Origin: Bdellovibrionota bacterium
GTDB lineage: Bacteria > Bdellovibrionota > UBA1018 > CAIPTA01 > JAALKR01
Direction: 5' to 3'
Assembly: GCA_965207455.1 (NCBI GenBank)
Contig: CBDBMJ010000003.1
Span: 224,001-288,000, forward strand
DNA length: 64,000 bases
Below the pieces are notes generated by a model. The model made no database searches and was not told the origin of the DNA. It saw only the letters and a program-made list of their open reading frames with translations. This document shows, in pieces, positions 1-64,000 of this stretch; the stretch's first letter is position 1; each line of letters starts with the position of its first letter. The position numbers and the translations under genes were made by a program.

Positions 1-378
1 GGGGAGCTTGGAACGTACGACAAAATTCATCTCGCCTCCCACATTGCCATGGACGCTGGGGCTGATTTTATTAAAACGTCCACGGGAAAAATACCTTCTG
101 CGGCCTCCATGCCCGTTACGTTAGTAATGTTATTAGCTATCCGGGACCACTACGAAAGAACGGGGAAAAAAATAGGAATGAAGCCTGCTGGTGGTATTCG
201 TACTGCCAAGCAAGCTCTCCATTACTTGTGTATGGTGAAGGAGACCTTAGGGCCTCAGTGGCTTTCTCCCAGCTTATTTCGTTTTGGTGCCAGCAGTTTG
301 CTTAATGATTTATTGAAACAAATATATAAGCAAAAGACAGGACGCTATTACTATGGCAAGGCTTTTTCTTCCGACTAA
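1..378 (+). CDS. deoC: Deoxyribose-phosphate aldolase, 5'-truncated by the window edge
   Basis: Frame open from base 1 (GELGTYDKIHLASHIAMDAGADFIKTSTGK); DeoC motifs GADFIKTSTG, MKPAGGIR and RFGASSL. Confidence 0.93.
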   Translation, partial: GELGTYDKIHLASHIAMDAGADFIKTSTGKIPSAASMPVTLVMLLAIRDHYERTGKKIGMKPAGGIRTAKQALHYLCMVKETLGPQWLSPSLFRFGASSLLNDLLKQIYKQKTGRYYYGKAFSSD

Positions 379-399
379 TTTCATACAAGGGTAAAGACG

Positions 400-1872
400 A
401 TGACACAAAAAAGAGCAAGCAAAATAAAAAATTCTACTTGGGACTTTTCCTACGACCCTGCCCCCGAGTCCACCTCTATTCTACAAATTCCATCTCAGTC
501 TCAGTGCTGGATCGACGGAAAATTTGTGGATTCCTTGGGTCAGCAACATTTTTCATCTATAAACCCTGCCACGGGAGAGGTTTTAAGCCAGATACCCAAT
601 GGAAACAAAAAGGATGTGGATAGAGCGGTACAGGCAGCAAGAAAAGCTTTTCCCCGTTGGAGTGCTTGTTCGGGTAAAGAGCGAGGACGTTATTTATTTC
701 GTATTGCTCGAATGATTCAAGAGCAAGCTCGCCAGTTAGCTGTACTGGAAACGATGGATAATGGAAAGCCCATTCGGGAATCTCGTGATGTGGATATTCC
801 TCTCGCTGCTGCCCACTTTTTCTATCATGCTGGTTGGGCGGATAAGTTAGAGTATGTTTTTCCTGGAAAGAAAGTACATCCTGTGGGTGTGGCTGCTCAA
901 ATCATCCCATGGAATTTTCCTTTGTTGATGGCTGCTTGGAAAATTGCTCCTGCCCTAGCCACGGGTAATTGTGTTGTATTAAAACCTGCGGAAACCACTT
1001 CCCTAAGTGCGCTCCACTTAGCAAAAATCATACAGGAGGCGGGTCTTCCCGATGGAGTGGTGAATATTGTTACGGGAGATGGTGCCACGGGTGCTGCTCT
1101 TTGTGCCCATCCGGGGGTGGATAAAATAGCGTTCACTGGTTCCACGCAAGTGGGAAAAGAAATTGCAGGCACGATGGGGAGTGAAAAAAAGTTAACCTTA
1201 GAATTGGGTGGAAAATCAGCTCATATTATTTATGAGGATTGTGCCATTGATCAGGCAGTTGAGGGAATCATAAATGGAATTTATTTTAATCAGGGTCATG
1301 TTTGTTGTGCTGGATCTAGATTACTTGTGGAAGAGTCCATTGCTACCACGATTGTGAAAAAATTAAAGCAAAGAATGGCCCACCTTAGGGTGGGTAATCC
1401 ATTGGATAAAAATACGGACATTGGTGCCATAAATTCCAAAATGGAGTTAGATAAAATTCGTCATCTAGTGCAAGTGGGTAAGGACGAGGGTGGTGAGTAT
1501 TTTGAAGCGGCTCAGGGAGAGCTTCCTTCGAAAGGTTTTTTTCATAAGCCCTGTTTCTTTAATAATATTTCTTCTAGCGCTACGGTAAATCGCTTGGAAA
1601 TTTTTGGACCTGTGTTGGCCATATCTACTTTTCGTACACCTGAAGAGGCGATACAAAAAGCGAACGACACGCCCTACGGATTAGCTGCGGGTATTTGGTC
1701 AGAAAAAGGATCCAAGATTCATCACACGGCCAAGCACCTAAAAGCTGGTGTGGTGTGGGCCAATACTTATAATAAATTTGATCCTGCCTCTCCCTTTGGT
1801 GGCTACCATGAAAGTGGTTGGGGAAGAGAGGGCGGAAGACACGGGCTCCTGTCCTACTTGGAGGTGCAGTAA
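400..1872 (+). CDS. NAD-dependent aldehyde dehydrogenase (probable acetaldehyde dehydrogenase; ALDH16-like catalytic half)
   Basis: IIPWNFP, KPAE, FTGSTQVG, LELGGKS, catalytic Cys in NQGHVCCAGS, EIFGPV, PFGGYHESG; follows deoC. Confidence 0.93.
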   Translation: MTQKRASKIKNSTWDFSYDPAPESTSILQIPSQSQCWIDGKFVDSLGQQHFSSINPATGEVLSQIPNGNKKDVDRAVQAARKAFPRWSACSGKERGRYLFRIARMIQEQARQLAVLETMDNGKPIRESRDVDIPLAAAHFFYHAGWADKLEYVFPGKKVHPVGVAAQIIPWNFPLLMAAWKIAPALATGNCVVLKPAETTSLSALHLAKIIQEAGLPDGVVNIVTGDGATGAALCAHPGVDKIAFTGSTQVGKEIAGTMGSEKKLTLELGGKSAHIIYEDCAIDQAVEGIINGIYFNQGHVCCAGSRLLVEESIATTIVKKLKQRMAHLRVGNPLDKNTDIGAINSKMELDKIRHLVQVGKDEGGEYFEAAQGELPSKGFFHKPCFFNNISSSATVNRLEIFGPVLAISTFRTPEEAIQKANDTPYGLAAGIWSEKGSKIHHTAKHLKAGVVWANTYNKFDPASPFGGYHESGWGREGGRHGLLSYLEVQ

Positions 1873-1873
1873 G

Positions 1874-2740
1874 ATGGACAATGTAAGCAATAATGAAACG
1901 AGTGTATTAAAAACCATAAAGCTTTATATAGGTGGGGAGTTTGTCCGTACGGAATCTGGGCGAAGTTTTCCCAGTTACGACGCTAATAAAAAACTCCATG
2001 CCCACCTATGCAAGGCCTCCCGTAAGGATGTGCGTAAATCGGTGGAGTGGGCTCAAAAGTCAACCCACTCTTGGGCATCTCGCAGTGCTTACAATCGAGG
2101 GCAAATACTCTACCGAATGGCAGAGATGGCACAAAGCAAACAAAAAGAATTTATGGATATTCACTTACAATGGGGTTGTACAAAAGAAGAGGCCCGTGCC
2201 TCGGTGAATTCCATTATAGATAGTTTTGTATACTACGGAGGTTTTGCAGATAAATTCTCTCAGTTGATGGGTGGAGTGAATCCTGTGAGTGGTCCTTTTC
2301 ATAATTTTACCACGCCAGAACCCATGGGTGTGGTGGGATTATTGATGAGCGACAAGTCCAGTCCCAAGGATCAGGCGCAAGTTTGGGTGGCCCGTTTGTG
2401 CGCTTTACTTTGTTCTGGAAATACGGTGCTGGCCCTATTGCCCCCATCGATTGCGTCCCTAATAGCCCCGCTTTCTGAGGTATTTGCCACTTCGGACCTT
2501 CCCCGTGGAACTGTTAATGTGTTGACGGGAAGTGTGGAGGAATTAGCACCTGTAATGGGAGAGCACATGGAAATTCAAGCGCTGTGTATTTGTGGCAACC
2601 CAAAGAGTTTTTCCCACTTGCACACAATGGGTGTTCATAATATGAAACGGGTTGTGGAAGTAAAATCTCCTCTGCTCTCTTTAGAAAGTATTCTCTCCTT
2701 TGTGGAGTACAAAACAGTATGGCATCCCATTGGAATGTAG
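1874..2740 (+). CDS. Truncated aldehyde dehydrogenase-like protein lacking the catalytic domain (ALDH16 C-terminal-like subunit)
   Basis: ATG 1874 one base after the upstream stop; KLYIGGEF, RGQILYR, PEPMGVVG, GTVNVLTG, C-terminal EYKTVWHP; no ELGG motif or catalytic-Cys loop. Confidence 0.85.
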   Translation: MDNVSNNETSVLKTIKLYIGGEFVRTESGRSFPSYDANKKLHAHLCKASRKDVRKSVEWAQKSTHSWASRSAYNRGQILYRMAEMAQSKQKEFMDIHLQWGCTKEEARASVNSIIDSFVYYGGFADKFSQLMGGVNPVSGPFHNFTTPEPMGVVGLLMSDKSSPKDQAQVWVARLCALLCSGNTVLALLPPSIASLIAPLSEVFATSDLPRGTVNVLTGSVEELAPVMGEHMEIQALCICGNPKSFSHLHTMGVHNMKRVVEVKSPLLSLESILSFVEYKTVWHPIGM

Positions 2741-2751
2741 AAAGGAAGATA

Positions 2752-3666
2752 ATGAATAATACACCCATACTTTCTGTTGGTTCCCTCGCCTTTGATTCCA
2801 TTCAAGTTCCAGGGGATTCTGTAGAAGCGGCTCTTGGAGGATCAGCAAATTATTTTTCACTTTCGGCTAGTTTTTTTTCTCCTGTGCAAGTGGTGGGTGT
2901 TGTGGGAGAGGATTTTCCTCAAGAGCATTTACGTTATTTAGAGTCTCGAAATATCGACACGCAAGGAATTCAAGTTAAAGAAGGCAAGACCTTTCATTGG
3001 AAAGGAGAATATAAGGACGACTACAACAGTGCCATTACCCATGATACGGAACTCAATGTTTTTGGAGATTTTAATCCAGAGGTGCCTGCTCATTACGCCA
3101 AGGCCAAATATGTTTTCTTAGGTAATATTACTCCGAGTTTGCAATCTCGGGTGCTGGAGCAGGTGGAGAATCCCAGATTAATTGCACTAGACAGCATGAA
3201 CCTTTGGATCAATACCGCTAACGATGATTTGCAGGGCATACTAAAAAAAGTGAACTTACTTATCATCAATGATGGAGAGACTTGCTTGTTGGGTAAGAGT
3301 AAGAATGTTTTTACAGCGGCAGAAAAAATCATGGAGATGGGCCCTAAGTGCCTTGTTGTAAAGAGAGGTGAGTACGGTGCTTTCCTTCTTATGAACGGTG
3401 AGTATTTTGTAGCGCCGGCAGTACCTTTAAAGCAAATAAAAGACCCCACGGGGGCAGGCGATACTTTCGCAGGTGGTTTGTTAGGGTATTTAGCGTCTCA
3501 AGATTGCGACCTCAGCGACACAACTGTTCTCAAACAAGCTCTTCTATATGGAACCGTAATGGCCAGCTTTGTGGTACAGGATTTTAGTTTTCTTCGACTA
3601 AAGACGATCAGCTCAAAAGATATTCAAGCAGTCTATAAGAAAATTTCTTCCATGATTACTTTATGA
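2752..3666 (+). CDS. PfkB/ribokinase-family sugar or nucleoside kinase
   Basis: GGSANY, VVGVVGEDF, C-terminal DPTGAGDTFAGG PfkB signature; SD-like AAGGA upstream of ATG 2752. Confidence 0.9.
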   Translation: MNNTPILSVGSLAFDSIQVPGDSVEAALGGSANYFSLSASFFSPVQVVGVVGEDFPQEHLRYLESRNIDTQGIQVKEGKTFHWKGEYKDDYNSAITHDTELNVFGDFNPEVPAHYAKAKYVFLGNITPSLQSRVLEQVENPRLIALDSMNLWINTANDDLQGILKKVNLLIINDGETCLLGKSKNVFTAAEKIMEMGPKCLVVKRGEYGAFLLMNGEYFVAPAVPLKQIKDPTGAGDTFAGGLLGYLASQDCDLSDTTVLKQALLYGTVMASFVVQDFSFLRLKTISSKDIQAVYKKISSMITL

Positions 3667-4230
3667 CTCTTCTTGAAAGTGAATAACGGGCAGCGTTTTA
3701 TTGGGAAGAAATTTCTTCTCATTCATTCGAAACTCAATCTCATTATTTTTTTCAGCAATTGCCAGCGACGGAGCCTTTTTATTTTTTTGAGTCATGGCCC
3801 TTCGAGAAATCCATTGTGAGTATAGTACAGGCTTAAATGTGCTGTCTTTTTTATACTCCAAGATAGTCCAGTAGAAATCTTGGTATTGGGAAGTCCTACC
3901 TACGGCATGTGTCCAGCCCTTGAGTTCCACAAAAATTCTTCCTTTAATCCGTATTATTTTTGGCTTTACCCAGCTTCCATACTGTAGAACATTGTCAACG
4001 AACGGCTCCAGCTTTATTTTCGCTGCCCATTTAGAGGGAACAAAATAAAGTTGCATGCCATTGCTTGTTTCTCTCAATTCAATAAATTTTTTACCAACTA
4101 GGGGGACTTTATTAATTCGATGGCTTGTATTTTTCCCTTCAACGTCTGTCGTTGAGAAAGAAAAAATTAGTAGCATAAGGCAGTATTTTATATGGATTCT
4201 GCTTTTTTGGATATTTTTTCGTGCTTGCAT
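3661..4230 (-). CDS. Exported hypothetical protein; candidate immunity/partner of the upstream cell-wall hydrolase
   Basis: AGGAG 5 nt before ATG 4230; basic N-terminus followed by a hydrophobic stretch (YCLMLLIFSFS); last gene of the minus-strand array. Function is inference only. Confidence 0.6.
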   Translation of the reverse strand: MQARKNIQKSRIHIKYCLMLLIFSFSTTDVEGKNTSHRINKVPLVGKKFIELRETSNGMQLYFVPSKWAAKIKLEPFVDNVLQYGSWVKPKIIRIKGRIFVELKGWTHAVGRTSQYQDFYWTILEYKKDSTFKPVLYSQWISRRAMTQKNKKAPSLAIAEKNNEIEFRMNEKKFLPNKTLPVIHFQEES

Positions 4231-4241
4231 ATTTTCTCCTA

Positions 4242-6368
4242 TTATTTTTTCCTTTGACATTCCGCTCTCTCTTCCGCAGTCCGCGGTACTGGGCGAAAGA
4301 AAGAAACCGCTGGTTTGCTCTCTGCTATTTCAATATCACCTATATGTGTTACGGAATATTTTTCTGGTTTAGAATAACAAGCAAATCCTGGTTTTGAATC
4401 ACCATGACAAAAGAAAAAATTAAAGTCTTCTGCTAGTTTTTCTCCCTTACTTTTATAGGGGTACTTCTCCTTAAAATTCTTTGGATCACAGTAAGCTTCT
4501 CTAGATAGTTTTACGGCTAAATCCCATCGCTTTGGAGATTCTTTCTTAGGACAAAGGGTGCTACTTAAATTACCATGGTCTTTTACTTGAGGATTCCATA
4601 CGGAAAATTGATATCTTTTGGAAAGCACTCTTTCCTCTGGGGTCATATTTTCCACCCGTTCGCTTTCTCCTTTCTTTCTAGCAAAATTCCCTTTATATAT
4701 TTGTTCATAATTTCCCGGTTCTTTCCGTTTCCTAACATTATTTCTAAATACTTTATTATTCTCAAACCTTGTACGATCAGCAATGGTTCGAAGAGAGTAA
4801 ATATAATGGCCATTGGACTCACTATCACCTTCTGTTTCCACACTTCGAACCTCGCTATATATTGTTCTAGCCATGGCATCAATTGTACGCAAATCTCGGA
4901 AAGTCATTTTTTCACCAAGCCTGCATGTTAATTCAGATTCAGCAAGTTTGCTATGAATCTTATCTTTTTTCTTATCCCAATCAGCATAGACATGCCTGTC
5001 ATAAGAACTCATATTATGATTACCAATTCCATCCTTAAATTTAATACAAGCACCTGTATTATCTTTTAGAAATTCTTCGTCTTGTTCCTTCTCAGCTTGG
5101 ATCAAAGCTTGTGTTGCTTGAGCAACTCCATTATTTGACGATTTTTGTGAACATCCATATACCTCAATATAATGGAGAATTTGATCAGCCGTCAGTTTCG
5201 TGCTGAAACTATTATTCCTGGCTTGTATATTAAAATCTCCAAATTCTCTTAATTGTGCTAACTGTGCTAACTCGGACGAAGTAACTTTTACATTAAATTT
5301 TTTCAATATAGCGCAATATATGGGATTCTTTCCTTCTTCACAAGATATACCTCCTGGACTAAGTTGGGCTGCTTGTTTTTTTGTCGGTTTTTTTGCTGCT
5401 GATTTTGCTTTTAATTGCTCTAGTTCTACTGCTTGTTTTGCCGCTTGTTTCGCTGCTTGTTTTTCTTGTTTTGCTGCTTGTTCTACTGCTTGCCTTGCCT
5501 GTTTTGCTTCCTCTGACTTCAATTGTGCTAGTTTTACTGCTTCTTCCGCCAATAGCCTTTCTTCTTCTTTCTCTCTTAAATCAGCCTCTGCTTGTGCTAA
5601 TTCTGCCTCTAATTGCGCCTGTTTTGCTGCCTCTTCCGCTGCTTCTTTTGCGCTTGATCTTCTTGCTTGGCTAAACGGATCGTATTCCATGCTTTTTTGC
5701 TTTTCTTTCATTTCTGACGTCAATCGTTCTACAGTTCTTTCTATTTTATCTAATTCCAAAGATTTCTGTATGTTAATGTTCCCTAAGCTGAAATTTCCTG
5801 TCCTTTTTTTCCAGGGAGATGCCCATCCCTTTTCAAAAACGATTGTTTTTTCCTCTTCATTCCATGGCTTAAATGTCAATACTCTGTTGGTATCTCCAGA
5901 CCTGCCTAGTGAACGTGTGCCTTCAGAAATATAGTAAGGGATAGGGTTTCCGCCCTTCACTGTTGAACGTTTTAATCCTACGATACGAAGATTTTTCTTC
6001 TTGAGCTCTACCCAACCTCGCCTCTTATTTCCCCCATGCTTCATAAAAGTGGCATAAATAAAATTACGACCACGAAATCTCCGTACCACTATCTTTTGCT
6101 CTCCCCATTCATCGACAGCAATATAGCCTTCGGAAAGCTTCTCGCTAGGCTTGCAAGCAGGGCCTCCTTGAGTTGAATCGCTACACGGTTTCTTCACACA
6201 AGCTTCCAGCTCTTTTGCCGTTAATTTGGGGGAACATTGAGGGTAGTAAACAGGATTACCCACCATACTGTAACTCACATGATCAATTAGCAGGGTAGTC
6301 TCTGCTACCGTGTTAATGGTAAATAAACAAAGAGTTACAGACAAACAGGAAATAAAAACTCTCTTCAT
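4242..6368 (-). CDS. Exported modular protein: Cys-rich N-terminal region, Ala/Lys/Glu coiled-coil linker and C-terminal SleB/Hydrolase_2-like cell-wall hydrolase domain
   Basis: Signal peptide MKRVFISCLSVTLCLFTINTVA; motifs IDAMARTIYSEVRS (cf. LARTIYGEARGE) and VLSKRYQFSVWN (cf. VxxPxQFSCWN). Confidence 0.75.
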   Translation of the reverse strand: MKRVFISCLSVTLCLFTINTVAETTLLIDHVSYSMVGNPVYYPQCSPKLTAKELEACVKKPCSDSTQGGPACKPSEKLSEGYIAVDEWGEQKIVVRRFRGRNFIYATFMKHGGNKRRGWVELKKKNLRIVGLKRSTVKGGNPIPYYISEGTRSLGRSGDTNRVLTFKPWNEEEKTIVFEKGWASPWKKRTGNFSLGNINIQKSLELDKIERTVERLTSEMKEKQKSMEYDPFSQARRSSAKEAAEEAAKQAQLEAELAQAEADLREKEEERLLAEEAVKLAQLKSEEAKQARQAVEQAAKQEKQAAKQAAKQAVELEQLKAKSAAKKPTKKQAAQLSPGGISCEEGKNPIYCAILKKFNVKVTSSELAQLAQLREFGDFNIQARNNSFSTKLTADQILHYIEVYGCSQKSSNNGVAQATQALIQAEKEQDEEFLKDNTGACIKFKDGIGNHNMSSYDRHVYADWDKKKDKIHSKLAESELTCRLGEKMTFRDLRTIDAMARTIYSEVRSVETEGDSESNGHYIYSLRTIADRTRFENNKVFRNNVRKRKEPGNYEQIYKGNFARKKGESERVENMTPEERVLSKRYQFSVWNPQVKDHGNLSSTLCPKKESPKRWDLAVKLSREAYCDPKNFKEKYPYKSKGEKLAEDFNFFFCHGDSKPGFACYSKPEKYSVTHIGDIEIAESKPAVSFFRPVPRTAEERAECQRKK
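5385..5650 (-). repeat. Low-complexity AAKQ/AAEE coiled-coil repeat within the 708-aa protein
   Basis: Recurring gctgcttgtttt-like units encoding AAKQEKQAAKQAAKQA. Confidence 0.7.
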
Positions 6369-7845
6369 ATTAATAAATTGTACGCTTACCCCTTAGATAA
6401 AACAACGGGAAGATAATACAAAGGTCTGTTTTTTTGTAACAGGTATTTTTTTTCAAAGTTGATGCTATTTATTTTTATCCTCGTCTTTAATGATTATATA
6501 TCCTCTCTGATCTAGTTCCCTATCTGTACCTTTCAAAACCTCCCGAGCATTCAAAGATTTTTCCAAGGCAAGCATTGCTTCCATAGTTGTTCTAAATACA
6601 ACCAACAGTTCTCGCAAGCGGCGGGTATTCATTTTCCCTGCCTGCATGAATGAGTATACCTGTTCTTGCCTCATTATATCCTTCTCCAACATCCATATAA
6701 ATTCTAGCCTTATTCTTTCCCACATTATGCCTTTCTGTTGGGTCTGCGGGAACAAAATTCCCAATTGGAAATTTTACATTTGCTGGAAGCGGACCCCTGC
6801 CTCCCGGCTTCCATGGATCAACTTTTGCTTTCTTTACCGGAACCCTGTTTGTAGCCTCAAAAATTTCAAATGTACTGTCCGGAAAATAAATGGTTAATTT
6901 ACCAACATTAACCAATTCATTCCTATCATCATAAAGTTCACTTCTTTTTTCACCGGTCCTATCAAAAACAGCAATTACTTTTGGATCTCTTTTACTCGCT
7001 TTTTCTAGCGCAACAAGCGGAACACTAAGATCTATCCCTCCCGTTGGAGAGGGCTGTCTTTGACATCCGTTTACCTCAATATAATGGAGAATTTGATCAA
7101 CCGTCAGTTCTGCACTAATAATGCTATTCTTATTTTGCATATCAAAATCCATCAGTTTGCTAAGTGCCGGTATTTCAGCAATAGTCACTATTAGCTTAAG
7201 TTTTTCTTGCTCCAATTCCTCCTGTTCTAATTTCTTTTGTTTCATTTTCTTTAGGTTCTCAACTATCCTGTCTTTTTCCAATATGGCGCAGTATATGGGA
7301 TTCTTTCCTCCCTCACAGAATATGCTTTTTGGACTCAACGGAATTTCTTGTTTTGCTGGTAGCTTTAACTCTTTCTTACTTGTCTTCTTTTTGGGCTGTC
7401 TCCAAGGCTGACTTTTCACCAGTTCCTTTTCCAGTTGTACTGTAATTGTTTCCATTTCTTTTAATTCCAAAGATTTCTGATCGGTGATTTTTTTGTGCGT
7501 GTGGTTTCTTAACCTTTGTTCCCAAGGAGAACGATTAACTTTTTCAAAAACAATTGGTCTTTTTCCCTTATTCCATGGTTCAATCTTTAATATTTTCTTC
7601 TCTCCAGCCCCGCCTAATGGAAGCGTATTTACGGAAATATTGGAAACAATATAGTTTTTTTTTGCTGTTGGATTTTTCACTCCTATTAGACGAAGAGTTT
7701 TCTTCTTGACCTCCACCCAGCCTTTTTTCTTCTCTATGCCTCCTGTATCAGAAAAACCGGCATGAATAAATATTCTACCATCATACAATTTTCTCACTTC
7801 AAACCCCGGCGCTCCCTTTTCTTGAATAATAATATTACCTTCAGG

Positions 7846-9051
7846 GTAACTAGTGGTCTAACCACTTAATTTTTTCACTTTTCTTGGAAGCGCAGTGCCG
7901 TGGCTTGTCGCATTTTTTGAGCAATCATTAAGACATGAATCCAGTAGAACTGAGTGATAGTGACTTACTCGAAATAAATAATGTTATAAAAAAAAGCGAA
8001 AATAACAGAATAGTTGTAAGGGCCATTGCCCTAAAAATGAAATATCTAAACCATACAAATATGGGTGCGGCAGAGGTTCTGAATATAACCCCTAGGACAG
8101 TGATTAATATTTGTAGCTACTATAGTAGCGGAAGGAATAGAATCTGCTTTAAACGATGACCCAAGACCAGGGAGGCCAGTAGAAATAGATGATAGAATAA
8201 AGTCTAAAATTGTTGCAATAGTCTGCAGTGACCCACCTGAAGCTTTTGATCGCTGGACATTGGAACTCATACAAGAGCAAGTAATAAAAGATGATATCGC
8301 TGAAAAAATAAGCAAAGAAAAAATCAGAATAATGCTCCAAGAGCATGATTTAAAACCTTGGAGATATGATATGTGGTGTGTGCCCAAGTTAGATAAAGAG
8401 TTTATCAATAGAATGGAAGATATATTAGATATCTATGAGATGCCTGTAGACGATAATGATCCTATAGTGTGCATTGATGAGAAATCGATCCAGTTACTTG
8501 ATAATAAGCGAGAGGAAAGTTGTACAAAAGAAGGGTCAATTAGAAAAATTGATCATGAATACAAGAGAAATGGAGCAGCAAATATATTTATGGCGGTAGA
8601 ACCCAAGAAGGGTATTTTTCATGCCAAGGTTACCGATAATAGGACGGGAAAAGATTTCGCTAAATATCTTTCTCAAATAGAAAGGAAGTATTCAAATTCT
8701 AAAAAAATCATTTTAGTAATGGATAATTTGAATACTCACAAAGAAAAATCATTACTCGATTTCTATGGAACGGATAAGGGGAAAAAGCTCTGGAAAAGAT
8801 TTGAAGTGCACTACACGCCAAAGCACGCCAGTTGGTTAAATCAAGCTGAGATCGCAATAGGTATGTACTCACGGCAGTGTCTGGGAAAAAGAAGAATTGG
8901 ATCTATCGAAGACCTGAGAAAAAAGACAAATGGTTGGGTCAGTGCAATTAATTCTAAAGAAGTAATAATTAAATGGAAATTTAACAAGGTCGAAGCTAGG
9001 GAAAAATTCAAATATAAAGTGAAAAAATTAAGTGGTTAGACCACTAGTTAC
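7846..9051 (+). mobile_element. IS630-family insertion sequence
   Basis: Perfect terminal inverted repeats gtaactagtggtctaaccacttaattttttcacttt (7846-7881 and 9016-9051); CTAG at both ends; CCTTCAGG direct repeat at 7838-7845 and 9052-9059; DDE transposase inside. Confidence 0.93.
7935..9039 (+). pseudogene. IS630-family transposase with a +1 frameshift near 8104-8130
   Basis: HTH part from 7935, then EGIESALNDDPRPGRP...RWTL in frame with the 8260 ORF; DDE motifs CIDEK, HEYKRNG, MDNLNTH, YTPKHASWLNQAE; stop codon lies inside the right TIR. Confidence 0.88.
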
Positions 9052-9307
9052 CCTTCAGGAAGCTTCTCCCCAGCCTTACAGTTGCCGACATGTGGGTCTC
9101 CAAAAGCACCATCAAGCTGCTGTTCACATGGCCTCCCAAGACAGTCAGCCAATGCTCCTTCCTTTAAGTCAGGCGAACACTTGGGATAATAAGTAGTCTC
9201 ACCTACCACACCGTAGCTCATATAATCAAATAGACCAGCAATAGCTCTTGGATTAGCAAATAAAGCAAGAATTATAAATAAACGAATATATAAAAAACCT
9301 AGATCAA

Positions 9308-10798
9308 TCACTGTGCACTTTTCTTTTTAATTTGTTTGCCGCTTGCTGGTGTCGAGGATCTCTTAACCCTTAACCACCCTGTTTTCCTCTGACATCTGGG
9401 ATTGAGATAAGAGTAGCTATCTTTTATTACCTTGTCGGGATACTTTAGAATTTCACTCTTTCTGCTTTTCTCTGTAAGGCCCTTCATAAGCTTCTTCTTA
9501 CTTCCAAATGAGAGATCACTCTCATGTATAAATTTCTTAAACTTCTCAAGCGTTTTGTAATTTTTTATTCCCCTTACTATTTTTTGGTACTCTCCTATTT
9601 CCTTAGCACGTCTTTCTAACGTTTTTTTATTCTTATTTTCTATCCTCTTCTCCACGAGAACCTTAATCTCATCGATAAGCGTGTTCAAAGAGTCAACACC
9701 TTTTTTTAATTTACCACAATAATTATGCGCAAACGAAAATAAGCTTACACCAGCATTATGTGCCCATGTGGCCAATAAAATTGGGAACTTCAATTCGACT
9801 TCAATTTTGTTTGAGCCCCTACCTATGGAGTATGTTAAGCGCTGATTCTCTGGCTCAAGCCACTCTACTATTTCCCTAGCTGTTTTTCCAGTATCACCTT
9901 TTTTTCTCGTCAATTTCTTAAAATTATTTTGGCAATTACTTAAAAGTTTATTTGCTTCTGCAAGATTTTCCTTAAATTGAAGGGTGCTGTATAGCATACA
10001 CAAGTGGGGGTTTTCCAAAAACTGGCACCTGCGATATATGTAGATCACATCTTCAATATCTTTTCTTGACGTTGCACCAACAAATTTGGGAATCCTATCT
10101 GGAAAATTCTCATATCCATGAGATTTTCGAATCTTCTCTCTTGTACTTTTACATTGCTCAGATTTAAATTGCTTACTGAAAGCACTGTTCTTTTTAAAAT
10201 AATTATGTGTTTGCCGCACTGAATCGCCAGTGAGCTGCCCCAAGCAAGTAGCACCCCAATCGCTTTGCGCGTTTAGTTTAAGTTTAGATTCATGAATAAG
10301 TAAAGGCAGCATAGAAAAGTAATCAATACCCACACATTCTCCCACATCCCTTAAAGCTTCCTCAATACTTGCAACATAATTTTTATTAATGCAAAATGCT
10401 CCTCTTTTCATACTAAGGAGCCTTTTATTTTTCCAACTCACCTCTTGCCTTCTCAATTCCTCCTTGTATATTTTCCCATCGGTTCCTCTTCTCTCAACGA
10501 TTTCACCTGAGTCTATGCAGTAAGCATAAAACTTCCCTTTAATACCGACCTTCATAGCTGGCAATAAACAGCTGTAATCCTTACACCGTTTATCATCCCA
10601 GCGAGCAGAATTTTCATCCCAGTGGGCAGAACTTTCATCCCAGCGTTGACTATATTTTTCTATAATATCCTGCTTTTCTTCACATTCGCCAACATTTAAT
10701 CTGCACACAGCCAAGCATTCGCTAGGAACAAGCACAGGCAAGCAGAATAATATCAATGTAAAGAAGAGCTTTATTCTGTTCAGATACGGAGAAATCAT
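9308..10798 (-). CDS. Exported lytic transglycosylase (SLT/lysozyme-like fold) protein
   Basis: Signal peptide; LPLLIHESKLKLNAQS (E-S motif I), GATCLGQLT (A-x-GLxQ-like motif II), TWAHNAG (AYNAG-like motif III). Confidence 0.72.
   Translation of the reverse strand: MISPYLNRIKLFFTLILFCLPVLVPSECLAVCRLNVGECEEKQDIIEKYSQRWDESSAHWDENSARWDDKRCKDYSCLLPAMKVGIKGKFYAYCIDSGEIVERRGTDGKIYKEELRRQEVSWKNKRLLSMKRGAFCINKNYVASIEEALRDVGECVGIDYFSMLPLLIHESKLKLNAQSDWGATCLGQLTGDSVRQTHNYFKKNSAFSKQFKSEQCKSTREKIRKSHGYENFPDRIPKFVGATSRKDIEDVIYIYRRCQFLENPHLCMLYSTLQFKENLAEANKLLSNCQNNFKKLTRKKGDTGKTAREIVEWLEPENQRLTYSIGRGSNKIEVELKFPILLATWAHNAGVSLFSFAHNYCGKLKKGVDSLNTLIDEIKVLVEKRIENKNKKTLERRAKEIGEYQKIVRGIKNYKTLEKFKKFIHESDLSFGSKKKLMKGLTEKSRKSEILKYPDKVIKDSYSYLNPRCQRKTGWLRVKRSSTPASGKQIKKKSAQ
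10593..10645 (-). repeat. 21-bp in-frame tandem repeat (about 2.5 copies) encoding WDESSAH/WDENSAR/WDD
   Basis: tcatcccag begins at 10593, 10614 and 10635. Confidence 0.85.
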
Positions 10799-10844
10799 TT
10801 TTCAAAAACCTCTAAAATTCAAACATAGTGTTTGGTAAAATAAA

Positions 10845-12434
10845 TTAATTGCCACGAGAACCGCCCTTGGCATTGCCTCCAGCACTGCCCCCTGAGGGGT
10901 TAAAACTAAGCCAGCCTATTTTTTCTTGGCATGATTGGGATTGTTTGTCAGCACGCACTGAATCCACATTGCCATAAATGTAATTATCAGGCTTGAGATA
11001 TTGATAACCATCCTCTATCGTACTTTCAATATAGCCTAAAATTTCTCTCGTTCTATTTATTTTTCCTTTCACAACCTTCTGAACTCCAGCATAAGCTTTT
11101 TTATTCAAGCTTTTTATGTGATTCATAAATGCTTCAAGTGTTTTGTATTTTTTCAGAATACCTAGCAATTCACTACTCTCGCCATGGGTTTTCACAATAT
11201 ACTCCTCGGTTGCGCTTCTATCATCCTTTTTTCTTTTTTTCTCTGCAATATCTCGTACTTCATTCTGCACATCATTCTTCACTTTCTTACCGCGCCTCAG
11301 TGCTCGTACTATTCTGTTGCAGTAGCTATCCACATAGCCAAATAATTCTCCGCCAACATTGTGTGCCCATGTGCCCAATAAAGTTTGTGCCTTAAGCTCA
11401 ACATTCGTTTTTTTATTTAAGGAGTATGTAAATTTCTGATCCTCTGGCTTAAGCCAATCTGCTATTTCCTTCGCTTTTTTTCCGCGAAACCCGTCAATCT
11501 TTTTTTGGCATTTCTTTAAATGAGCGGCTGCCCTGTCGGAATTCTTCTTAAAATAGAGCGTTGAATACAGCAGGCACAAATAAGGGTTATCTATAAACGC
11601 ACATCTAAATCTTGGTTCATCTGTATTGAATTTATGTATTTGATCATTGTCACTCCAATATGTGGGGAAATGTTCGTTTGGAAGAAATGGAAAATTTGCA
11701 TATTCCTCATTTTTTCGAATTTTATCCCTTGTATTTTTACATTCCGAATTCGTACTAAACCTCTGTATAAAATCAGTAGATTTTCTATCTGGAACCTTTC
11801 CTCTCTTGTTTTCCACAGGAGTTCTCTCTCCAAAATATTTTTTATTCACATCAGCTATTGCAACACCAGTGAGTTGCCCTAGGCAAGAGGCTCGAGCACC
11901 GCTTTGTGCATTCAGACCAATTCTAGACTCATGGATGAGCAATGGCAATATGGAAAAAGGCTCAATGCCCACGCACTTGCCCACTTCTTTTAAGGCATCC
12001 GCAATAACTGCAACATGCTTTTTATCAACACAAGGCTTACTCCTTCTTCTCATTCTGTTAGTCTCTTGGCGCCATTTGCCGGATTTATTTTTTTTACAAT
12101 ACGCATACCCACTACCTCTCGTGCTATCCTGCCATCTATTCCTTGGTGCTGATGCAAGGGCAGCCTCCATGGCTGGCAGCAAACAACCATAGTTTTCACA
12201 TTTTTTATTATCCCAACCAGGAGATAATTCATTCACTCTTTCCTGATGTTCGATTACAAGCTTATACCCTGCATGTTCATATATTCTTTCCTTACCCTTA
12301 TATTCCTTACACTTTTCCCGTATTGTACAAACACCCGATCCTTCAGCATGAGTAAACACTGATGCGAGCAAATAAATCAGCACTGCGCTCAACATAAATA
12401 AGAGATTTTTTTTATGTATGTGCTGGGAAAACAT
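10845..12434 (-). CDS. Exported lytic transglycosylase (SLT-like) protein, paralogue of 9308-10798
   Basis: Signal peptide ending THA; LPLLIHESRIGLNAQS, ARASCLGQLT, TWAHNVG; shared WDxKxCxxYxCLLPAM and RCxFxxNPxLCxLYSTL blocks. Confidence 0.72.
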   Translation of the reverse strand: MFSQHIHKKNLLFMLSAVLIYLLASVFTHAEGSGVCTIREKCKEYKGKERIYEHAGYKLVIEHQERVNELSPGWDNKKCENYGCLLPAMEAALASAPRNRWQDSTRGSGYAYCKKNKSGKWRQETNRMRRRSKPCVDKKHVAVIADALKEVGKCVGIEPFSILPLLIHESRIGLNAQSGARASCLGQLTGVAIADVNKKYFGERTPVENKRGKVPDRKSTDFIQRFSTNSECKNTRDKIRKNEEYANFPFLPNEHFPTYWSDNDQIHKFNTDEPRFRCAFIDNPYLCLLYSTLYFKKNSDRAAAHLKKCQKKIDGFRGKKAKEIADWLKPEDQKFTYSLNKKTNVELKAQTLLGTWAHNVGGELFGYVDSYCNRIVRALRRGKKVKNDVQNEVRDIAEKKRKKDDRSATEEYIVKTHGESSELLGILKKYKTLEAFMNHIKSLNKKAYAGVQKVVKGKINRTREILGYIESTIEDGYQYLKPDNYIYGNVDSVRADKQSQSCQEKIGWLSFNPSGGSAGGNAKGGSRGN

Positions 12435-12437
12435 TTT

Positions 12438-13190
12438 TTAAACGCCCCCGAACTTCAAGCATAGTATCTGACGAACATAATACATGTCCTCGTAAGAATT
12501 TGGAGCACGCTCTGTCCATGGGTACTCCTCTAGTGAGGATTCATACTTTGGATCAAAATTCAAAAGGTAAGCACTTGGATTAAGGCAGTACTTTTTCTTA
12601 CTCCATTGAGAAAAGCCCATCGCCTTGAAAGCACGATCATAACTAGAAAATAAATATATTTTCATTTCAACTTCTTTCTCTAATTTTGCTGATTTTATCT
12701 TTCCGTAGTATTTCTCTTTTGCACGAAGGCCCAGTATTTCTCCCTGAATTTCGGAATGAAAATTAGTTATCATTTCTTTTATTTTTTTCTCGCCCGTCTC
12801 GTCACATGGAGCTTGAAATATCTTCTGTGCTATTTTTTTTGTTACAGGCAAATTTATTTTACCCACAATAGCTTCCACTTCCTTTTGTCTTTTCCGAGCT
12901 ATTTTTGCTTTTTCTTGCTTTTGCCTTCTTTGGTAAAACTTGGATTTCTTTGAGGACGTTTTTTCGGAGTTTTCTAGCTCACAAAATATGTTTTTATATA
13001 TCTTCTTTAGCTTTTTTGTGGGTTGACTCCCTTGCTCAGCAAGAGATAGCTGGGATGTGGAAAAAAAAGAGCAAAGCAGAAGTATCCATATGCACCCTTT
13101 CCAAGCAATAAAAAAGTGCCTAAAAATACACGGTAAATACTTATATTGTTGAAGTTGATTGAAAACTTTATTCCTAGCCATTCTTTTCAT
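12438..13190 (-). CDS. Exported hypothetical protein, first gene of the cell-wall-enzyme array
   Basis: Long ORF ending 3 nt before the next start; hydrophobic signal-like segment CIWILLLCSFFSTSQLSLA; start codon uncertain (13190 chosen from a promoter-like sequence). Confidence 0.6.
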   Translation of the reverse strand: MKRMARNKVFNQLQQYKYLPCIFRHFFIAWKGCIWILLLCSFFSTSQLSLAEQGSQPTKKLKKIYKNIFCELENSEKTSSKKSKFYQRRQKQEKAKIARKRQKEVEAIVGKINLPVTKKIAQKIFQAPCDETGEKKIKEMITNFHSEIQGEILGLRAKEKYYGKIKSAKLEKEVEMKIYLFSSYDRAFKAMGFSQWSKKKYCLNPSAYLLNFDPKYESSLEEYPWTERAPNSYEDMYYVRQILCLKFGGV

Positions 13191-13285
13191 TATATACGGA
13201 AAATAACAAAGAAAGAAAAAATTCTCAACCGCTTTAACCAAAGGCCCAAAGGCTGCTATGGAACCGCAAACAGGTAAAAAAGACC

Positions 13286-14026
13286 TTACTTGGGAAGCTT
13301 CTTTCTCTCTAACAGGCTCGCAACCAGAATGGATCCTTCATATAGAAGGTACAGGGGAACCATCATCAGGACCATGGAAAGCACATCGGGTGGAGCGCAT
13401 AGTGCGGACATAACGGCAATAGCAATAACTGCGGTCCGTCGGTTTTTTCGGAGAGTTTTTACATCCAGTACACCCACACAAACTAAAAATACCAGAACTA
13501 CGGGAAACTCAAAGGACAAGCCAAAGAGAAGTAGCAGTCGAAAAACGAGAGAAAAATATTCCTTCACGGTAATAAGAGGTATGTTTTGAGGTTGGCCAAA
13601 TTCTATGAAAAAAGGAAAGCCGCTGGGGAAAATAAAGTAATACGCAAAACTAGCACCAAGAAAGAAAAAGCAGGTGCCAAGAACAACAAAAGGAATGGCC
13701 ATACGCTTTTCCTGCTTGTGCATAGCGGGGGAAATAAAGGCCCATACTTGGTAAAAAATAACGGGCATGGCTAGGAGAAATCCCCCGATCATGGAAACAC
13801 GAAGGCCATTGAGAAAGCTTTCAAATAGCCCGGTAAAGTATAATTGCTGCTTGTCTGGAGGAAGCACCGCAAAGAGGGGTTGGGTAAAAAACGCCGTCAG
13901 CGGTTTATGGAATAAATAACACAGGGAGGAGGTGGCGATAAATGCCCACAGGCACCATAGCAGGCGTTTTCGTAGCTCTTCAAAGTGATCGACAAACGGT
14001 TTTTCTGAGTCTTCTGGCTTGGTCAT
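13286..14026 (-). CDS. tatC: Twin-arginine translocase subunit TatC
   Basis: PFVDHFEELRKRL, YQVWAFISPAM, FGLSFEFPV, APPDVLSM, LYEGSI. Confidence 0.95.
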   Translation of the reverse strand: MTKPEDSEKPFVDHFEELRKRLLWCLWAFIATSSLCYLFHKPLTAFFTQPLFAVLPPDKQQLYFTGLFESFLNGLRVSMIGGFLLAMPVIFYQVWAFISPAMHKQEKRMAIPFVVLGTCFFFLGASFAYYFIFPSGFPFFIEFGQPQNIPLITVKEYFSLVFRLLLLFGLSFEFPVVLVFLVCVGVLDVKTLRKNRRTAVIAIAVMSALCAPPDVLSMVLMMVPLYLLYEGSILVASLLERKKLPK

Positions 14027-14083
14027 GGTTTTTTTTGTTTATTGCCTTTCTTCAATCAGTGATATATATACTTTTTATACGTT

Positions 14084-14704
14084 ATGCAAATAAAACTGGA
14101 AAATACGGGTATCGCATCGCTAGCACCAATCCTGGCGCTGCTTTTTTGGGGCACTAGTTGTACGGAAACCCCTCAGCCAAACAATCCAAACACATCAGGG
14201 GAACCTGTAAAAAACATAGGCGGAAAAGTGGAAACAACAAAATATGATCTCAGTGTGGACAAAAAAACAGGCCTGTCCAAAGCCATTGCTACTATGATTC
14301 TTGGCGACGGCTCAAAAATAGAGTGGCAATTCTTCACGGAAAAGGCGCCCAATACGGTTCGTCGAATCACACACCTTATCAGTACTGGTTTCTACAACAA
14401 TACCGTGTTTCACCGTGTAATTGACGGCTTTGTAGTACAGGGAGGCGACCCCACTGGTACCGGCACTGGCGGATCGGGAGAGAATATAAATGCAGAATTT
14501 AACGATATTAAACATGTGCTTGGGATCGTGTCCATGGCGCGTGCACAAGATGCGAACTCCGCAGACAGTCAATTTTTTATGATGACAGGAACCCATACCC
14601 ACTTAGATAAGAGCTATACTGGCTTTGGAAAAGTGGTCACCGGTGAAGGGCTTTTGAAAAAAATAAAAAAAGGCGATAAAATTAAAACCTTCACAATTAA
14701 ATAA
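14084..14704 (+). CDS. Cyclophilin-type peptidyl-prolyl isomerase, probable lipoprotein
   Basis: FHRVIDGFVVQGGDPTGTGTGG, SMARAQDANSADSQFF, HLDKSYTGFG; lipobox-like GTSC. Confidence 0.93.
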   Translation: MQIKLENTGIASLAPILALLFWGTSCTETPQPNNPNTSGEPVKNIGGKVETTKYDLSVDKKTGLSKAIATMILGDGSKIEWQFFTEKAPNTVRRITHLISTGFYNNTVFHRVIDGFVVQGGDPTGTGTGGSGENINAEFNDIKHVLGIVSMARAQDANSADSQFFMMTGTHTHLDKSYTGFGKVVTGEGLLKKIKKGDKIKTFTIK

Positions 14705-14709
14705 AACCT

Positions 14710-14925
14710 CTAGGCTGCCCTAGCTTTTTGTCGCATAAAATGTTCCATCTTTTTTTCATAGTCCGGAACCATTTCTCCTCTTTTATTGATCAGACCAAAC
14801 TTGAACTGGTCGAAGTGCTCCAAGCAAAAATTATGTTTTATGGGTTTAGCATGACAACTTTTATGTTGGCACTGTAGTGGTGCCAGAACCCGAGCATTTT
14901 CTTTCTTTCCTTTTTTATCTCCCAT
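14710..14925 (-). CDS. Small basic protein with a C-x4-C-x9-C-x2-H putative zinc motif
   Basis: Strong SD AGGAGG upstream; CQHKSCHAKPIKHNFCLEH. Confidence 0.7.
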   Translation of the reverse strand: MGDKKGKKENARVLAPLQCQHKSCHAKPIKHNFCLEHFDQFKFGLINKRGEMVPDYEKKMEHFMRQKARAA

Positions 14926-14969
14926 TATTACCTCCTATTTTTTTAAAACAAGCTAACGTATTACTTGTT

Positions 14970-14998
14970 CCATCGGAGATTTGATCGCCCATCTTTAG
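14970..14998 (-). promoter_or_regulatory. Possible sigma28 (FliA) promoter for the 71-aa gene
   Basis: Minus strand TAAAGATG-N12-TCCGATGG versus consensus TAAAGTTT-N11-GCCGATAA. Confidence 0.35.
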
Positions 14999-15001
14999 CG
15001 C

Positions 15002-16225
15002 TTATTGGAAGTATTTTAAGATGAATTTACGGGCAATATAGGAGGGCTTCACACGCCAGTATTTTCCACTTGTAATGAGGGAGGCGAACGCAATTTTTCG
15101 ACTGGGATCTTCGGTGGACTGGGCAAAGCCCATGAACCAATCGTGTTTTCCTTTGGGATCTTCCCCCGTAAGCGAGCCCGTTTTACCACCGATAAATAAT
15201 TTAGAGAGTATGGGATGGCGCTGATAGTCCCTATAGTGACGACGAGCTGTTCCCTTCGTGATCGTCTTCTCCATCATTTGCGCTAACGTGTATGCCGTAT
15301 CAGGAGAAATCGCTTGTGGCAACAAGGCATTCTCTCTTGCATACACGGTATAACCACTGTGGTGGGTGAGCCTTTTTATAAAATAAGGGTTGGGAGTGAC
15401 ACCACCATTGATAATAGTGCCCGCGAGTAGGGCTGCCTGAAGTGGGCTAATGGTTTGTCGCTTAGTGTATCCCGAACCGCTTTCTGCAATCCCGAAAGAA
15501 TCTCCAGGAATGATGGCACGAGATATATCCACGGGCACGTCAAAGGATAGGGTTTGGTTAAAGCCGAGGGCATTTGCATACTGCTGGAGTTTTCTTTGGC
15601 CTATCTTGTGAATGGCCACTTTCCCAAAAACACTGTTGATGGATCTGGCTAGAGCGTCGTCCAGACGAACAAAACGAGTCCAGCGGTTACGTCCATACCC
15701 TAGGTTTTGCTTGTATAGTGAGGTGGCTGAACCATTGAAGGGAATGCGGGAGCTGGGACTAAGTTTTGCCCCTTCTATGGCAGCGGCCGAGGTAACCACT
15801 TTAAATATGCTAGCTGCAGGGAAGGATCCTCGAAGGGCAAGGTGTCCTTCATGACCTCCTCGACTATAATCCACCATGCTTAGGATGGCACCATTGCTGG
15901 GATCGATGGCCACAAATGCAGCATACTTGGGTTTATAGCGTTTATATAAGCGTTCGATGACTTCATTGAGTTCAGGTTTAATTGTGGAGTCCATCCGGTA
16001 CTCCTCTTCTTGAAGGTGAATTACCTGTTTTTGTAAGGGTTTATGTAGATCTAGCGGCTGGTCGCTCAATAGAGTATAGAGTTCCAGTCGAGTAAGGTTA
16101 GGCGGGGTGGTAGTCCAAAAAAAAAACAAGGAAAAAATGCTCAAAAGAGTTGCCACACTAAAAAGCAGGACAGCCCATTGCTTTACATGGTTTTTCATAC
16201 TATTTTCTTGCTTGGATAAAGACAC
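15002..16225 (-). CDS. Penicillin-binding protein, transpeptidase domain only, with an N-terminal membrane anchor
   Basis: SxxK (ASIFK), SxN (SIN) and KTG (GGKTGSL) motifs; HDWFMGFA. Confidence 0.88.
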   Translation of the reverse strand: MSLSKQENSMKNHVKQWAVLLFSVATLLSIFSLFFFWTTTPPNLTRLELYTLLSDQPLDLHKPLQKQVIHLQEEEYRMDSTIKPELNEVIERLYKRYKPKYAAFVAIDPSNGAILSMVDYSRGGHEGHLALRGSFPAASIFKVVTSAAAIEGAKLSPSSRIPFNGSATSLYKQNLGYGRNRWTRFVRLDDALARSINSVFGKVAIHKIGQRKLQQYANALGFNQTLSFDVPVDISRAIIPGDSFGIAESGSGYTKRQTISPLQAALLAGTIINGGVTPNPYFIKRLTHHSGYTVYARENALLPQAISPDTAYTLAQMMEKTITKGTARRHYRDYQRHPILSKLFIGGKTGSLTGEDPKGKHDWFMGFAQSTEDPSRKIAFASLITSGKYWRVKPSYIARKFILKYFQ

Positions 16226-16381
16226 TCTATTCCATTCTAGTCAATTCGTTGCTGTATGAAAAGGCTAAAAATACCTATTAAAATTATATTGCGCTTCACT
16301 AGGCTTGATTTTTCCCAATACCTGATATCTAATATTCTTAAGGATCCTTTTTTTTGTTTCATTGAATGGAGTACTCAAATT

Positions 16382-17218
16382 ATGTATATATCAAAAATCA
16401 CCTTTATTTTTTTAACCGCAATTCTAACCATGCAGGCTCATGGGGCGAAAACAAAAGGCGGGGTTCTTGCCAGTGTGGGAAACAAGCAAATCACCATTGA
16501 GGATATAAAAAGCCGACACAAGGATCTCCTACCTGCGCAAAAAGACTACCTCAACAAAAATGAAAAGGCCAAAGCCAACCTTTTAAAGAATTCCATTAAA
16601 GAGGAGATTTTAGTCCAAAAGGCTTTAGAGAAAAAAATAGACCAGGATCCAGCTTTTTTAGCTCGAATGGCCCAAATTCGACGTGCCATATTGACTCAGA
16701 CCTTAATTCAAAAAGAAATTGAACCCAAGCTTGCGGACAAAAATATTAGAAGATTTTATAACAAAAATAAAAGGCTCTACCGAACGGACAAGGTTCGAGC
16801 AATCCACATTTTACTCCCCACCAAAGAGGCTGCCAACGAAGTATACAAGCTAGCGAGAAAGACAAAAACCGACGATGCGTTTAAAGAGCTAGCTCGGAAA
16901 CATTCCAAAGATCCCTCTGTGGCTAGAAATCTGGGCGACTTAAATTTCTTTGAATACGGTCAAATGGTTCCTGAGTTCTCCAAAGTGGCTTTCGCTTTGA
17001 AGAAGGGACAGATTAGTCAGCCCGTAAAAACTTCCTTCGGTTACCATATCATTAAAATGATCGACACGAAAAAGGGGAAACGATCCAAATTTAAAACCGT
17101 AAAGAACAAAGTGAAATCGGATCTGAACCGTAGCCTTATTAAAAAACTTATCGACAAGTTTAAAAAGGAAGTTGCAGTAAAGATAAACACCGACCAGCTT
17201 AAAAATCTAAAATTCTAG
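16382..17218 (+). CDS. Parvulin/PpiC-type peptidyl-prolyl isomerase (PrsA/SurA-like foldase)
   Basis: Signal peptide ending AHG; VRAIHILL, FKELARKHSKD, GDLNFF, MVPEF, PVKTSFGYHIIK. Confidence 0.9.
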   Translation: MYISKITFIFLTAILTMQAHGAKTKGGVLASVGNKQITIEDIKSRHKDLLPAQKDYLNKNEKAKANLLKNSIKEEILVQKALEKKIDQDPAFLARMAQIRRAILTQTLIQKEIEPKLADKNIRRFYNKNKRLYRTDKVRAIHILLPTKEAANEVYKLARKTKTDDAFKELARKHSKDPSVARNLGDLNFFEYGQMVPEFSKVAFALKKGQISQPVKTSFGYHIIKMIDTKKGKRSKFKTVKNKVKSDLNRSLIKKLIDKFKKEVAVKINTDQLKNLKF

Positions 17219-17223
17219 CATTC

Positions 17224-17814
17224 CTATAACTCCCACGACGCATTTTTTCTCTTCAATCCCAAGAGATATATTTCTTTACTGTGGGTTCTCGTGCTCTGAG
17301 GTCGAATTCTCTCCACACGAGAAAAATTTCTTTCCATTGTTTGGATCATGCTTTCCATGGCATCACTTTCAAAAATTTTTATTAAAAAATTCCCATCCAG
17401 CTTCAATGCTTTTTCTGCTATATAAAGAGCTCGCTCACAGAGTTCTAGGGAAAGGGCTTGGTCTCGAAGGCGAATACCACTCGTCTTGGGAGCCATATCA
17501 CTGAGTATGCAGTCGAAGGGTGCCTGAGGCAGAGTATGGAACTCCATTTCTAGCACATCTCCCTGGAGAAATGTGGCTTGCTTGTGTTTCCACGTTATGG
17601 CCTGCAAATCAACACCCAACAAATGTCCACTGGGGCCAAGTTTCTCCAACACCACTTGGCTCCACGCGCCTGGCGCTGCCCCCAGTTCCAGCACGCTCCC
17701 TTGGCGGGGAATGAGTGCATATTTTTTTTCTATTTCCTTTAGCTTATAAACAGAGCGGGCGAGATAACCCTCTTGCTTTGCTCGTTTGGAATAACTATCA
17801 TTTTTTTTATACAT
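17224..17814 (-). CDS. rlmE: 23S rRNA Um2552 2'-O-methyltransferase
   Basis: GYLARSVYKL, LELGAAPGAWSQ, ILSDMAP, RPQSTRTHSKEIY. Confidence 0.93.
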   Translation of the reverse strand: MYKKNDSYSKRAKQEGYLARSVYKLKEIEKKYALIPRQGSVLELGAAPGAWSQVVLEKLGPSGHLLGVDLQAITWKHKQATFLQGDVLEMEFHTLPQAPFDCILSDMAPKTSGIRLRDQALSLELCERALYIAEKALKLDGNFLIKIFESDAMESMIQTMERNFSRVERIRPQSTRTHSKEIYLLGLKRKNASWEL

Positions 17815-20191
17815 TTTCCAGTTCCACTATGGTGCAACCATCGCCTCCTTCTTCATTGGAGCCAGGGTGGAACTGCACTCCATAGGCACTATTTTTTAAA
17901 AAAAGTCGCGTGGCTTTCTTTAAAGCACCACTGCCATGACCATGAATAATGCGAACGGAAATCCTCGTACTCCGTACCGCTCGATCTAAAAATTCCTCTA
18001 GCCTAGTGGTGGCGTCTTCCACTCTTAGGCCAATGAGGTTTAGCTCCTCGGGGCAATCTGAAATAGAAAGCGAAGTGCGAGTGCCCGGAGAATGTTTTTT
18101 TTTGTTCTTAGTGCTGTCTTCCTCCAACAGAATAAGCTCATCCCAGGGTGCGCGTACTTTCATATTTCCCACCTGTACTTCGGCCTGTTTATTTTTAGGG
18201 TCGTTGAGAAGTTTTCCTTTCATCCGAAGGTTTTGGATTTTCACCACGGCGCCGACCCTCATAAATACATTTTTACTTTCCGTCTCTTTAGGGGTGCTTT
18301 GAAATTCCTGAGGCACCTCTATTGCTTTTGCTTGCAATAAACGACGACTTCCCTTCACCACCTCTTCATACATATGCGGAAGCTTTTCAAGCTTTCCCTT
18401 ATACTCCTGAACAATCGTACTGGCCTCTGCAAATGCCTGAGCTTTTATTTTTTTTATTTCTGCTTCAAAACGAATTCCCAGATTCTCTCTTTCCGACTGT
18501 ACTTTTTTCTGCATCTCAGTGGTTCTTTTTAATTCCCGTTCCATCTCGATTTTTTTTTCATCTAGCTCTTTACGTGCGCTCTCTATCTCACTTTCCTTGG
18601 ATTCTATTTTTGTAATCAAGTGATCAACCTTGCCATGGGAGTCCTGGAACCTACGGGTAGCGTCCTGTATAATTTTACTGGGAATCCCCAGCCTTTGGGC
18701 TGTTTCTATTGCCCAACTACTGCTGGGTATTCCTAGGCGTATCCTATACTTAGGTTCCATTTTTTTTACGTCGAACTCCATGGACGCGTGGAGAAGGTTT
18801 TCTGCCTCCATTTCCTTAAGTTCGCTAAAATGCGTGGTAACGAAAACAGTAACTCCCCTTTGGGTAAGCTCAGATAAGATGGCACCACTTAGGGCTGTGG
18901 CTTCTGCGGGGTCGGTGGAATTCAGTATCTCATCGATAAGAACCAAAGTAGAGGAATCCGCTATCTCTAAAATATTTTTAATAATAGCCACGCTGGAAGA
19001 AAAACTCGATAGGTGTTCCTCAATGTTTTGCTCGTCGCCTATCTGAACTAATACTTTTTTAAAATACGGAATGGTGGAATTTTCTCCACAGGGAAGAAGA
19101 AAACCACAACGACTCATCATTGCTAAAAGCCCCATTGCCTTGAGTAGCACCGTTTTTCCTCCCGTATTGGGACCAGATATAATAACACAATGGGTGTCTG
19201 GAGGAATAAGAACAGAATTTGTTACCAATTCTTCCGCAGGCAAAAGTTTTCTCAGTAGGGGATGGTACAGATCCAACAATTCCATTGTAGAAGAGAAGGT
19301 AACGGGAGTGGCATGTTTATAGGACTGGAAATCTTGGGCAAAACGGGCACGACCCAACGTTAAATCTATACGTATAGTGCTATTATAATTCTCCCATAAC
19401 ACCTCCGAGTGGGGTACGAGTTTCCCGGTAAGCTCATGGAGAATTTTATATACTTCTTCTTCGATGTCGATTTGTATTTGTCGAATTTTGTCGTTCCAGT
19501 CCCTTAGGGCAAAGGGCTCCACGTATGCTGTGGCCCGACTGGTGCTGGACTCAAAAGATAATCCAGGGACTTGTTTTCTATACGCCCTTTTAATGGGGAT
19601 CACATACCTGCCGTCTCGTATGTCGAAGTACTGATCTTGGGCTATTCCTGCTCGAATGGCTCGTCGTAGAATTTTCTCCACAGCCTCCCGAGCTCGCTCA
19701 TGGGCTTTTTGCTCCTCCCGTCGGAGTTTTCCTAGCCTTGAGCTAGCTGAATCTTTCACACCACCATCGGGTTCAATGCAATGACTGATCTTTTTTTGCA
19801 GATCTGGGAAGCTCGTAATGGAGGACGCGAGTGCGTGACATTCGGGAAATTTATCCTTTGTTTTTTGAAAAACCTGGCGCACCTGGTGGCTAATTTCCAT
19901 CAATTTCGCAAAGGCATGGAGCTCTTGACCCGTAAGGCACGCAGCTTTAGCCAATCGCTGAAAGGGGGTGGCCATTTCCTGCAAGCTGGAAATAGGAGGA
20001 AATTGCTCCATCTCTATTATACCTAAGCCTTCCTGGGAAAGCTGGAGTAGCTTTTCAGATTCTGCCTGCTCATCGGGAATCTCTAAGTGCAGGGCCTGCA
20101 ATTTAGCTGGGAGACTTGCGCAAAATCCGCTATACTGCTCTAAGAAGCGAAACCATTCTAAGGACTGCAGGGAAGATTTAATTATGTCCAC
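17807..20191 (-). CDS. mutS2: Endonuclease MutS2 (RqcU-type, with KOW and Smr domains)
   Basis: ISGPNTGGKT Walker A, IGDEQNIEEHLSSFS, LIDE, TTHF, KOW-like segment, Smr IIHGHGSGALK; GTG start at 20191 chosen from the promoter position. Confidence 0.93.
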   Translation of the reverse strand: MDIIKSSLQSLEWFRFLEQYSGFCASLPAKLQALHLEIPDEQAESEKLLQLSQEGLGIIEMEQFPPISSLQEMATPFQRLAKAACLTGQELHAFAKLMEISHQVRQVFQKTKDKFPECHALASSITSFPDLQKKISHCIEPDGGVKDSASSRLGKLRREEQKAHERAREAVEKILRRAIRAGIAQDQYFDIRDGRYVIPIKRAYRKQVPGLSFESSTSRATAYVEPFALRDWNDKIRQIQIDIEEEVYKILHELTGKLVPHSEVLWENYNSTIRIDLTLGRARFAQDFQSYKHATPVTFSSTMELLDLYHPLLRKLLPAEELVTNSVLIPPDTHCVIISGPNTGGKTVLLKAMGLLAMMSRCGFLLPCGENSTIPYFKKVLVQIGDEQNIEEHLSSFSSSVAIIKNILEIADSSTLVLIDEILNSTDPAEATALSGAILSELTQRGVTVFVTTHFSELKEMEAENLLHASMEFDVKKMEPKYRIRLGIPSSSWAIETAQRLGIPSKIIQDATRRFQDSHGKVDHLITKIESKESEIESARKELDEKKIEMERELKRTTEMQKKVQSERENLGIRFEAEIKKIKAQAFAEASTIVQEYKGKLEKLPHMYEEVVKGSRRLLQAKAIEVPQEFQSTPKETESKNVFMRVGAVVKIQNLRMKGKLLNDPKNKQAEVQVGNMKVRAPWDELILLEEDSTKNKKKHSPGTRTSLSISDCPEELNLIGLRVEDATTRLEEFLDRAVRSTRISVRIIHGHGSGALKKATRLFLKNSAYGVQFHPGSNEEGGDGCTIVELENV

Positions 20192-20197
20192 CGAGAC

Positions 20198-20226
20198 AGT
20201 ATAACAAATAGAACTATGTCTCTCAA
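20198..20226 (-). promoter_or_regulatory. Sigma70-type promoter for mutS2 (leaderless arrangement)
   Basis: TTGAGA-17-TATACT with a TG extension, 6 nt before GTG 20191; no SD sequence. Confidence 0.55.
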
Positions 20227-21658
20227 TTGGCAAGAACTGGAAAAGGTAATTTCTGAGGTAAATCCCTTAGTGCTAGGTTCCAGCGTACAAAAAATCGCCC
20301 AAACGGCTAGTTTTGCCCTTGGGGAGTCCGTTGTTTTTCATACTTACTCTAGTGGCGCAGGCACTCAGCGCCTGATTTTTAGCTGCAATAACCTCTGTAC
20401 TGGGCTGTTTCTGGCTCCATCCCGATCCGTCAAGATAGATTCCCCCCCCTCTCCCAGTACATTTATCATGGTTTTGCGCAAGCACCTTATGGGAACGCGC
20501 CTAAAAACCATTCATCAGAACCCGGGCGACAGGATGGTTTCTTTCTTTTTTGAAAATGGGAGGGTACTCATTGGGGAATTTATTCCCAGAAGATCGAATC
20601 TCCTATTGTTGGCCTCTCAGGATCAGAATACGGGGAAATACCTTGCGAGTTTCAGGAGCGTGCGACTAAATACGGGAGGACTCTATCCCCTGCCCAAGGC
20701 CATGGGCACAAGTCCTAAAGAAGTACGAAGTTTTAACGAATTTCCAGGCGCTACTTACCCGGAAAAGACCTTTCATTATTTCCATTCCTACTTCCTTACT
20801 GCCACTTTTTCTAAAAAAAAGTCAGCTTATTTACAAAAAATTCGATCCCAGAAAAAGAAACTCCAAACGGCAATAAAGAATCTCAACAAAGATGAAGAAA
20901 AAATAAAAGGACTGGACTCTATGCAGGAATCAGCCCATGCCTTGCAAGAGAAATTATATGAGTTTGGTGCCAAGAACTTTCCCAAAGAGTTAACTGTCAA
21001 TATATCTCTCCTGTCCAGTGAAAAGAAAATCACTGTGAGCTTAGATAAAAAATTAACATTTGCAGAAAATCTCAATACTCTTTTCCAAAGAATAAAAAAA
21101 ATAAAAAGAGCCAGTGGGGAAATTCATAGTCGGATGATGGGTTTGGAGGAAAAAAAATCTTATTTAGAGGATTTAGAATCAAAGGTTGAAGGATCTAATA
21201 ACGAAGAAGAAATGCAATTATTCCACAAAGATCTGGAAAAACTCCAGGATCCCAAGAGACTACAAACAAGTAAAAAATCTAAAGATTATTTGGAAATTGT
21301 TTCCAGCGACGGGTTTGTTATTTTTTGCGGAAGAAATGAAAAAGAAAATCGATTGGTTACTTTTAAGGTGGCTAAGGGAAATGACCTATGGTTACACTTA
21401 AGAGGTGCCCCAGGTGCCCATGTGTTGATTAAATCTCAAAAAAAGAAGACAGTGCCCTTATCCACATTATTGGAAGCAGCTCAGTTGGTATTGTATTATA
21501 GTAAAGCACGAAAGGGAAAGCATGACGTGGACTATACCTTCCGCAAAAACGTGCGAGCTATTAAATATACGGTTGCTAAGGTTACCTATACGGAAAATAA
21601 GGTTTTGTACATTGAATCCGACGTGGAAAAGCTAAGAAAGCTTCTTCAGAGTCAATAG
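20216..21658 (+). CDS. rqcH: NFACT-family ribosome quality control factor (RqcH/FbpA-like)
   Basis: NFACT-N LRKHL...GDRMV...GEFI; coiled coil; NFACT-R GRNEKEN, WLHLRGAPGAHV, LLEAAQL, VDYT. Confidence 0.8.
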   Translation: MSLNWQELEKVISEVNPLVLGSSVQKIAQTASFALGESVVFHTYSSGAGTQRLIFSCNNLCTGLFLAPSRSVKIDSPPSPSTFIMVLRKHLMGTRLKTIHQNPGDRMVSFFFENGRVLIGEFIPRRSNLLLLASQDQNTGKYLASFRSVRLNTGGLYPLPKAMGTSPKEVRSFNEFPGATYPEKTFHYFHSYFLTATFSKKKSAYLQKIRSQKKKLQTAIKNLNKDEEKIKGLDSMQESAHALQEKLYEFGAKNFPKELTVNISLLSSEKKITVSLDKKLTFAENLNTLFQRIKKIKRASGEIHSRMMGLEEKKSYLEDLESKVEGSNNEEEMQLFHKDLEKLQDPKRLQTSKKSKDYLEIVSSDGFVIFCGRNEKENRLVTFKVAKGNDLWLHLRGAPGAHVLIKSQKKKTVPLSTLLEAAQLVLYYSKARKGKHDVDYTFRKNVRAIKYTVAKVTYTENKVLYIESDVEKLRKLLQSQ

Positions 21659-22591
21659 TTTCTTTGCTGCCAGAAAAGGGTCTTGCTCACCCCTTGCCAC
21701 CTGCTCAATTAAGTCCAGCCCACTTTTCGTTTGAAAGAAACGGGTGGAAGCTCTGGTAACCATGTCTGAGGCTATATTCATCAGTATGGTACGCGCAAAT
21801 CGATGATTTTTTTCTTTTATTTCACCCGACTTTTTTAAAAACCTGTAGTGCTCTTCTATGGATTGGTATAGTTCAGAAATGCCCTGGTTCTTTTCTGCCA
21901 CAGTTTTTGTGATGGGCACACTCCACGAACCTTTCGCTCCATGGGATAACTCTAAACTCATGGTTAGGCTTTTTATAATGTGATCGGAGCCAACACGATC
22001 GCATTTGTTTACATTTAAAATATCTGCTATTTCCAAAATGCCGGCTTTCATCATTTGCACTTCATCTCCACTCTCAGGAACGAGCACAACAACGTTGGTG
22101 TGAGTAACACCTAAAATCCCTAGTTCCGTTTGGCCCACTCCCGCTGTTTCTAAAATGACTAAATCAAAACCAGCTGCATCCAACAACATCACAGCCTTTT
22201 GGGATGTTCGGGATAAACCGCCCTGCCCACCCCGGGTTCCAATGCTACGTATGAAAACATTTTCATCCCCAGCGTGTGCTTGCATACGGATACGATCTCC
22301 TAAAATTGCTCCTCCACTAAAAGGGGAACTTGGGTCTACACAAAGCACGGCTACTTTTTTCTTTTTCTCTCGCGCCAAGTATATCAACTTATCTATTAGA
22401 GTGGATTTTCCTGCTCCAGGAGGACCTGTTATACCAACTAAGTGAGCTTTTCCCGTATGGGGATAGATTGTAGCTATAATATCGTCGATATTTTCTTCTT
22501 GATTTTCCACAAGGGAGATTAAGCGAGCGATGCTAAACATGTCTCCTTGAAAAAATTTCTTCACTAATTCTTTGCTAATCACCGAGGTCAT
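21632..22591 (-). CDS. meaB: Methylmalonyl-CoA mutase-associated GTPase
   Basis: GITGPPGAGKST, VDPSSPFSGGAILGDRIRM, ETAGVGQTE, KAGILEIAD, NKCD. Confidence 0.92.
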   Translation of the reverse strand: MTSVISKELVKKFFQGDMFSIARLISLVENQEENIDDIIATIYPHTGKAHLVGITGPPGAGKSTLIDKLIYLAREKKKKVAVLCVDPSSPFSGGAILGDRIRMQAHAGDENVFIRSIGTRGGQGGLSRTSQKAVMLLDAAGFDLVILETAGVGQTELGILGVTHTNVVVLVPESGDEVQMMKAGILEIADILNVNKCDRVGSDHIIKSLTMSLELSHGAKGSWSVPITKTVAEKNQGISELYQSIEEHYRFLKKSGEIKEKNHRFARTILMNIASDMVTRASTRFFQTKSGLDLIEQVARGEQDPFLAAKKLLTLKKLS

Positions 22592-23100
22592 TATCTTAAT
22601 TCCTGCACTTTTTTAATAAGGTCTGTGGTGGAGCGACCATTTCTAAAGGAAAGAGATTTTACTTTCCCACCGTGCATTTTTACAAATCGTGCGCCAACAA
22701 TTTCGTCCTCAGACCAATCCCCTCCCTTTACTAAGTACTGAGGTTTTATTTTTTCTATCAACGCTTGCGGCGTATTACTTGAAAACCAGGTCACAACGTC
22801 CACGCACTCTAGGGCAGCCAGCATTTCAGCCCGATCTTTCAGGGGCACTAGCGGGCGTTGCTCTCCCTTGAGGCGACGAATGGAAGCATCTGTATTCAAT
22901 GCCACCAATAAGATATCTCCCATCTTTCGCGCTTCCGATAGGTAGGTAATATGCCCCAAGTGCAAGAGATCAAAACAGCCGTTAGTAAAAACTATTTTTT
23001 TCTTTTTCTTTTGTAATTTTTCCACCCAAGTGACAACCAGTTTAGGAGAAAAGATCTTTTGGGAAGTCTGCAAGCTCGTATGAGTGCGGGATTGTTTCAT
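22591..23100 (-). CDS. rfaE2: D-glycero-beta-D-manno-heptose 1-phosphate adenylyltransferase (RfaE domain II)
   Basis: VFTNGCFDLLHLGH, LNTDASIRRLKG, VKGGDW, RSTT. Confidence 0.92.
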   Translation of the reverse strand: MKQSRTHTSLQTSQKIFSPKLVVTWVEKLQKKKKKIVFTNGCFDLLHLGHITYLSEARKMGDILLVALNTDASIRRLKGEQRPLVPLKDRAEMLAALECVDVVTWFSSNTPQALIEKIKPQYLVKGGDWSEDEIVGARFVKMHGGKVKSLSFRNGRSTTDLIKKVQELR

Positions 23101-23107
23101 TTGTCCC

Positions 23108-23731
23108 CTACTCCTTATGGACCAAAGAGGTAGTAACCCGATCATGCCAAGGGCGACGCCTAGAATCCCATAATGCGCTCATGGGCCCTGCCCCCACTGC
23201 CAAGAAGGAAAGAAAAAAACAAGCCATTCTCTTGCTAGCAATGGCAAAGCTAATGGGCTTATATCCGGGGCCATCCTCCACAACGGTTAGGCGTAAAAAC
23301 ATTTTTCCCAGGGTTTGTCCCCCAACGCCCTCTCCTAAAAGGAAATATCCGATATGTACAGCGAGAGCATAGAGCAGGCAAAGCACGGGATTATGGACGA
23401 AAAAATTCCAACCTGCCCGTGGTGCATTGATATAAAAAACAAAAAAAAGCATTCCATTAACAATGGAAAGATCGATACAAAACGCACTCAAACGATCGAA
23501 AAGAACGGCAAACTTCAAGGGCTCTTCCCTCTTTTTTCTAGTGAAGGGGTATGGAGTGGTGGCAGCCACCACAGTGGGTTTTGGAATTCTGGGAGGATTG
23601 GGGTAAAGACCAAGACCATCGTTAAGCGCAGAGAAGCGGAGTTGCTCCTCTGTAATCGCCTCCAAATCCTGAAGGTAGGGAGAACTTATTGACTCTGCTT
23701 CCTCTAGTTTTTCTGTTTCTTCCTTTGCCAT
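23108..23731 (-). CDS. RDD-family membrane protein
   Basis: RLSAFCID, GQTLGKMFLRL, RRPWHDRV. Confidence 0.85.
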   Translation of the reverse strand: MAKEETEKLEEAESISSPYLQDLEAITEEQLRFSALNDGLGLYPNPPRIPKPTVVAATTPYPFTRKKREEPLKFAVLFDRLSAFCIDLSIVNGMLFFVFYINAPRAGWNFFVHNPVLCLLYALAVHIGYFLLGEGVGGQTLGKMFLRLTVVEDGPGYKPISFAIASKRMACFFLSFLAVGAGPMSALWDSRRRPWHDRVTTSLVHKE

Positions 23732-23745
23732 AAAATACTTTTCAC

Positions 23746-25308
23746 TTATTGATGGTTTTTATTTCCAATAACTCGCTCTGCTTCCTCTCTTTTTCCAATC
23801 ATGGAAAGGGCATGCCAACTGCCATTGGGGAAAAGCACTGTGCCTTCTAGGTTCGATCGATAGACCACAAAATTATTATTGTGCCACAAACTAATATAGG
23901 GGAGATCCCGGGCTATAATTTTTTGGACTTTATCATAAGCCCTCTTTCTTTTCTTCCGATCCATTGTGCCTTTGGCAATTTCCAAATAGCGATCCAGTTC
24001 TTTACTACTATAGTTGGTGCGATTATTCCTTTCCCTTTCTTCAGAGTGGAAGACATTAAAGAAGTGCTCAGGCAGGGTTACGCCCACCCAACGGAGTAAG
24101 AACATTTCCGTATTTCGTGCCTTTACGTCGCCATAGAACGTTCCCCATTCAAACGCTTGGTGCTTTATAATAAGACCAGATCTTTCCAGTTGACTCTTTA
24201 TTGCCACTGCATTATCCATAACCAGTTTATTTGTTGTAGTCTTTAAGCTCAAAGTCAGCTTAGGTTTATTATTTTCCCCGTTGTAGTATCCTGCCTCATC
24301 TAAAAGTTTTTTAGCGAGTGCTAAATTCATTTTAATGGGACGAAGTTTTTTATTATAATACCAGTTTGTTTCTGAAAGTATGCTCGATGCTGGTGTAGCC
24401 ATCCCACTAAGTTTGTATTTAATAATGGCAGGAACATCTAAACTGTAGGCAATTGCTTGGCGCACCTTTAGCTTCTTTAGCGCTGGATTTGCCATATTTA
24501 ATCCCATGTACTGATAGGCAATTCCTTTACCTACGATGGCTCGAACTTCTGGAAATTTATTTATCGTTATTTGCTGTAATTTTTTATAGTCTAAATCATT
24601 TAAGATAATGTCTATCTCGCCTTTCTGTAATTTCAAATACCGGGACAGATCTTCCCTTACTACCTTCACATGAATTTTAGGAGACGGAGGCAGGGGAAGG
24701 CAGTTGGTTTCAAATCTTTTTAATTTCACACCGCTAGAGTTATTTTCAAAAACAGCGTACGGTCCAGCACCCACCGGGAACTTTAGAAACTTCTCCTCAT
24801 TATAGCTCTCCGTGGGAATAATTTTCAAGAGAGAAAGATCGGTGAGAAGCTGAGGCTCTATGTCCTTGGTGTGTAGGCGAAACGTTTGTGGACCCCGTTT
24901 TTCAAAACGTGTAATTCTCTGAAACGCTTTCATAAATGGAGATTTATTTTTAGGGTCGCTATAAAACAGTATATTTTTCTCTATATCATCCACTGTTATT
25001 TCCCTACCATTGTGGAAGCGACAACCCTTGCGCAAAGTAAATTCAATACTTCGGTCGGTCAAAATCTTAAATTTTTCTGCCAAGTGGGGCACAGGCACAA
25101 GTTCTGTGCCAATTTTTGTAAGACCAGCATGGACTAATTGTCCAATATGTTGGGAATTCGCAGTGGTGGCACGAAGGGGGTCCAGTGTTTGCTGAGGACT
25201 GGTGATTGCTGTAACGAGAGTGTCTTGGGGAGAGCGGTAGTTCTGTGTGCAGGACACAAAAGCGAGTAAACAGGGTAAAAAGAAAAAACCTTTTTTAAAA
25301 TAAATCAT
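23746..25308 (-). CDS. Peptide/nickel ABC transporter substrate-binding lipoprotein (family 5)
   Basis: Lipobox FVSC; TLDP, FTLRKGCRFHNG, PVGAGPY, VRQAIAY; GGAGG SD upstream. Confidence 0.9.
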   Translation of the reverse strand: MIYFKKGFFFLPCLLAFVSCTQNYRSPQDTLVTAITSPQQTLDPLRATTANSQHIGQLVHAGLTKIGTELVPVPHLAEKFKILTDRSIEFTLRKGCRFHNGREITVDDIEKNILFYSDPKNKSPFMKAFQRITRFEKRGPQTFRLHTKDIEPQLLTDLSLLKIIPTESYNEEKFLKFPVGAGPYAVFENNSSGVKLKRFETNCLPLPPSPKIHVKVVREDLSRYLKLQKGEIDIILNDLDYKKLQQITINKFPEVRAIVGKGIAYQYMGLNMANPALKKLKVRQAIAYSLDVPAIIKYKLSGMATPASSILSETNWYYNKKLRPIKMNLALAKKLLDEAGYYNGENNKPKLTLSLKTTTNKLVMDNAVAIKSQLERSGLIIKHQAFEWGTFYGDVKARNTEMFLLRWVGVTLPEHFFNVFHSEERERNNRTNYSSKELDRYLEIAKGTMDRKKRKRAYDKVQKIIARDLPYISLWHNNNFVVYRSNLEGTVLFPNGSWHALSMIGKREEAERVIGNKNHQ

Positions 25309-25384
25309 TCTTACACTCCTCCAGTACAAAAACTAGGTTATACTTATAGACAGTCAACCTTGATTTTTTGAGTTTAATAAGCCC

Positions 25385-26845
25385 ATGCAACGCATAGCCA
25401 TATTTCTTGTAGTATCCTTTATTTTACCTCTAAAAGCAAGGAGCACCCCCATCAAGCTCGATGCCCTAAAAGTCCTATTTGAAAAACAAATTAGTAAGCT
25501 ACCCAAGCAAATCAGCCTTTCCATGCTTGTGGAAACCGCAGGAGATAGAAAGGTCATCTACTCCCATAAAAAGAACACAGCATTGGTACCTGCCTCCTCC
25601 ATGAAACTACTCACCTCCAGCGCAGCACTTGAAATCATGGGACCTGCCCACACGCTCAAAACCCGGGTTTTGCTAGAGGGCACTCGTAAAGGAGATACCC
25701 TAGATGGACACCTAGTACTCGTGGGCAATGGAGATCCATACTTAGTCAGTGAACGCCTTTGGCTCTTAGCGAGAGCTATTGCCCGCACGGGTATAAAAAA
25801 AATTACCGGCGGTATTAAAGTAAATAATGAATATTTTCCTGAAAACGACACATTACTAAACTTAGCCGGAAAGGGCGAACCCTATGCTGCAAAGCTGGCT
25901 GCCACTAGCTTTAATTTTAATAGCTTGGAATTGCATGCCTCAGTTGGAAACAAAAAAGAAAAAGTAATCGTGCATTTAGGCCCGGTGGAACATGGCTATG
26001 GCAAAATCATCAATGATGTGAGACTAGTTCCCGGAAAAACGAAATCTGTCCGAGTGACATCAAAGGGACGAAAAAAAGGAATAGAAACATTTCGTCTATC
26101 GGGAAATTTGGGAAGAGAAGCCTCTCCCCTTGTGCTCTACTATCCAGTGGAAGATACATCAGCCTATATCAGCCATGTCTTAGCCGCTATGTTGAAAAAA
26201 GAAAGCATTGAAATAAAAATCCCTTATGCAGGAAACACTAATTTTGATTCTGGAAAGGAACTCACAAAAATTGAAAGTCCTCCTCTCACCACGCTCCTAC
26301 GCCTAATGAATACTTATAGTAATAACTTTATGGCAGAACAGTTCTTTTATATAATGGGTGCTATTAAGCACGGAGCACCAGCAACGAAAGAAAAATCCAA
26401 ACAAGTACTAGATGAGTCCTTAAAAAAAATACCCGAATGTAGAAAAGACACTATCTTTGCAGACAACGGCTCCGGGTTCAGTTGGAAAAGTCGGATAAGT
26501 GCTGCCTGCCTAGTGGGCAGCTTGCAAAAAAGCTACCGAAAGTTTCGTGGCTTTGCCGATTTAATTGGAAGCATGCCCATTGGTGCCAATACGGGCACCC
26601 TAAAAAAACGATTCCATGGCTTTGATTCTTCCTGGTTCCACCCAACAAAAGTGCGTGCAAAAACAGGAACACTTTGGAGTCAAGGTGCTGTTACCTCCAT
26701 CGTCGGATTTACTTCCTCCTACTCTGGCGAGCCTCTAGTATTCTCTTTACTACTAAACCATAAGGAATCGGGCAGTAAGCCCATTTTACCAATGCGAAAT
26801 TGGGAAGAGAAAATAATTAGTCTTTTACAAAAGGTGACTTTGTAA
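25385..26845 (+). CDS. dacB: D-Ala-D-Ala carboxypeptidase/endopeptidase PBP4 (peptidase S13)
   Basis: PASSMK (SxxK), GNGDP, SNN (SxN), DNGSG, AKTGTL. Confidence 0.92.
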   Translation: MQRIAIFLVVSFILPLKARSTPIKLDALKVLFEKQISKLPKQISLSMLVETAGDRKVIYSHKKNTALVPASSMKLLTSSAALEIMGPAHTLKTRVLLEGTRKGDTLDGHLVLVGNGDPYLVSERLWLLARAIARTGIKKITGGIKVNNEYFPENDTLLNLAGKGEPYAAKLAATSFNFNSLELHASVGNKKEKVIVHLGPVEHGYGKIINDVRLVPGKTKSVRVTSKGRKKGIETFRLSGNLGREASPLVLYYPVEDTSAYISHVLAAMLKKESIEIKIPYAGNTNFDSGKELTKIESPPLTTLLRLMNTYSNNFMAEQFFYIMGAIKHGAPATKEKSKQVLDESLKKIPECRKDTIFADNGSGFSWKSRISAACLVGSLQKSYRKFRGFADLIGSMPIGANTGTLKKRFHGFDSSWFHPTKVRAKTGTLWSQGAVTSIVGFTSSYSGEPLVFSLLLNHKESGSKPILPMRNWEEKIISLLQKVTL

Positions 26846-26866
26846 CTTTAGAAGGAGCAACACAGA

Positions 26867-28132
26867 ATGAATAAAAAAATATTATTTTTATGTTCTTGGA
26901 TGTGGATGCTAGCAACCCCTTCACAAACATGGGCCGATACAAGGACTCCATTCCAAAGTCATAAAATCTTAAAGGACTCTTTCCAGTACGGCTCCATAAA
27001 AACAGAGAAAGCCCTGCACTCTAGAGTAAGATTCTGGATAAACATATTCACCCAACTCCATAACTGGGAAATCCTACTCCACGATTCCCTCTTCCCCAAC
27101 ATCATATATGAATCGATTAATGTTAAGGATATTGAAGAAAATAAAAAAATCAGCAATAGAACAAAAAGAAGACAAATCGCAAAAAAAATTAAAGATAGAA
27201 GGAAGTATTATTCTAAGCTTTTAACGGATTTATATTTCAAGCACTCCTCGGGCAATCCAGAAAAAGCAACCATGACGGAAGATGAGCTTCGCGTCTACGA
27301 ACAGTATACAAAAAGAAAACTCCACCATAGAGAAATCCTTGCTGCCTCTGAAAAAAAACGTTTTCGTACTCAGAGAGGACTAAAGGAAAATTTCATCCAA
27401 GGGATCTACGAGTCGGGCAGATATATGCCGAAAATCCAAAGAATTATGAGTCGCCATAATCTTCCTCCAGAAATCTCCTACCTACCCTTTTTAGAGTCAA
27501 GCTTTAATAATAACGCTCTATCAAGAGTAGGCGCCTCTGGAATCTGGCAATTCATGCCCAGTACTGGAAAATTATTTCTCCGCGTGGACAAGATAGTAGA
27601 TGAAAGAAACGACCCCCTAAAAGCAGCAGAAGCTGCTGCACTCCTTATCGCCTCCAATTATAAGGCACTCCAAGCCTGGCCTCTTGCCATCACAGCCTAT
27701 AATCACGGTAAATCTGGAATGTTAAGCGCTGTTAGAGCTACTAAAACAAGATCCCTAGCCTCCATTATTGAAAAATATAACGGTAAGCGCTTTCAATTTG
27801 CCTCTAAAAATTTCTTTAGTGCTTTTGTGGCTAGCCTCCATACCGCAAAAAATAGTACTTTTTATTTTGGAAAAATTGGTAGTGCAGAGGTAATAAACTT
27901 TGAAGAATTTATTATGCAAGATTATATGAGCCTCAAGACACTGGCTCATTTCACAGGCATTGAACCAGATGAACTCAAAAAATATAACCCTGCTCTTACG
28001 AAACCTGTTCAAAACTATAAAAAATATATACCCGTGGGCTATACTCTTCGAGTGCCTTTAGCTAATAAAAATGATTTTTTAGCACGCTATAAGGCAATTC
28101 CTCCTCAATATAAATTTTCTCGACAAAAATAA
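26867..28132 (+). CDS. MltD-like lytic murein transglycosylase with a C-terminal LysM-like region
   Basis: LPFLESSF, GASGIWQFMPSTG, DERNDP, WPLAITAYNHG, LKKYNPAL. Confidence 0.88.
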   Translation: MNKKILFLCSWMWMLATPSQTWADTRTPFQSHKILKDSFQYGSIKTEKALHSRVRFWINIFTQLHNWEILLHDSLFPNIIYESINVKDIEENKKISNRTKRRQIAKKIKDRRKYYSKLLTDLYFKHSSGNPEKATMTEDELRVYEQYTKRKLHHREILAASEKKRFRTQRGLKENFIQGIYESGRYMPKIQRIMSRHNLPPEISYLPFLESSFNNNALSRVGASGIWQFMPSTGKLFLRVDKIVDERNDPLKAAEAAALLIASNYKALQAWPLAITAYNHGKSGMLSAVRATKTRSLASIIEKYNGKRFQFASKNFFSAFVASLHTAKNSTFYFGKIGSAEVINFEEFIMQDYMSLKTLAHFTGIEPDELKKYNPALTKPVQNYKKYIPVGYTLRVPLANKNDFLARYKAIPPQYKFSRQK

Positions 28133-28141
28133 GAATGTAAA

Positions 28142-28615
28142 TTAACGAAGGCCGCAAGAACTAAGATAGGCTTTCGTACTTTCATACCAAGGCAGAACCG
28201 GCGTATCGTTTTCCGTAGGATAACTATCCCTAACCATAGAAAAAACTTTAGACTCTTTACTCCCAATCATCGCTGTAGGGAAACGCTCCCTTTCCTGGAG
28301 CTCCTTATTCAATTTCACTATGGGACCCACCACATGCTGAACACCAGCAGCGTCCCAAAGGGAAAGATTAAGAACATTGATTGCCACCATCTCAAACGTG
28401 GCAAAAAAAACAATTTCCTGCATCTTAGTTTTCAACATTTCTAAATTCTTTTCTAGAACTGCACGAGTAAGTTCTCCCGTGAGTATAAACTCTTGCCCCA
28501 CCTCTAGACCCTGGTGATTTCTTATATCTTTTTGAGATATATCAATATCCTTATTTCCGTTCGTTTTCATAACTTTCATCTCATACTCCAGTCCACTGCC
28601 ACTATACTCTCCCAT
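28142..28615 (-). CDS. Hypothetical protein (possibly STAS/anti-sigma-antagonist-like)
   Basis: 157-aa ORF with its own TTGACA-17-TATTTT promoter; fold guess is weak. Confidence 0.5.
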   Translation of the reverse strand: MGEYSGSGLEYEMKVMKTNGNKDIDISQKDIRNHQGLEVGQEFILTGELTRAVLEKNLEMLKTKMQEIVFFATFEMVAINVLNLSLWDAAGVQHVVGPIVKLNKELQERERFPTAMIGSKESKVFSMVRDSYPTENDTPVLPWYESTKAYLSSCGLR

Positions 28616-28626
28616 GCAGTGCTCTC

Positions 28627-28655
28627 AAAATAAATAATATTTACCCAACTGTCAA
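28627..28655 (-). promoter_or_regulatory. Sigma70-type promoter of the 28615 gene
   Basis: TTGACA (28655-28650), 17-nt spacer, TATTTT (28632-28627). Confidence 0.5.
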
Positions 28656-28884
28656 TGCCGCAATGCAAATAAAACAATAAATATTGGGTCTGCTAGGGAA
28701 AAGCATTCACCAACCCCCTGCAAACCCCTTCTCGCCTCTATGTGCTCCCAAAGCACTACCTAGCCGCATAATAACCCTTCCAGCCTCCAAAACTATGCTT
28801 ACGGGGCTCTCAAAAATAGAGAAAATCAATTAAATTCAGTAAAAACATATATTTACAAAAAAATCTCTTCAGCTAAAACAATGT

Positions 28885-28913
28885 TTGACTATTCTTGCTA
28901 TTGATAGTACAAT
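28885..28913 (+). promoter_or_regulatory. Sigma70-type promoter of the Sel1-repeat gene
   Basis: TTGACT-17-TACAAT. Confidence 0.6.
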
Positions 28914-28935
28914 GCGTTATTACTGAGAAATAAAA

Positions 28936-29053
28936 ACTATATATAAGGAGAAAAGAAAATGAAGAAACAAAAAAATGGAATGAAGTTTTACTGGTTTGCG
29001 TTTCTTATTTTTATTGCTGTACCCAACATAAGTCACAGTCAGGATGCTGACTA
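28936..29053 (+). repeat. 118-bp direct repeat, copy 1 (RBS plus signal-peptide coding region)
   Basis: Identical to 30493-30610. Confidence 0.9.
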
Positions 29054-30443
29054 CCAACAAACCTTAGAAAAAGCGCGTTTAGGCGATGCGAGAGCTCAAT
29101 TTAATTTAGGTCTTGCGTATGACCGAGGAGAAGGCGTTGCCGAAAATGCTGAGAAAGCAGTTTATTGGTATAGACGAGCAGCAGAGCAAGGATATGCGAA
29201 TGCCCAATCTAATTTAGGTGTATATGTAAATGCTGGAAAAGGCGTTACTCAAGATTATAAGGAAGCAGTTCGTTGGTTTAGAAAAGCAGCAGAGCAAGAA
29301 AATGCACATGCTCAATTTGCTTTAGGTGCTCTGTATTATGCCGAGGAGCGGGCGTTACTCAAAATGATGAGAAAGCAGTTTATTGGTCCAGAAAAGCAGC
29401 AGACCAAGGGTATGCGGATGCTCAATATAATTTAGGTATGTTGTATAGAAATGCTGGAAAAGGTGTTGCTCAAGATTATAAGGAAGCAATTTATTGGTGG
29501 AGAAAAGCAGCAAATCAAGGAGATGCACATGCTCAATTTGCTTTAGGTGCTCTGTATTACCGAGGAGAAGGTGTTTCTAAGGATATTAAGACGGCATTGC
29601 ATTGGCTTGAAAAAGCAGCAAAGCAAGGAAATACAAATGCCCAATCTAATTTAGGTTATAAGTATTATGTAAATGGAAAAGGAGTTACTCAAGATGTTGA
29701 TCAATGCAATTTATTGGTACAGAAAGCAGCAGATCAAGGAGATGCAGATGCTCAAATTTAGTTTAGGTATTATCTTATACTGAAATGGAAACAGGCAGAT
29801 TATTGCCAAAAATGCTGAGAAAGCAAGTTTATTGGTATAGACGAGCAGCAGAGCAAGGATATGCGAATGCCCAATCTAATTTAGGTTATATGTATGATGC
29901 TGGAAAAGGCGTTACTCAAGATTATAAGGAAGCAGTTCGTTGGTTTAGAAAAGCAGTAGAGCAAGGATATGCGAATGCCCAATCTAATTTAGGTTATATG
30001 TATTATGCTGGAAAAGGCGATTTACTCAAGATTATGAGGATGCGGTTTATTGGTATAGAAAAGCAGCAGAGCAAGGATATGCGAATGCCCAATCTAATTT
30101 AGGTTATATGTATGATGCTGGAAAAGGCGTTACTCAAGATTATAAGGAAGCAGTTCGTTGGTTTAGAAAAGCAGTAGATCAAGGATATGCAGATGCTCAA
30201 AATAATTTAGGTCATATGTATTATGAAGGGAAAGGTGTTGCCCAAGATTATAAGAAAGCAGTTCGTTGGTTTAAAGAAGCAGCAAATCAAGGATATGCAC
30301 ATGCTCAATCTCATTTAGGTGCTATGTATTACCGAGGAGAAGGTGTTTCTAAGGATATTAAGACGGCATTGCATTGGCTTGAAAAAGCAGCAAAGCAAGG
30401 AAATACAAATGCCCAAGATCTTTTACAAGAAATCAAAGAATGA
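28959..30443 (+). pseudogene. Exported Sel1-like repeat (SLR) protein, about 12 repeats, broken by several frameshifts (real or assembly artefact)
   Basis: Signal peptide; AQxNLGxMYxxGxGVxQDYxEAxxWFRKAAxQG repeats at about 108-bp period across ORFs 28959, 29438, 29785 and 30108. Confidence 0.85.
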
Positions 30444-30492
30444 AGATTCCACTGAGTCTGCAAGTTGAGTGTGTGAGGGTTGAACAATAAAG

Positions 30493-30610
30493 ACTATATA
30501 TAAGGAGAAAAGAAAATGAAGAAACAAAAAAATGGAATGAAGTTTTACTGGTTTGCGTTTCTTATTTTTATTGCTGTACCCAACATAAGTCACAGTCAGG
30601 ATGCTGACTA
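30493..30610 (+). repeat. 118-bp direct repeat, copy 2
   Basis: Identical to 28936-29053. Confidence 0.9.
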
Positions 30611-31142
30611 TCATAAACAAGTAGTAAAAGGAGCATATGAAGTAAGCGCGAACGCGCAATCTAATTTGGCTGGTATGTACTCTTTTGGAGAAGTTGTTGT
30701 TAAAGATTTTGAACAAGCCAATACAAGTTGCGGTGCTGACTACCAACAGACCTTAGAAAAAGCGTATTTAAGCAATGGGAGAGCTCAAAATATAGGTCTT
30801 ACGCACGATAAAGAAAAATGCATTAGTCAAGATGCTAGCTACCGACTTACCTTAAAAAAAGCGCCTTCAGGCGATGCGATGGCTCAATTTAATTTAGCTC
30901 GAATGTATGATAAGGGAGAAATCGTAACTCAAGATTATGAGGATGCGGTTTATTGGTACAGAAAAGCAGCAGATCAAGGACATGCAAAAGCTCAAACTAA
31001 TTTAGGATCTATGTATGCTACTGGCACAGGTGTTTTTGAAGATAATCTACAGGCAACTTATTGGTACAGAAGAGCAGCAGCCCAAGGAAATTTATATGCT
31101 AAATTTAATTTAGGCCTTTATGACCCCGAGTATCGAAGATAG
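30516..31142 (+). CDS. Exported Sel1-like repeat protein, paralogue
   Basis: Same signal peptide as 28959; degenerate repeats followed by two intact SLR repeats (AQFNLARMY, AQTNLGSMY). Confidence 0.8.
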   Translation: MKKQKNGMKFYWFAFLIFIAVPNISHSQDADYHKQVVKGAYEVSANAQSNLAGMYSFGEVVVKDFEQANTSCGADYQQTLEKAYLSNGRAQNIGLTHDKEKCISQDASYRLTLKKAPSGDAMAQFNLARMYDKGEIVTQDYEDAVYWYRKAADQGHAKAQTNLGSMYATGTGVFEDNLQATYWYRRAAAQGNLYAKFNLGLYDPEYRR

Positions 31143-31205
31143 GAAAGTTTCATTAAACTCAATAAAACCAGACATTTACAAAAGCACGCATCCAATCAAT
31201 ACTGC

Positions 31206-31234
31206 TTGAATCCCCTCTGTCTTTGTGATACGAT
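31206..31234 (+). promoter_or_regulatory. Sigma70-type promoter of the short Sel1 gene
   Basis: TTGAAT-17-TACGAT; same layout as at 28885. Confidence 0.45.
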
Positions 31235-31265
31235 GCGCTGATATCGTATGGCTTGAGAAAAGAAA

Positions 31266-31562
31266 ATGAAGAAACAAAAAAATGGAATTAAGTTTCACTG
31301 GCTAGCATTGTTTATGCTTATTTTGAGTTCTGGTCCCAACACTAGCTTTGGGGGCAGTGAATATCGCAGTACTGAATTCATCAAAAAAGTCATGGGCATG
31401 GGATATCTAAGATCGGCGCATGTTCAGCATCATTTAGGTCGAATATATAAGAAGGATAGAGAAGGCATTCAAAATGATAAGAGTACAGTTCATTGGTTTA
31501 GGAGGGCAGCAAGGCAAGGAGATACGAATGCCCAATATCTTTTAAAAGAAATCAAAGAATGA
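31266..31562 (+). CDS. Short exported protein with a single Sel1-like repeat
   Basis: MKKQKNGIKFHW leader; VQHHLGRIY...WFRRAARQGDTNAQ; 3' end and downstream ~20 nt nearly identical to 30403-30462. Confidence 0.7.
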   Translation: MKKQKNGIKFHWLALFMLILSSGPNTSFGGSEYRSTEFIKKVMGMGYLRSAHVQHHLGRIYKKDREGIQNDKSTVHWFRRAARQGDTNAQYLLKEIKE

Positions 31563-31719
31563 AGATTCCACAGAGTCTGCAAATTTAAAAGTTAAGTGGG
31601 GTTGTCGCTAAATATCCTATACCATTCATACTTTTGAGTTGAGGGATTTTTGGCTTCTTCCAAGCCAATATAATGTGGTTTCAACCCTGCAAAAAAAATA
31701 CAAGTGACTGTTATTATTG

Positions 31720-31792
31720 TCCTTTTTTTATTGTCTAGGCAATGCGATTGCCACTCCTTTTTTTATTGTCTAGGCAATGCGATTCCCACTCC
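31720..31792. repeat. 35-bp tandem direct repeat (2 copies) containing the palindrome GGCAAT-gcg-ATTGCC
   Basis: tcctttttttattgtctaggcaatgcgatt(g/c)ccac at 31720 and 31755. Confidence 0.9.
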
Positions 31793-31841
31793 CTAGGCTG
31801 TCCTTATATACCATACGCACCATATTTGCTCTGCGTCAAGG

Positions 31842-31869
31842 CTTGACAAGTCCTTAAGTGCCCCCATCT
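31842..31869 (+). promoter_or_regulatory. Sigma32 (RpoH) heat-shock promoter
   Basis: CTTGAC-N14-CCCCATCT directly upstream of grpE-dnaK-dnaJ. Confidence 0.8.
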
Positions 31870-31885
31870 TTAGTGTAGAGGAAGA

Positions 31886-32440
31886 GTGATTGCTATGGAA
31901 AAAACTACGGACAACCAGACCCCGCCAAAAAAGGGGAACAAGAAAAAGAAGCCCAATGCTCTTGAGGAAGTCAAGACACAGGCAAAGGAATGGGAGAATA
32001 AATACCTATACCTAAGGGCTGAGTTCGACAATTTTCGGAAGCGAATGCAGCGAGAACGGGAGGACACCTTAAAGTACGGCAATGAGGACTTTATTCGTTC
32101 CTTGCTTTTGGTTCTGGACAACTTTCAGCGGGCTGCGGATCACGCTCTTTCCCTAAAGCCGGAAAAAGGTTCTCCTGCGGAGCAAATCCTCCAGGGTGTC
32201 CAAATGACCCAGGAACAGCTCTTGGAAACATTGAAGGATCAAGGTTTGGAGGAGATCAAAAGTCTAGGTGGGATCTTTGACCCCAACTTCCACGAGGCAG
32301 TTACCCAAAAGGAAGGCGACGGGGAAAAGGAAAACACGATTATCAAGGAGCACCAAAAAGGGTATCTCCTGAACAAGCGGCTACTGAGGGCTGCGAAAGT
32401 AACAGTCATAAAATTAAACAAAGAAAGCGAAGGAAAATAA
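31886..32440 (+). CDS. grpE: Nucleotide exchange factor GrpE
   Basis: [49 protein letters not shown]; start may be ATG 31895. Confidence 0.95.
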
Positions 32441-32442
32441 GT

Positions 32443-34389
32443 ATGTCAAAAATAATTGGAATAGATCTGGGAACAACAAACTCATGTGTCTCTGTTTTAG
32501 ACGGTGGTAAGCCTAAGGTAATACCGAATGCTGAGGGTAATAATACAACACCGTCAGTGGTGGCTTTTACCGATAGTGGCGAGCAGTTGGTGGGTACCAC
32601 TGCAAAACGACAAGCAGTAACGAATCCGAAAAACACCATCTTCGAGTCCAAGCGACTCATGGGTCGCAAGTCCGATTCAAAAGAGGTGAAAGAGTTTATA
32701 AAAGTATCTCCATTTTCTGTGGTAGCTGGCAATGAAGGAAGTGCTTATGTGGAGGTAAAGGGAAAGAAATATTCCCCTCAAGAAATAGCTGCTCAGGTTT
32801 TAATGAAGATGAAAACGACGGCAGAGGACTATTTGGGAGAGTCGGTTTCTGAAGCGATTGTAACGGTACCTGCGTATTTCGACGATGTTCAAAGACAGGC
32901 CACCAAAGATGCGGGAAAAATTGCTGGACTGGATATAAAGCGAATCATTAACGAGCCCACAGCTGCGGCCCTCTCCTACGGTCTGGACAAGAAAAAGGAC
33001 ATGAAGATCGCTGTTTTTGATTTAGGTGGTGGTACTTTTGACGTTTCCATTTTAGAGATTGGAGATGGAGTGTTTGAGGTAAAAGCCACAAACGGAGATA
33101 CGTTCCTTGGTGGTGGAAACTTTGACCAGAAGATTATTAATTTTCTTGCCGAAGAATTCAAGAAGGCTAATGGTATCGATCTTCGTGAGGACACTATGGC
33201 TCTCCAGCGACTCAAAGAGGCAGCGGAAAAAGCCAAGCACGAACTTTCTTCTGCCACTGAGACCAACGTGAGTCTACCTTTTATTACGGCGGATTCTTCT
33301 GGACCCAAGCACCTAAGCGTTGCTATCAGCAGGGGGAAATTGGAATCTTTAGTATCCGATCTTCTCCAAGCATTGGAAAAGCCCTGTGAAGAGGCTTTGA
33401 AAGACTCTGGATTTTCCAAGTCGGAAATCGATGAAATTATCCTCGTGGGTGGAATGACTCGTATGCCGAAAGTTCAGGAAAAGGTGAAGGAAATTTTTGG
33501 AAAGGAACCCAGCAAGGGAGTGAATCCCGATGAGGTGGTTGCCATCGGTGCTGCCATTCAGGGTGGGGTTCTTCGAGGTGATGTGAAGGATGTTTTACTC
33601 TTGGATGTCACCCCTCTTACTTTGGGAATTGAAACGTTAAATAGTATGGCCACGCCTTTGATTGAGAAAAATACCACTATCCCTACGAAAAAATCTCAGG
33701 TGTTTTCCACTGCGGCCGACGGACAAACAGCCGTAACGATCCATGTGATTCAGGGAGAGCGCTCCTTTGCTAAGGACAATAAGTCCTTAGGGAAATTCGA
33801 CTTAGTCGGAATCCCTTCGGCCCCAAGGGGAGTTCCTCAAATTGAGGTTACCTTCGACATCGATGCCAACGGCATAGTAAATGTCTCCGCAAAAGACATG
33901 GGGACGGGGAAAAAGCAAAATATCCAAATCACTGCCAGTGGTGGCCTGTCCAAGGAGGAAGTGGAAAGAATGGTCCAGGATGCGGAAAAAAACAAAGAGC
34001 AGGACGGCAAGCGCAAGGAAGTGGTGGATGCTCGTAATGAGCTAGACACACTGTACTATTCCTGCGAGAAAACTCTTAAGGAGAACAAGGAAAAGCTCTC
34101 GGACGCAACAAAAGGCCCCGCGGACAGTGCCATGGTGACTGCCAAGAAGTTAATCGATGAGAAAAGTGAGGATATCCCCACCATGAAGAAAGCCACGGAA
34201 GAGTTGCAAAAAGCTGCGAGCGCCTTAGCGGAGGAACTGTATAAGAAAAACGCGCCTAATCAGAAAAATGGGAGCGCTGAACAGGGCAAAGATCCTGGAG
34301 GGGCAAACATGGGTGGAGAGGGTGAAGAACCACCCAAGGCAGGAAAAAAGAAGGAAGATATTATAGACGCAGACTTTAAAGAAGTGTAA
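32443..34389 (+). CDS. dnaK: Chaperone DnaK (Hsp70)
   Basis: [58 protein letters not shown]. Confidence 0.98.
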
Positions 34390-34411
34390 AAAATAAAGAA
34401 GACTGTGGAGT

Positions 34412-34462
34412 TAACCCTTAGGAATCTTAGAAAATCAGGACTTCTAGGGGTTAGATTTTTTT
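34412..34462 (+). terminator. Long hairpin plus U-tract between dnaK and dnaJ (terminator/attenuator-like)
   Basis: taacccttaggaatcttaga-aaa-tcaggacttctaggggtta followed by gattttttt. Confidence 0.55.
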
Positions 34463-35590
34463 ATGGGACAAGCAGATTATTACGACCTTTTAGGAATATC
34501 GAAAAATGCTTCCAGCGCGGAAGTGAAAAAAGCGTTTCGCAAGAAGGCAGTTAAGTACCATCCCGATAAAAACGTGGGCAATCCAGCGGCCGAAGAAAAA
34601 TTTAAAGAGGCGATGCGAGCCTATGAAGTTTTAAGTGACGGTGAAAAACGCCAAGCCTACGATCAGTTTGGTCACGAAGGCGTGGATGGTATGGACGGGG
34701 GCTTTGGAGGTTCTGGCTCCAACAATGTTAATATCAATGATATTTTTGGGGATATTTTCGGAGGAATTTTCGACGGGCACTTTGGAGGTCAGGGTCGTGG
34801 GCGGAGTGCCCAGAGGGGTACACCTGGGGAAAGTCTCCAGAACGAAATAGAAATACCGTTTAAGGCGGCTGCCACAGGCATAACAAAAAAAGTAAAAATT
34901 TGGAGAGAGACGGCCTGTGAGCCATGCCATGCAACTGGTTCACGGTCGAAAAAAGTAAAAACTTGTGGTGCCTGTAATGGTGCGGGACAGGTTCACTATC
35001 AACAGGGTTTTCTCACAATGGCAAGAACGTGCCCAACCTGTAGAGGAGACGGAACGACTATTGGAGACCCCTGCAAGATTTGTAAAGGAAACGGACGGAT
35101 CGAAAAAGAATCAAAGATTGAAATAAAAATCCCAGCTGGTATCGACTCCGGACAACGCTTGAAATTGAATGGCAAAGGAAACTGTGGTTTGAATGGAGGG
35201 CGCAGTGGTGATCTCTATATTGTGGTAAATGTACAGCCCCATCCACTGTTTGAGCGTGAGGGTCATGATATTTTTTGTGAAGTTCCCATTTCCATCACCC
35301 AGGCCATACTCGGCGCTTCCATTAAAGTGCCCAGTCTTAACGGCATGGTAGAGGTAAGCATTCCTGCGGGAACCCAAAGTCACAAAATACTTCGCCTGAA
35401 AAATAAGGGTTTGCCCAAGCTCACAAGCCATGGACGTGGGGATCAGTTGCTCCGTATAATTCTGGAAACTCCCACCAACCTTTCAAAGGAACAAAAAAAT
35501 ATTTTACGAAAGCTCGACGAAACATACGACGATCGTTCCATGCCCATGAAAAAAGATTTCCTAAGTAGAGTGAAGGAACTGTTTGGATGA
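34463..35590 (+). CDS. dnaJ: Chaperone DnaJ
   Basis: J domain with HPD, G/F region, four CxxCxxxG zinc-finger repeats, C-terminal substrate-binding domain. Confidence 0.97.
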
Positions 35591-37647
35591 ACGTATTTAA
35601 ATCTTTTCTAGTTATTTCCACCGCTATTTTTTTTCTAACGCCTGTGCAGTCACCAACCCTGTCCGCAACCCGAGAATCGCGCACTCCACAGCGACTAGAA
35701 AAATCGGACCGATCCTACCTGCGCGCTGAGCTTCTTTTCTTAGAAAAGAAACCCGACGAATCAATGCTAGTACTGGATACATTTTTTAAAGAAGACAGAA
35801 AATATAGTTCCATTCCCACATTGGTTAAAGCATTGAACCTCCGTGGACTTATTCAGTTCCGACTAAAAAATATTCATCCAGCCATTAAAGACTTCCGCCA
35901 AGCCGTAACCATTGCTACAAAAAATATGTCCGCCTCCAACCCCAGTCTCCATTTACTGCGCTACAACCTGGCAAAGGCTTATTATCAAAATGAGGAGATT
36001 GAAAGATCGAAAGACATTCTTTTAACGATTGAGCCACGACTCCTCCACTCAGACGTAAGGATTCGCCTATATAATTTAATTGGTAACACGTTCTTAAAAC
36101 TAAAAAAATATATCCCTGCCATCACTGCTTTTCTACTCACTGCCAACGAATTAGAGGAGAAGAATCCTGTTACCACTCGAGCGCTCACACGCAAGGCTCT
36201 AGCCATATCTAAGAATATTTTTTTACATAACGAAAAATCGGACTTAAAAAAACTCAATGCATACAAAAGCAAAATGCGCCCCAATAGTACGGGCATTTGG
36301 GCCCTTCGCCTAATCCTCTCCAAGGGTTACGCCAAGATCGGGGAGCGAAAAGAGGCCAAAAATATATTACGTGCATTTTTGGAGCATTCCAGTCTGCGAT
36401 CTCATCCTTTAGAGAAAAATGCTCGTGCCATGCTCTCTCTCCTAGAAAAACTTTCTCTGGTAAAGCCAAACAGAATCGGCATTTTACTTCCCATCTCCGG
36501 TCAGTTTGCAAAGTACGGTCAACTGAGTTTAAGTGCAGCTCTTATGGCCTTAGAGCAATTTAAAACGGTCGACAGCCCACCCAATGAAACGGACATCACT
36601 CTCGTTATTCGGGACTCCGGTCCCTCTCCTGAAAGTGCCCTACAGGCTTTTGAAAAGTTAGTCACTGAAGATCAGGTGATTGCTGTGGTTGGTCCCTTAC
36701 TGAGTAAGCAAGCCATTCCCGTAGCTCAAAAAGCTCAGGAGTACGGCGTGCCTCTTTTCAGTCTCAGCCAAAAGCAGGGTTTGAAAGCACTGGGTTCCTA
36801 TATTTTCCCCATTGCGCTCACACCTCAGCAGCAGGTGAGCATGCTTGCTAACTATACGATGAATGTAAAAAATCAGCGTCGATTTCTTATCTTAGCGCCT
36901 AGAAATAAAATCGGAAAAGAATATGTGCGACTCTTTTGGAGTGCTGTAAAAGAAAATGGTGGAGAAATTAAGGGAGTGGAGTACTACGCTCCTGGAAGTA
37001 CGGATTTCCGGAATGAAATAAAAAAACTTGTGGGGTTATATCACTTGGATGCCAGAACGCTGGAATCGGACCAAATAGGCGACTTAAAAGAACAATATAT
37101 TGCTTCCTTCGATGAGAAAAAACCGTCACGACATTCCTTAAAAAAATTCACTCTTGGTTCCATAGTGGACTTTGATGCTATTTTTGTACCTGACGGACCT
37201 CAGGTGATTGGTCAGGTAGCACCCTCCTTTGCCGTTTATGATGTTAAAAATATACCTTTCCTAGGTTTAAATACTTGGAACACTCCGGACATTATTCGAA
37301 GAGCGGGGAGATTTTTGCAACAAGCTGTTTTTGTGGATACCTTCTACACGGGAACAAAGAATAGGGCCGCCATGGCGTTTGAGAAGGAATTTGGTGAAGA
37401 GTTTGGGAGAGTGCCGGGCACACTGGAAGTACAGGCCAACGATGCCACTCGGATAATCATCCAAACCCTTAAAAAAGGAGGTACGAAAACCCGGGCAGGT
37501 TTGAAAAACCAAATCCTAGACAAATCAAAATATTTAGGTATATCAGGAGACTATATCTTCTTGGAAAACAAGGTTCTGCGCACTGCGTACCTCCTAGGGG
37601 TAACAGGTAAAAAAATTACAAGAATTCAGGCCCCCACTGATTTATAG
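35587..37647 (+). CDS. Penicillin-binding protein activator LpoA/LppC-like protein (TPR plus periplasmic binding-protein fold)
   Basis: N-terminal TPR-like helices; [34 protein letters not shown]. Confidence 0.75.
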
Positions 37648-37716
37648 CTTCCTTTTCCTTTCATCAAATATATTTTATAATTTATATAGAAAGTAATTTT
37701 CATCATGGAGGGTGAT

Positions 37717-39105
37717 TTGCCGCCGATTTCATTAGGAACAAATATTCCTGGTCTACCCAAAGATATTGTAGAGCAATTGATGGCAGCCAAGCGCCGTCCG
37801 ATCGTGCAGTTAGAAAAACGAAAAGAAAATGAAGAGGCTCGTTTAAAACTTATTAGCACGCTCTCTGAACACTTAAATGGATTTAATAGTAAGTTCAACG
37901 GGCTAAGCACATTTTCTAAATTTCAAGAACTCAAGGGGAGTGTGGGAGAACCTGATCTCCTCGATATTTCTATAAATAAAGAACTGGCTAAGCCTGGGGA
38001 GTACAGGCTTGAGATTTTAGATCTCGCTGAAAACTCCTCCATGATTTCCAATGGCTTTGCAGATCCAAACAAGACAGATATTGGAGTTGGTTATTTTAGC
38101 TACGAGCTTCCCAATGGTGAGGAAAGGGAAGTCTATATTGATGGAAATGAAAATACACTATACGGTATTGCAAAAAAAATAAACGCTCAGAAAGATTTAA
38201 ATTTAGATGCTCTAGTGGTAAATGACGGCACTGGCGAAGAGAACTCTTGGCGTCTTATCGTCAACTATAAAGATACGGGAGAAGTCAACGATGCTGAATT
38301 TCCTAATTTTTATTTTATCGGTGGCGATGAAGATTTCTCTTTAGACCAGGAAAGACCTGCCAGAAATGCCGTACTCAAAGTAAATGGATTTTCTATAGAG
38401 TTTGATAAGAGTAAAATAAATGAATTACTCCCAGGGATTACGTTGGATTTAAAAAGATCTGCTCCAGGAAAAGAGTTCACCTTAAAGATAGAGGCAGATG
38501 AGGTGAAGATTGGTGAAAAAATAAAAAGTTTCGTGGGAAACATGAATAAAATTTTTAGTTTTATACAGGATCAAAATAAATTAGGAGAAGACACGGATAC
38601 CTCAAAAACATTAGGTGGAGACATTACCATACAAAATATAGAAAGTATGCTGAGAAGATTGGTAATTACTCCGCTAAAAACTGGCAAAGGGACTCTTCGG
38701 TTAAACGATATCGGCATAACCTTTCAGCGTGATGGAACTCTGAGTATTAAAGAAGAGAAATTAAATCAAAAATTAGAAACCGACCTCGACTCGGTTAAAG
38801 AATACTTTGCAGGTATAAACAGTAACGGTAATGGTTTTGCAGGAAAAGCCATGAAAATGATACAAAACTATACTAAAATTAATGGAACAGTCCGTGCGAG
38901 AGAAGATGGAATAAAGCGAAGAATTCAGGATATAGAGAAGCAAATTGAATCAAAAGAAAGGGAGTTAGAAGTCACCAAAAAGCACCTTAAACGAAAATTT
39001 TCCAAATTAGAAGCCACCCTAGTCAGATTGAGATCTCAGCAACAGCAAGTTCAGGCTACATTAGGTGGCTCCAGTCTATTGGATCAAATTTCAACAGGGG
39101 GCTAA
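37717..39105 (+). CDS. fliD: Flagellar filament cap protein
   Basis: GLPKDIVEQLMAAKRRPI N-terminus; LPGITLDLK, LNDIGI, LKRKFSKLE C-terminus; TTG start after GGAGG (ATG 37705 is an alternative); followed by fliS. Confidence 0.9.
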   Translation: MPPISLGTNIPGLPKDIVEQLMAAKRRPIVQLEKRKENEEARLKLISTLSEHLNGFNSKFNGLSTFSKFQELKGSVGEPDLLDISINKELAKPGEYRLEILDLAENSSMISNGFADPNKTDIGVGYFSYELPNGEEREVYIDGNENTLYGIAKKINAQKDLNLDALVVNDGTGEENSWRLIVNYKDTGEVNDAEFPNFYFIGGDEDFSLDQERPARNAVLKVNGFSIEFDKSKINELLPGITLDLKRSAPGKEFTLKIEADEVKIGEKIKSFVGNMNKIFSFIQDQNKLGEDTDTSKTLGGDITIQNIESMLRRLVITPLKTGKGTLRLNDIGITFQRDGTLSIKEEKLNQKLETDLDSVKEYFAGINSNGNGFAGKAMKMIQNYTKINGTVRAREDGIKRRIQDIEKQIESKERELEVTKKHLKRKFSKLEATLVRLRSQQQQVQATLGGSSLLDQISTGG

Positions 39106-39129
39106 GAATCAAGGGGCTAAGTAAAAACA

Positions 39130-39555
39130 ATGACAAATCCGTATAAAACACAGGCCTACTATAAAACCCATGTTGAAACTGCCAGCAAGGAAGCTTTGCT
39201 TCTTATGCTCTATGAGGCTTGTATCCGCTTCTTAAAAAAAAGTAAAATAGCTCTAGAAAATAAGGACATCGCAGAAAAGGGAAAGATGCTCGGTAAGGCT
39301 CAAGATATTGTAAACGAACTGAATAGTACTCTAGATATGGAGAATGGCGGAGAAGTGATGGATCAGCTCCAAGCGCTCTATCTCTACGTCTCCACGCAAT
39401 CCACGGAAGCCAATATCCACAACGACCCCAAGAAAATAGATCATTGCATAAAGATAATGACTACTCTCCACGAGGGGTGGCAAGGCGCAGTAGAGCAATT
39501 ACAAGGACATTCGCCCCCCAGTTCCGCCAAAAAATTAGATATTCGGAGTAAGTAA
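39130..39555 (+). CDS. fliS: Flagellin export chaperone
   Basis: VETASKEALLLMLYE, KAQDIVNEL, LDMENGGE, LQALYLY, LHEGW. Confidence 0.93.
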   Translation: MTNPYKTQAYYKTHVETASKEALLLMLYEACIRFLKKSKIALENKDIAEKGKMLGKAQDIVNELNSTLDMENGGEVMDQLQALYLYVSTQSTEANIHNDPKKIDHCIKIMTTLHEGWQGAVEQLQGHSPPSSAKKLDIRSK

Positions 39556-39989
39556 TGAAAGAACTCTTAGACTTAATAGAAAAGGGAAGCCGTTGGCAAA
39601 AAAAACTTTTTGATATTACTCAAAATTTTTTGCTAACCTTAGAGAAAGATTTGGATGCGGGGATGGATGAAATTGATCACTTCGTGAGCAATCGCCAAAG
39701 CCTATTGAATATAATCGATGGCAACACGGCAAAGATAAATCTCCTGCTCCAAGAAAAGAAGATAACAAGTATGGATGAGAAAAATTACAGGAAAGTGGAA
39801 TCATATGTTAGACAAAAAGAATCCATGCTTGAAAAAATTAACAGTACAGATACGAAAATACTAAAAATAGTAGAGTCCGTGAAAAGCGACGGCTTAAAAA
39901 AATTAAGAACGATTAACCATGGAAAGAAAGTAATCACAAATTATAAATTAAGGGGGGTTGATTCTTCGGAAATCGACTTAGAATTATGA
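39555..39989 (+). CDS. Helical protein, FliT/FlgN-like by position
   Basis: Coupled to fliS; FVSNRQSLLNII resembles the FliT core. Confidence 0.5.
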   Translation: MKELLDLIEKGSRWQKKLFDITQNFLLTLEKDLDAGMDEIDHFVSNRQSLLNIIDGNTAKINLLLQEKKITSMDEKNYRKVESYVRQKESMLEKINSTDTKILKIVESVKSDGLKKLRTINHGKKVITNYKLRGVDSSEIDLEL

Positions 39990-41005
39990 CGATAGATTTA
40001 ATAGAAGATAAATACCTGGACCACAAGTTAAACTTTGAAAAGCTGCCTTCCATATATTCGTTGGTAGAAGAAACATTTACCGACACGGAGCAAAGCCCTT
40101 CCAACAAAGTGTACAAAGAAAATGGTGAACTCAATGCCACTTTTCTTTTAAAAAACACCCAAATACTCTTAGCAGCAAATGATTGGGCTTCTGCAAAGCC
40201 CATATTTGAAAGTTTAATTCAGCATGGGGAATACCTTGGTGCTGCTTACGCTGGCTTAGGTGTTTGCTTAGAATTGGCTGGTAGTTTGGATTCAGCGGTG
40301 CTTGCCTATAAAGAGGCTGTGATATACGAACCATCGTATATACCTCTTATTGCTTTAGCTGATCTGTTGATACGGAAGAAAAATAATAAAGAAGCCATAA
40401 GTGCACTGCTTCGATCCAGTCATTTACCAAAGATTAAAAAGGAAGAGTTGTTTAAGATTCAAAAATTATTGGGGAATTGCTACCTAAGAGAAAATCTCCT
40501 AGATCATGCTGAAAAACATTATAAGCAAGCATACGATTTGTGCCCAAATTCGGACACAATTCATGTAAGCATAGGCTGCCTAGCGATCCAAAAAAAGCAA
40601 GGAAACCTAGCAAACCAGCAATTTAATAATGCCTTGAAAATAAATGAAAACAATATAAGTGCCCATATCGGTCTTGGTCTTACCCACCTTATGCGAGAAG
40701 AAAAAATGATGGCCCACGACTCTTTTGCCCATGCCCTAGAAATAGAAAACACCACACCCATGGCGCTATACTATCTTGTAAAATGCGCCTATGAGCTTTC
40801 CTCCTACGACAAAGCAATTGAAATGCTATCTCAGTTTATTGTAAAAAATCCTGTGAACAGCAACATGCTCTTCAGTTTATCCGGGCTATATTTCCATAAA
40901 AAAGACTTTGTAAATTCCAAAAAACACTGTCTGGAACTACTGAGATTAAAACCAGAACATGAGGGATGCAGGAAATTATTAGAAAAGTTAGAAAGCATGA
41001 ACTAA
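39986..41005 (+). CDS. Tetratricopeptide repeat protein
   Basis: Repeated AYAGLG/LGNCY/AHIGLG TPR patterns. Confidence 0.85.
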   Translation: MTIDLIEDKYLDHKLNFEKLPSIYSLVEETFTDTEQSPSNKVYKENGELNATFLLKNTQILLAANDWASAKPIFESLIQHGEYLGAAYAGLGVCLELAGSLDSAVLAYKEAVIYEPSYIPLIALADLLIRKKNNKEAISALLRSSHLPKIKKEELFKIQKLLGNCYLRENLLDHAEKHYKQAYDLCPNSDTIHVSIGCLAIQKKQGNLANQQFNNALKINENNISAHIGLGLTHLMREEKMMAHDSFAHALEIENTTPMALYYLVKCAYELSSYDKAIEMLSQFIVKNPVNSNMLFSLSGLYFHKKDFVNSKKHCLELLRLKPEHEGCRKLLEKLESMN

Positions 41006-41025
41006 GCAGGAGCCCATCACAGACT

Positions 41026-42630
41026 ATGGACAAGTACCTAAAAAAAATAGCTATTATTCAATTAGGTAAAATAGAAGAACTACTGTTTACACTGCCCACA
41101 ATATCCGCTCTCTACAAAAAGAACGAAAATCCTGAAATAACTCTCATCCTAAGTCAAGCGTCCACCTCACTGGATTACAAAAAAGAAAATATCCACAAAA
41201 TAATTGTGGTGGACCCGGAGATGCCGAAAATTGGAGAAACAGAGGCATACGATCTCTTAGTAAATTTAACATTTACATATCAAGGCGCTCAATTATCAAG
41301 CGCACTAGAATCAAAAGCCAGACTAGGCCCATACCTAAACCATGAAACCCAAGAATATGAGCTCCCCGAATCATGGCTACAGTACTACCTATCCGTAGTA
41401 AACAAAACAAACTTAAACCCTTTCCACCTTGTGGATATATATAAATATATCGCTCAGGTGCCGGAACAAAATACTTCTATTGAAGTATCGCCTCAAGAGA
41501 TTTCTAGTTTTCTTCCTTTAGCTTCTCCCAGTTTAAAAATTGGATATGAAGTGAATAAAAAATGGCCCATAGCCCATGCAATTGAATCTATTCGAGATAT
41601 ATTAAATGCCTATCCTCAGGCCGTAGTTTTTTTATTGAGTGCCGGCACCAGTGCCAGCACCAGTGACGGCAATGAGATAGGAAAAGAAATCACCCATAGC
41701 TTAGGTTCTCGCTGCGTCGACCTATACAAGCAAAGCACACCTTCCGCTCTTATGGCTATTTGTAACCAACTGGATATTGTTGTGGGAAGTTGTTCCCTGC
41801 CCATTCACTTAGCCGCTGCTTGTAACACTCTCACCATAACTCTTGATTTTTTTAACCAGAATTTATACCAAATGGGTCCGTACGGTCATGGTCATCTTCT
41901 CATAACCTATCCTCCCAACAAAACAGGCGAGCTACCCATATCATCGAATTTTCTAGCCTCCACGCTAAAATTTATACTTTCCCATTCCGGCGATCATCCT
42001 TCATTAAATAGTTGGAAAGATTTTTTTAAGACAAACACATCCAATGCTCAAGTATTTCTTTCCCAAAGGATTATTTTTATGCAAAAGAAATCCCAGCGCG
42101 TAGACCTGATCTATGAGCCTTTAACAGAAAATGAGCATAGTTTTCAAGGAGTATTGTTTTCCATATATAGATTAGTCTGGCAATACTGTATACACGACTC
42201 CAACGACACCATATATCCAGTAGCTGTAAAAAAGGAATCCACCCAACATGCTCTCATCAACCTTCTCGACCCTATAAAAAAACTCTATCAAGCTGCCTCC
42301 TTTGGGATAGATTATACAAAAAAAACATCCGTTGCTCTTAAGTATAATGATTTAAAAATGGCTGAGAACTATTCTTCTAAACTCCAAGAGGTGGATGATT
42401 TAATAGAATCCCTATCCCAAAAGTTCCGCCCCTTGCAGCCAATTTGTAATTTCTACCGGACACACCAATTCTACAATAAAAAAGTAGACCTTATGGAACA
42501 AGTTAATGCATCTCTCAATGCTTACGAGACAATTAGAAAGCAAAGCCTAATCATAGAAGACCTCATACAAAATGTAACTAGGAAAAAAGATGAAAAACAC
42601 CAAATACCACAACCAAGTTTTATTAAGTGA
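41026..42630 (+). CDS. Glycosyltransferase family 9 (heptosyltransferase-like) protein with a C-terminal helical extension; motifs degenerate
   Basis: KKIAIIQLG...TLPTISAL N-terminus; YDLLVNL; LDIVVGSCSLPIHLAAA; GPYG. Confidence 0.7.
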   Translation: MDKYLKKIAIIQLGKIEELLFTLPTISALYKKNENPEITLILSQASTSLDYKKENIHKIIVVDPEMPKIGETEAYDLLVNLTFTYQGAQLSSALESKARLGPYLNHETQEYELPESWLQYYLSVVNKTNLNPFHLVDIYKYIAQVPEQNTSIEVSPQEISSFLPLASPSLKIGYEVNKKWPIAHAIESIRDILNAYPQAVVFLLSAGTSASTSDGNEIGKEITHSLGSRCVDLYKQSTPSALMAICNQLDIVVGSCSLPIHLAAACNTLTITLDFFNQNLYQMGPYGHGHLLITYPPNKTGELPISSNFLASTLKFILSHSGDHPSLNSWKDFFKTNTSNAQVFLSQRIIFMQKKSQRVDLIYEPLTENEHSFQGVLFSIYRLVWQYCIHDSNDTIYPVAVKKESTQHALINLLDPIKKLYQAASFGIDYTKKTSVALKYNDLKMAENYSSKLQEVDDLIESLSQKFRPLQPICNFYRTHQFYNKKVDLMEQVNASLNAYETIRKQSLIIEDLIQNVTRKKDEKHQIPQPSFIK

Positions 42631-42633
42631 CTT

Positions 42634-43257
42634 ATGAAAACAACAATCTATATCAATGGAAACGAAAAAAAATTAGATGGAGATATGCTCTTTGGAGAAT
42701 TAATTGAAGAGATCAATAGTGGTCTTGACAATAAATCCTCTATTATTTCCAAAATAAAAATTGGGGATAATTTCATATATGGAGATATAGAAGATAAGTA
42801 CTCCAAAACAAAATTAAAGTTACTGGATAAAATTGATTTGTATATTGCCGATCCACTAGACCTAGCTTTTGAAGCTCTGTCATCGTCCACAGATTATATA
42901 AAAAAAATAATCGCCCAAAGCCAAAAGACAGGTGCGCTGTATGAACACGACGTACCTAAAAGACTGGTGGAGCCTGCGTTTGTGTTGCTAGTAAATGGTT
43001 TAAATAACTTAGCTGAACTGCTGGCTTCTGCACAATATATTGTAAGGACTAGGCTCAACACCTCTGGGGTAGATGAATCTCCCCTTCGAATTGCACAAGC
43101 TCGCCTAACCTCTGCCATACGAGAGCTACTGCCTGCAAAGGAAGAAAATAATAGAGAGCTCTTAGCAGATGTACTCTCCAAGGAAATTCCTGAAGCTCTT
43201 ATGGAGTTAATGGATGAAGGACTCCCAGTGCTTCATAAAATGAAGCCATCTAATTAA
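42634..43257 (+). CDS. Hypothetical protein, last gene of the fliD operon
   Basis: 207-aa ORF starting 3 nt after the GT9 stop. Confidence 0.65.
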   Translation: MKTTIYINGNEKKLDGDMLFGELIEEINSGLDNKSSIISKIKIGDNFIYGDIEDKYSKTKLKLLDKIDLYIADPLDLAFEALSSSTDYIKKIIAQSQKTGALYEHDVPKRLVEPAFVLLVNGLNNLAELLASAQYIVRTRLNTSGVDESPLRIAQARLTSAIRELLPAKEENNRELLADVLSKEIPEALMELMDEGLPVLHKMKPSN

Positions 43258-43290
43258 GTCAATAAAAACAATAAGTTATAATTTTTTGAG

Positions 43291-44430
43291 GGTGTTGTTG
43301 CGTAATATTTTGTAAGGATTGATTTTGGGGTATAGGGAGCCTATCCACATATCTTTTAGGTAATAGTAGAGGAATGGGGCATTCCTAAATGAGTCATCCG
43401 ATTGAGAATGAAGACCTTAGTTCTTGCTTCAGTGAGCTGATTTTCAAATTTTCTGCTAGAGAGCGTATTCCCTAGTATTTTTTTGAAGCGATACATGCAA
43501 GTTTCTACATTTGATCGCTTGTGATGATCTGTTTGTTTTTTCCACGCTCGCCTTCCTCCATAACTCCAAATCTCTTCAACTAATTCATCCCTTAAACTAA
43601 GACCTGGGTCTCCTCTGACCTGAGACTTTGATGTACCTGTCCTGAGAGCTATGCTGGCCTTTGCTCCAGTTTCTGCGATAGCAGTAAAGCAATTTCTAGA
43701 GACATAGGCACCATCAGCATATACTCTGCCTATATTTTTTAAACCTTTTAGTAATGGCTTCATCATTTGATCGTCGTGGACAGTGGCTTTTGTCAGTTCC
43801 ATGCTCACGATTTGATGGCTATCGGGGTCTACTGCCAAGTGTAGTTTTCTCCAAGTCCTTCGCTTCCCTTTACCATGAGTTCGCATCTTCCACTCACCCT
43901 CTCCAAAGATTTTTATTCCGGTAGAGTCTACGGCGATATCAGTAATTCCTTGGGTCTTTGCTTTATAGGAAATATTTACTTTTAAATCTTTTGAACGTCG
44001 AGAAAATGAACTATAGTTTGGAATTTTTAATGCTCCTATTTTAATGAGCTTAAACATCGAACACATAAACCCTTGGGTTGCACGCAAGGGTAAATGAAAT
44101 AGGCTACGAAAGATAAGTCCTAGCTCTATACAGCGATCACTATATATGAATGGACGACCTCGCTGGGGGTTGGGATTTCTAGGAGCATACCAATTTTTTA
44201 TCATATCGTCATCGAGCCATAAATTTATATCTCCACGCTTTATCAATGCTCGGTTATATTCTGACCAATTGATGTTTTTCTTCGTTCTTTTACTCATAGT
44301 TGGCCTCCTTGCCTTCTTTCAATTTAAGTATATTTTTGCTGAAGGTATATAGTTAGGCGCGTCAGAAGGCCCCAGAGGGCACTAGAGGTCTCTCACAGAC
44401 TCAATTTGGAGCTATTTATGCAACAACACC
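43291..44430 (-). mobile_element. IS5-family insertion sequence, IS903 group (1140 bp)
   Basis: TIRs ggtgttgttgcgtaa / ttatgcaacaacacc; 9-bp target duplication TTTTTTGAG at 43282-43290 and 44431-44439. Confidence 0.95.
43356..44297 (-). CDS. IS5-family (IS903-type) transposase, intact
   Basis: NWSEYNRALIKRG, AVDSTGIKIFGEGEW, WRKLHLAVD, ADGAY, RSNVETCMYRFK, LNRMTHLGMP. Confidence 0.95.
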   Translation of the reverse strand: MSKRTKKNINWSEYNRALIKRGDINLWLDDDMIKNWYAPRNPNPQRGRPFIYSDRCIELGLIFRSLFHLPLRATQGFMCSMFKLIKIGALKIPNYSSFSRRSKDLKVNISYKAKTQGITDIAVDSTGIKIFGEGEWKMRTHGKGKRRTWRKLHLAVDPDSHQIVSMELTKATVHDDQMMKPLLKGLKNIGRVYADGAYVSRNCFTAIAETGAKASIALRTGTSKSQVRGDPGLSLRDELVEEIWSYGGRRAWKKQTDHHKRSNVETCMYRFKKILGNTLSSRKFENQLTEARTKVFILNRMTHLGMPHSSTIT

Positions 44431-44457
44431 TTTTTTGAGAGAAAATCAAAATAATAC

Positions 44458-44486
44458 TTGATGAATCCGCACTGTTATGGTATAGT
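44458..44486 (+). promoter_or_regulatory. Sigma70-type promoter of the tandem secreted-protein pair
   Basis: TTGATG-17-TATAGT with a TG extension. Confidence 0.55.
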
Positions 44487-44545
44487 GCATTAATTGAGCT
44501 TGGCACATGGTGTGCTTTTGGCAATATAAATTAAGGAGAGAAGAA

Positions 44546-45130
44546 ATGAAGAAACAAAATATATTAATAACCCTAGCAATGGTGCTTACTATGGCTTTAC
44601 CGATAACTGGGTATTCGCAAGAGGATGCCTCTCCAACACTCGAGGAAAAAGTAGAAACTATTGCCGAATTTTTTGTTTCCGAGAATTACGATGATGTAAA
44701 GGATAATGTACTAAATGATGTAAAGGATAATGTACCAAATGATGTGAATTCTAACAGTACAGCGTTCTTTTCTACAATAAATCATCTAATCAGGGATGGA
44801 GATGATAAACATAAGAGCGATTTCCGAAAAAGACTGCTAGAGCAAATGTGGACTTTATTCCAAGAACATCTTGGTTACGAGGTTATTCATTGGATGGATT
44901 TAGAGGAGCAGAATTTATTCTATCAGGAAATGGAGAAGAAATTAAATGTTAAGTTCGAGGCTGAAGAAAAGAAAATAAAGGATAAAATAAAAGCTAAAGG
45001 AGAAGCGGCAGGACGGGCAGCAGAGAAAGAAAGAAGAAGAAAAACAATTAATGCTAATAAAGCCCTCCATGAATTGTATGAAGAGGCGAAATCGCCCTCA
45101 GGCTTTTGGGAAGATCTCTTTGGATTTTGA
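44546..45130 (+). CDS. Exported hypothetical protein, tandem paralogue 1
   Basis: AAGGAG SD; signal peptide MKKQNILITLAMVLTMALPITGYS; C-terminal SGFWEDLFGF. Confidence 0.8.
   Translation: MKKQNILITLAMVLTMALPITGYSQEDASPTLEEKVETIAEFFVSENYDDVKDNVLNDVKDNVPNDVNSNSTAFFSTINHLIRDGDDKHKSDFRKRLLEQMWTLFQEHLGYEVIHWMDLEEQNLFYQEMEKKLNVKFEAEEKKIKDKIKAKGEAAGRAAEKERRRKTINANKALHELYEEAKSPSGFWEDLFGF
44691..44748 (+). repeat. 24-bp in-frame tandem repeat (about 2.4 copies; DVKDNVLN/DVKDNVPN)
   Basis: atgatgtaaaggataatgtac(t/c)aa at 44691 and 44715; partial copy at 44739. Confidence 0.85.
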
Positions 45131-45159
45131 ATCGACTGAATTGAGATAAATAACATAAA
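45046..45159 (+). repeat. 114-bp direct repeat, copy 1 (3' end of gene plus downstream sequence)
   Basis: Identical to 45636-45749. Confidence 0.9.
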
Positions 45160-45183
45160 CCAAATTAAAAAGGAGAGAAGAAA

Positions 45184-45720
45184 ATGAAAACACAAAAAAA
45201 TATACTAATAACCCTAGCTATGGTGCTTACTATGGCTTTACCGATAACTGGGTATTCGCAAGAGGATGCCTCCCCAACGCTCGAGGAACAAGCAGAAACT
45301 ATTGCCGAATTTTTTGTTTCCGAGAATTACGATGATGTAAGGGATAAATTACTAAATGATACCCACGGAAATTCTACAATAAGTGATGTAATGAGGAGTT
45401 ATATAAGAGGAGAGATAGCATACTTTAAAAGCAGGCTGCCAGGTGAAATGTGGACTCTATTCCAAAAACATTCTGCTTATAAAGCTATTCATCGGATGGG
45501 TTCAAAGGCTCGGGATCTGTTCTATGCGGAAATAAAGGATAAAACAGAGGCTAGGCTCGAGGTTGAAAAAAAGAAAGTATGGGATGAAATGAAGGCTGAA
45601 AAAGAAGCGGCAAGGCAGGTAGAAAGAGAAAAAATAATTAATGCTAATAAAGCCCTCCATGAATTGTATGAAGAGGCGAAATCGCCCTCAGGCTTTTGGG
45701 AAGATCTCTTTGGATTTTGA
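45184..45720 (+). CDS. Exported hypothetical protein, tandem paralogue 2
   Basis: AAGGAG SD; near-identical first ~50 and last ~27 codons to paralogue 1, divergent middle. Confidence 0.8.
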   Translation: MKTQKNILITLAMVLTMALPITGYSQEDASPTLEEQAETIAEFFVSENYDDVRDKLLNDTHGNSTISDVMRSYIRGEIAYFKSRLPGEMWTLFQKHSAYKAIHRMGSKARDLFYAEIKDKTEARLEVEKKKVWDEMKAEKEAARQVEREKIINANKALHELYEEAKSPSGFWEDLFGF

Positions 45721-45749
45721 ATCGACTGAATTGAGATAAATAACATAAA
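45636..45749 (+). repeat. 114-bp direct repeat, copy 2
   Basis: Identical to 45046-45159. Confidence 0.9.
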
Positions 45750-45798
45750 TAGGAGGACACACCCCCTTGCAAGCTCAATTCATATGGGATTTTTTTAT

Positions 45799-47310
45799 TT
45801 ATTGATTTGTAGAAAAAGGCACTGCTGCTTGACGGCTAATCTCCAAGTAGCGGCTGGGAAATAAGCCAATTTGCAAAGTAAGTAGCACGCAAGCAGTTAT
45901 GGCCAGTGCTGCAAATGTGCAGGACTTTCTTGCCACAATCTGTTCTTCTCCTGGTTCCTTCATATACATAAATATTACTATCCGTAAATAATAATAAACG
46001 GAAACTACGCTGGTAAGTATGGCAGTTAATGCTAAGACAATTTCTCCGGACTGTACTACTGCGCTGAAAAGAAAATATTTTGCCACAAATCCCGCTGTGG
46101 GAGGAAAGCCTGATAGGCTAAATAAAAATATTGTCATGGCAACGCCAAGCCATGGATAACGATAACCCATGCCCTTTAAATACTCAATGTTGCTATCCTT
46201 ATCCATCTCACCAGAAAAAATGGATAGAACAGTAAAGGCTCCTATGGTCATCACTGCGTATGGAATAAAATACATCAGCATCGAAGAGTAGCCCACCTTG
46301 GGACCAACTAAAATGCCCATCATTAAATAGCCGGTGTGGGCAATGGCACTATAGGCAAGTAAGCGCTTTAAATTCTTTTGTGTTAAGGCAACAAAGTTTC
46401 CGATGATCATTGTTGCCAGAGCTAGCCACCAGATAATATGATGAAAAACATTTCCCCAATTTTCCATCCGTGCCAGCCCCTCCACGTTTAGAAATACAAA
46501 GGAAACCCGAATAAAGGTGCCAAAGACGGCTATCTTTAGGGCTGTGGACATAAAGCTCGTAACAATAATGGGCGCACCTTCATAAACGTCGGGGGTCCAG
46601 ATATGAAAGGGAAAGGCAGCAACCTTAAAAAAGAAACCCACAAAAATAAGCACAACCCCTAGAATTAAAATAGGGTTGCTTACATCGCTCCCATCCTGTC
46701 CTAATACCTGAGCTATTGTTAAAAGATTGGTAGTATTTAAGGCTCCGTACACAAGGGCAATTCCATATAGGAGCAAGGCGCTTGCCACACCTCCAAGGAT
46801 AAAGTACTTAATTGCAGCTTCATTGGATCGTATATCCCGTCTTCTCATCCCCACCAAGACATACACTCCAAGACTCATCGTCTCTAGTGCAATAAATAAA
46901 GTGATCAACTCCACCGTGGACACCAAACTCATCATTCCCAAAATAGATACCAATAAAAGAACATAGTATTCAGGAAAATGAAGCTCTTCATCTTGGAGAT
47001 AGCGATACCCACCTAGAATGACCAAAAGACCCGTAGCACTTAGAAGAATATTGAAGAAAGAAGAGAAATCATCCAAATGCAACATATTAAACACAATCAC
47101 AGGACTAGTGCCCCAGTACTCAATATTCCAAAACATGGCAGCTAGTAAGGTGAGTATGGATACAGCATATACTAATTTTTTTCTCATTTTTATTTTCAAT
47201 GTACCAACGAGTAGCGCTACCATGGAACCAATGGCAACAATAACCATGGGCATGAGCGCTTGCCATTGGGCTAGGCTGATAACTAAATTTTTTGGATTGA
47301 TCAATTCCAT
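45799..47310 (-). CDS. nuoN: NADH-quinone oxidoreductase subunit N
   Basis: FIALETMSL, EAAIKYFILG, FKVAAFPFHIWTPDVYEGAP, KRLLAYSAIAH, GFPPTAGFVAK. Confidence 0.95.
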   Translation of the reverse strand: MELINPKNLVISLAQWQALMPMVIVAIGSMVALLVGTLKIKMRKKLVYAVSILTLLAAMFWNIEYWGTSPVIVFNMLHLDDFSSFFNILLSATGLLVILGGYRYLQDEELHFPEYYVLLLVSILGMMSLVSTVELITLFIALETMSLGVYVLVGMRRRDIRSNEAAIKYFILGGVASALLLYGIALVYGALNTTNLLTIAQVLGQDGSDVSNPILILGVVLIFVGFFFKVAAFPFHIWTPDVYEGAPIIVTSFMSTALKIAVFGTFIRVSFVFLNVEGLARMENWGNVFHHIIWWLALATMIIGNFVALTQKNLKRLLAYSAIAHTGYLMMGILVGPKVGYSSMLMYFIPYAVMTIGAFTVLSIFSGEMDKDSNIEYLKGMGYRYPWLGVAMTIFLFSLSGFPPTAGFVAKYFLFSAVVQSGEIVLALTAILTSVVSVYYYLRIVIFMYMKEPGEEQIVARKSCTFAALAITACVLLTLQIGLFPSRYLEISRQAAVPFSTNQ

Positions 47311-48863
47311 ACAAACCTCTCTCTACGTTGTGAACTGTAGGAAACACTGGGTCTGTACTCAGTTCCATTCGTCAAACTTTCCGATAAATATTTTACAGAA
47401 GGCTCCATCTTAGAAAGAAAGGGCTTGGGATACAAGCCCATAATAAAAATTAAAGCAACCAGTGGTGCTAAATAGCAAAACTCTCTAAGGTTTAAATCTT
47501 CCATTGCTGCGTTTTTCTCATTGGTTACCTTACCGAATAAAAGTTTTTGACAAAGCCAAAGCATATAGACAGCACCTAAAATAATACCCAGTCCACCACC
47601 TAGAGCCATATACGGATTGGATAAAAATGTTCCCTGTAGAATTAAAAATTCCCCTATAAAACCGTTAGTGCCTGGGAGAGCCATTGAACTCATGGTTACA
47701 ATAATAAAGACGGTGGCAAAGAGGGGCACGGGCTTAGCTAGCCCACCGAACTCGGAAATTTCCCTAGTATGCCGCCTTTCGTATAAAATACCTACGAGTA
47801 AGAAAAGTGCGCCTGTGGAAATACCATGAGCCAACATCTGGTAGAGGGATCCCATGATTCCGATTTCGTTCAAAGCAAAAATCCCTAAAACAATATAGCC
47901 CATATGGGAAACGGAGCTATACGCTATAAGTTTTTTAGCGTCTGTCTGCGCCAGAGCCATACAAGCTCCATAAATAATAGCCACAACAGCAATGCCCATC
48001 AATATCGGCGCATATAAAACCGTCGCTTCTGGTGCCAGCGGCATTGCAAATCGTATAAAGCCGTATGTTCCCAGCTTTAATAAAATACCCGCTAAAACCA
48101 CGGACCCTCCCGTGGGTGCTTGCACGTGGGCGTCCGGCAGCCAGGTATGAAAAGGAAACATGGGCACTTTCACCGCAAACGCTAAACAAAAAGCAAGAAA
48201 GACAAGCCCTTGGACACTAAAATACCCTCCACCAGAAAGGTTTAATTTATATAGATTGAGAAGAGTGGCCGAGTAAAAACCAAACTGAGCTTTATGTTCC
48301 AGCACTAAAAAGATAATGGCAATGAGCATGGGCAGGGATCCTGCCACTGTATACAGTATAAACTTAGTGGCTGCGTATATTCTTTCCTTACCTCCCCAGA
48401 TACCCACAATAAAAAACATGGGTATGAGTATGGACTCCCAAAATATATAGAATAAAAACATATCCAGAGATAAAAAAGTTCCAATCATTCCTGTTTCTAA
48501 AATAAAAAGAAGAGCTAAATAACCACGCACGTTCTTTTTTATATATTTCCAACCTGAGAGAATAATAATGGGCATGAGGAAGGTGGTCAGTAATAAAAGA
48601 AAGAGGCTAATGCCGTCCACACCTATAAAATATTCTATGCCAAAATCTGGAATCCAAACTGCACGTTCTGCGAATTGAAAGCCTGACTGGGAGCCGTCGA
48701 ACTGAAGGCATAACTGTATGGACAGGAACAGGGTAATAAGAGAAAATAACAAAGAAAGCACTTTTACCGCTGCACCGTCTTTCGGAAAGAGTACTGTGAC
48801 AAGCGCCCAAATAATAGGACTAAAAATTATGCAGGATAGGATATGCTCATGAATAAACGCCAT
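47301..48863 (-). CDS. nuoM: NADH-quinone oxidoreductase subunit M
   Basis: FYIFWE, VKVPMFPFHTWLPDAHVQAPT, LLKLGTYG, KKLIAYSSVSHMG, GFIGEF. Confidence 0.95.
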   Translation of the reverse strand: MAFIHEHILSCIIFSPIIWALVTVLFPKDGAAVKVLSLLFSLITLFLSIQLCLQFDGSQSGFQFAERAVWIPDFGIEYFIGVDGISLFLLLLTTFLMPIIILSGWKYIKKNVRGYLALLFILETGMIGTFLSLDMFLFYIFWESILIPMFFIVGIWGGKERIYAATKFILYTVAGSLPMLIAIIFLVLEHKAQFGFYSATLLNLYKLNLSGGGYFSVQGLVFLAFCLAFAVKVPMFPFHTWLPDAHVQAPTGGSVVLAGILLKLGTYGFIRFAMPLAPEATVLYAPILMGIAVVAIIYGACMALAQTDAKKLIAYSSVSHMGYIVLGIFALNEIGIMGSLYQMLAHGISTGALFLLVGILYERRHTREISEFGGLAKPVPLFATVFIIVTMSSMALPGTNGFIGEFLILQGTFLSNPYMALGGGLGIILGAVYMLWLCQKLLFGKVTNEKNAAMEDLNLREFCYLAPLVALIFIMGLYPKPFLSKMEPSVKYLSESLTNGTEYRPSVSYSSQRRERFVWN

Positions 48864-50815
48864 TACTGCCCTCCCGCCAAAGTCCATAGAACAATTGAGG
48901 CTAAACTAACAAACCCCAGAATAACGATAAATAAATAATTTTCTAATAGCCCAGTGTGAATTCTTTTTAAAAAACCACCCGAAGATCGCGCTGCCCTAGC
49001 CGAATATAGCACAAAGCCATCAATGATCATTGTATCCACTACCCTCCAAAGGATTGTGGAGGCTTGGTGAACAGGACGGGTAATGACCATGGCGTATAGC
49101 TCATTTAAGTAGTACGCTCTTTGGAAAAAAGAAACCACCGACGGCGAAAAGTGGAACAAAGGTGCTTTTTTCTGTTCACCCATATAGATAATAAAATACC
49201 AATAAGAGGCATATAGACACAAACAAGCCAATACTGCGGACAATAATAATAAAAGGGATTCTACAAGGGCAGAACCATGGGCAAGGCTGTCAGGAACAAT
49301 CGGTACAAGCAGGTGATGCAAATAATTTGGAAATAATCCGATAAAATGGGGGAAGCCTAAAAACCCACCAAGAGTAGCAAAAACTGCCAGCACTATGAGA
49401 GGAATGGTCATCACCCGAGGCGACTCCTGTAAATGAGATTGGACCTCTTTAGAGGAACGGTTTTCTCCTAAAAAAGTCAGGCAATATAGGCGACCCATAT
49501 ATAGGGCTGTCAGTGCTGCTGTAAGAAGACCAAACACATAGAGAACCCAGCCTCCCAGTGGACTACCGAACGCTTGCCATAGAATTTCATCTTTAGAAAA
49601 GAATCCGGAGAAAAGGGGAACACCTGCTATGGCAAGCGTTCCTATGGCAAAGGTAACGGATGTGATCGGCATATGCTTATGGAGCCCGCCCATTTTCCTC
49701 ATGTCTTGCTCTCCTCCCATGGCGTGAATAACAGAGCCGGAACCTAAAAATAATAGGGCCTTAAAAAAAGCATGGGTCATTAAATGAAAAACGGCCACCC
49801 AGTACGCTCCCACCCCAACAGCCACAAACATATATCCCAATTGACTGACGGTGGAATAGGCTAAAACTTTCTTAATATCACTTTGAGCAATAGCCATCGT
49901 GGCTGCCATAAATGCGGTAAGTGCACCCACCACCACAATTACATAACCTGTAATGGGAGTAAGGGAATATAAAAATCCAAGTCTACAGGTTAAATATACC
50001 CCAGCCGTTACCATGGTGGCTGCATGGATAAGAGCAGAAACAGGCGTGGGACCAGCCATGGCATCCGGCAACCATACAAATAATGGAACTTGGGCTGATT
50101 TTCCCACAGCTCCCACAAACAGCAATAATGTAACGGCAGTTAGTAACCCTAGGGTGGGTTCTATGGGAATTTCCGCAGTCATACTTTTTAAGGTGAGAAA
50201 ATCCACAGTATGGAAAATAGAGAAAATAAGAAAAACGCCTAGAAGAAAACCCAGATCGCCAATACGATTAATAATAAATGCTTTTTTCCCGGCTTTAGCC
50301 TTTTCCACGTCCTCATACCAAAAGCCTATCAAGAGAAAGGAACACAGGCCCACGCCTTCCCAGCCAATAAATAAAATGGGCAAATTTCCACCCAGCACAA
50401 GAACTAACATCGCTGCCGTAAATAGGTTTAAATAAGAAAAATAGCGCTGGGGGTTTGAGTCGCCATGCATATACCCGATGGAATACACATGAATTAAAAA
50501 TCCCACTCCCGTTATGATTAAACATAGAAGACCAGAGAGTTGGTCGAAGCGAAACAGCATGGGAACCACTAATTCTCCTATGGAAATCCATGGGAACAGA
50601 AAGTGCTCATAAATTTTACCTTCAGGAAGTGTAAAGAATAAAACGCAGCTAATAATAAAGGCAACAAAGACACAGGCGCTTGCCAATATGCCAGCCACAC
50701 TTCCGGGTAAGCGGGGGAATTTTTTCCAGGGAACGGCTCCTAAAAATCCATTGAGTATGGCTCCCAGCAAGGGCAGTCCAATAATCCATCCTATTACGTT
50801 TGTGTCTTCTATCAT
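48863..50815 (-). CDS. nuoL: NADH-quinone oxidoreductase subunit L
   Basis: GWEGVGLCS, NRIGD, GKSAQVPLFVWLPDAMAGPTPVSALIHAATMV, HLMTHAFFKA. Confidence 0.96.
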   Translation of the reverse strand: MIEDTNVIGWIIGLPLLGAILNGFLGAVPWKKFPRLPGSVAGILASACVFVAFIISCVLFFTLPEGKIYEHFLFPWISIGELVVPMLFRFDQLSGLLCLIITGVGFLIHVYSIGYMHGDSNPQRYFSYLNLFTAAMLVLVLGGNLPILFIGWEGVGLCSFLLIGFWYEDVEKAKAGKKAFIINRIGDLGFLLGVFLIFSIFHTVDFLTLKSMTAEIPIEPTLGLLTAVTLLLFVGAVGKSAQVPLFVWLPDAMAGPTPVSALIHAATMVTAGVYLTCRLGFLYSLTPITGYVIVVVGALTAFMAATMAIAQSDIKKVLAYSTVSQLGYMFVAVGVGAYWVAVFHLMTHAFFKALLFLGSGSVIHAMGGEQDMRKMGGLHKHMPITSVTFAIGTLAIAGVPLFSGFFSKDEILWQAFGSPLGGWVLYVFGLLTAALTALYMGRLYCLTFLGENRSSKEVQSHLQESPRVMTIPLIVLAVFATLGGFLGFPHFIGLFPNYLHHLLVPIVPDSLAHGSALVESLLLLLSAVLACLCLYASYWYFIIYMGEQKKAPLFHFSPSVVSFFQRAYYLNELYAMVITRPVHQASTILWRVVDTMIIDGFVLYSARAARSSGGFLKRIHTGLLENYLFIVILGFVSLASIVLWTLAGGQ

Positions 50816-50816
50816 A

Positions 50817-51134
50817 TCAATCTCGCATTGTGTTTAGTTTTCCCGTTCCCGTCTCTTTACTATTACGGAACAACGAGATCAAAAGGCCCAGACCAATGGC
50901 TCCTTCAGCAGCAGCAACGGTAACAATAAAAAATATGGCTAGCTGTCCGTCTAGACTATCATTGGCTCGTGCAAAAGCCACGAAAGTAATATTTACGGCA
51001 GAAAGCATGAGCTCTATGCACATCAAAATAATTACTAAATTTTTTCGAATCAATACACCAAAAAAACCAATAGCAAACAGAGCTGCTCCCAGCGCCAAGG
51101 ATTGAATTAAAATGGGGTCTTCTATTGGAACCAT
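50817..51134 (-). CDS. nuoK: NADH-quinone oxidoreductase subunit K
   Basis: MCIELMLSAVN, VAAAEGAIGL. Confidence 0.95.
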   Translation of the reverse strand: MVPIEDPILIQSLALGAALFAIGFFGVLIRKNLVIILMCIELMLSAVNITFVAFARANDSLDGQLAIFFIVTVAAAEGAIGLGLLISLFRNSKETGTGKLNTMRD

Positions 51135-51138
51135 AACC

Positions 51139-51675
51139 CTATCCTAACTTTCTCTTCGCTAAGACAATGGCACCCACAACGGCCAATAACAACAACATGG
51201 CAACTAATTCAAAAGAAAAAACATAATAAGAAAACAGATACTTGGAAAGAACCATAATATTTCCCCCCTCCTCCACAATCCTCTCAACAGTAAATTCTCC
51301 TTTGTTCTGACTTGTTCCTCCCGTTATGATTGCATACAAGAGAACAAGGAAAAAAGATAATACACCACCACCGGCGAACAAATAATTCTTAATCGCTGGG
51401 GGAAAATCCAATTCAGCCACATCCAAATTTAAGAGCATCACCACAAACACAAACAACACCATGATCGCTCCTGCGTAGACTAAAACCACAATAGCGGCAG
51501 GAAAGTGGGCCGACTGTACAGCAAAAAGAGCAGCTATATTGAATAAAACAACCACCATGGAAAAAACACTACTCACGGGATTTTTAGCCAGTACTACAAA
51601 AAAAGCAAATACAAGGGCAAGGCAAGAAAATATCGCTGAAAAAATAACGGGAAAGGGAAGGGAAAAAATAGACAT
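51139..51675 (-). CDS. nuoJ: NADH-quinone oxidoreductase subunit J
   Basis: KNPVSS, VYAGAIMVLFVFVVMLL, FELVAMLLL. Confidence 0.93.
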   Translation of the reverse strand: MSIFSLPFPVIFSAIFSCLALVFAFFVVLAKNPVSSVFSMVVVLFNIAALFAVQSAHFPAAIVVLVYAGAIMVLFVFVVMLLNLDVAELDFPPAIKNYLFAGGGVLSFFLVLLYAIITGGTSQNKGEFTVERIVEEGGNIMVLSKYLFSYYVFSFELVAMLLLLAVVGAIVLAKRKLG

Positions 51676-51678
51676 AAA

Positions 51679-52122
51679 CTACTTATCCCCTCGCTGCATT
51701 AAAAGAAAGTTTTTATCATACACCCTACGTTCAAAATCTGCCATTTCATATATGGTGGAAAGTTTAATCGCATCCTTAGGACAAGCCTCTTCACAATATC
51801 CACAAAAACAACAACGTAGTATATCAATTTCGAATTTAATAGGGTACTTCTCCTTATTGGGTCGCTCACCAGCCTCAATATGAATACAATCTGCTGGACA
51901 GACCGTAGGACAAAGCATACAGGCCGTGCAATTCTCCACACCATTTGTAGTTTTAATATAGTGTTGGCCTCGAAAGATAGCGGAATAGGGCCTGCGTTGT
52001 TCAGGATATTGGGTAGTGATATTTTTTCCAAAAAACCAGTTCTTTATTGTGATAAAAAGCCCTTGGGCTAGCTCCACTAGATAAAATTTTTGTAATGTAG
52101 TGTCCTTTCGTTTAATTAACAT
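51679..52122 (-). CDS. nuoI: NADH-quinone oxidoreductase subunit I
   Basis: TQYPE; two 4Fe-4S motifs CTACMLCPTVCP and CCFCGYCEEACP. Confidence 0.95.
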   Translation of the reverse strand: MLIKRKDTTLQKFYLVELAQGLFITIKNWFFGKNITTQYPEQRRPYSAIFRGQHYIKTTNGVENCTACMLCPTVCPADCIHIEAGERPNKEKYPIKFEIDILRCCFCGYCEEACPKDAIKLSTIYEMADFERRVYDKNFLLMQRGDK

Positions 52123-52141
52123 AATTTAAAATCTCCTTCCT

Positions 52142-53239
52142 TTAGGTGGCACTGTATGCCATAAAAAATGCGGTGGCTACTATATTTAATAAAGCAATAG
52201 GAACTAAAATTTTCCATCCCAAGTGCATCAACTGGTCGAAACGAAACCTGGGAAGTGTGAAACGGACGAGGATGAAAAATAACATGAATAGTATTATTTT
52301 GAACACAAAAGAAAATACCTGCGTCCCCACCGTAACCCAATAAAGAACTTCTCCTTCTAAAGAAAATAAACTAATAATAAATTCCATTCCGGGAAACATC
52401 TGCCAGCCCCCAAAATACAGTGCTGCCATTAAACCACTGGCTGTAACCATGTGGAGGTACTCGGCCATAAAAAATAAACTAAACTTCATTCCTCCGTACT
52501 CTAAATGGTAGCCAGCCACAATTTCCGTTTCCCCCTCGGGCAGGTCAAAAGGTAGGCGGTTGGTTTCAGCAAAAATTGCGGTGAGAAAAATAATAAACCC
52601 CACAGGCTGTAGAAAAATTCCCCAATTGGGTAGGAACGATATTTCTTGGCCCATAATGGAAAGAGGCTCGCCTTGGACTGCCACAATCTCCTGCAAAGAC
52701 ACACTTCCATAAATCATAATCATAGCGACTAAACTAAGACCAAGAGGCAACTCATAGCTAATCATTTGGGCAGAAGCACGCAGCCCTCCCAACATAGCGT
52801 ACTTGCTGTTAGAGGCCCAAGAAGCCATGATTATGCCATAAACAGAAAGTGAGGAAATGGCTAGGATGAAAATAAGTCCCACGTTTAAATCTGCAACCTG
52901 CAACACCACCTGTCGACCTAAAATTTCCACCGTCGGGCCGAAGGGAATCACTGCGAATGTTAAAAAGGCAGGAATTACGGCAACCGCAGGAGCCAGTAAG
53001 TAATAGCCTTTCCGAACATGACCAGGGACTAAATCTTCTTTAAAGATAAACTTCACCACGTCGGCTAAAGGCTGCAAGAGACCAAAGGGACCCACCCGGT
53101 TAGGACCCGTTCTATTTTGCATCCATGCGGAAACACGCCTCTCTGCCCAAACCATAACAGGGGCAACATGAATGAGTCCCACCAAAACAATGGCTACCTT
53201 AACGGTCATGGCAATAATCTCAAACGAATCCACTTCCAT
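52142..53239 (-). CDS. nuoH: NADH-quinone oxidoreductase subunit H
   Basis: ERRVSAWMQNRTGPN, GLLQPLADVVK, AQMISYE, AETNRLPFDLPEGE, RFRFDQLM. Confidence 0.96.
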   Translation of the reverse strand: MEVDSFEIIAMTVKVAIVLVGLIHVAPVMVWAERRVSAWMQNRTGPNRVGPFGLLQPLADVVKFIFKEDLVPGHVRKGYYLLAPAVAVIPAFLTFAVIPFGPTVEILGRQVVLQVADLNVGLIFILAISSLSVYGIIMASWASNSKYAMLGGLRASAQMISYELPLGLSLVAMIMIYGSVSLQEIVAVQGEPLSIMGQEISFLPNWGIFLQPVGFIIFLTAIFAETNRLPFDLPEGETEIVAGYHLEYGGMKFSLFFMAEYLHMVTASGLMAALYFGGWQMFPGMEFIISLFSLEGEVLYWVTVGTQVFSFVFKIILFMLFFILVRFTLPRFRFDQLMHLGWKILVPIALLNIVATAFFMAYSAT

Positions 53240-53243
53240 TGAC

Positions 53244-54641
53244 CTAACTTAACCCTTCCGTAGTTTCCAAAATATAATCCAAGGGCCTGGCAAAGCCCAG
53301 CGACGGTATGGCTGCCTTGAATTCCTGTTCTATACTGTCATGATTGATATACGTTCCCGATTTTTCCAGAGAGGAAAGACCCGGCAAAACAAGTGTGTAG
53401 CCCAGCAACTCTTCTTTCATTAGCACGCCAACTCCAATTGCTTTTTTTGCCAACTCTGCCAACCCGTACGGTGGACGAACCTTCCCGCCGGTGATAAAAA
53501 TACATAGATCGTAGTCCTTGGGTTGAAATTTTGCAAAGGACTCCAGCCCCAGCTTTTCCATTCCTTTTATATTCGGAGACTTATCCTTTCGACGCAATAA
53601 ATGATCAAGAGCCTCATCCTGTCCACTCCCATCCACTGTTGGGCTATAGGAGAAAAAGCTAGCCTTGGGCAAAGCCTTTTGAGCGATTTGCACTTCCTCT
53701 AGGGTAGCATCTGCACAAATCAATACACCCACCTCGGAGGAGGTGCGAACATGTTGCTGAAACTGAGTAAGGGCATCTTCCCAAGTAATATTCTCAGAAG
53801 AGGACACAACGGTGGGATAGAGAACACGGGACGGGGAATGTATAAAATGGAAGCCGTATCTTCCTTCGTCGCACATCCACCATTTATTTACTTTGGGATT
53901 TTCTTTCGGTTCTAGTCGAAACACAATTCCCTTCTCACTGGAAACCGTAATATTACAACCTTTAGCGCAGCCATCGCAAATGGATTCATTTCTTTTTAAA
54001 TACCAAACCCGCTTAGAAAAACGAAAATCTTTTGTGGTAAGCGATCCAACAGGACAAATATCGGCCAACCCTCCCGCATACGCAGTTTGCAGTGGATTGC
54101 CGTCCATGGTTACAATTTCTGTAACTGCTCCTCTTTCCATTGCCACCATTTCGTATATATCTCCAATCTCGTCGCAATAACGAATACAACGGGTGCAATG
54201 GATACAACGATTCATATTCTTTTTAATGGAGGGTCCCATGTCCACATCCAGATAGGTTCGTCTATGGAAATCGTTGCGGGTGTCTGCGGCTCCGTGCTTT
54301 AGACTATACTCTTGTAGACTGCACTCACCCGACTGATCACAGATGGGGCAATCTAGGGGATGATTGATTAATAAAAATTCCTGTACACCTGCCACCCCTT
54401 TTTTCACGTTCTCAGATTTAGTGGAGACAACCATCCCTTCCTTACAAATTGTGGAGCAAGCAGTATTAAGTTTTCTTTGACCCTCTATCTCCACAAGACA
54501 CATCCTACACTGAGCCACTATCGTCATTCCCGGATGGTAACAATAATGGGGAATTTCATGCCCCACCCGCTTTGCGGCCTCTATCAGGTTCTCTCCTTCA
54601 ACAAAGGATATTTTTTTCCCATTAAACTGAAGCTCTGGCAT
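53244..54641 (-). CDS. nuoG: NADH-quinone oxidoreductase subunit G (short form, 465 aa)
   Basis: IPHYCYH, CRMCLVE, HPLDCPICDQSGEC, RCIHCTRC, CPVGSL, CDGCAKGC. Confidence 0.92.
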   Translation of the reverse strand: MPELQFNGKKISFVEGENLIEAAKRVGHEIPHYCYHPGMTIVAQCRMCLVEIEGQRKLNTACSTICKEGMVVSTKSENVKKGVAGVQEFLLINHPLDCPICDQSGECSLQEYSLKHGAADTRNDFHRRTYLDVDMGPSIKKNMNRCIHCTRCIRYCDEIGDIYEMVAMERGAVTEIVTMDGNPLQTAYAGGLADICPVGSLTTKDFRFSKRVWYLKRNESICDGCAKGCNITVSSEKGIVFRLEPKENPKVNKWWMCDEGRYGFHFIHSPSRVLYPTVVSSSENITWEDALTQFQQHVRTSSEVGVLICADATLEEVQIAQKALPKASFFSYSPTVDGSGQDEALDHLLRRKDKSPNIKGMEKLGLESFAKFQPKDYDLCIFITGGKVRPPYGLAELAKKAIGVGVLMKEELLGYTLVLPGLSSLEKSGTYINHDSIEQEFKAAIPSLGFARPLDYILETTEGLS

Positions 54642-55924
54642 TAGTGGCTTCTCCCCTTAAACGGACATTGTTTTTCTATAATATGCTGTTCATATTCCAA
54701 GCGAAACTTTTGCACAATACTTTTTAAAGGCCATGCGGTAGCTTCACCAAAGGCACAAATAGTTTTCCCATCAATCTTATCGCAAATGTCGGCAATTAAA
54801 TCTAAATCTTTCATCTCACCCTTGCCTGCCTCTAAACGAGTATTTAAATCCAATAACCATTTCGTTCCCTCCCTACAGGGAGTGCATTGACCGCAACTTT
54901 CCACCATATAAAAGAAAGCTGTTCGTATCGCCACTTGAACCATGCAGGTGTGATCGTCGATCACCATAATGCCCGCAGAACCCAACATGGAACCCCTTGC
55001 TACTAATGAATCAAAATCTAAGTTCAAGTCTTCTATCTCCTCAGCAGTAAGTACTGGGGAAGAGGATCCACCTGGAAAAAGAGCTTTTAATTTTCTGCCC
55101 TTCCATATTCCTCCACAATCCTCGTAAATCATTTTTTTCATGGGATACCCCAAGGGGTGCTCATACAAACCAGGACGATCCACATGACCTGAGACGCAAA
55201 AGAGCTTCATGCCTGTGTTCTTCGTCAATCCAAATTCCTTAAACCACGCCGGACCTTTAAGGATAATTCCCGGAACAGCGGCCAAGGTTTCCACATTATT
55301 TACAATCGTGGGACAACCAAAAGCTCCATGAACCGCAGGGAAGTACGGTGGCTTTATGCGAGGCTCGCCCCGCTTTCCTTCCAAGGAATTTAAAAGTGCG
55401 GTTTCCTCTCCGCAAATATAGGCACCCGCTCCCCGGTGCACAATCATATCTACAGAATAATTCTTTCCCGCAATATTTTTTCCTAAATAGCCAGCCTTAT
55501 AGGCCTCATCAATGGCTTCCTCTACAATACGAGTTTCTTCAACAAACTCCCCGCGAATGTATACATAAATCATGCGGGCTCCAATAGCATAAGCCGCAAT
55601 AATAGAACCCTCTATCATCATATGAGGTGTGTAGGTCATAATCGCCCGGTCTTTAAATGTTCCCGGCTCTGATTCGTCTGCGTTCACAACCAGGTATTTG
55701 GGTTTATCTGTCTCAGGAATAAAACCCCACTTTATGCCTGCGGGAAAACCCGCACCGCCTCTTCCACGAATTTCACTCTTCTTTACTTCTTCTGTAATTT
55801 TACTGGGCGGCATGGAAAGAGCCCTGTCCAGTGCCTTGTAACCACTATCGTTTTTTTTATAGAAATCTAAGCCCTCAGCGCCCGACTGACCATAGTATTT
55901 TGAAAAAACAATTTCTTGGTGCAC
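54641..55924 (-). CDS. nuoF: NADH-quinone oxidoreductase subunit F
   Basis: RGRGGAGFP, NADESEPGTFKDR, GAYICGEETAL, ESCGQCTPCREG. Confidence 0.96.
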   Translation of the reverse strand: MHQEIVFSKYYGQSGAEGLDFYKKNDSGYKALDRALSMPPSKITEEVKKSEIRGRGGAGFPAGIKWGFIPETDKPKYLVVNADESEPGTFKDRAIMTYTPHMMIEGSIIAAYAIGARMIYVYIRGEFVEETRIVEEAIDEAYKAGYLGKNIAGKNYSVDMIVHRGAGAYICGEETALLNSLEGKRGEPRIKPPYFPAVHGAFGCPTIVNNVETLAAVPGIILKGPAWFKEFGLTKNTGMKLFCVSGHVDRPGLYEHPLGYPMKKMIYEDCGGIWKGRKLKALFPGGSSSPVLTAEEIEDLNLDFDSLVARGSMLGSAGIMVIDDHTCMVQVAIRTAFFYMVESCGQCTPCREGTKWLLDLNTRLEAGKGEMKDLDLIADICDKIDGKTICAFGEATAWPLKSIVQKFRLEYEQHIIEKQCPFKGRSH

Positions 55925-56392
55925 TTACTGTAACTCCTGTAATAGTTGTTTTACCTTTTCCGTATCTAAATTTTCTCTATACTCATCATTGACCTGACAA
56001 ACAGGAGCTGTGCCACAAGAACCCAAACACTCCACTTCACAAAGTGTGAACCTGCCATCCTTTGTAGTTTCATTGAGCTCAATACCCAGCGCGCCCTCCA
56101 CAAAATGGATAAGCTCTTCGGAACCTCGCAACCAGCAAGCAATATTATTGCAAAACTGCAAATGGTATTTGCCCGTGGGTTTCTTTTTGAGCATGGTATA
56201 GAAGGAAGCAACGGCCTTTACCTTGGGCTTGGGCAACTCCAGGGCCTCAGCAATTTCTCCCATTGTGCTGTCCGAGAGCCAACCCTCCTCTTTCTGTGCC
56301 GCATGGAAAACGGGCAAGAGAAGCGCTCCCTTGGTGGGATAAAACTTTTTCAGCCGATCTATTTCTTTATCAATGGCCTTTCTCACACTCAT
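55925..56392 (-). CDS. nuoE: NADH-quinone oxidoreductase subunit E
   Basis: VASFYTM, CNNIAC, VECLGSCGTAP. Confidence 0.95.
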   Translation of the reverse strand: MSVRKAIDKEIDRLKKFYPTKGALLLPVFHAAQKEEGWLSDSTMGEIAEALELPKPKVKAVASFYTMLKKKPTGKYHLQFCNNIACWLRGSEELIHFVEGALGIELNETTKDGRFTLCEVECLGSCGTAPVCQVNDEYRENLDTEKVKQLLQELQ

Positions 56393-57636
56393 CTATCCAA
56401 TTCTCCTGCAATAACATTTAAAGACCCCACAATGGCCACTAAGTCAGAAATTTTATAGCCCTGGCTAAGCTCAGGAACGGTTTGGAACATAAAAAAAGAA
56501 GGCGCCCGGATGCGAGTACGATAAGCCTTCGGACCTCCTTTACTGACAATATAAAATCCAACTTCTCCGTTGGGTCCCTCCATGGGACAGTATGCTTCAC
56601 CTTCAGGCACATCAAAGCCTTCCATAAAAAATTTAAAATGGTGGATCATGGCTTCCATGGAATTATATACCCGCTCTTTTTCGGGTATGACCACACGAGT
56701 ATCGTCGGACCAGATGGGCCCACCGGGCATTTTCTGCACAATCTGTTTTAACATTCGCACCGATTCCCGCATCTCCTCCATACGAACGAGGTAACGATCC
56801 AACACATCTCCACCCTGAGCAATGGGAACATCAAATTCCAACTCCTTGTATGCCAAGTAGGGTTCATCCCTGCGTAAATCAAAATTAATATTCGAAGCCC
56901 TAAGGCACGGACCAGTGACTCCATAACTCAAAGCCTGCTCCGGACTCATGCAACCAATCCCTCTCGTGCGATCTTTCCAAATACGATTATTGGTGAGAAG
57001 CTTATCCATTTCTGCTAGTGCTTCGGAAAATTCGTCCAACCATGTATCCAGCTCTGTTAGAAAACCGTCGGGAAGATCCTGCATCAGACCACCCACACGA
57101 GTGTAGGTGGTGGTAAGGCGAGAGCCACACATAGCTTCTATTAAATCATAGCAACGCTCCCTTTGGTGAAACCCGTATAGAAAGAAAGTCATCGCTCCCA
57201 AATCAAAGGCATTAATACCAACACAAATAAGATGATCAATGATTCGAGCCATCTCACAACTCATGGTTCGGATCCATTTATTTCGAGGAGTGAGTTCTAT
57301 ACCCAATAATTTTTCCACCGACGCCACGTAAGCCACATTGTTTTGAAGAGCGGAACAGTAATTTAATCTATCCGTAAAAGGAATAAATTGGTGGTACGTC
57401 CTCACCTCGGCAATTTTTTCAATTCCTCTGTGCAAAAATCCCAATTCACAGACAGACTTCTCCACCGTCTCTCCCCGCAGTTGAGTCATCACCCTAAGAG
57501 TGCCATGCATGGCTGGGTGCTGAGGACCGATGTTAATATTTATCTTAGAATTCTCGAAGACTTCATTGCCATCTTCAAAATCGTCACCATGAAACTGATT
57601 GGTCGTTTTTGGAAAATTTCTTTTATCGAAAACCAT
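56389..57636 (-). CDS. nuoD: NADH-quinone oxidoreductase subunit D
   Basis: NIGPQHPAMHGTLR, GFLHRGIEK, DRLNY, GELDR. Confidence 0.96.
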   Translation of the reverse strand: MVFDKRNFPKTTNQFHGDDFEDGNEVFENSKININIGPQHPAMHGTLRVMTQLRGETVEKSVCELGFLHRGIEKIAEVRTYHQFIPFTDRLNYCSALQNNVAYVASVEKLLGIELTPRNKWIRTMSCEMARIIDHLICVGINAFDLGAMTFFLYGFHQRERCYDLIEAMCGSRLTTTYTRVGGLMQDLPDGFLTELDTWLDEFSEALAEMDKLLTNNRIWKDRTRGIGCMSPEQALSYGVTGPCLRASNINFDLRRDEPYLAYKELEFDVPIAQGGDVLDRYLVRMEEMRESVRMLKQIVQKMPGGPIWSDDTRVVIPEKERVYNSMEAMIHHFKFFMEGFDVPEGEAYCPMEGPNGEVGFYIVSKGGPKAYRTRIRAPSFFMFQTVPELSQGYKISDLVAIVGSLNVIAGELDR

Positions 57637-57654
57637 TTTTAATCCCCATGCCCT

Positions 57655-58233
57655 TTAGTCTTCCAGACCCGTTGCACTTATCTCCATGCCGTCGCTAAAA
57701 AACTGGTATCGCTTAATGGGATAATCTTTCCTAAGAGGATGATCCTCCCAACGATCGTCTAGCATAATTCGTCGCAAGTACGGATGACCAGAAAATCGTA
57801 TTCCGTATAAATCCCACACCTCTCGCTCCAACCAATTGGCACCCTTCCACAAACCACAAACCGACGGAACCTCTTCTCCATCGTCAACAGGAACCTTCAC
57901 ACGAATCCTATCTTTATTTTGAAGGGAGAGAAGATGATAAACCACGAAGAAGCGGGCACTGTCTCCCTCAGACTTAACCACACCTAAATTATAGTCGGGA
58001 ATAGTTACATGCTTGGGATTATGATCGTAGGCCGTTATGTCCGAAAGAAAGTTATACTCCAAGACTTCGTCCAGACGAATAAAATCAAGAAATTCAAATA
58101 TGTTTTCCTTTGCAATCAATACTATGGGACAATCTGTTTTCTCCAAACTCACCCCTTCAATAATTTTTGCATACTTGGAATGTAGTAGCTCTATCCTCGC
58201 CTTAGAAAAGTCGGACCCCAAAGAAACTGTCAT
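57655..58233 (-). CDS. nuoC: NADH-quinone oxidoreductase subunit C
   Basis: [31 protein letters not shown]. Confidence 0.95.
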
Positions 58234-58697
58234 AACTCCGCCTTACCCGTTCGTACTTTCTCCTGCAATCTCATCAAACCATGGAGAACACCCTCAGGGG
58301 TAGGCGGACAGCCCGGAATATACACGTCTACGGGAATAATTTCGTCCACTCCCTGCATAACACTATAGGTATCAAAAATTCCTCCCGAGGCAGAACAAGC
58401 TCCCATGGCCAATACCCACTTGGGATCGGCTATTTGATCGTAAATACTTTTTAGTACAGGCCCCATTTTATTTGTAATCGTTCCTGCAATGATCATCATG
58501 TCGCTTTGTCGGGGAGAAAAACGAACAACCTCGGCACCAAAGCGAGCCATATCATAATCGGCAGAAAGTACTGCCATCATCTCAATACCACAACAACTCG
58601 TACCAAATGGGTAGGGCCACATGGAATTGGAACGGGCCCAGTTGACAAGCTGATCTAATTTCGTGGTAACAATTTCTGGTGCGCCATCTTTTCCCAT
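58230..58697 (-). CDS. nuoB: NADH-quinone oxidoreductase subunit B
   Basis: [46 protein letters not shown] 58697 follows the nuoA stop. Confidence 0.95.
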
Positions 58698-58698
58698 A

Positions 58699-59061
58699 CT
58701 ACTCCCACTCCAATCCACCACTGCGCCACTCATAGACGAAAGCAACCGTGAGAATGGTTAAAAAGGCCAACATCGTATACAGGGAAAAAGTGTTGACTGC
58801 CAAGAACTGCTTATACACAAGAGCCCAGGGAAAGAGTAAAACCACCTCCACATCGAACAGCAGGAAAGAAATGGCAACGAGGTAGAAGCGAATGGAGAAG
58901 CGCTTATTTTCCTTGCGACTAGGGGGGACTCCGCACTCAAAAAAGGTATTTTTCATATCATTGGGGCGCTTGGGTCCCAGGAGACCTACAAGCAATATCG
59001 TGGAGGCTGCTATTACTACAGCGACTAAAAATAAAATAAGAATGGGTACATATGGAGACAT
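58699..59061 (-). CDS. nuoA: NADH-quinone oxidoreductase subunit A
   Basis: [29 protein letters not shown]. Confidence 0.95.
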
Positions 59062-59110
59062 TTTTTAACCCTAATAAAATTATGGTGACGGGAGATAGAT
59101 TACAACATTT

Positions 59111-60568
59111 TCAAAAAATTAAAAAGAGGCGAGCCTGTTTCAACAGTAATAATAGGAATTCTCCTCCCCAAAATCCCCATAATAACAGCGGAAGTAGGGC
59201 CAGAACCAAGGCTAGACGAGTAAGCGTGCCCTGTATGACTGGATCTGCCCGGGGAGTGCTTGCTGGGGGATCTTCAAAGAAGAGAACTGCCACCAAACGT
59301 GCAAAAATCATAACCTGAACCAGCAAATATAGTAGAAACAAGGAGAAAACCACGGGTTGACTCTGAGCAAAAATCGTTCCCAGCGCCTGGAGTGTGGAGA
59401 AAAAGCCCATCATGGGCGGCAACCCTGCCAAAGAAATCAATACCAAGAGTAAAAGAAAGCAGAAATAGCTTCGACCCATGCCGCATAATTCCTCCATTTT
59501 TTCTTTCTTTTGTGACAAGCAAAGGCCCCCAAGTATCCAGAAATACAGCACTAAACCCATACTGATGCTAATAAATTGAATTACGATGGTGGAAAGAACC
59601 TGGGCATTAATGCTGCTCATCACAACCAAAAGGGAAGACCACTGCATCAGGACTATATGGGCAGAAAAGCAGCGAATATTTTTTTGGGCCAGCGCACCAA
59701 AAGCCCCATAAAATAAACCACAAAAGCCACAAACCGTAAATCCCATTAAAATACTAAGCCCCATGGTGGATGCCTGAGTCTCCGTTTTCATAAAAAACAA
59801 AAAAATAACAATTTTGATCAGGGCCAAAACACCTGCCCCCTGGATCAATAACGACTGGATGGCCTGATCGAGCCAAGTGGAGTTCTGCCCCCTATTAATC
59901 CCAATAAAATGGAAGGGAAATAGGGCGCTCACACAGAAAAAGGGTAGGAACAGCATAAAGATAAGGGGAACCCCATACAGGCCGTTTAAGCCATGAATAT
60001 AGTTTTTGATTTCCGTGTATGTCAAAGAGTCCAGTTGCGTGGATAGAATCACTAAGACAGCAAAGCTTAAGCAAAAGCAAACACTGGATTGAAGGTAGGA
60101 CTGTGCGGATATTTTTCTCCCCTCCCTCCCAGACATGGCAGAAAGAAGAATAGAGAAAAGCATTAGGCCGGATAGGCAAATAAAAGAGACGAGTGCATGC
60201 TCAGATAGGAGTAATACAGAGGAGAAAAAAGCTATGTTGACAATAAAAAATGAAAATTCCGCTCCCTTGTTAAAGGAAAATTTTTCCGAATAGTGGGTGA
60301 AGAGCAATAATAATAAGGAAACCACAAAGAGTGTGAAGCGAACAAAGACAAATACGGGATTCAAGCCAATGGCAGAAGAAAATAAAGAGATATTTTCTGT
60401 CGGTTGATAATATAAGGTGCTGAAGGCTGCAAAAGACATTCCCAACAAAGATAGACCTCGAATGAAAGAACGAGACTTGCTCCCATCTCCAAATGCTAAA
60501 AAAAACAGGATCAGAAAGGATGAACCAAGGAGTGTTATCTCAGGCAATATGGGCAGATAAAAAGACAC
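59111..60568 (-). CDS. Divergent NuoN-like antiporter-fold membrane protein
   Basis: ILPEITL, GAEF, ALFPFHF, ALAQKNIR, SLAGLPPMMGFF; canonical charged residues missing. Confidence 0.75.
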   Translation of the reverse strand: MSFYLPILPEITLLGSSFLILFFLAFGDGSKSRSFIRGLSLLGMSFAAFSTLYYQPTENISLFSSAIGLNPVFVFVRFTLFVVSLLLLLFTHYSEKFSFNKGAEFSFFIVNIAFFSSVLLLSEHALVSFICLSGLMLFSILLSAMSGREGRKISAQSYLQSSVCFCLSFAVLVILSTQLDSLTYTEIKNYIHGLNGLYGVPLIFMLFLPFFCVSALFPFHFIGINRGQNSTWLDQAIQSLLIQGAGVLALIKIVIFLFFMKTETQASTMGLSILMGFTVCGFCGLFYGAFGALAQKNIRCFSAHIVLMQWSSLLVVMSSINAQVLSTIVIQFISISMGLVLYFWILGGLCLSQKKEKMEELCGMGRSYFCFLLLLVLISLAGLPPMMGFFSTLQALGTIFAQSQPVVFSLFLLYLLVQVMIFARLVAVLFFEDPPASTPRADPVIQGTLTRLALVLALLPLLLWGFWGGEFLLLLLKQARLFLIF

Positions 60569-61984
60569 CTATCCCCCTCCTAAAAGATTTAATGCTTCAC
60601 TCACAGCATAGGAAAAATAACGGGATAATAATCGAGGATAGATTGTGAGTAGAACTAGGCACCCACCCATGAAAAAACAACAAAGGGCATCCCAGGAGTG
60701 CAGGCGTAGTAAGGGCGCTCTCTCTTTTGCGTATTCTTCATGAAAAACCGGAGACAGGGAGCGGTAGCAAGAAACCACTAGGAGTAGTGCAAGGAACAAA
60801 ACGATGGGGAAAACAAAGATCGTCTCCTTAGCTGTGAGCCCGTAAAAAATCAAGAGCGTGCTGTGGAATCCAAAGGAAACGGGAAGACAGAACGCAGCCA
60901 GCATAGTATAGACGGAAAACAATAATAATTTTGGATTATTGGGCGCATTCCCTAAGTACCCATCCTTACTCCCTCGCTCACTGATATCTATTATGGTAAA
61001 TATGGCGGCAAGGATAAGAAATAAAAATATTCCCATCATCAAGGCTCCAACGAAGCCTTCTTTGTTTCCGGAGCTTATACCTAAAAATATAAGCCCACTG
61101 AAAATTTGTTGAAACAATACTATTTGATCTCTTAGAGAAGTGCACCGTAAAAGCAATAGCGCAGGCAGGAGCATGGACACTAAGCCCACTATAAAAAATA
61201 AAAATTGAAATTCCATAAACTCGTTGGAAAAATCAGGAAACAAAAAACGAAGAAATGCGTAGAGCCCGAAATTGTAAACAGTCATCACAGGCAATAGAAG
61301 AATTAAATTCTTTGCACTGGACAATCGTCTCAAAAGCCAGTGGAAAGGAATCATTTTTATAAAAAATACTCCAGAGAGGAGTGCAAAGATCAAATATTTC
61401 TTAGAGCCTACCTCAACAGCGGAGTAAAACTCTGGGTATAGAATAAAAAAGCAGACAAGCAATAAAAAAATACTAATTGTACTTATGAGCATAAATGGTT
61501 TACTGAGGCGTTTTAACTCTGTAGATCCATCCGTACCAATTAAAAAAGTAGCGGGGACGATGCACAGGGCAGAAAAGAAAAGAAAGGAAAACAGGGTTGA
61601 TGAGGCGTACATTCCTAAGACACCAAACTCCAGTAACATTAAAGAGATAATTTTACCTCCATTGAGTCTTTCTCGACCCACCAGCACCACCACCATAAAT
61701 ACAAGGCTAGTTACCCATAAAAAGGGTGAATTAAGAGCATCTGTCGCAAAGTTTGTATTAATATTCCAAAAACCGGACCAAGGGTACGCACCAACACCAG
61801 GTACTATTTTTTGTGTTACGGCAAGTGCCTCTAAAAACATCCATGTATGAGTTAGAAATATAAATATTGTAGATAGTGCCACAGAAGACCACAGCCAGGA
61901 GTTCGCTTTATTCCAAAATAAAAAGCCAATAGCGGCAAGCGCTAGGGGTAAAAAGATAGTAATTTGTAAAAAAAACTCTGGCAT
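60569..61984 (-). CDS. Divergent NuoM-like antiporter-fold membrane protein
   Basis: FATDALN, IKMIPFHW, FGLYAFLRF, LPVSFGF; many transmembrane helices. Confidence 0.7.
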   Translation of the reverse strand: MPEFFLQITIFLPLALAAIGFLFWNKANSWLWSSVALSTIFIFLTHTWMFLEALAVTQKIVPGVGAYPWSGFWNINTNFATDALNSPFLWVTSLVFMVVVLVGRERLNGGKIISLMLLEFGVLGMYASSTLFSFLFFSALCIVPATFLIGTDGSTELKRLSKPFMLISTISIFLLLVCFFILYPEFYSAVEVGSKKYLIFALLSGVFFIKMIPFHWLLRRLSSAKNLILLLPVMTVYNFGLYAFLRFLFPDFSNEFMEFQFLFFIVGLVSMLLPALLLLRCTSLRDQIVLFQQIFSGLIFLGISSGNKEGFVGALMMGIFLFLILAAIFTIIDISERGSKDGYLGNAPNNPKLLLFSVYTMLAAFCLPVSFGFHSTLLIFYGLTAKETIFVFPIVLFLALLLVVSCYRSLSPVFHEEYAKERAPLLRLHSWDALCCFFMGGCLVLLTIYPRLLSRYFSYAVSEALNLLGGG

Positions 61985-61986
61985 AA

Positions 61987-63453
61987 TCAGTAAACAAAAC
62001 CCAAGAGTCCCACACTCCCAAGCCAGGAAATCAAACAAAAGAAAAGGCAAAGTGTGGCTAGTTTATAGTTAGCCTGCCAAGCCTCTCCCTTACTGTTAGA
62101 TTTACCCTGAACATCAATGTCCTTTCCAAATCCATGATCGAAAAAAAATATTCTGTAACCGCAATAAGTGAGTATGGTAGAATACAATGTCCATAATAGG
62201 ACTAGCAAAATAGAATGCTGAAGACTGGAATCAAAAATTACAGCGCCGGGCAAGGCAAAAATATAATACACAGGAGTCCCGGGAATACTCACTAAAAAAA
62301 CAAAGATGAGGAGAAATGTGGCTTTGTTGAGCGACCCTAGAAAATCATTATCGCATAAAAATCGAATGAAAACGGATAATACGGGAATGGTAATGCTGAT
62401 TAAGTATACAGATTGAAAATTTTCCGGCGAAAAGAAGCCTATAGAATAAAAGGCCATCCCCAGAAAAAAAACAATAATGCTCCCCAAAGCTCTTTCTTTA
62501 TATCCAGCTGCGCACAATAAATAACCGGAGAAAATTGCCATAAAAAATCCAAATATAGATATATTTCTCAAAAAAATCTGGCTCTCTTTGGGCAGGATAG
62601 AAACTATTTCATTAAAAATAAATAGAATGGCGCCCATAAAGATACAAAATGGAATGGAAATGATAGAGGAAATTTTTTTCTCTTCTCTTTCTGAATTGAA
62701 AATACCCATAAACCACGCAGACCAAAAACACAGGGGAAGAGAGAGGGCAAATGCGCTCACTAGAAAAAGGATGGTCCACAAATCTCCATCGAACGTTGCA
62801 CCAGAAAGCGGAGCAGAAAACACAGCTGCAAAAGAACTAAAATTCAAGGAGCTCATTTCAAAAACAAAGGATAGGGACACCAAAGATAAGAGCATTACAA
62901 TACCTCCAGAGATCTGAAGCAAAGCTGCCAACTCTCCATGCATTTCCTTTTTTGCCTTGCCAGCATCCACCTTAATATCCTGACAATAAAACAAGCGCAA
63001 CAGGAGAAACAAAACAATGCTAATAACTATGTGAAGTATGGAAATTAAAAGTAAATTTTCACAAACCACGTAAAAACTAATCAGCCCTTTAAAAAAAATA
63101 AGTAGAGATATGGCTCCCACAGACACTTTTTGCTTTTTGTAATAGTCTTGGAACAAGAGGAATAATACCAGAAAACATGCGTCAAAAATAAGAAGTAAGA
63201 AGGCATTCCTTGAGGTCAATGCCACCTCCCAAGCTATTCCCATCATGGGTAAAAATGGGGCAGAGTCTCTCAAAGGGGCACCTCCCTGTAATAAATGAGA
63301 AAGAAAGAAAATCAAAATAAGGCAAGAGAAGAAACTGGTAAATACACCGCACAGAGCATTCCACCGGTGCCCATAAAAAAATATATACTGAGCACTCCCA
63401 ACGATTAAGGGTGCTAGCAAAAATATCCAAAAAAGCGGTATATATAATTCCAT
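61987..63453 (-). CDS. Very divergent NuoM/MrpD-like multi-pass membrane protein
   Basis: PFLPMMGIAW, ALSLPLCFWSAW and SIPGTP align positionally with NuoM motifs; co-oriented within the nuo-like run. Confidence 0.55.
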   Translation of the reverse strand: MELYIPLFWIFLLAPLIVGSAQYIFFYGHRWNALCGVFTSFFSCLILIFFLSHLLQGGAPLRDSAPFLPMMGIAWEVALTSRNAFLLLIFDACFLVLFLLFQDYYKKQKVSVGAISLLIFFKGLISFYVVCENLLLISILHIVISIVLFLLLRLFYCQDIKVDAGKAKKEMHGELAALLQISGGIVMLLSLVSLSFVFEMSSLNFSSFAAVFSAPLSGATFDGDLWTILFLVSAFALSLPLCFWSAWFMGIFNSEREEKKISSIISIPFCIFMGAILFIFNEIVSILPKESQIFLRNISIFGFFMAIFSGYLLCAAGYKERALGSIIVFFLGMAFYSIGFFSPENFQSVYLISITIPVLSVFIRFLCDNDFLGSLNKATFLLIFVFLVSIPGTPVYYIFALPGAVIFDSSLQHSILLVLLWTLYSTILTYCGYRIFFFDHGFGKDIDVQGKSNSKGEAWQANYKLATLCLFFCLISWLGSVGLLGFVY

Positions 63454-63457
63454 TTCT

Positions 63458-64000
63458 CTATCCCGTTAGTATCAGTAGTACAACCATAGTCAAAATAAAA
63501 AAAACAGAGAAAAATAAATATGCTCTAGCAGCGCTATTTTGCACGCGTTGGACAAAATGAGATAAAGAGTGAGCAAGAACGGCGCTGCCATTCAAGAGAA
63601 CATTCATAATAACTGTTCCATCCAGACAGTTTATTTTTTTAGATACAAAATCCAAAAAAACCAATATTTTTTTTTGAGAAGCGGTCAAAATACTGGATTG
63701 TATATGGAAAACAAAAATATTGACTTTATCTAAAATATTATACATATAGGGTACTCCCTCCGATTCAAGGATCTCCCTTTTTCTTGAAAGATAAAGAGAA
63801 AACTTTTGACTTTTAGCTAGCCCTCCCCCTAGGAAAAAACCAATCACGGTCAGGAACACTATGGATGCAGCGGTATATAACATAATACTGGACGACTCTC
63901 CTGTCATAGTGGGCAAAATTCCATTCGTTCCCGAATAGACCCACTCCAATAAAGTTCCTCTCATCAAAGGCTCATTGCCCACTAAGAGAATGAAAATACC
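63458..64000 (-). CDS. C-terminal part of a NuoL-like protein (5' end beyond the window)
   Basis: Frame open to base 64000; C-terminal LDGTVI...VQRVQNSAARAYLFF resembles the NuoL tail (DxxxxD...QxGxxxxY). Confidence 0.5.
   Translation of the reverse strand, partial: GIFILLVGNEPLMRGTLLEWVYSGTNGILPTMTGESSSIMLYTAASIVFLTVIGFFLGGGLAKSQKFSLYLSRKREILESEGVPYMYNILDKVNIFVFHIQSSILTASQKKILVFLDFVSKKINCLDGTVIMNVLLNGSAVLAHSLSHFVQRVQNSAARAYLFFSVFFILTMVVLLILTG

What the first reader, a model, noticed from the sequence alone, without database searches (positions are those of the whole stretch)
3661..13190. Candidate undescribed peptidoglycan-attack arsenal: six-gene array of exported proteins with three different wall-lytic folds and two orphan partners
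Seen: six co-oriented, closely spaced genes (3-nt gap, 46-nt gap, ATGA overlap, 96-nt gap, 11-nt gap), all with signal-peptide-like N-termini. Four carry motifs of wall-cutting enzymes: two SLT-like (IHES / CLGQLT / WAHNxG), one Tlde1/L,D-transpeptidase-like (GPLP / ILIHAG / GCI[R]) and one SleB/Hydrolase_2-like (ARTIYSE / YQFSVWN). The first and last genes have no recognisable domain. Established: these folds cut glycan strands or stem peptides, and Tlde1 is a known interbacterial effector with a neighbouring immunity gene. Inference: a Sec-exported predation/competition locus with flanking immunity or chaperone proteins. No T6SS, T4SS or CDI markers are visible here.
Basis: partly seen in the sequence, partly recalled or inferred. 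Interest (0 to 1): 0.85.

Follow-up and report, generated by a model that had tools for sequence, protein, structure and literature searches.

The report
Predator's mix-and-match wall-cutting enzyme cluster
A Bdellovibrio-like bacterium carries a strain-variable row of six genes for likely exported proteins, three intact ones predicted to cut bacterial cell-wall sugars (likely those of prey) and one knocked out by a jumping gene, and one of these predicted enzymes belongs to an unannotated family that is also present in the laboratory model predator.

Summary
Genes 2 and 3 are paralogues of a Bdellovibrionota family with a lytic-transglycosylase fold (model matches MltE/MltC/Slt70) and an invariant Glu. 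Gene 5 ends in a divergent SleB/Hydrolase_2-like domain that Pfam misses; its family occurs in 30 of 301 phylum genomes, including an unannotated B. bacteriovorus protein (CAE80564.1). New observation: genes 4 and 5 share an orphan ~430-residue N-terminal trunk (~40% identical) but end in unrelated domains. The Tlde1/L,D-transpeptidase call for gene 4 is weak (motif only). Nothing supports immunity: relatives have no conserved partner, no T6SS marker was found, and runs of exported genes are common in this genome. A second strain in the same sequencing run carries a different allele. Best reading: a lineage-specific, fast-turning-over tandem cluster of secreted wall-glycan cutters, likely for prey. 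Known chemistry, new families and arrangement. The scan's earlier notes held nothing on these families.

The parts
12438..13190 (-). g1: orphan, basic (pI 9.6), signal-like N-terminus, 250 aa from ATG 13190 (longest frame starts TTG 13241)
   Evidence: no family hit; no paralogue in genome
10845..12434 (-). g2: 529-aa exported, Cys-rich protein with predicted lytic-transglycosylase (SLT/family 1) fold; predicted catalytic Glu169
   Evidence: alignment A1/A2; model pLDDT 69, pTM 0.75 (94); VIA-align MltE Z 10.1, rmsd 3.3, 168 aligned
9308..10798 (-). g3: 496-aa paralogue of g2 (34-39% identical), same motifs
   Evidence: g2, g3 and a third copy at G000:C3:423235-424701 form one clade 100/100 (138)
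9052..9311 (-). g4 5' piece: GTG start overlapping g3 stop, signal-like N-terminus and start of the trunk shared with g5
   Evidence: (43-44% identity to g5 N-terminus)
7846..9051 (+). IS630-family element inside g4, with terminal inverted repeats and flanking 8-bp direct repeats; transposase itself split into two frames (7932-8159, 8104-9039)
   Evidence: internally deleted second copy at G000:C1:1725402-1726077 (13)
6592..7845 (-). g4 3' piece: rest of shared trunk, then ~150-aa domain with Tlde1/YkuD-like His...Cys motif; frame stops right after GCI
   Evidence: negative profile search
6465..6590 (-). out-of-frame tail of g4 (~41 codons)
4242..6368 (-). g5: 708-aa exported protein; orphan trunk shared with g4 (with an Ala/Lys/Gln/Glu-rich helical insert) plus C-terminal divergent SleB/Hydrolase_2-like domain, predicted catalytic Glu506
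3661..4230 (-). g6: orphan, basic (pI 10), signal-like N-terminus, 189 aa; a second-strain allele differs mostly at third codon positions

Best explanation
This is a lineage-specific tandem cluster of genes for likely Sec-exported proteins in a Bdellovibrionota bacterium, in which three intact genes (g2, g3, g5) are predicted to encode Glu-dependent lytic transglycosylases that likely cut the glycan strands of prey cell walls, while a fourth (g4) is a pseudogene. Shown: g2/g3 arose by duplication within this lineage; g4/g5 share one N-terminal trunk and end in unrelated domains; g4 is broken by an IS630 element and a frameshift; a co-occurring strain has a different allele. Predicted: SLT fold of g2/g3, SleB-like fold of g5. 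Inferred: export, disulfide bonding in the periplasm, the trunk acting as a spacer or targeting arm on which catalytic domains were exchanged, prey wall as the substrate, and redundancy allowing loss of g4. g1 and g6 are real exported-looking genes of the same run whose role is unproven; they are more likely co-exported cargo than cognate inhibitors.
For: Fold: the ten best of 48,161 chains are all lytic transglycosylases or lysins (MltE Z 10.1, MltC 9.8, Slt70 9.2); Glu, Gln and NxG columns invariant in 9 of 9 rows; 4 of 9 members hit Pfam SLT, best 4.7e-7. g5: a profile of 29 relatives built without g5 finds it at 2.8e-18 among 10,221 genome ORFs; the family aligns to 17 canonical Hydrolase_2 proteins at E 7e-4, probability 26%, against 0.2% and 0.1% for controls; one relative reaches the Pfam cut-off and matches g5 at 4e-8; ESM Atlas 0.92-0.93 with Hydrolase_2 clusters (16-27% of members); model pLDDT 77, pTM 0.83. 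Both families are spread in Bdellovibrionota (34 of 127 class genomes, 37; 30 of 301 phylum genomes). Shared trunk 38-43%. Strain variation. Secreted wall enzymes acting on prey are established in B. bacteriovorus (PMC13689555, PMC10127604, PMC2797640; passages read). The genome has 7 ordinary SLT proteins over cut-off, one YkuD and one DacB for housekeeping.
Against: No activity, expression or localisation data; predation by this uncultured organism is inferred from lineage only. Foldseek found nothing at E<=0.001 for g2 (best LtgA 0.36) and Z 8-10 is moderate for a helical protein. g2, g3 and g5 hit no Pfam family themselves. No structure comparison was obtained for the g5 model. The g5 family is near-universal and single-copy in one Bdellovibrio-containing family (19 of 35), which also fits a self-wall role. 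The nearest relative searched (G001, 88% complete) showed neither family.
Confidence: 0.55

Rival explanations
1. The enzymes remodel the organism's own wall (division, insertion of pili or secretion machines), and the cluster is just local duplication.
For: g5 family conserved as a single copy in 19 of 35 genomes of one family; lytic transglycosylases commonly serve such roles (PMC10127604, introduction passage); four secretins in the genome.
Against: Housekeeping SLTs are present separately; patchy distribution in the class (5 of 127 for g5 family); strain-level allele turnover and a fixed-looking pseudogene are more typical of conflict genes.
Confidence: 0.22
2. A polymorphic toxin-immunity locus: common trunk with interchangeable wall-attacking tips, neutralised by adjacent exported proteins (g6 for g5, g1 for g2/g3).
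For: Trunk plus swapped C-termini; strain-variable alleles; in G083 and G082 the g5 relative overlaps a short exported gene, as g5 abuts g6; precedent of an ankyrin immunity gene downstream of dacB in B. bacteriovorus (PMC13689555, passage) and Tldi1 for Tlde1 (PMC9638812, passage).
Against: No gene follows g2, g3 or g4 individually; g1 lies upstream; of 21 distinct downstream neighbours picked none resembles g6 (best E 0.45), and in 8 Bdellovibrio-type loci the neighbour is a membrane protein; no TssC/VipB in the genome (94.7% complete); g5 is covered by one shared contig while g6 has two ~90% alleles, the reverse of tight cognate pairing.
Confidence: 0.15
3. The domains are wall-binding or act on another beta-1,4 glycan (e.g. 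chitin) rather than cutting peptidoglycan.
For: Lysozyme-superfamily folds include a chitinase (rank 11, Z 6.8) and a GH124 cellulase (rank 18); large family-specific insertions surround the core.
Against: All higher ranks are peptidoglycan enzymes; the predicted catalytic Glu is kept in 30 of 32 distinct g5-family loci, the other two being cut short in my extraction, and in at least 90% of 18 SLT-family rows.
Confidence: 0.08

Closest known systems
Family 1 lytic transglycosylases (E. coli MltE 4hjy, MltC 4c5f, Slt70 1qsa; Pfam SLT PF01464)
   Same: Predicted fold, ES / GxxQ / (Y,H)NxG motifs, catalytic Glu position.
   Different: ~17% identity; at least seven invariant Cys, long helical insertions; g2/g3 invisible to Pfam; three lineage-specific paralogues.
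SleB/CwlJ-type cell wall hydrolases (Pfam Hydrolase_2 PF07486)
   Same: ARTxxxE helix with Glu, xxR, QFSxWN, terminal YY/FH-like strand.
   Different: About twice the length through insertions; below Pfam cut-off; fused to an orphan 430-aa trunk; belongs to a Bdellovibrionota subfamily whose B. bacteriovorus member (CAE80564.1) is annotated hypothetical.
Tlde1 / L,D-transpeptidase-fold effectors (PF10908; PMC9638812, passages)
   Same: GP(I/L)P, R, IH and GC motifs: 8 of 16 columns invariant in 9 Tlde1 domains are kept, including His and Cys.
   Different: Profile support weak; Sec-type signal and trunk instead of T6SS delivery; no Tldi1-like neighbour; gene is broken.
B. bacteriovorus secreted prey-wall enzymes (DacB pair with ankyrin immunity, MltA-like Bd3285, DslA, L,D-transpeptidases; PMC13689555 passages; gene number recalled)
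   Same: Exported wall enzymes of a Bdellovibrionota bacterium.
   Different: Different enzyme families; here clustered in tandem; neighbours are not ankyrin proteins by Pfam.

Membership tests
Family 1 (SLT) lytic transglycosylase (g2/g3) | Lysozyme-like SLT fold | tested here: met
   VIA-align top ten all LT/lysin, MltE Z 10.1, rmsd 3.3, 168 aligned; Foldseek not significant
Family 1 (SLT) lytic transglycosylase (g2/g3) | Catalytic Glu in ES motif with GxxQ and YNxG motifs | tested here: met
   (HNxG in g2/g3)
Family 1 (SLT) lytic transglycosylase (g2/g3) | Pfam PF01464 cut-off | tested here: not met
   no hit for g2/g3; relatives hit
Family 1 (SLT) lytic transglycosylase (g2/g3) | 1,6-anhydro-muropeptide production | not testable with these tools
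   needs enzyme assay
SleB/Hydrolase_2 (g5) | Sequence homology and conserved Glu | tested here: met
   (indirect, moderate)
SleB/Hydrolase_2 (g5) | Pfam PF07486 cut-off | tested here: not met
SleB/Hydrolase_2 (g5) | SleB catalytic fold by structure comparison | not tested
   model made but no fold search result was obtained
Tlde1/YkuD L,D-transpeptidase fold (g4) | His...(S/T)xGC motif | tested here: met
   second His is Val, but is His in only 2 of 9 Tlde1 rows
Tlde1/YkuD L,D-transpeptidase fold (g4) | Profile-level homology | tested here: inconclusive
   hmmsearch negative; hhalign probability 5.9%, E 0.006; 0 of 150 shuffles reach the score, best shuffle 20.3 vs 20.8; ESM 0.87-0.89 lead only
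Tlde1/YkuD L,D-transpeptidase fold (g4) | Intact gene | tested here: not met
   IS630 insertion and frameshift
T6SS effector-immunity locus | T6SS core genes in genome | tested here: not met
   no VipB/TssC match; one marker only, genome 94.7% complete
Polymorphic toxin system | Common N-terminus with variable toxic C-termini | tested here: met
   two members only, g4 and g5
Polymorphic toxin system | Cognate immunity gene directly downstream of each toxin | tested here: not met
   none after g2, g3, g4; no conserved neighbour in g5 family (118, 121)
Polymorphic toxin system | Enzyme-partner binding | not tested
   no complex prediction obtained
IS630 family element | DDE_3 transposase, terminal inverted repeats | tested here: met
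IS630 family element | TA target duplication (recalled feature) | tested here: inconclusive
   C1 copy fits CTAG/TA; this copy has extra 8-bp direct repeats

The most novel reading that the evidence does not exclude
Bdellovibrionota carry a hidden layer of Pfam-invisible wall-cutting enzymes, and in this lineage they are run as a Sec-exported polymorphic system: one trunk accepts interchangeable catalytic tips (SleB-like or L,D-transpeptidase-like), alleles are exchanged between co-occurring strains to tune prey range, and short exported neighbours such as g6 are cognate inhibitors. The unannotated B. bacteriovorus orthologue CAE80564.1 would be a missing prey-entry or exit glycanase.
Probability: 0.2. 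Interest if true: 0.75.

Novelty: new variant of a known kind. Interest (0 to 1): 0.46.

Why it matters
How Bdellovibrio-like predators open and leave the prey wall is only partly explained, and known deletions give slow rather than null phenotypes (PMC13689555, passage on DslA). Two families that annotation misses are defined here; one has a member in the genetically tractable B. bacteriovorus (CAE80564.1, hypothetical; no paper found for the accession), which makes the prediction directly testable by one deletion and one Glu mutant. The trunk with swapped tips and strain-level turnover hints at how such enzyme sets diversify. The array itself is a one-lineage arrangement with a dead member, so its value lies in the families, not in a conserved six-gene system.

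Tried and rejected
Direct library searches gave nothing for the six proteins: Pfam, PHROGs, NCBIfam, PDB sequences, own-genome PF07486 and PF10908. Word-index protein search found only the query for g2 and the g5 trunk, and nothing for the g5 tip among shorter proteins. Single-protein searches of g5 tip and g4 tip over 127 class genomes found only G000. Phage and plasmid tblastn: no significant hit. A 9-sequence Tlde1 profile missed g4 even with its tail read through with X. A profile of family N-termini (16 rows) did not match the g4/g5 trunk, so my guess of an SH3-like trunk is unsupported. g6 versus the exported neighbour in G083: BLAST E 53. g1 versus membrane neighbours of Bdellovibrio orthologues scored E 0.005 in a 24-sequence set (7 bits): treated as noise. 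Horizontal transfer by GC: array 37.6% versus 40.2 +/- 2.9%, 18% of genome windows as low: not significant. Metagenome scan with A7 returned 45 loci, mostly short generic matches; only L175 was used. No RNA holder listed. No contig joint that skips the IS was listed; contigs drop rare variants. An apparent reversal of gene order near tatC was my misreading; one search shows conserved order with only ppiA-tatC inverted. A fold search of the g5 model and a g5-g6 complex prediction were not obtained, so the SleB fold and any binding stay open. Literature searches: 54, 58, 123, 129, 134 (listings); none described these families or such an array; supplements were not read and the predatosome tables could hold expression data for the orthologue.
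Full report
Setting. The window is G000:C3:224001-288000 of a 2.38-Mb, 3-contig, 94.7% complete genome. The best TatC match in the genome collection is an NCBI 'Oligoflexia' MAG (61%), a close relative of g5 is labelled Oligoflexia, and genomes of the same phylum hold proteins identical to Bdellovibrio ones: the organism is in the Bdellovibrionota lineage. Predatory life is inferred from that only.

Anatomy. All have a hydrophobic N-terminal stretch and are basic (pI 9.2-10). g4 is not intact. An element at 7846-9051 with terminal inverted repeats, 8-bp flanking direct repeats and an IS630 transposase splits it after ~87 codons, and the 3' part stops at 6592 just after the GCI motif with a 41-codon tail in another frame. 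A short-read contig of run X1 covering 6536-7872 has no difference from the window, so the frameshift is in that data set; X1 may be the source of the assembly and is not independent. The transposase is itself split in two frames relative to a deleted copy on C1.

g2 and g3. They are 34-39% identical and have a third paralogue 190 kb away; the three form one clade (100/100, 18-row tree), so the expansion is local to this lineage. g2 found weak relatives in 6 of 40 other genomes; the resulting profile matched 34 of 127 class genomes including G000, of which 14 others match over a long stretch at E<1e-14 (6 of them were in the seed); the rest match only the SLT motif region. Invariant columns include the Glu (g2 E169), Gln, NxG and seven Cys. 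Four of 9 members hit Pfam SLT, g2 and g3 do not; the profile's PDB hits are weak but mostly SLT domains (best E 0.007). An AlphaFold model from 18 rows (pLDDT 69, pTM 0.75) gave no significant Foldseek hit, but VIA-align ranked ten lytic transglycosylases or lysins first among 48,161 chains (MltE Z 10.1, rmsd 3.3 A, 168 aligned).

g5. The C-terminal ~280 residues scored 0.92-0.93 in the ESM Atlas with clusters partly annotated Hydrolase_2. A profile of Hydrolase_2-type proteins from the phylum ranked g5 first of 10,221 ORFs (E 6e-4). The exhaustive search returned 7 proteins: g5, g4 and five unannotated relatives. The grown profile matched 5 of 127 class genomes and 30 of 301 phylum genomes (G000 and three seed genomes included), 19 of 35 in one family. 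One member is identical to B. bacteriovorus CAE80564.1, a hypothetical protein (that this strain is HD100 is recalled). A profile of 29 members without g5 finds g5 at 2.8e-18, and the family aligns to 17 canonical Hydrolase_2 proteins (probability 26%, E 7e-4; controls 0.2% and 0.1%). The Glu (g5 E506) is kept in 30 of 32 distinct loci; two were cut short by my extraction. The model is confident (pLDDT 77, pTM 0.83) but was not compared with solved structures.

g4 and the shared trunk. g4 and g5 align from the signal region to about g5 residue 435 (38-43% in blocks) and then diverge completely. The trunk has no relative in the protein collection and does not match the N-termini of the g5 family. 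The g4 tip keeps 8 of 16 columns invariant in nine Tlde1 domains, including His and Cys (motif as given in PMC9638812, passages), yet a Tlde1 profile misses it, hhalign gives 5.9% and the score only just exceeds 150 shuffles; ESM gives 0.87-0.89 with YkuD, Tlde1 and DUF5675 clusters. I rate the fold likely (~65%) but unproven, and the gene is dead.

g1 and g6. No family, paralogue or neighbour match. g6 is a real gene: 34 listed differences to a second-strain allele change 14 codons silently and 13 not, 20 at third positions (47 further rows over the whole stretch were not shown). Among 32 distinct g5-family loci a same-strand downstream gene was picked for 21; short exported-looking ones occur in G083 and G082 (overlapping) and, further off, G162 and G300; in 8 Bdellovibrio-type loci it is a membrane protein; none resembles g6 (whose output was partly cut, and 121). 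No TssC/VipB was found; four secretins were.

Context. Beside tatC in four relatives and pfkB in one there is no array; ppiA-tatC is inverted in G000, so the array sits at a synteny break. Runs of exported genes are common in this genome (9 others). G162 has an independent run: g5-like enzyme, exported orphan, YkuD, YkuD_2. In run X1 a contig at depth ~15 matches pieces of g2/g3 and joins 6595 to 9750 and 10387 to 12381 with unknown sequence between, while the window allele lies at 21-25 and the tatC side at 43: a second strain differs across g2-g4. One study only.

Mechanism. Shown: duplication, tip replacement on a shared trunk, inactivation of g4, strain variation. Predicted: Glu-dependent glycan cleavage by g2, g3, g5. 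Inferred: Sec export, then action on prey peptidoglycan, as established for other secreted wall enzymes of B. bacteriovorus (PMC13689555, PMC10127604, PMC2797640; passages read, not whole texts). Odds: prey-directed enzyme cluster 0.55, self-wall 0.22, toxin-immunity locus 0.15, other glycan or binding only 0.08.

Verdict. Observation partly confirmed; interpretation partly supported. Chemistry is known; the two Pfam-invisible families, the trunk-and-tip pair and the testable B. bacteriovorus orthologue are new as far as searches reach. The scan's earlier notes held nothing on them. New variant of a known kind, interest 0.46.

Noticed in passing
window 7838-7853 and 9044-9059; G000:C1:1725402-1726077: The IS630 copy in g4 is flanked by 8-bp direct repeats outside a palindromic end, whereas the C1 copy fits an ordinary CTAG/TA target; either an unusual duplication length or insertion into an older 20-bp footprint. 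The C1 copy lacks 530 bp internally.
   Followed up: partly
L158:5131-8720 (G162:C1): Co-oriented run of exported g5-like hydrolase, exported orphan, YkuD and YkuD_2 L,D-transpeptidases in another Bdellovibrionota genome.
   Followed up: partly
L235:1159-2364 and L226-L235: Bdellovibrio orthologue of the g5 tip (hypothetical protein CAE80564.1) is followed closely by a conserved ~165-aa membrane protein gene in 8 loci.
   Followed up: partly
L171:3530-5475 (G083) and L172:4377-6631 (G082): g5-family enzyme gene overlaps a short exported beta-rich gene; best candidates for an enzyme-inhibitor pair.
   Followed up: partly
G000:C3:421439-424701 (L009): Third SLT-like paralogue is followed by a 523-aa exported protein with a caspase/legumain-like His-Gly...Cys pattern (by eye, recalled motif).
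   Followed up: no
L043, L044 (G196, G232): Rhs proteins with C-terminal Tlde1 domains in two of 201 Bdellovibrionota genomes searched.
   Followed up: partly
L015, L033, L042 (G267:C9:43262-46008): Three tandem canonical Hydrolase_2 genes in one genome.
   Followed up: no
G000:C1:1036422-1047508, 500772-508299, 788694-794198: Other runs of 6-9 co-oriented exported-looking genes, some apparently paralogous.
   Followed up: no
window 13286-14704: ppiA-tatC pair is inverted relative to G002 and G007 and detached from its usual upstream neighbours; the array lies at this breakpoint.
   Followed up: yes
window 25511-26806 and 27452-27754: The genome's only DacB (Peptidase_S13) match and an ordinary SLT gene lie 12-14 kb from the array.
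   Followed up: no
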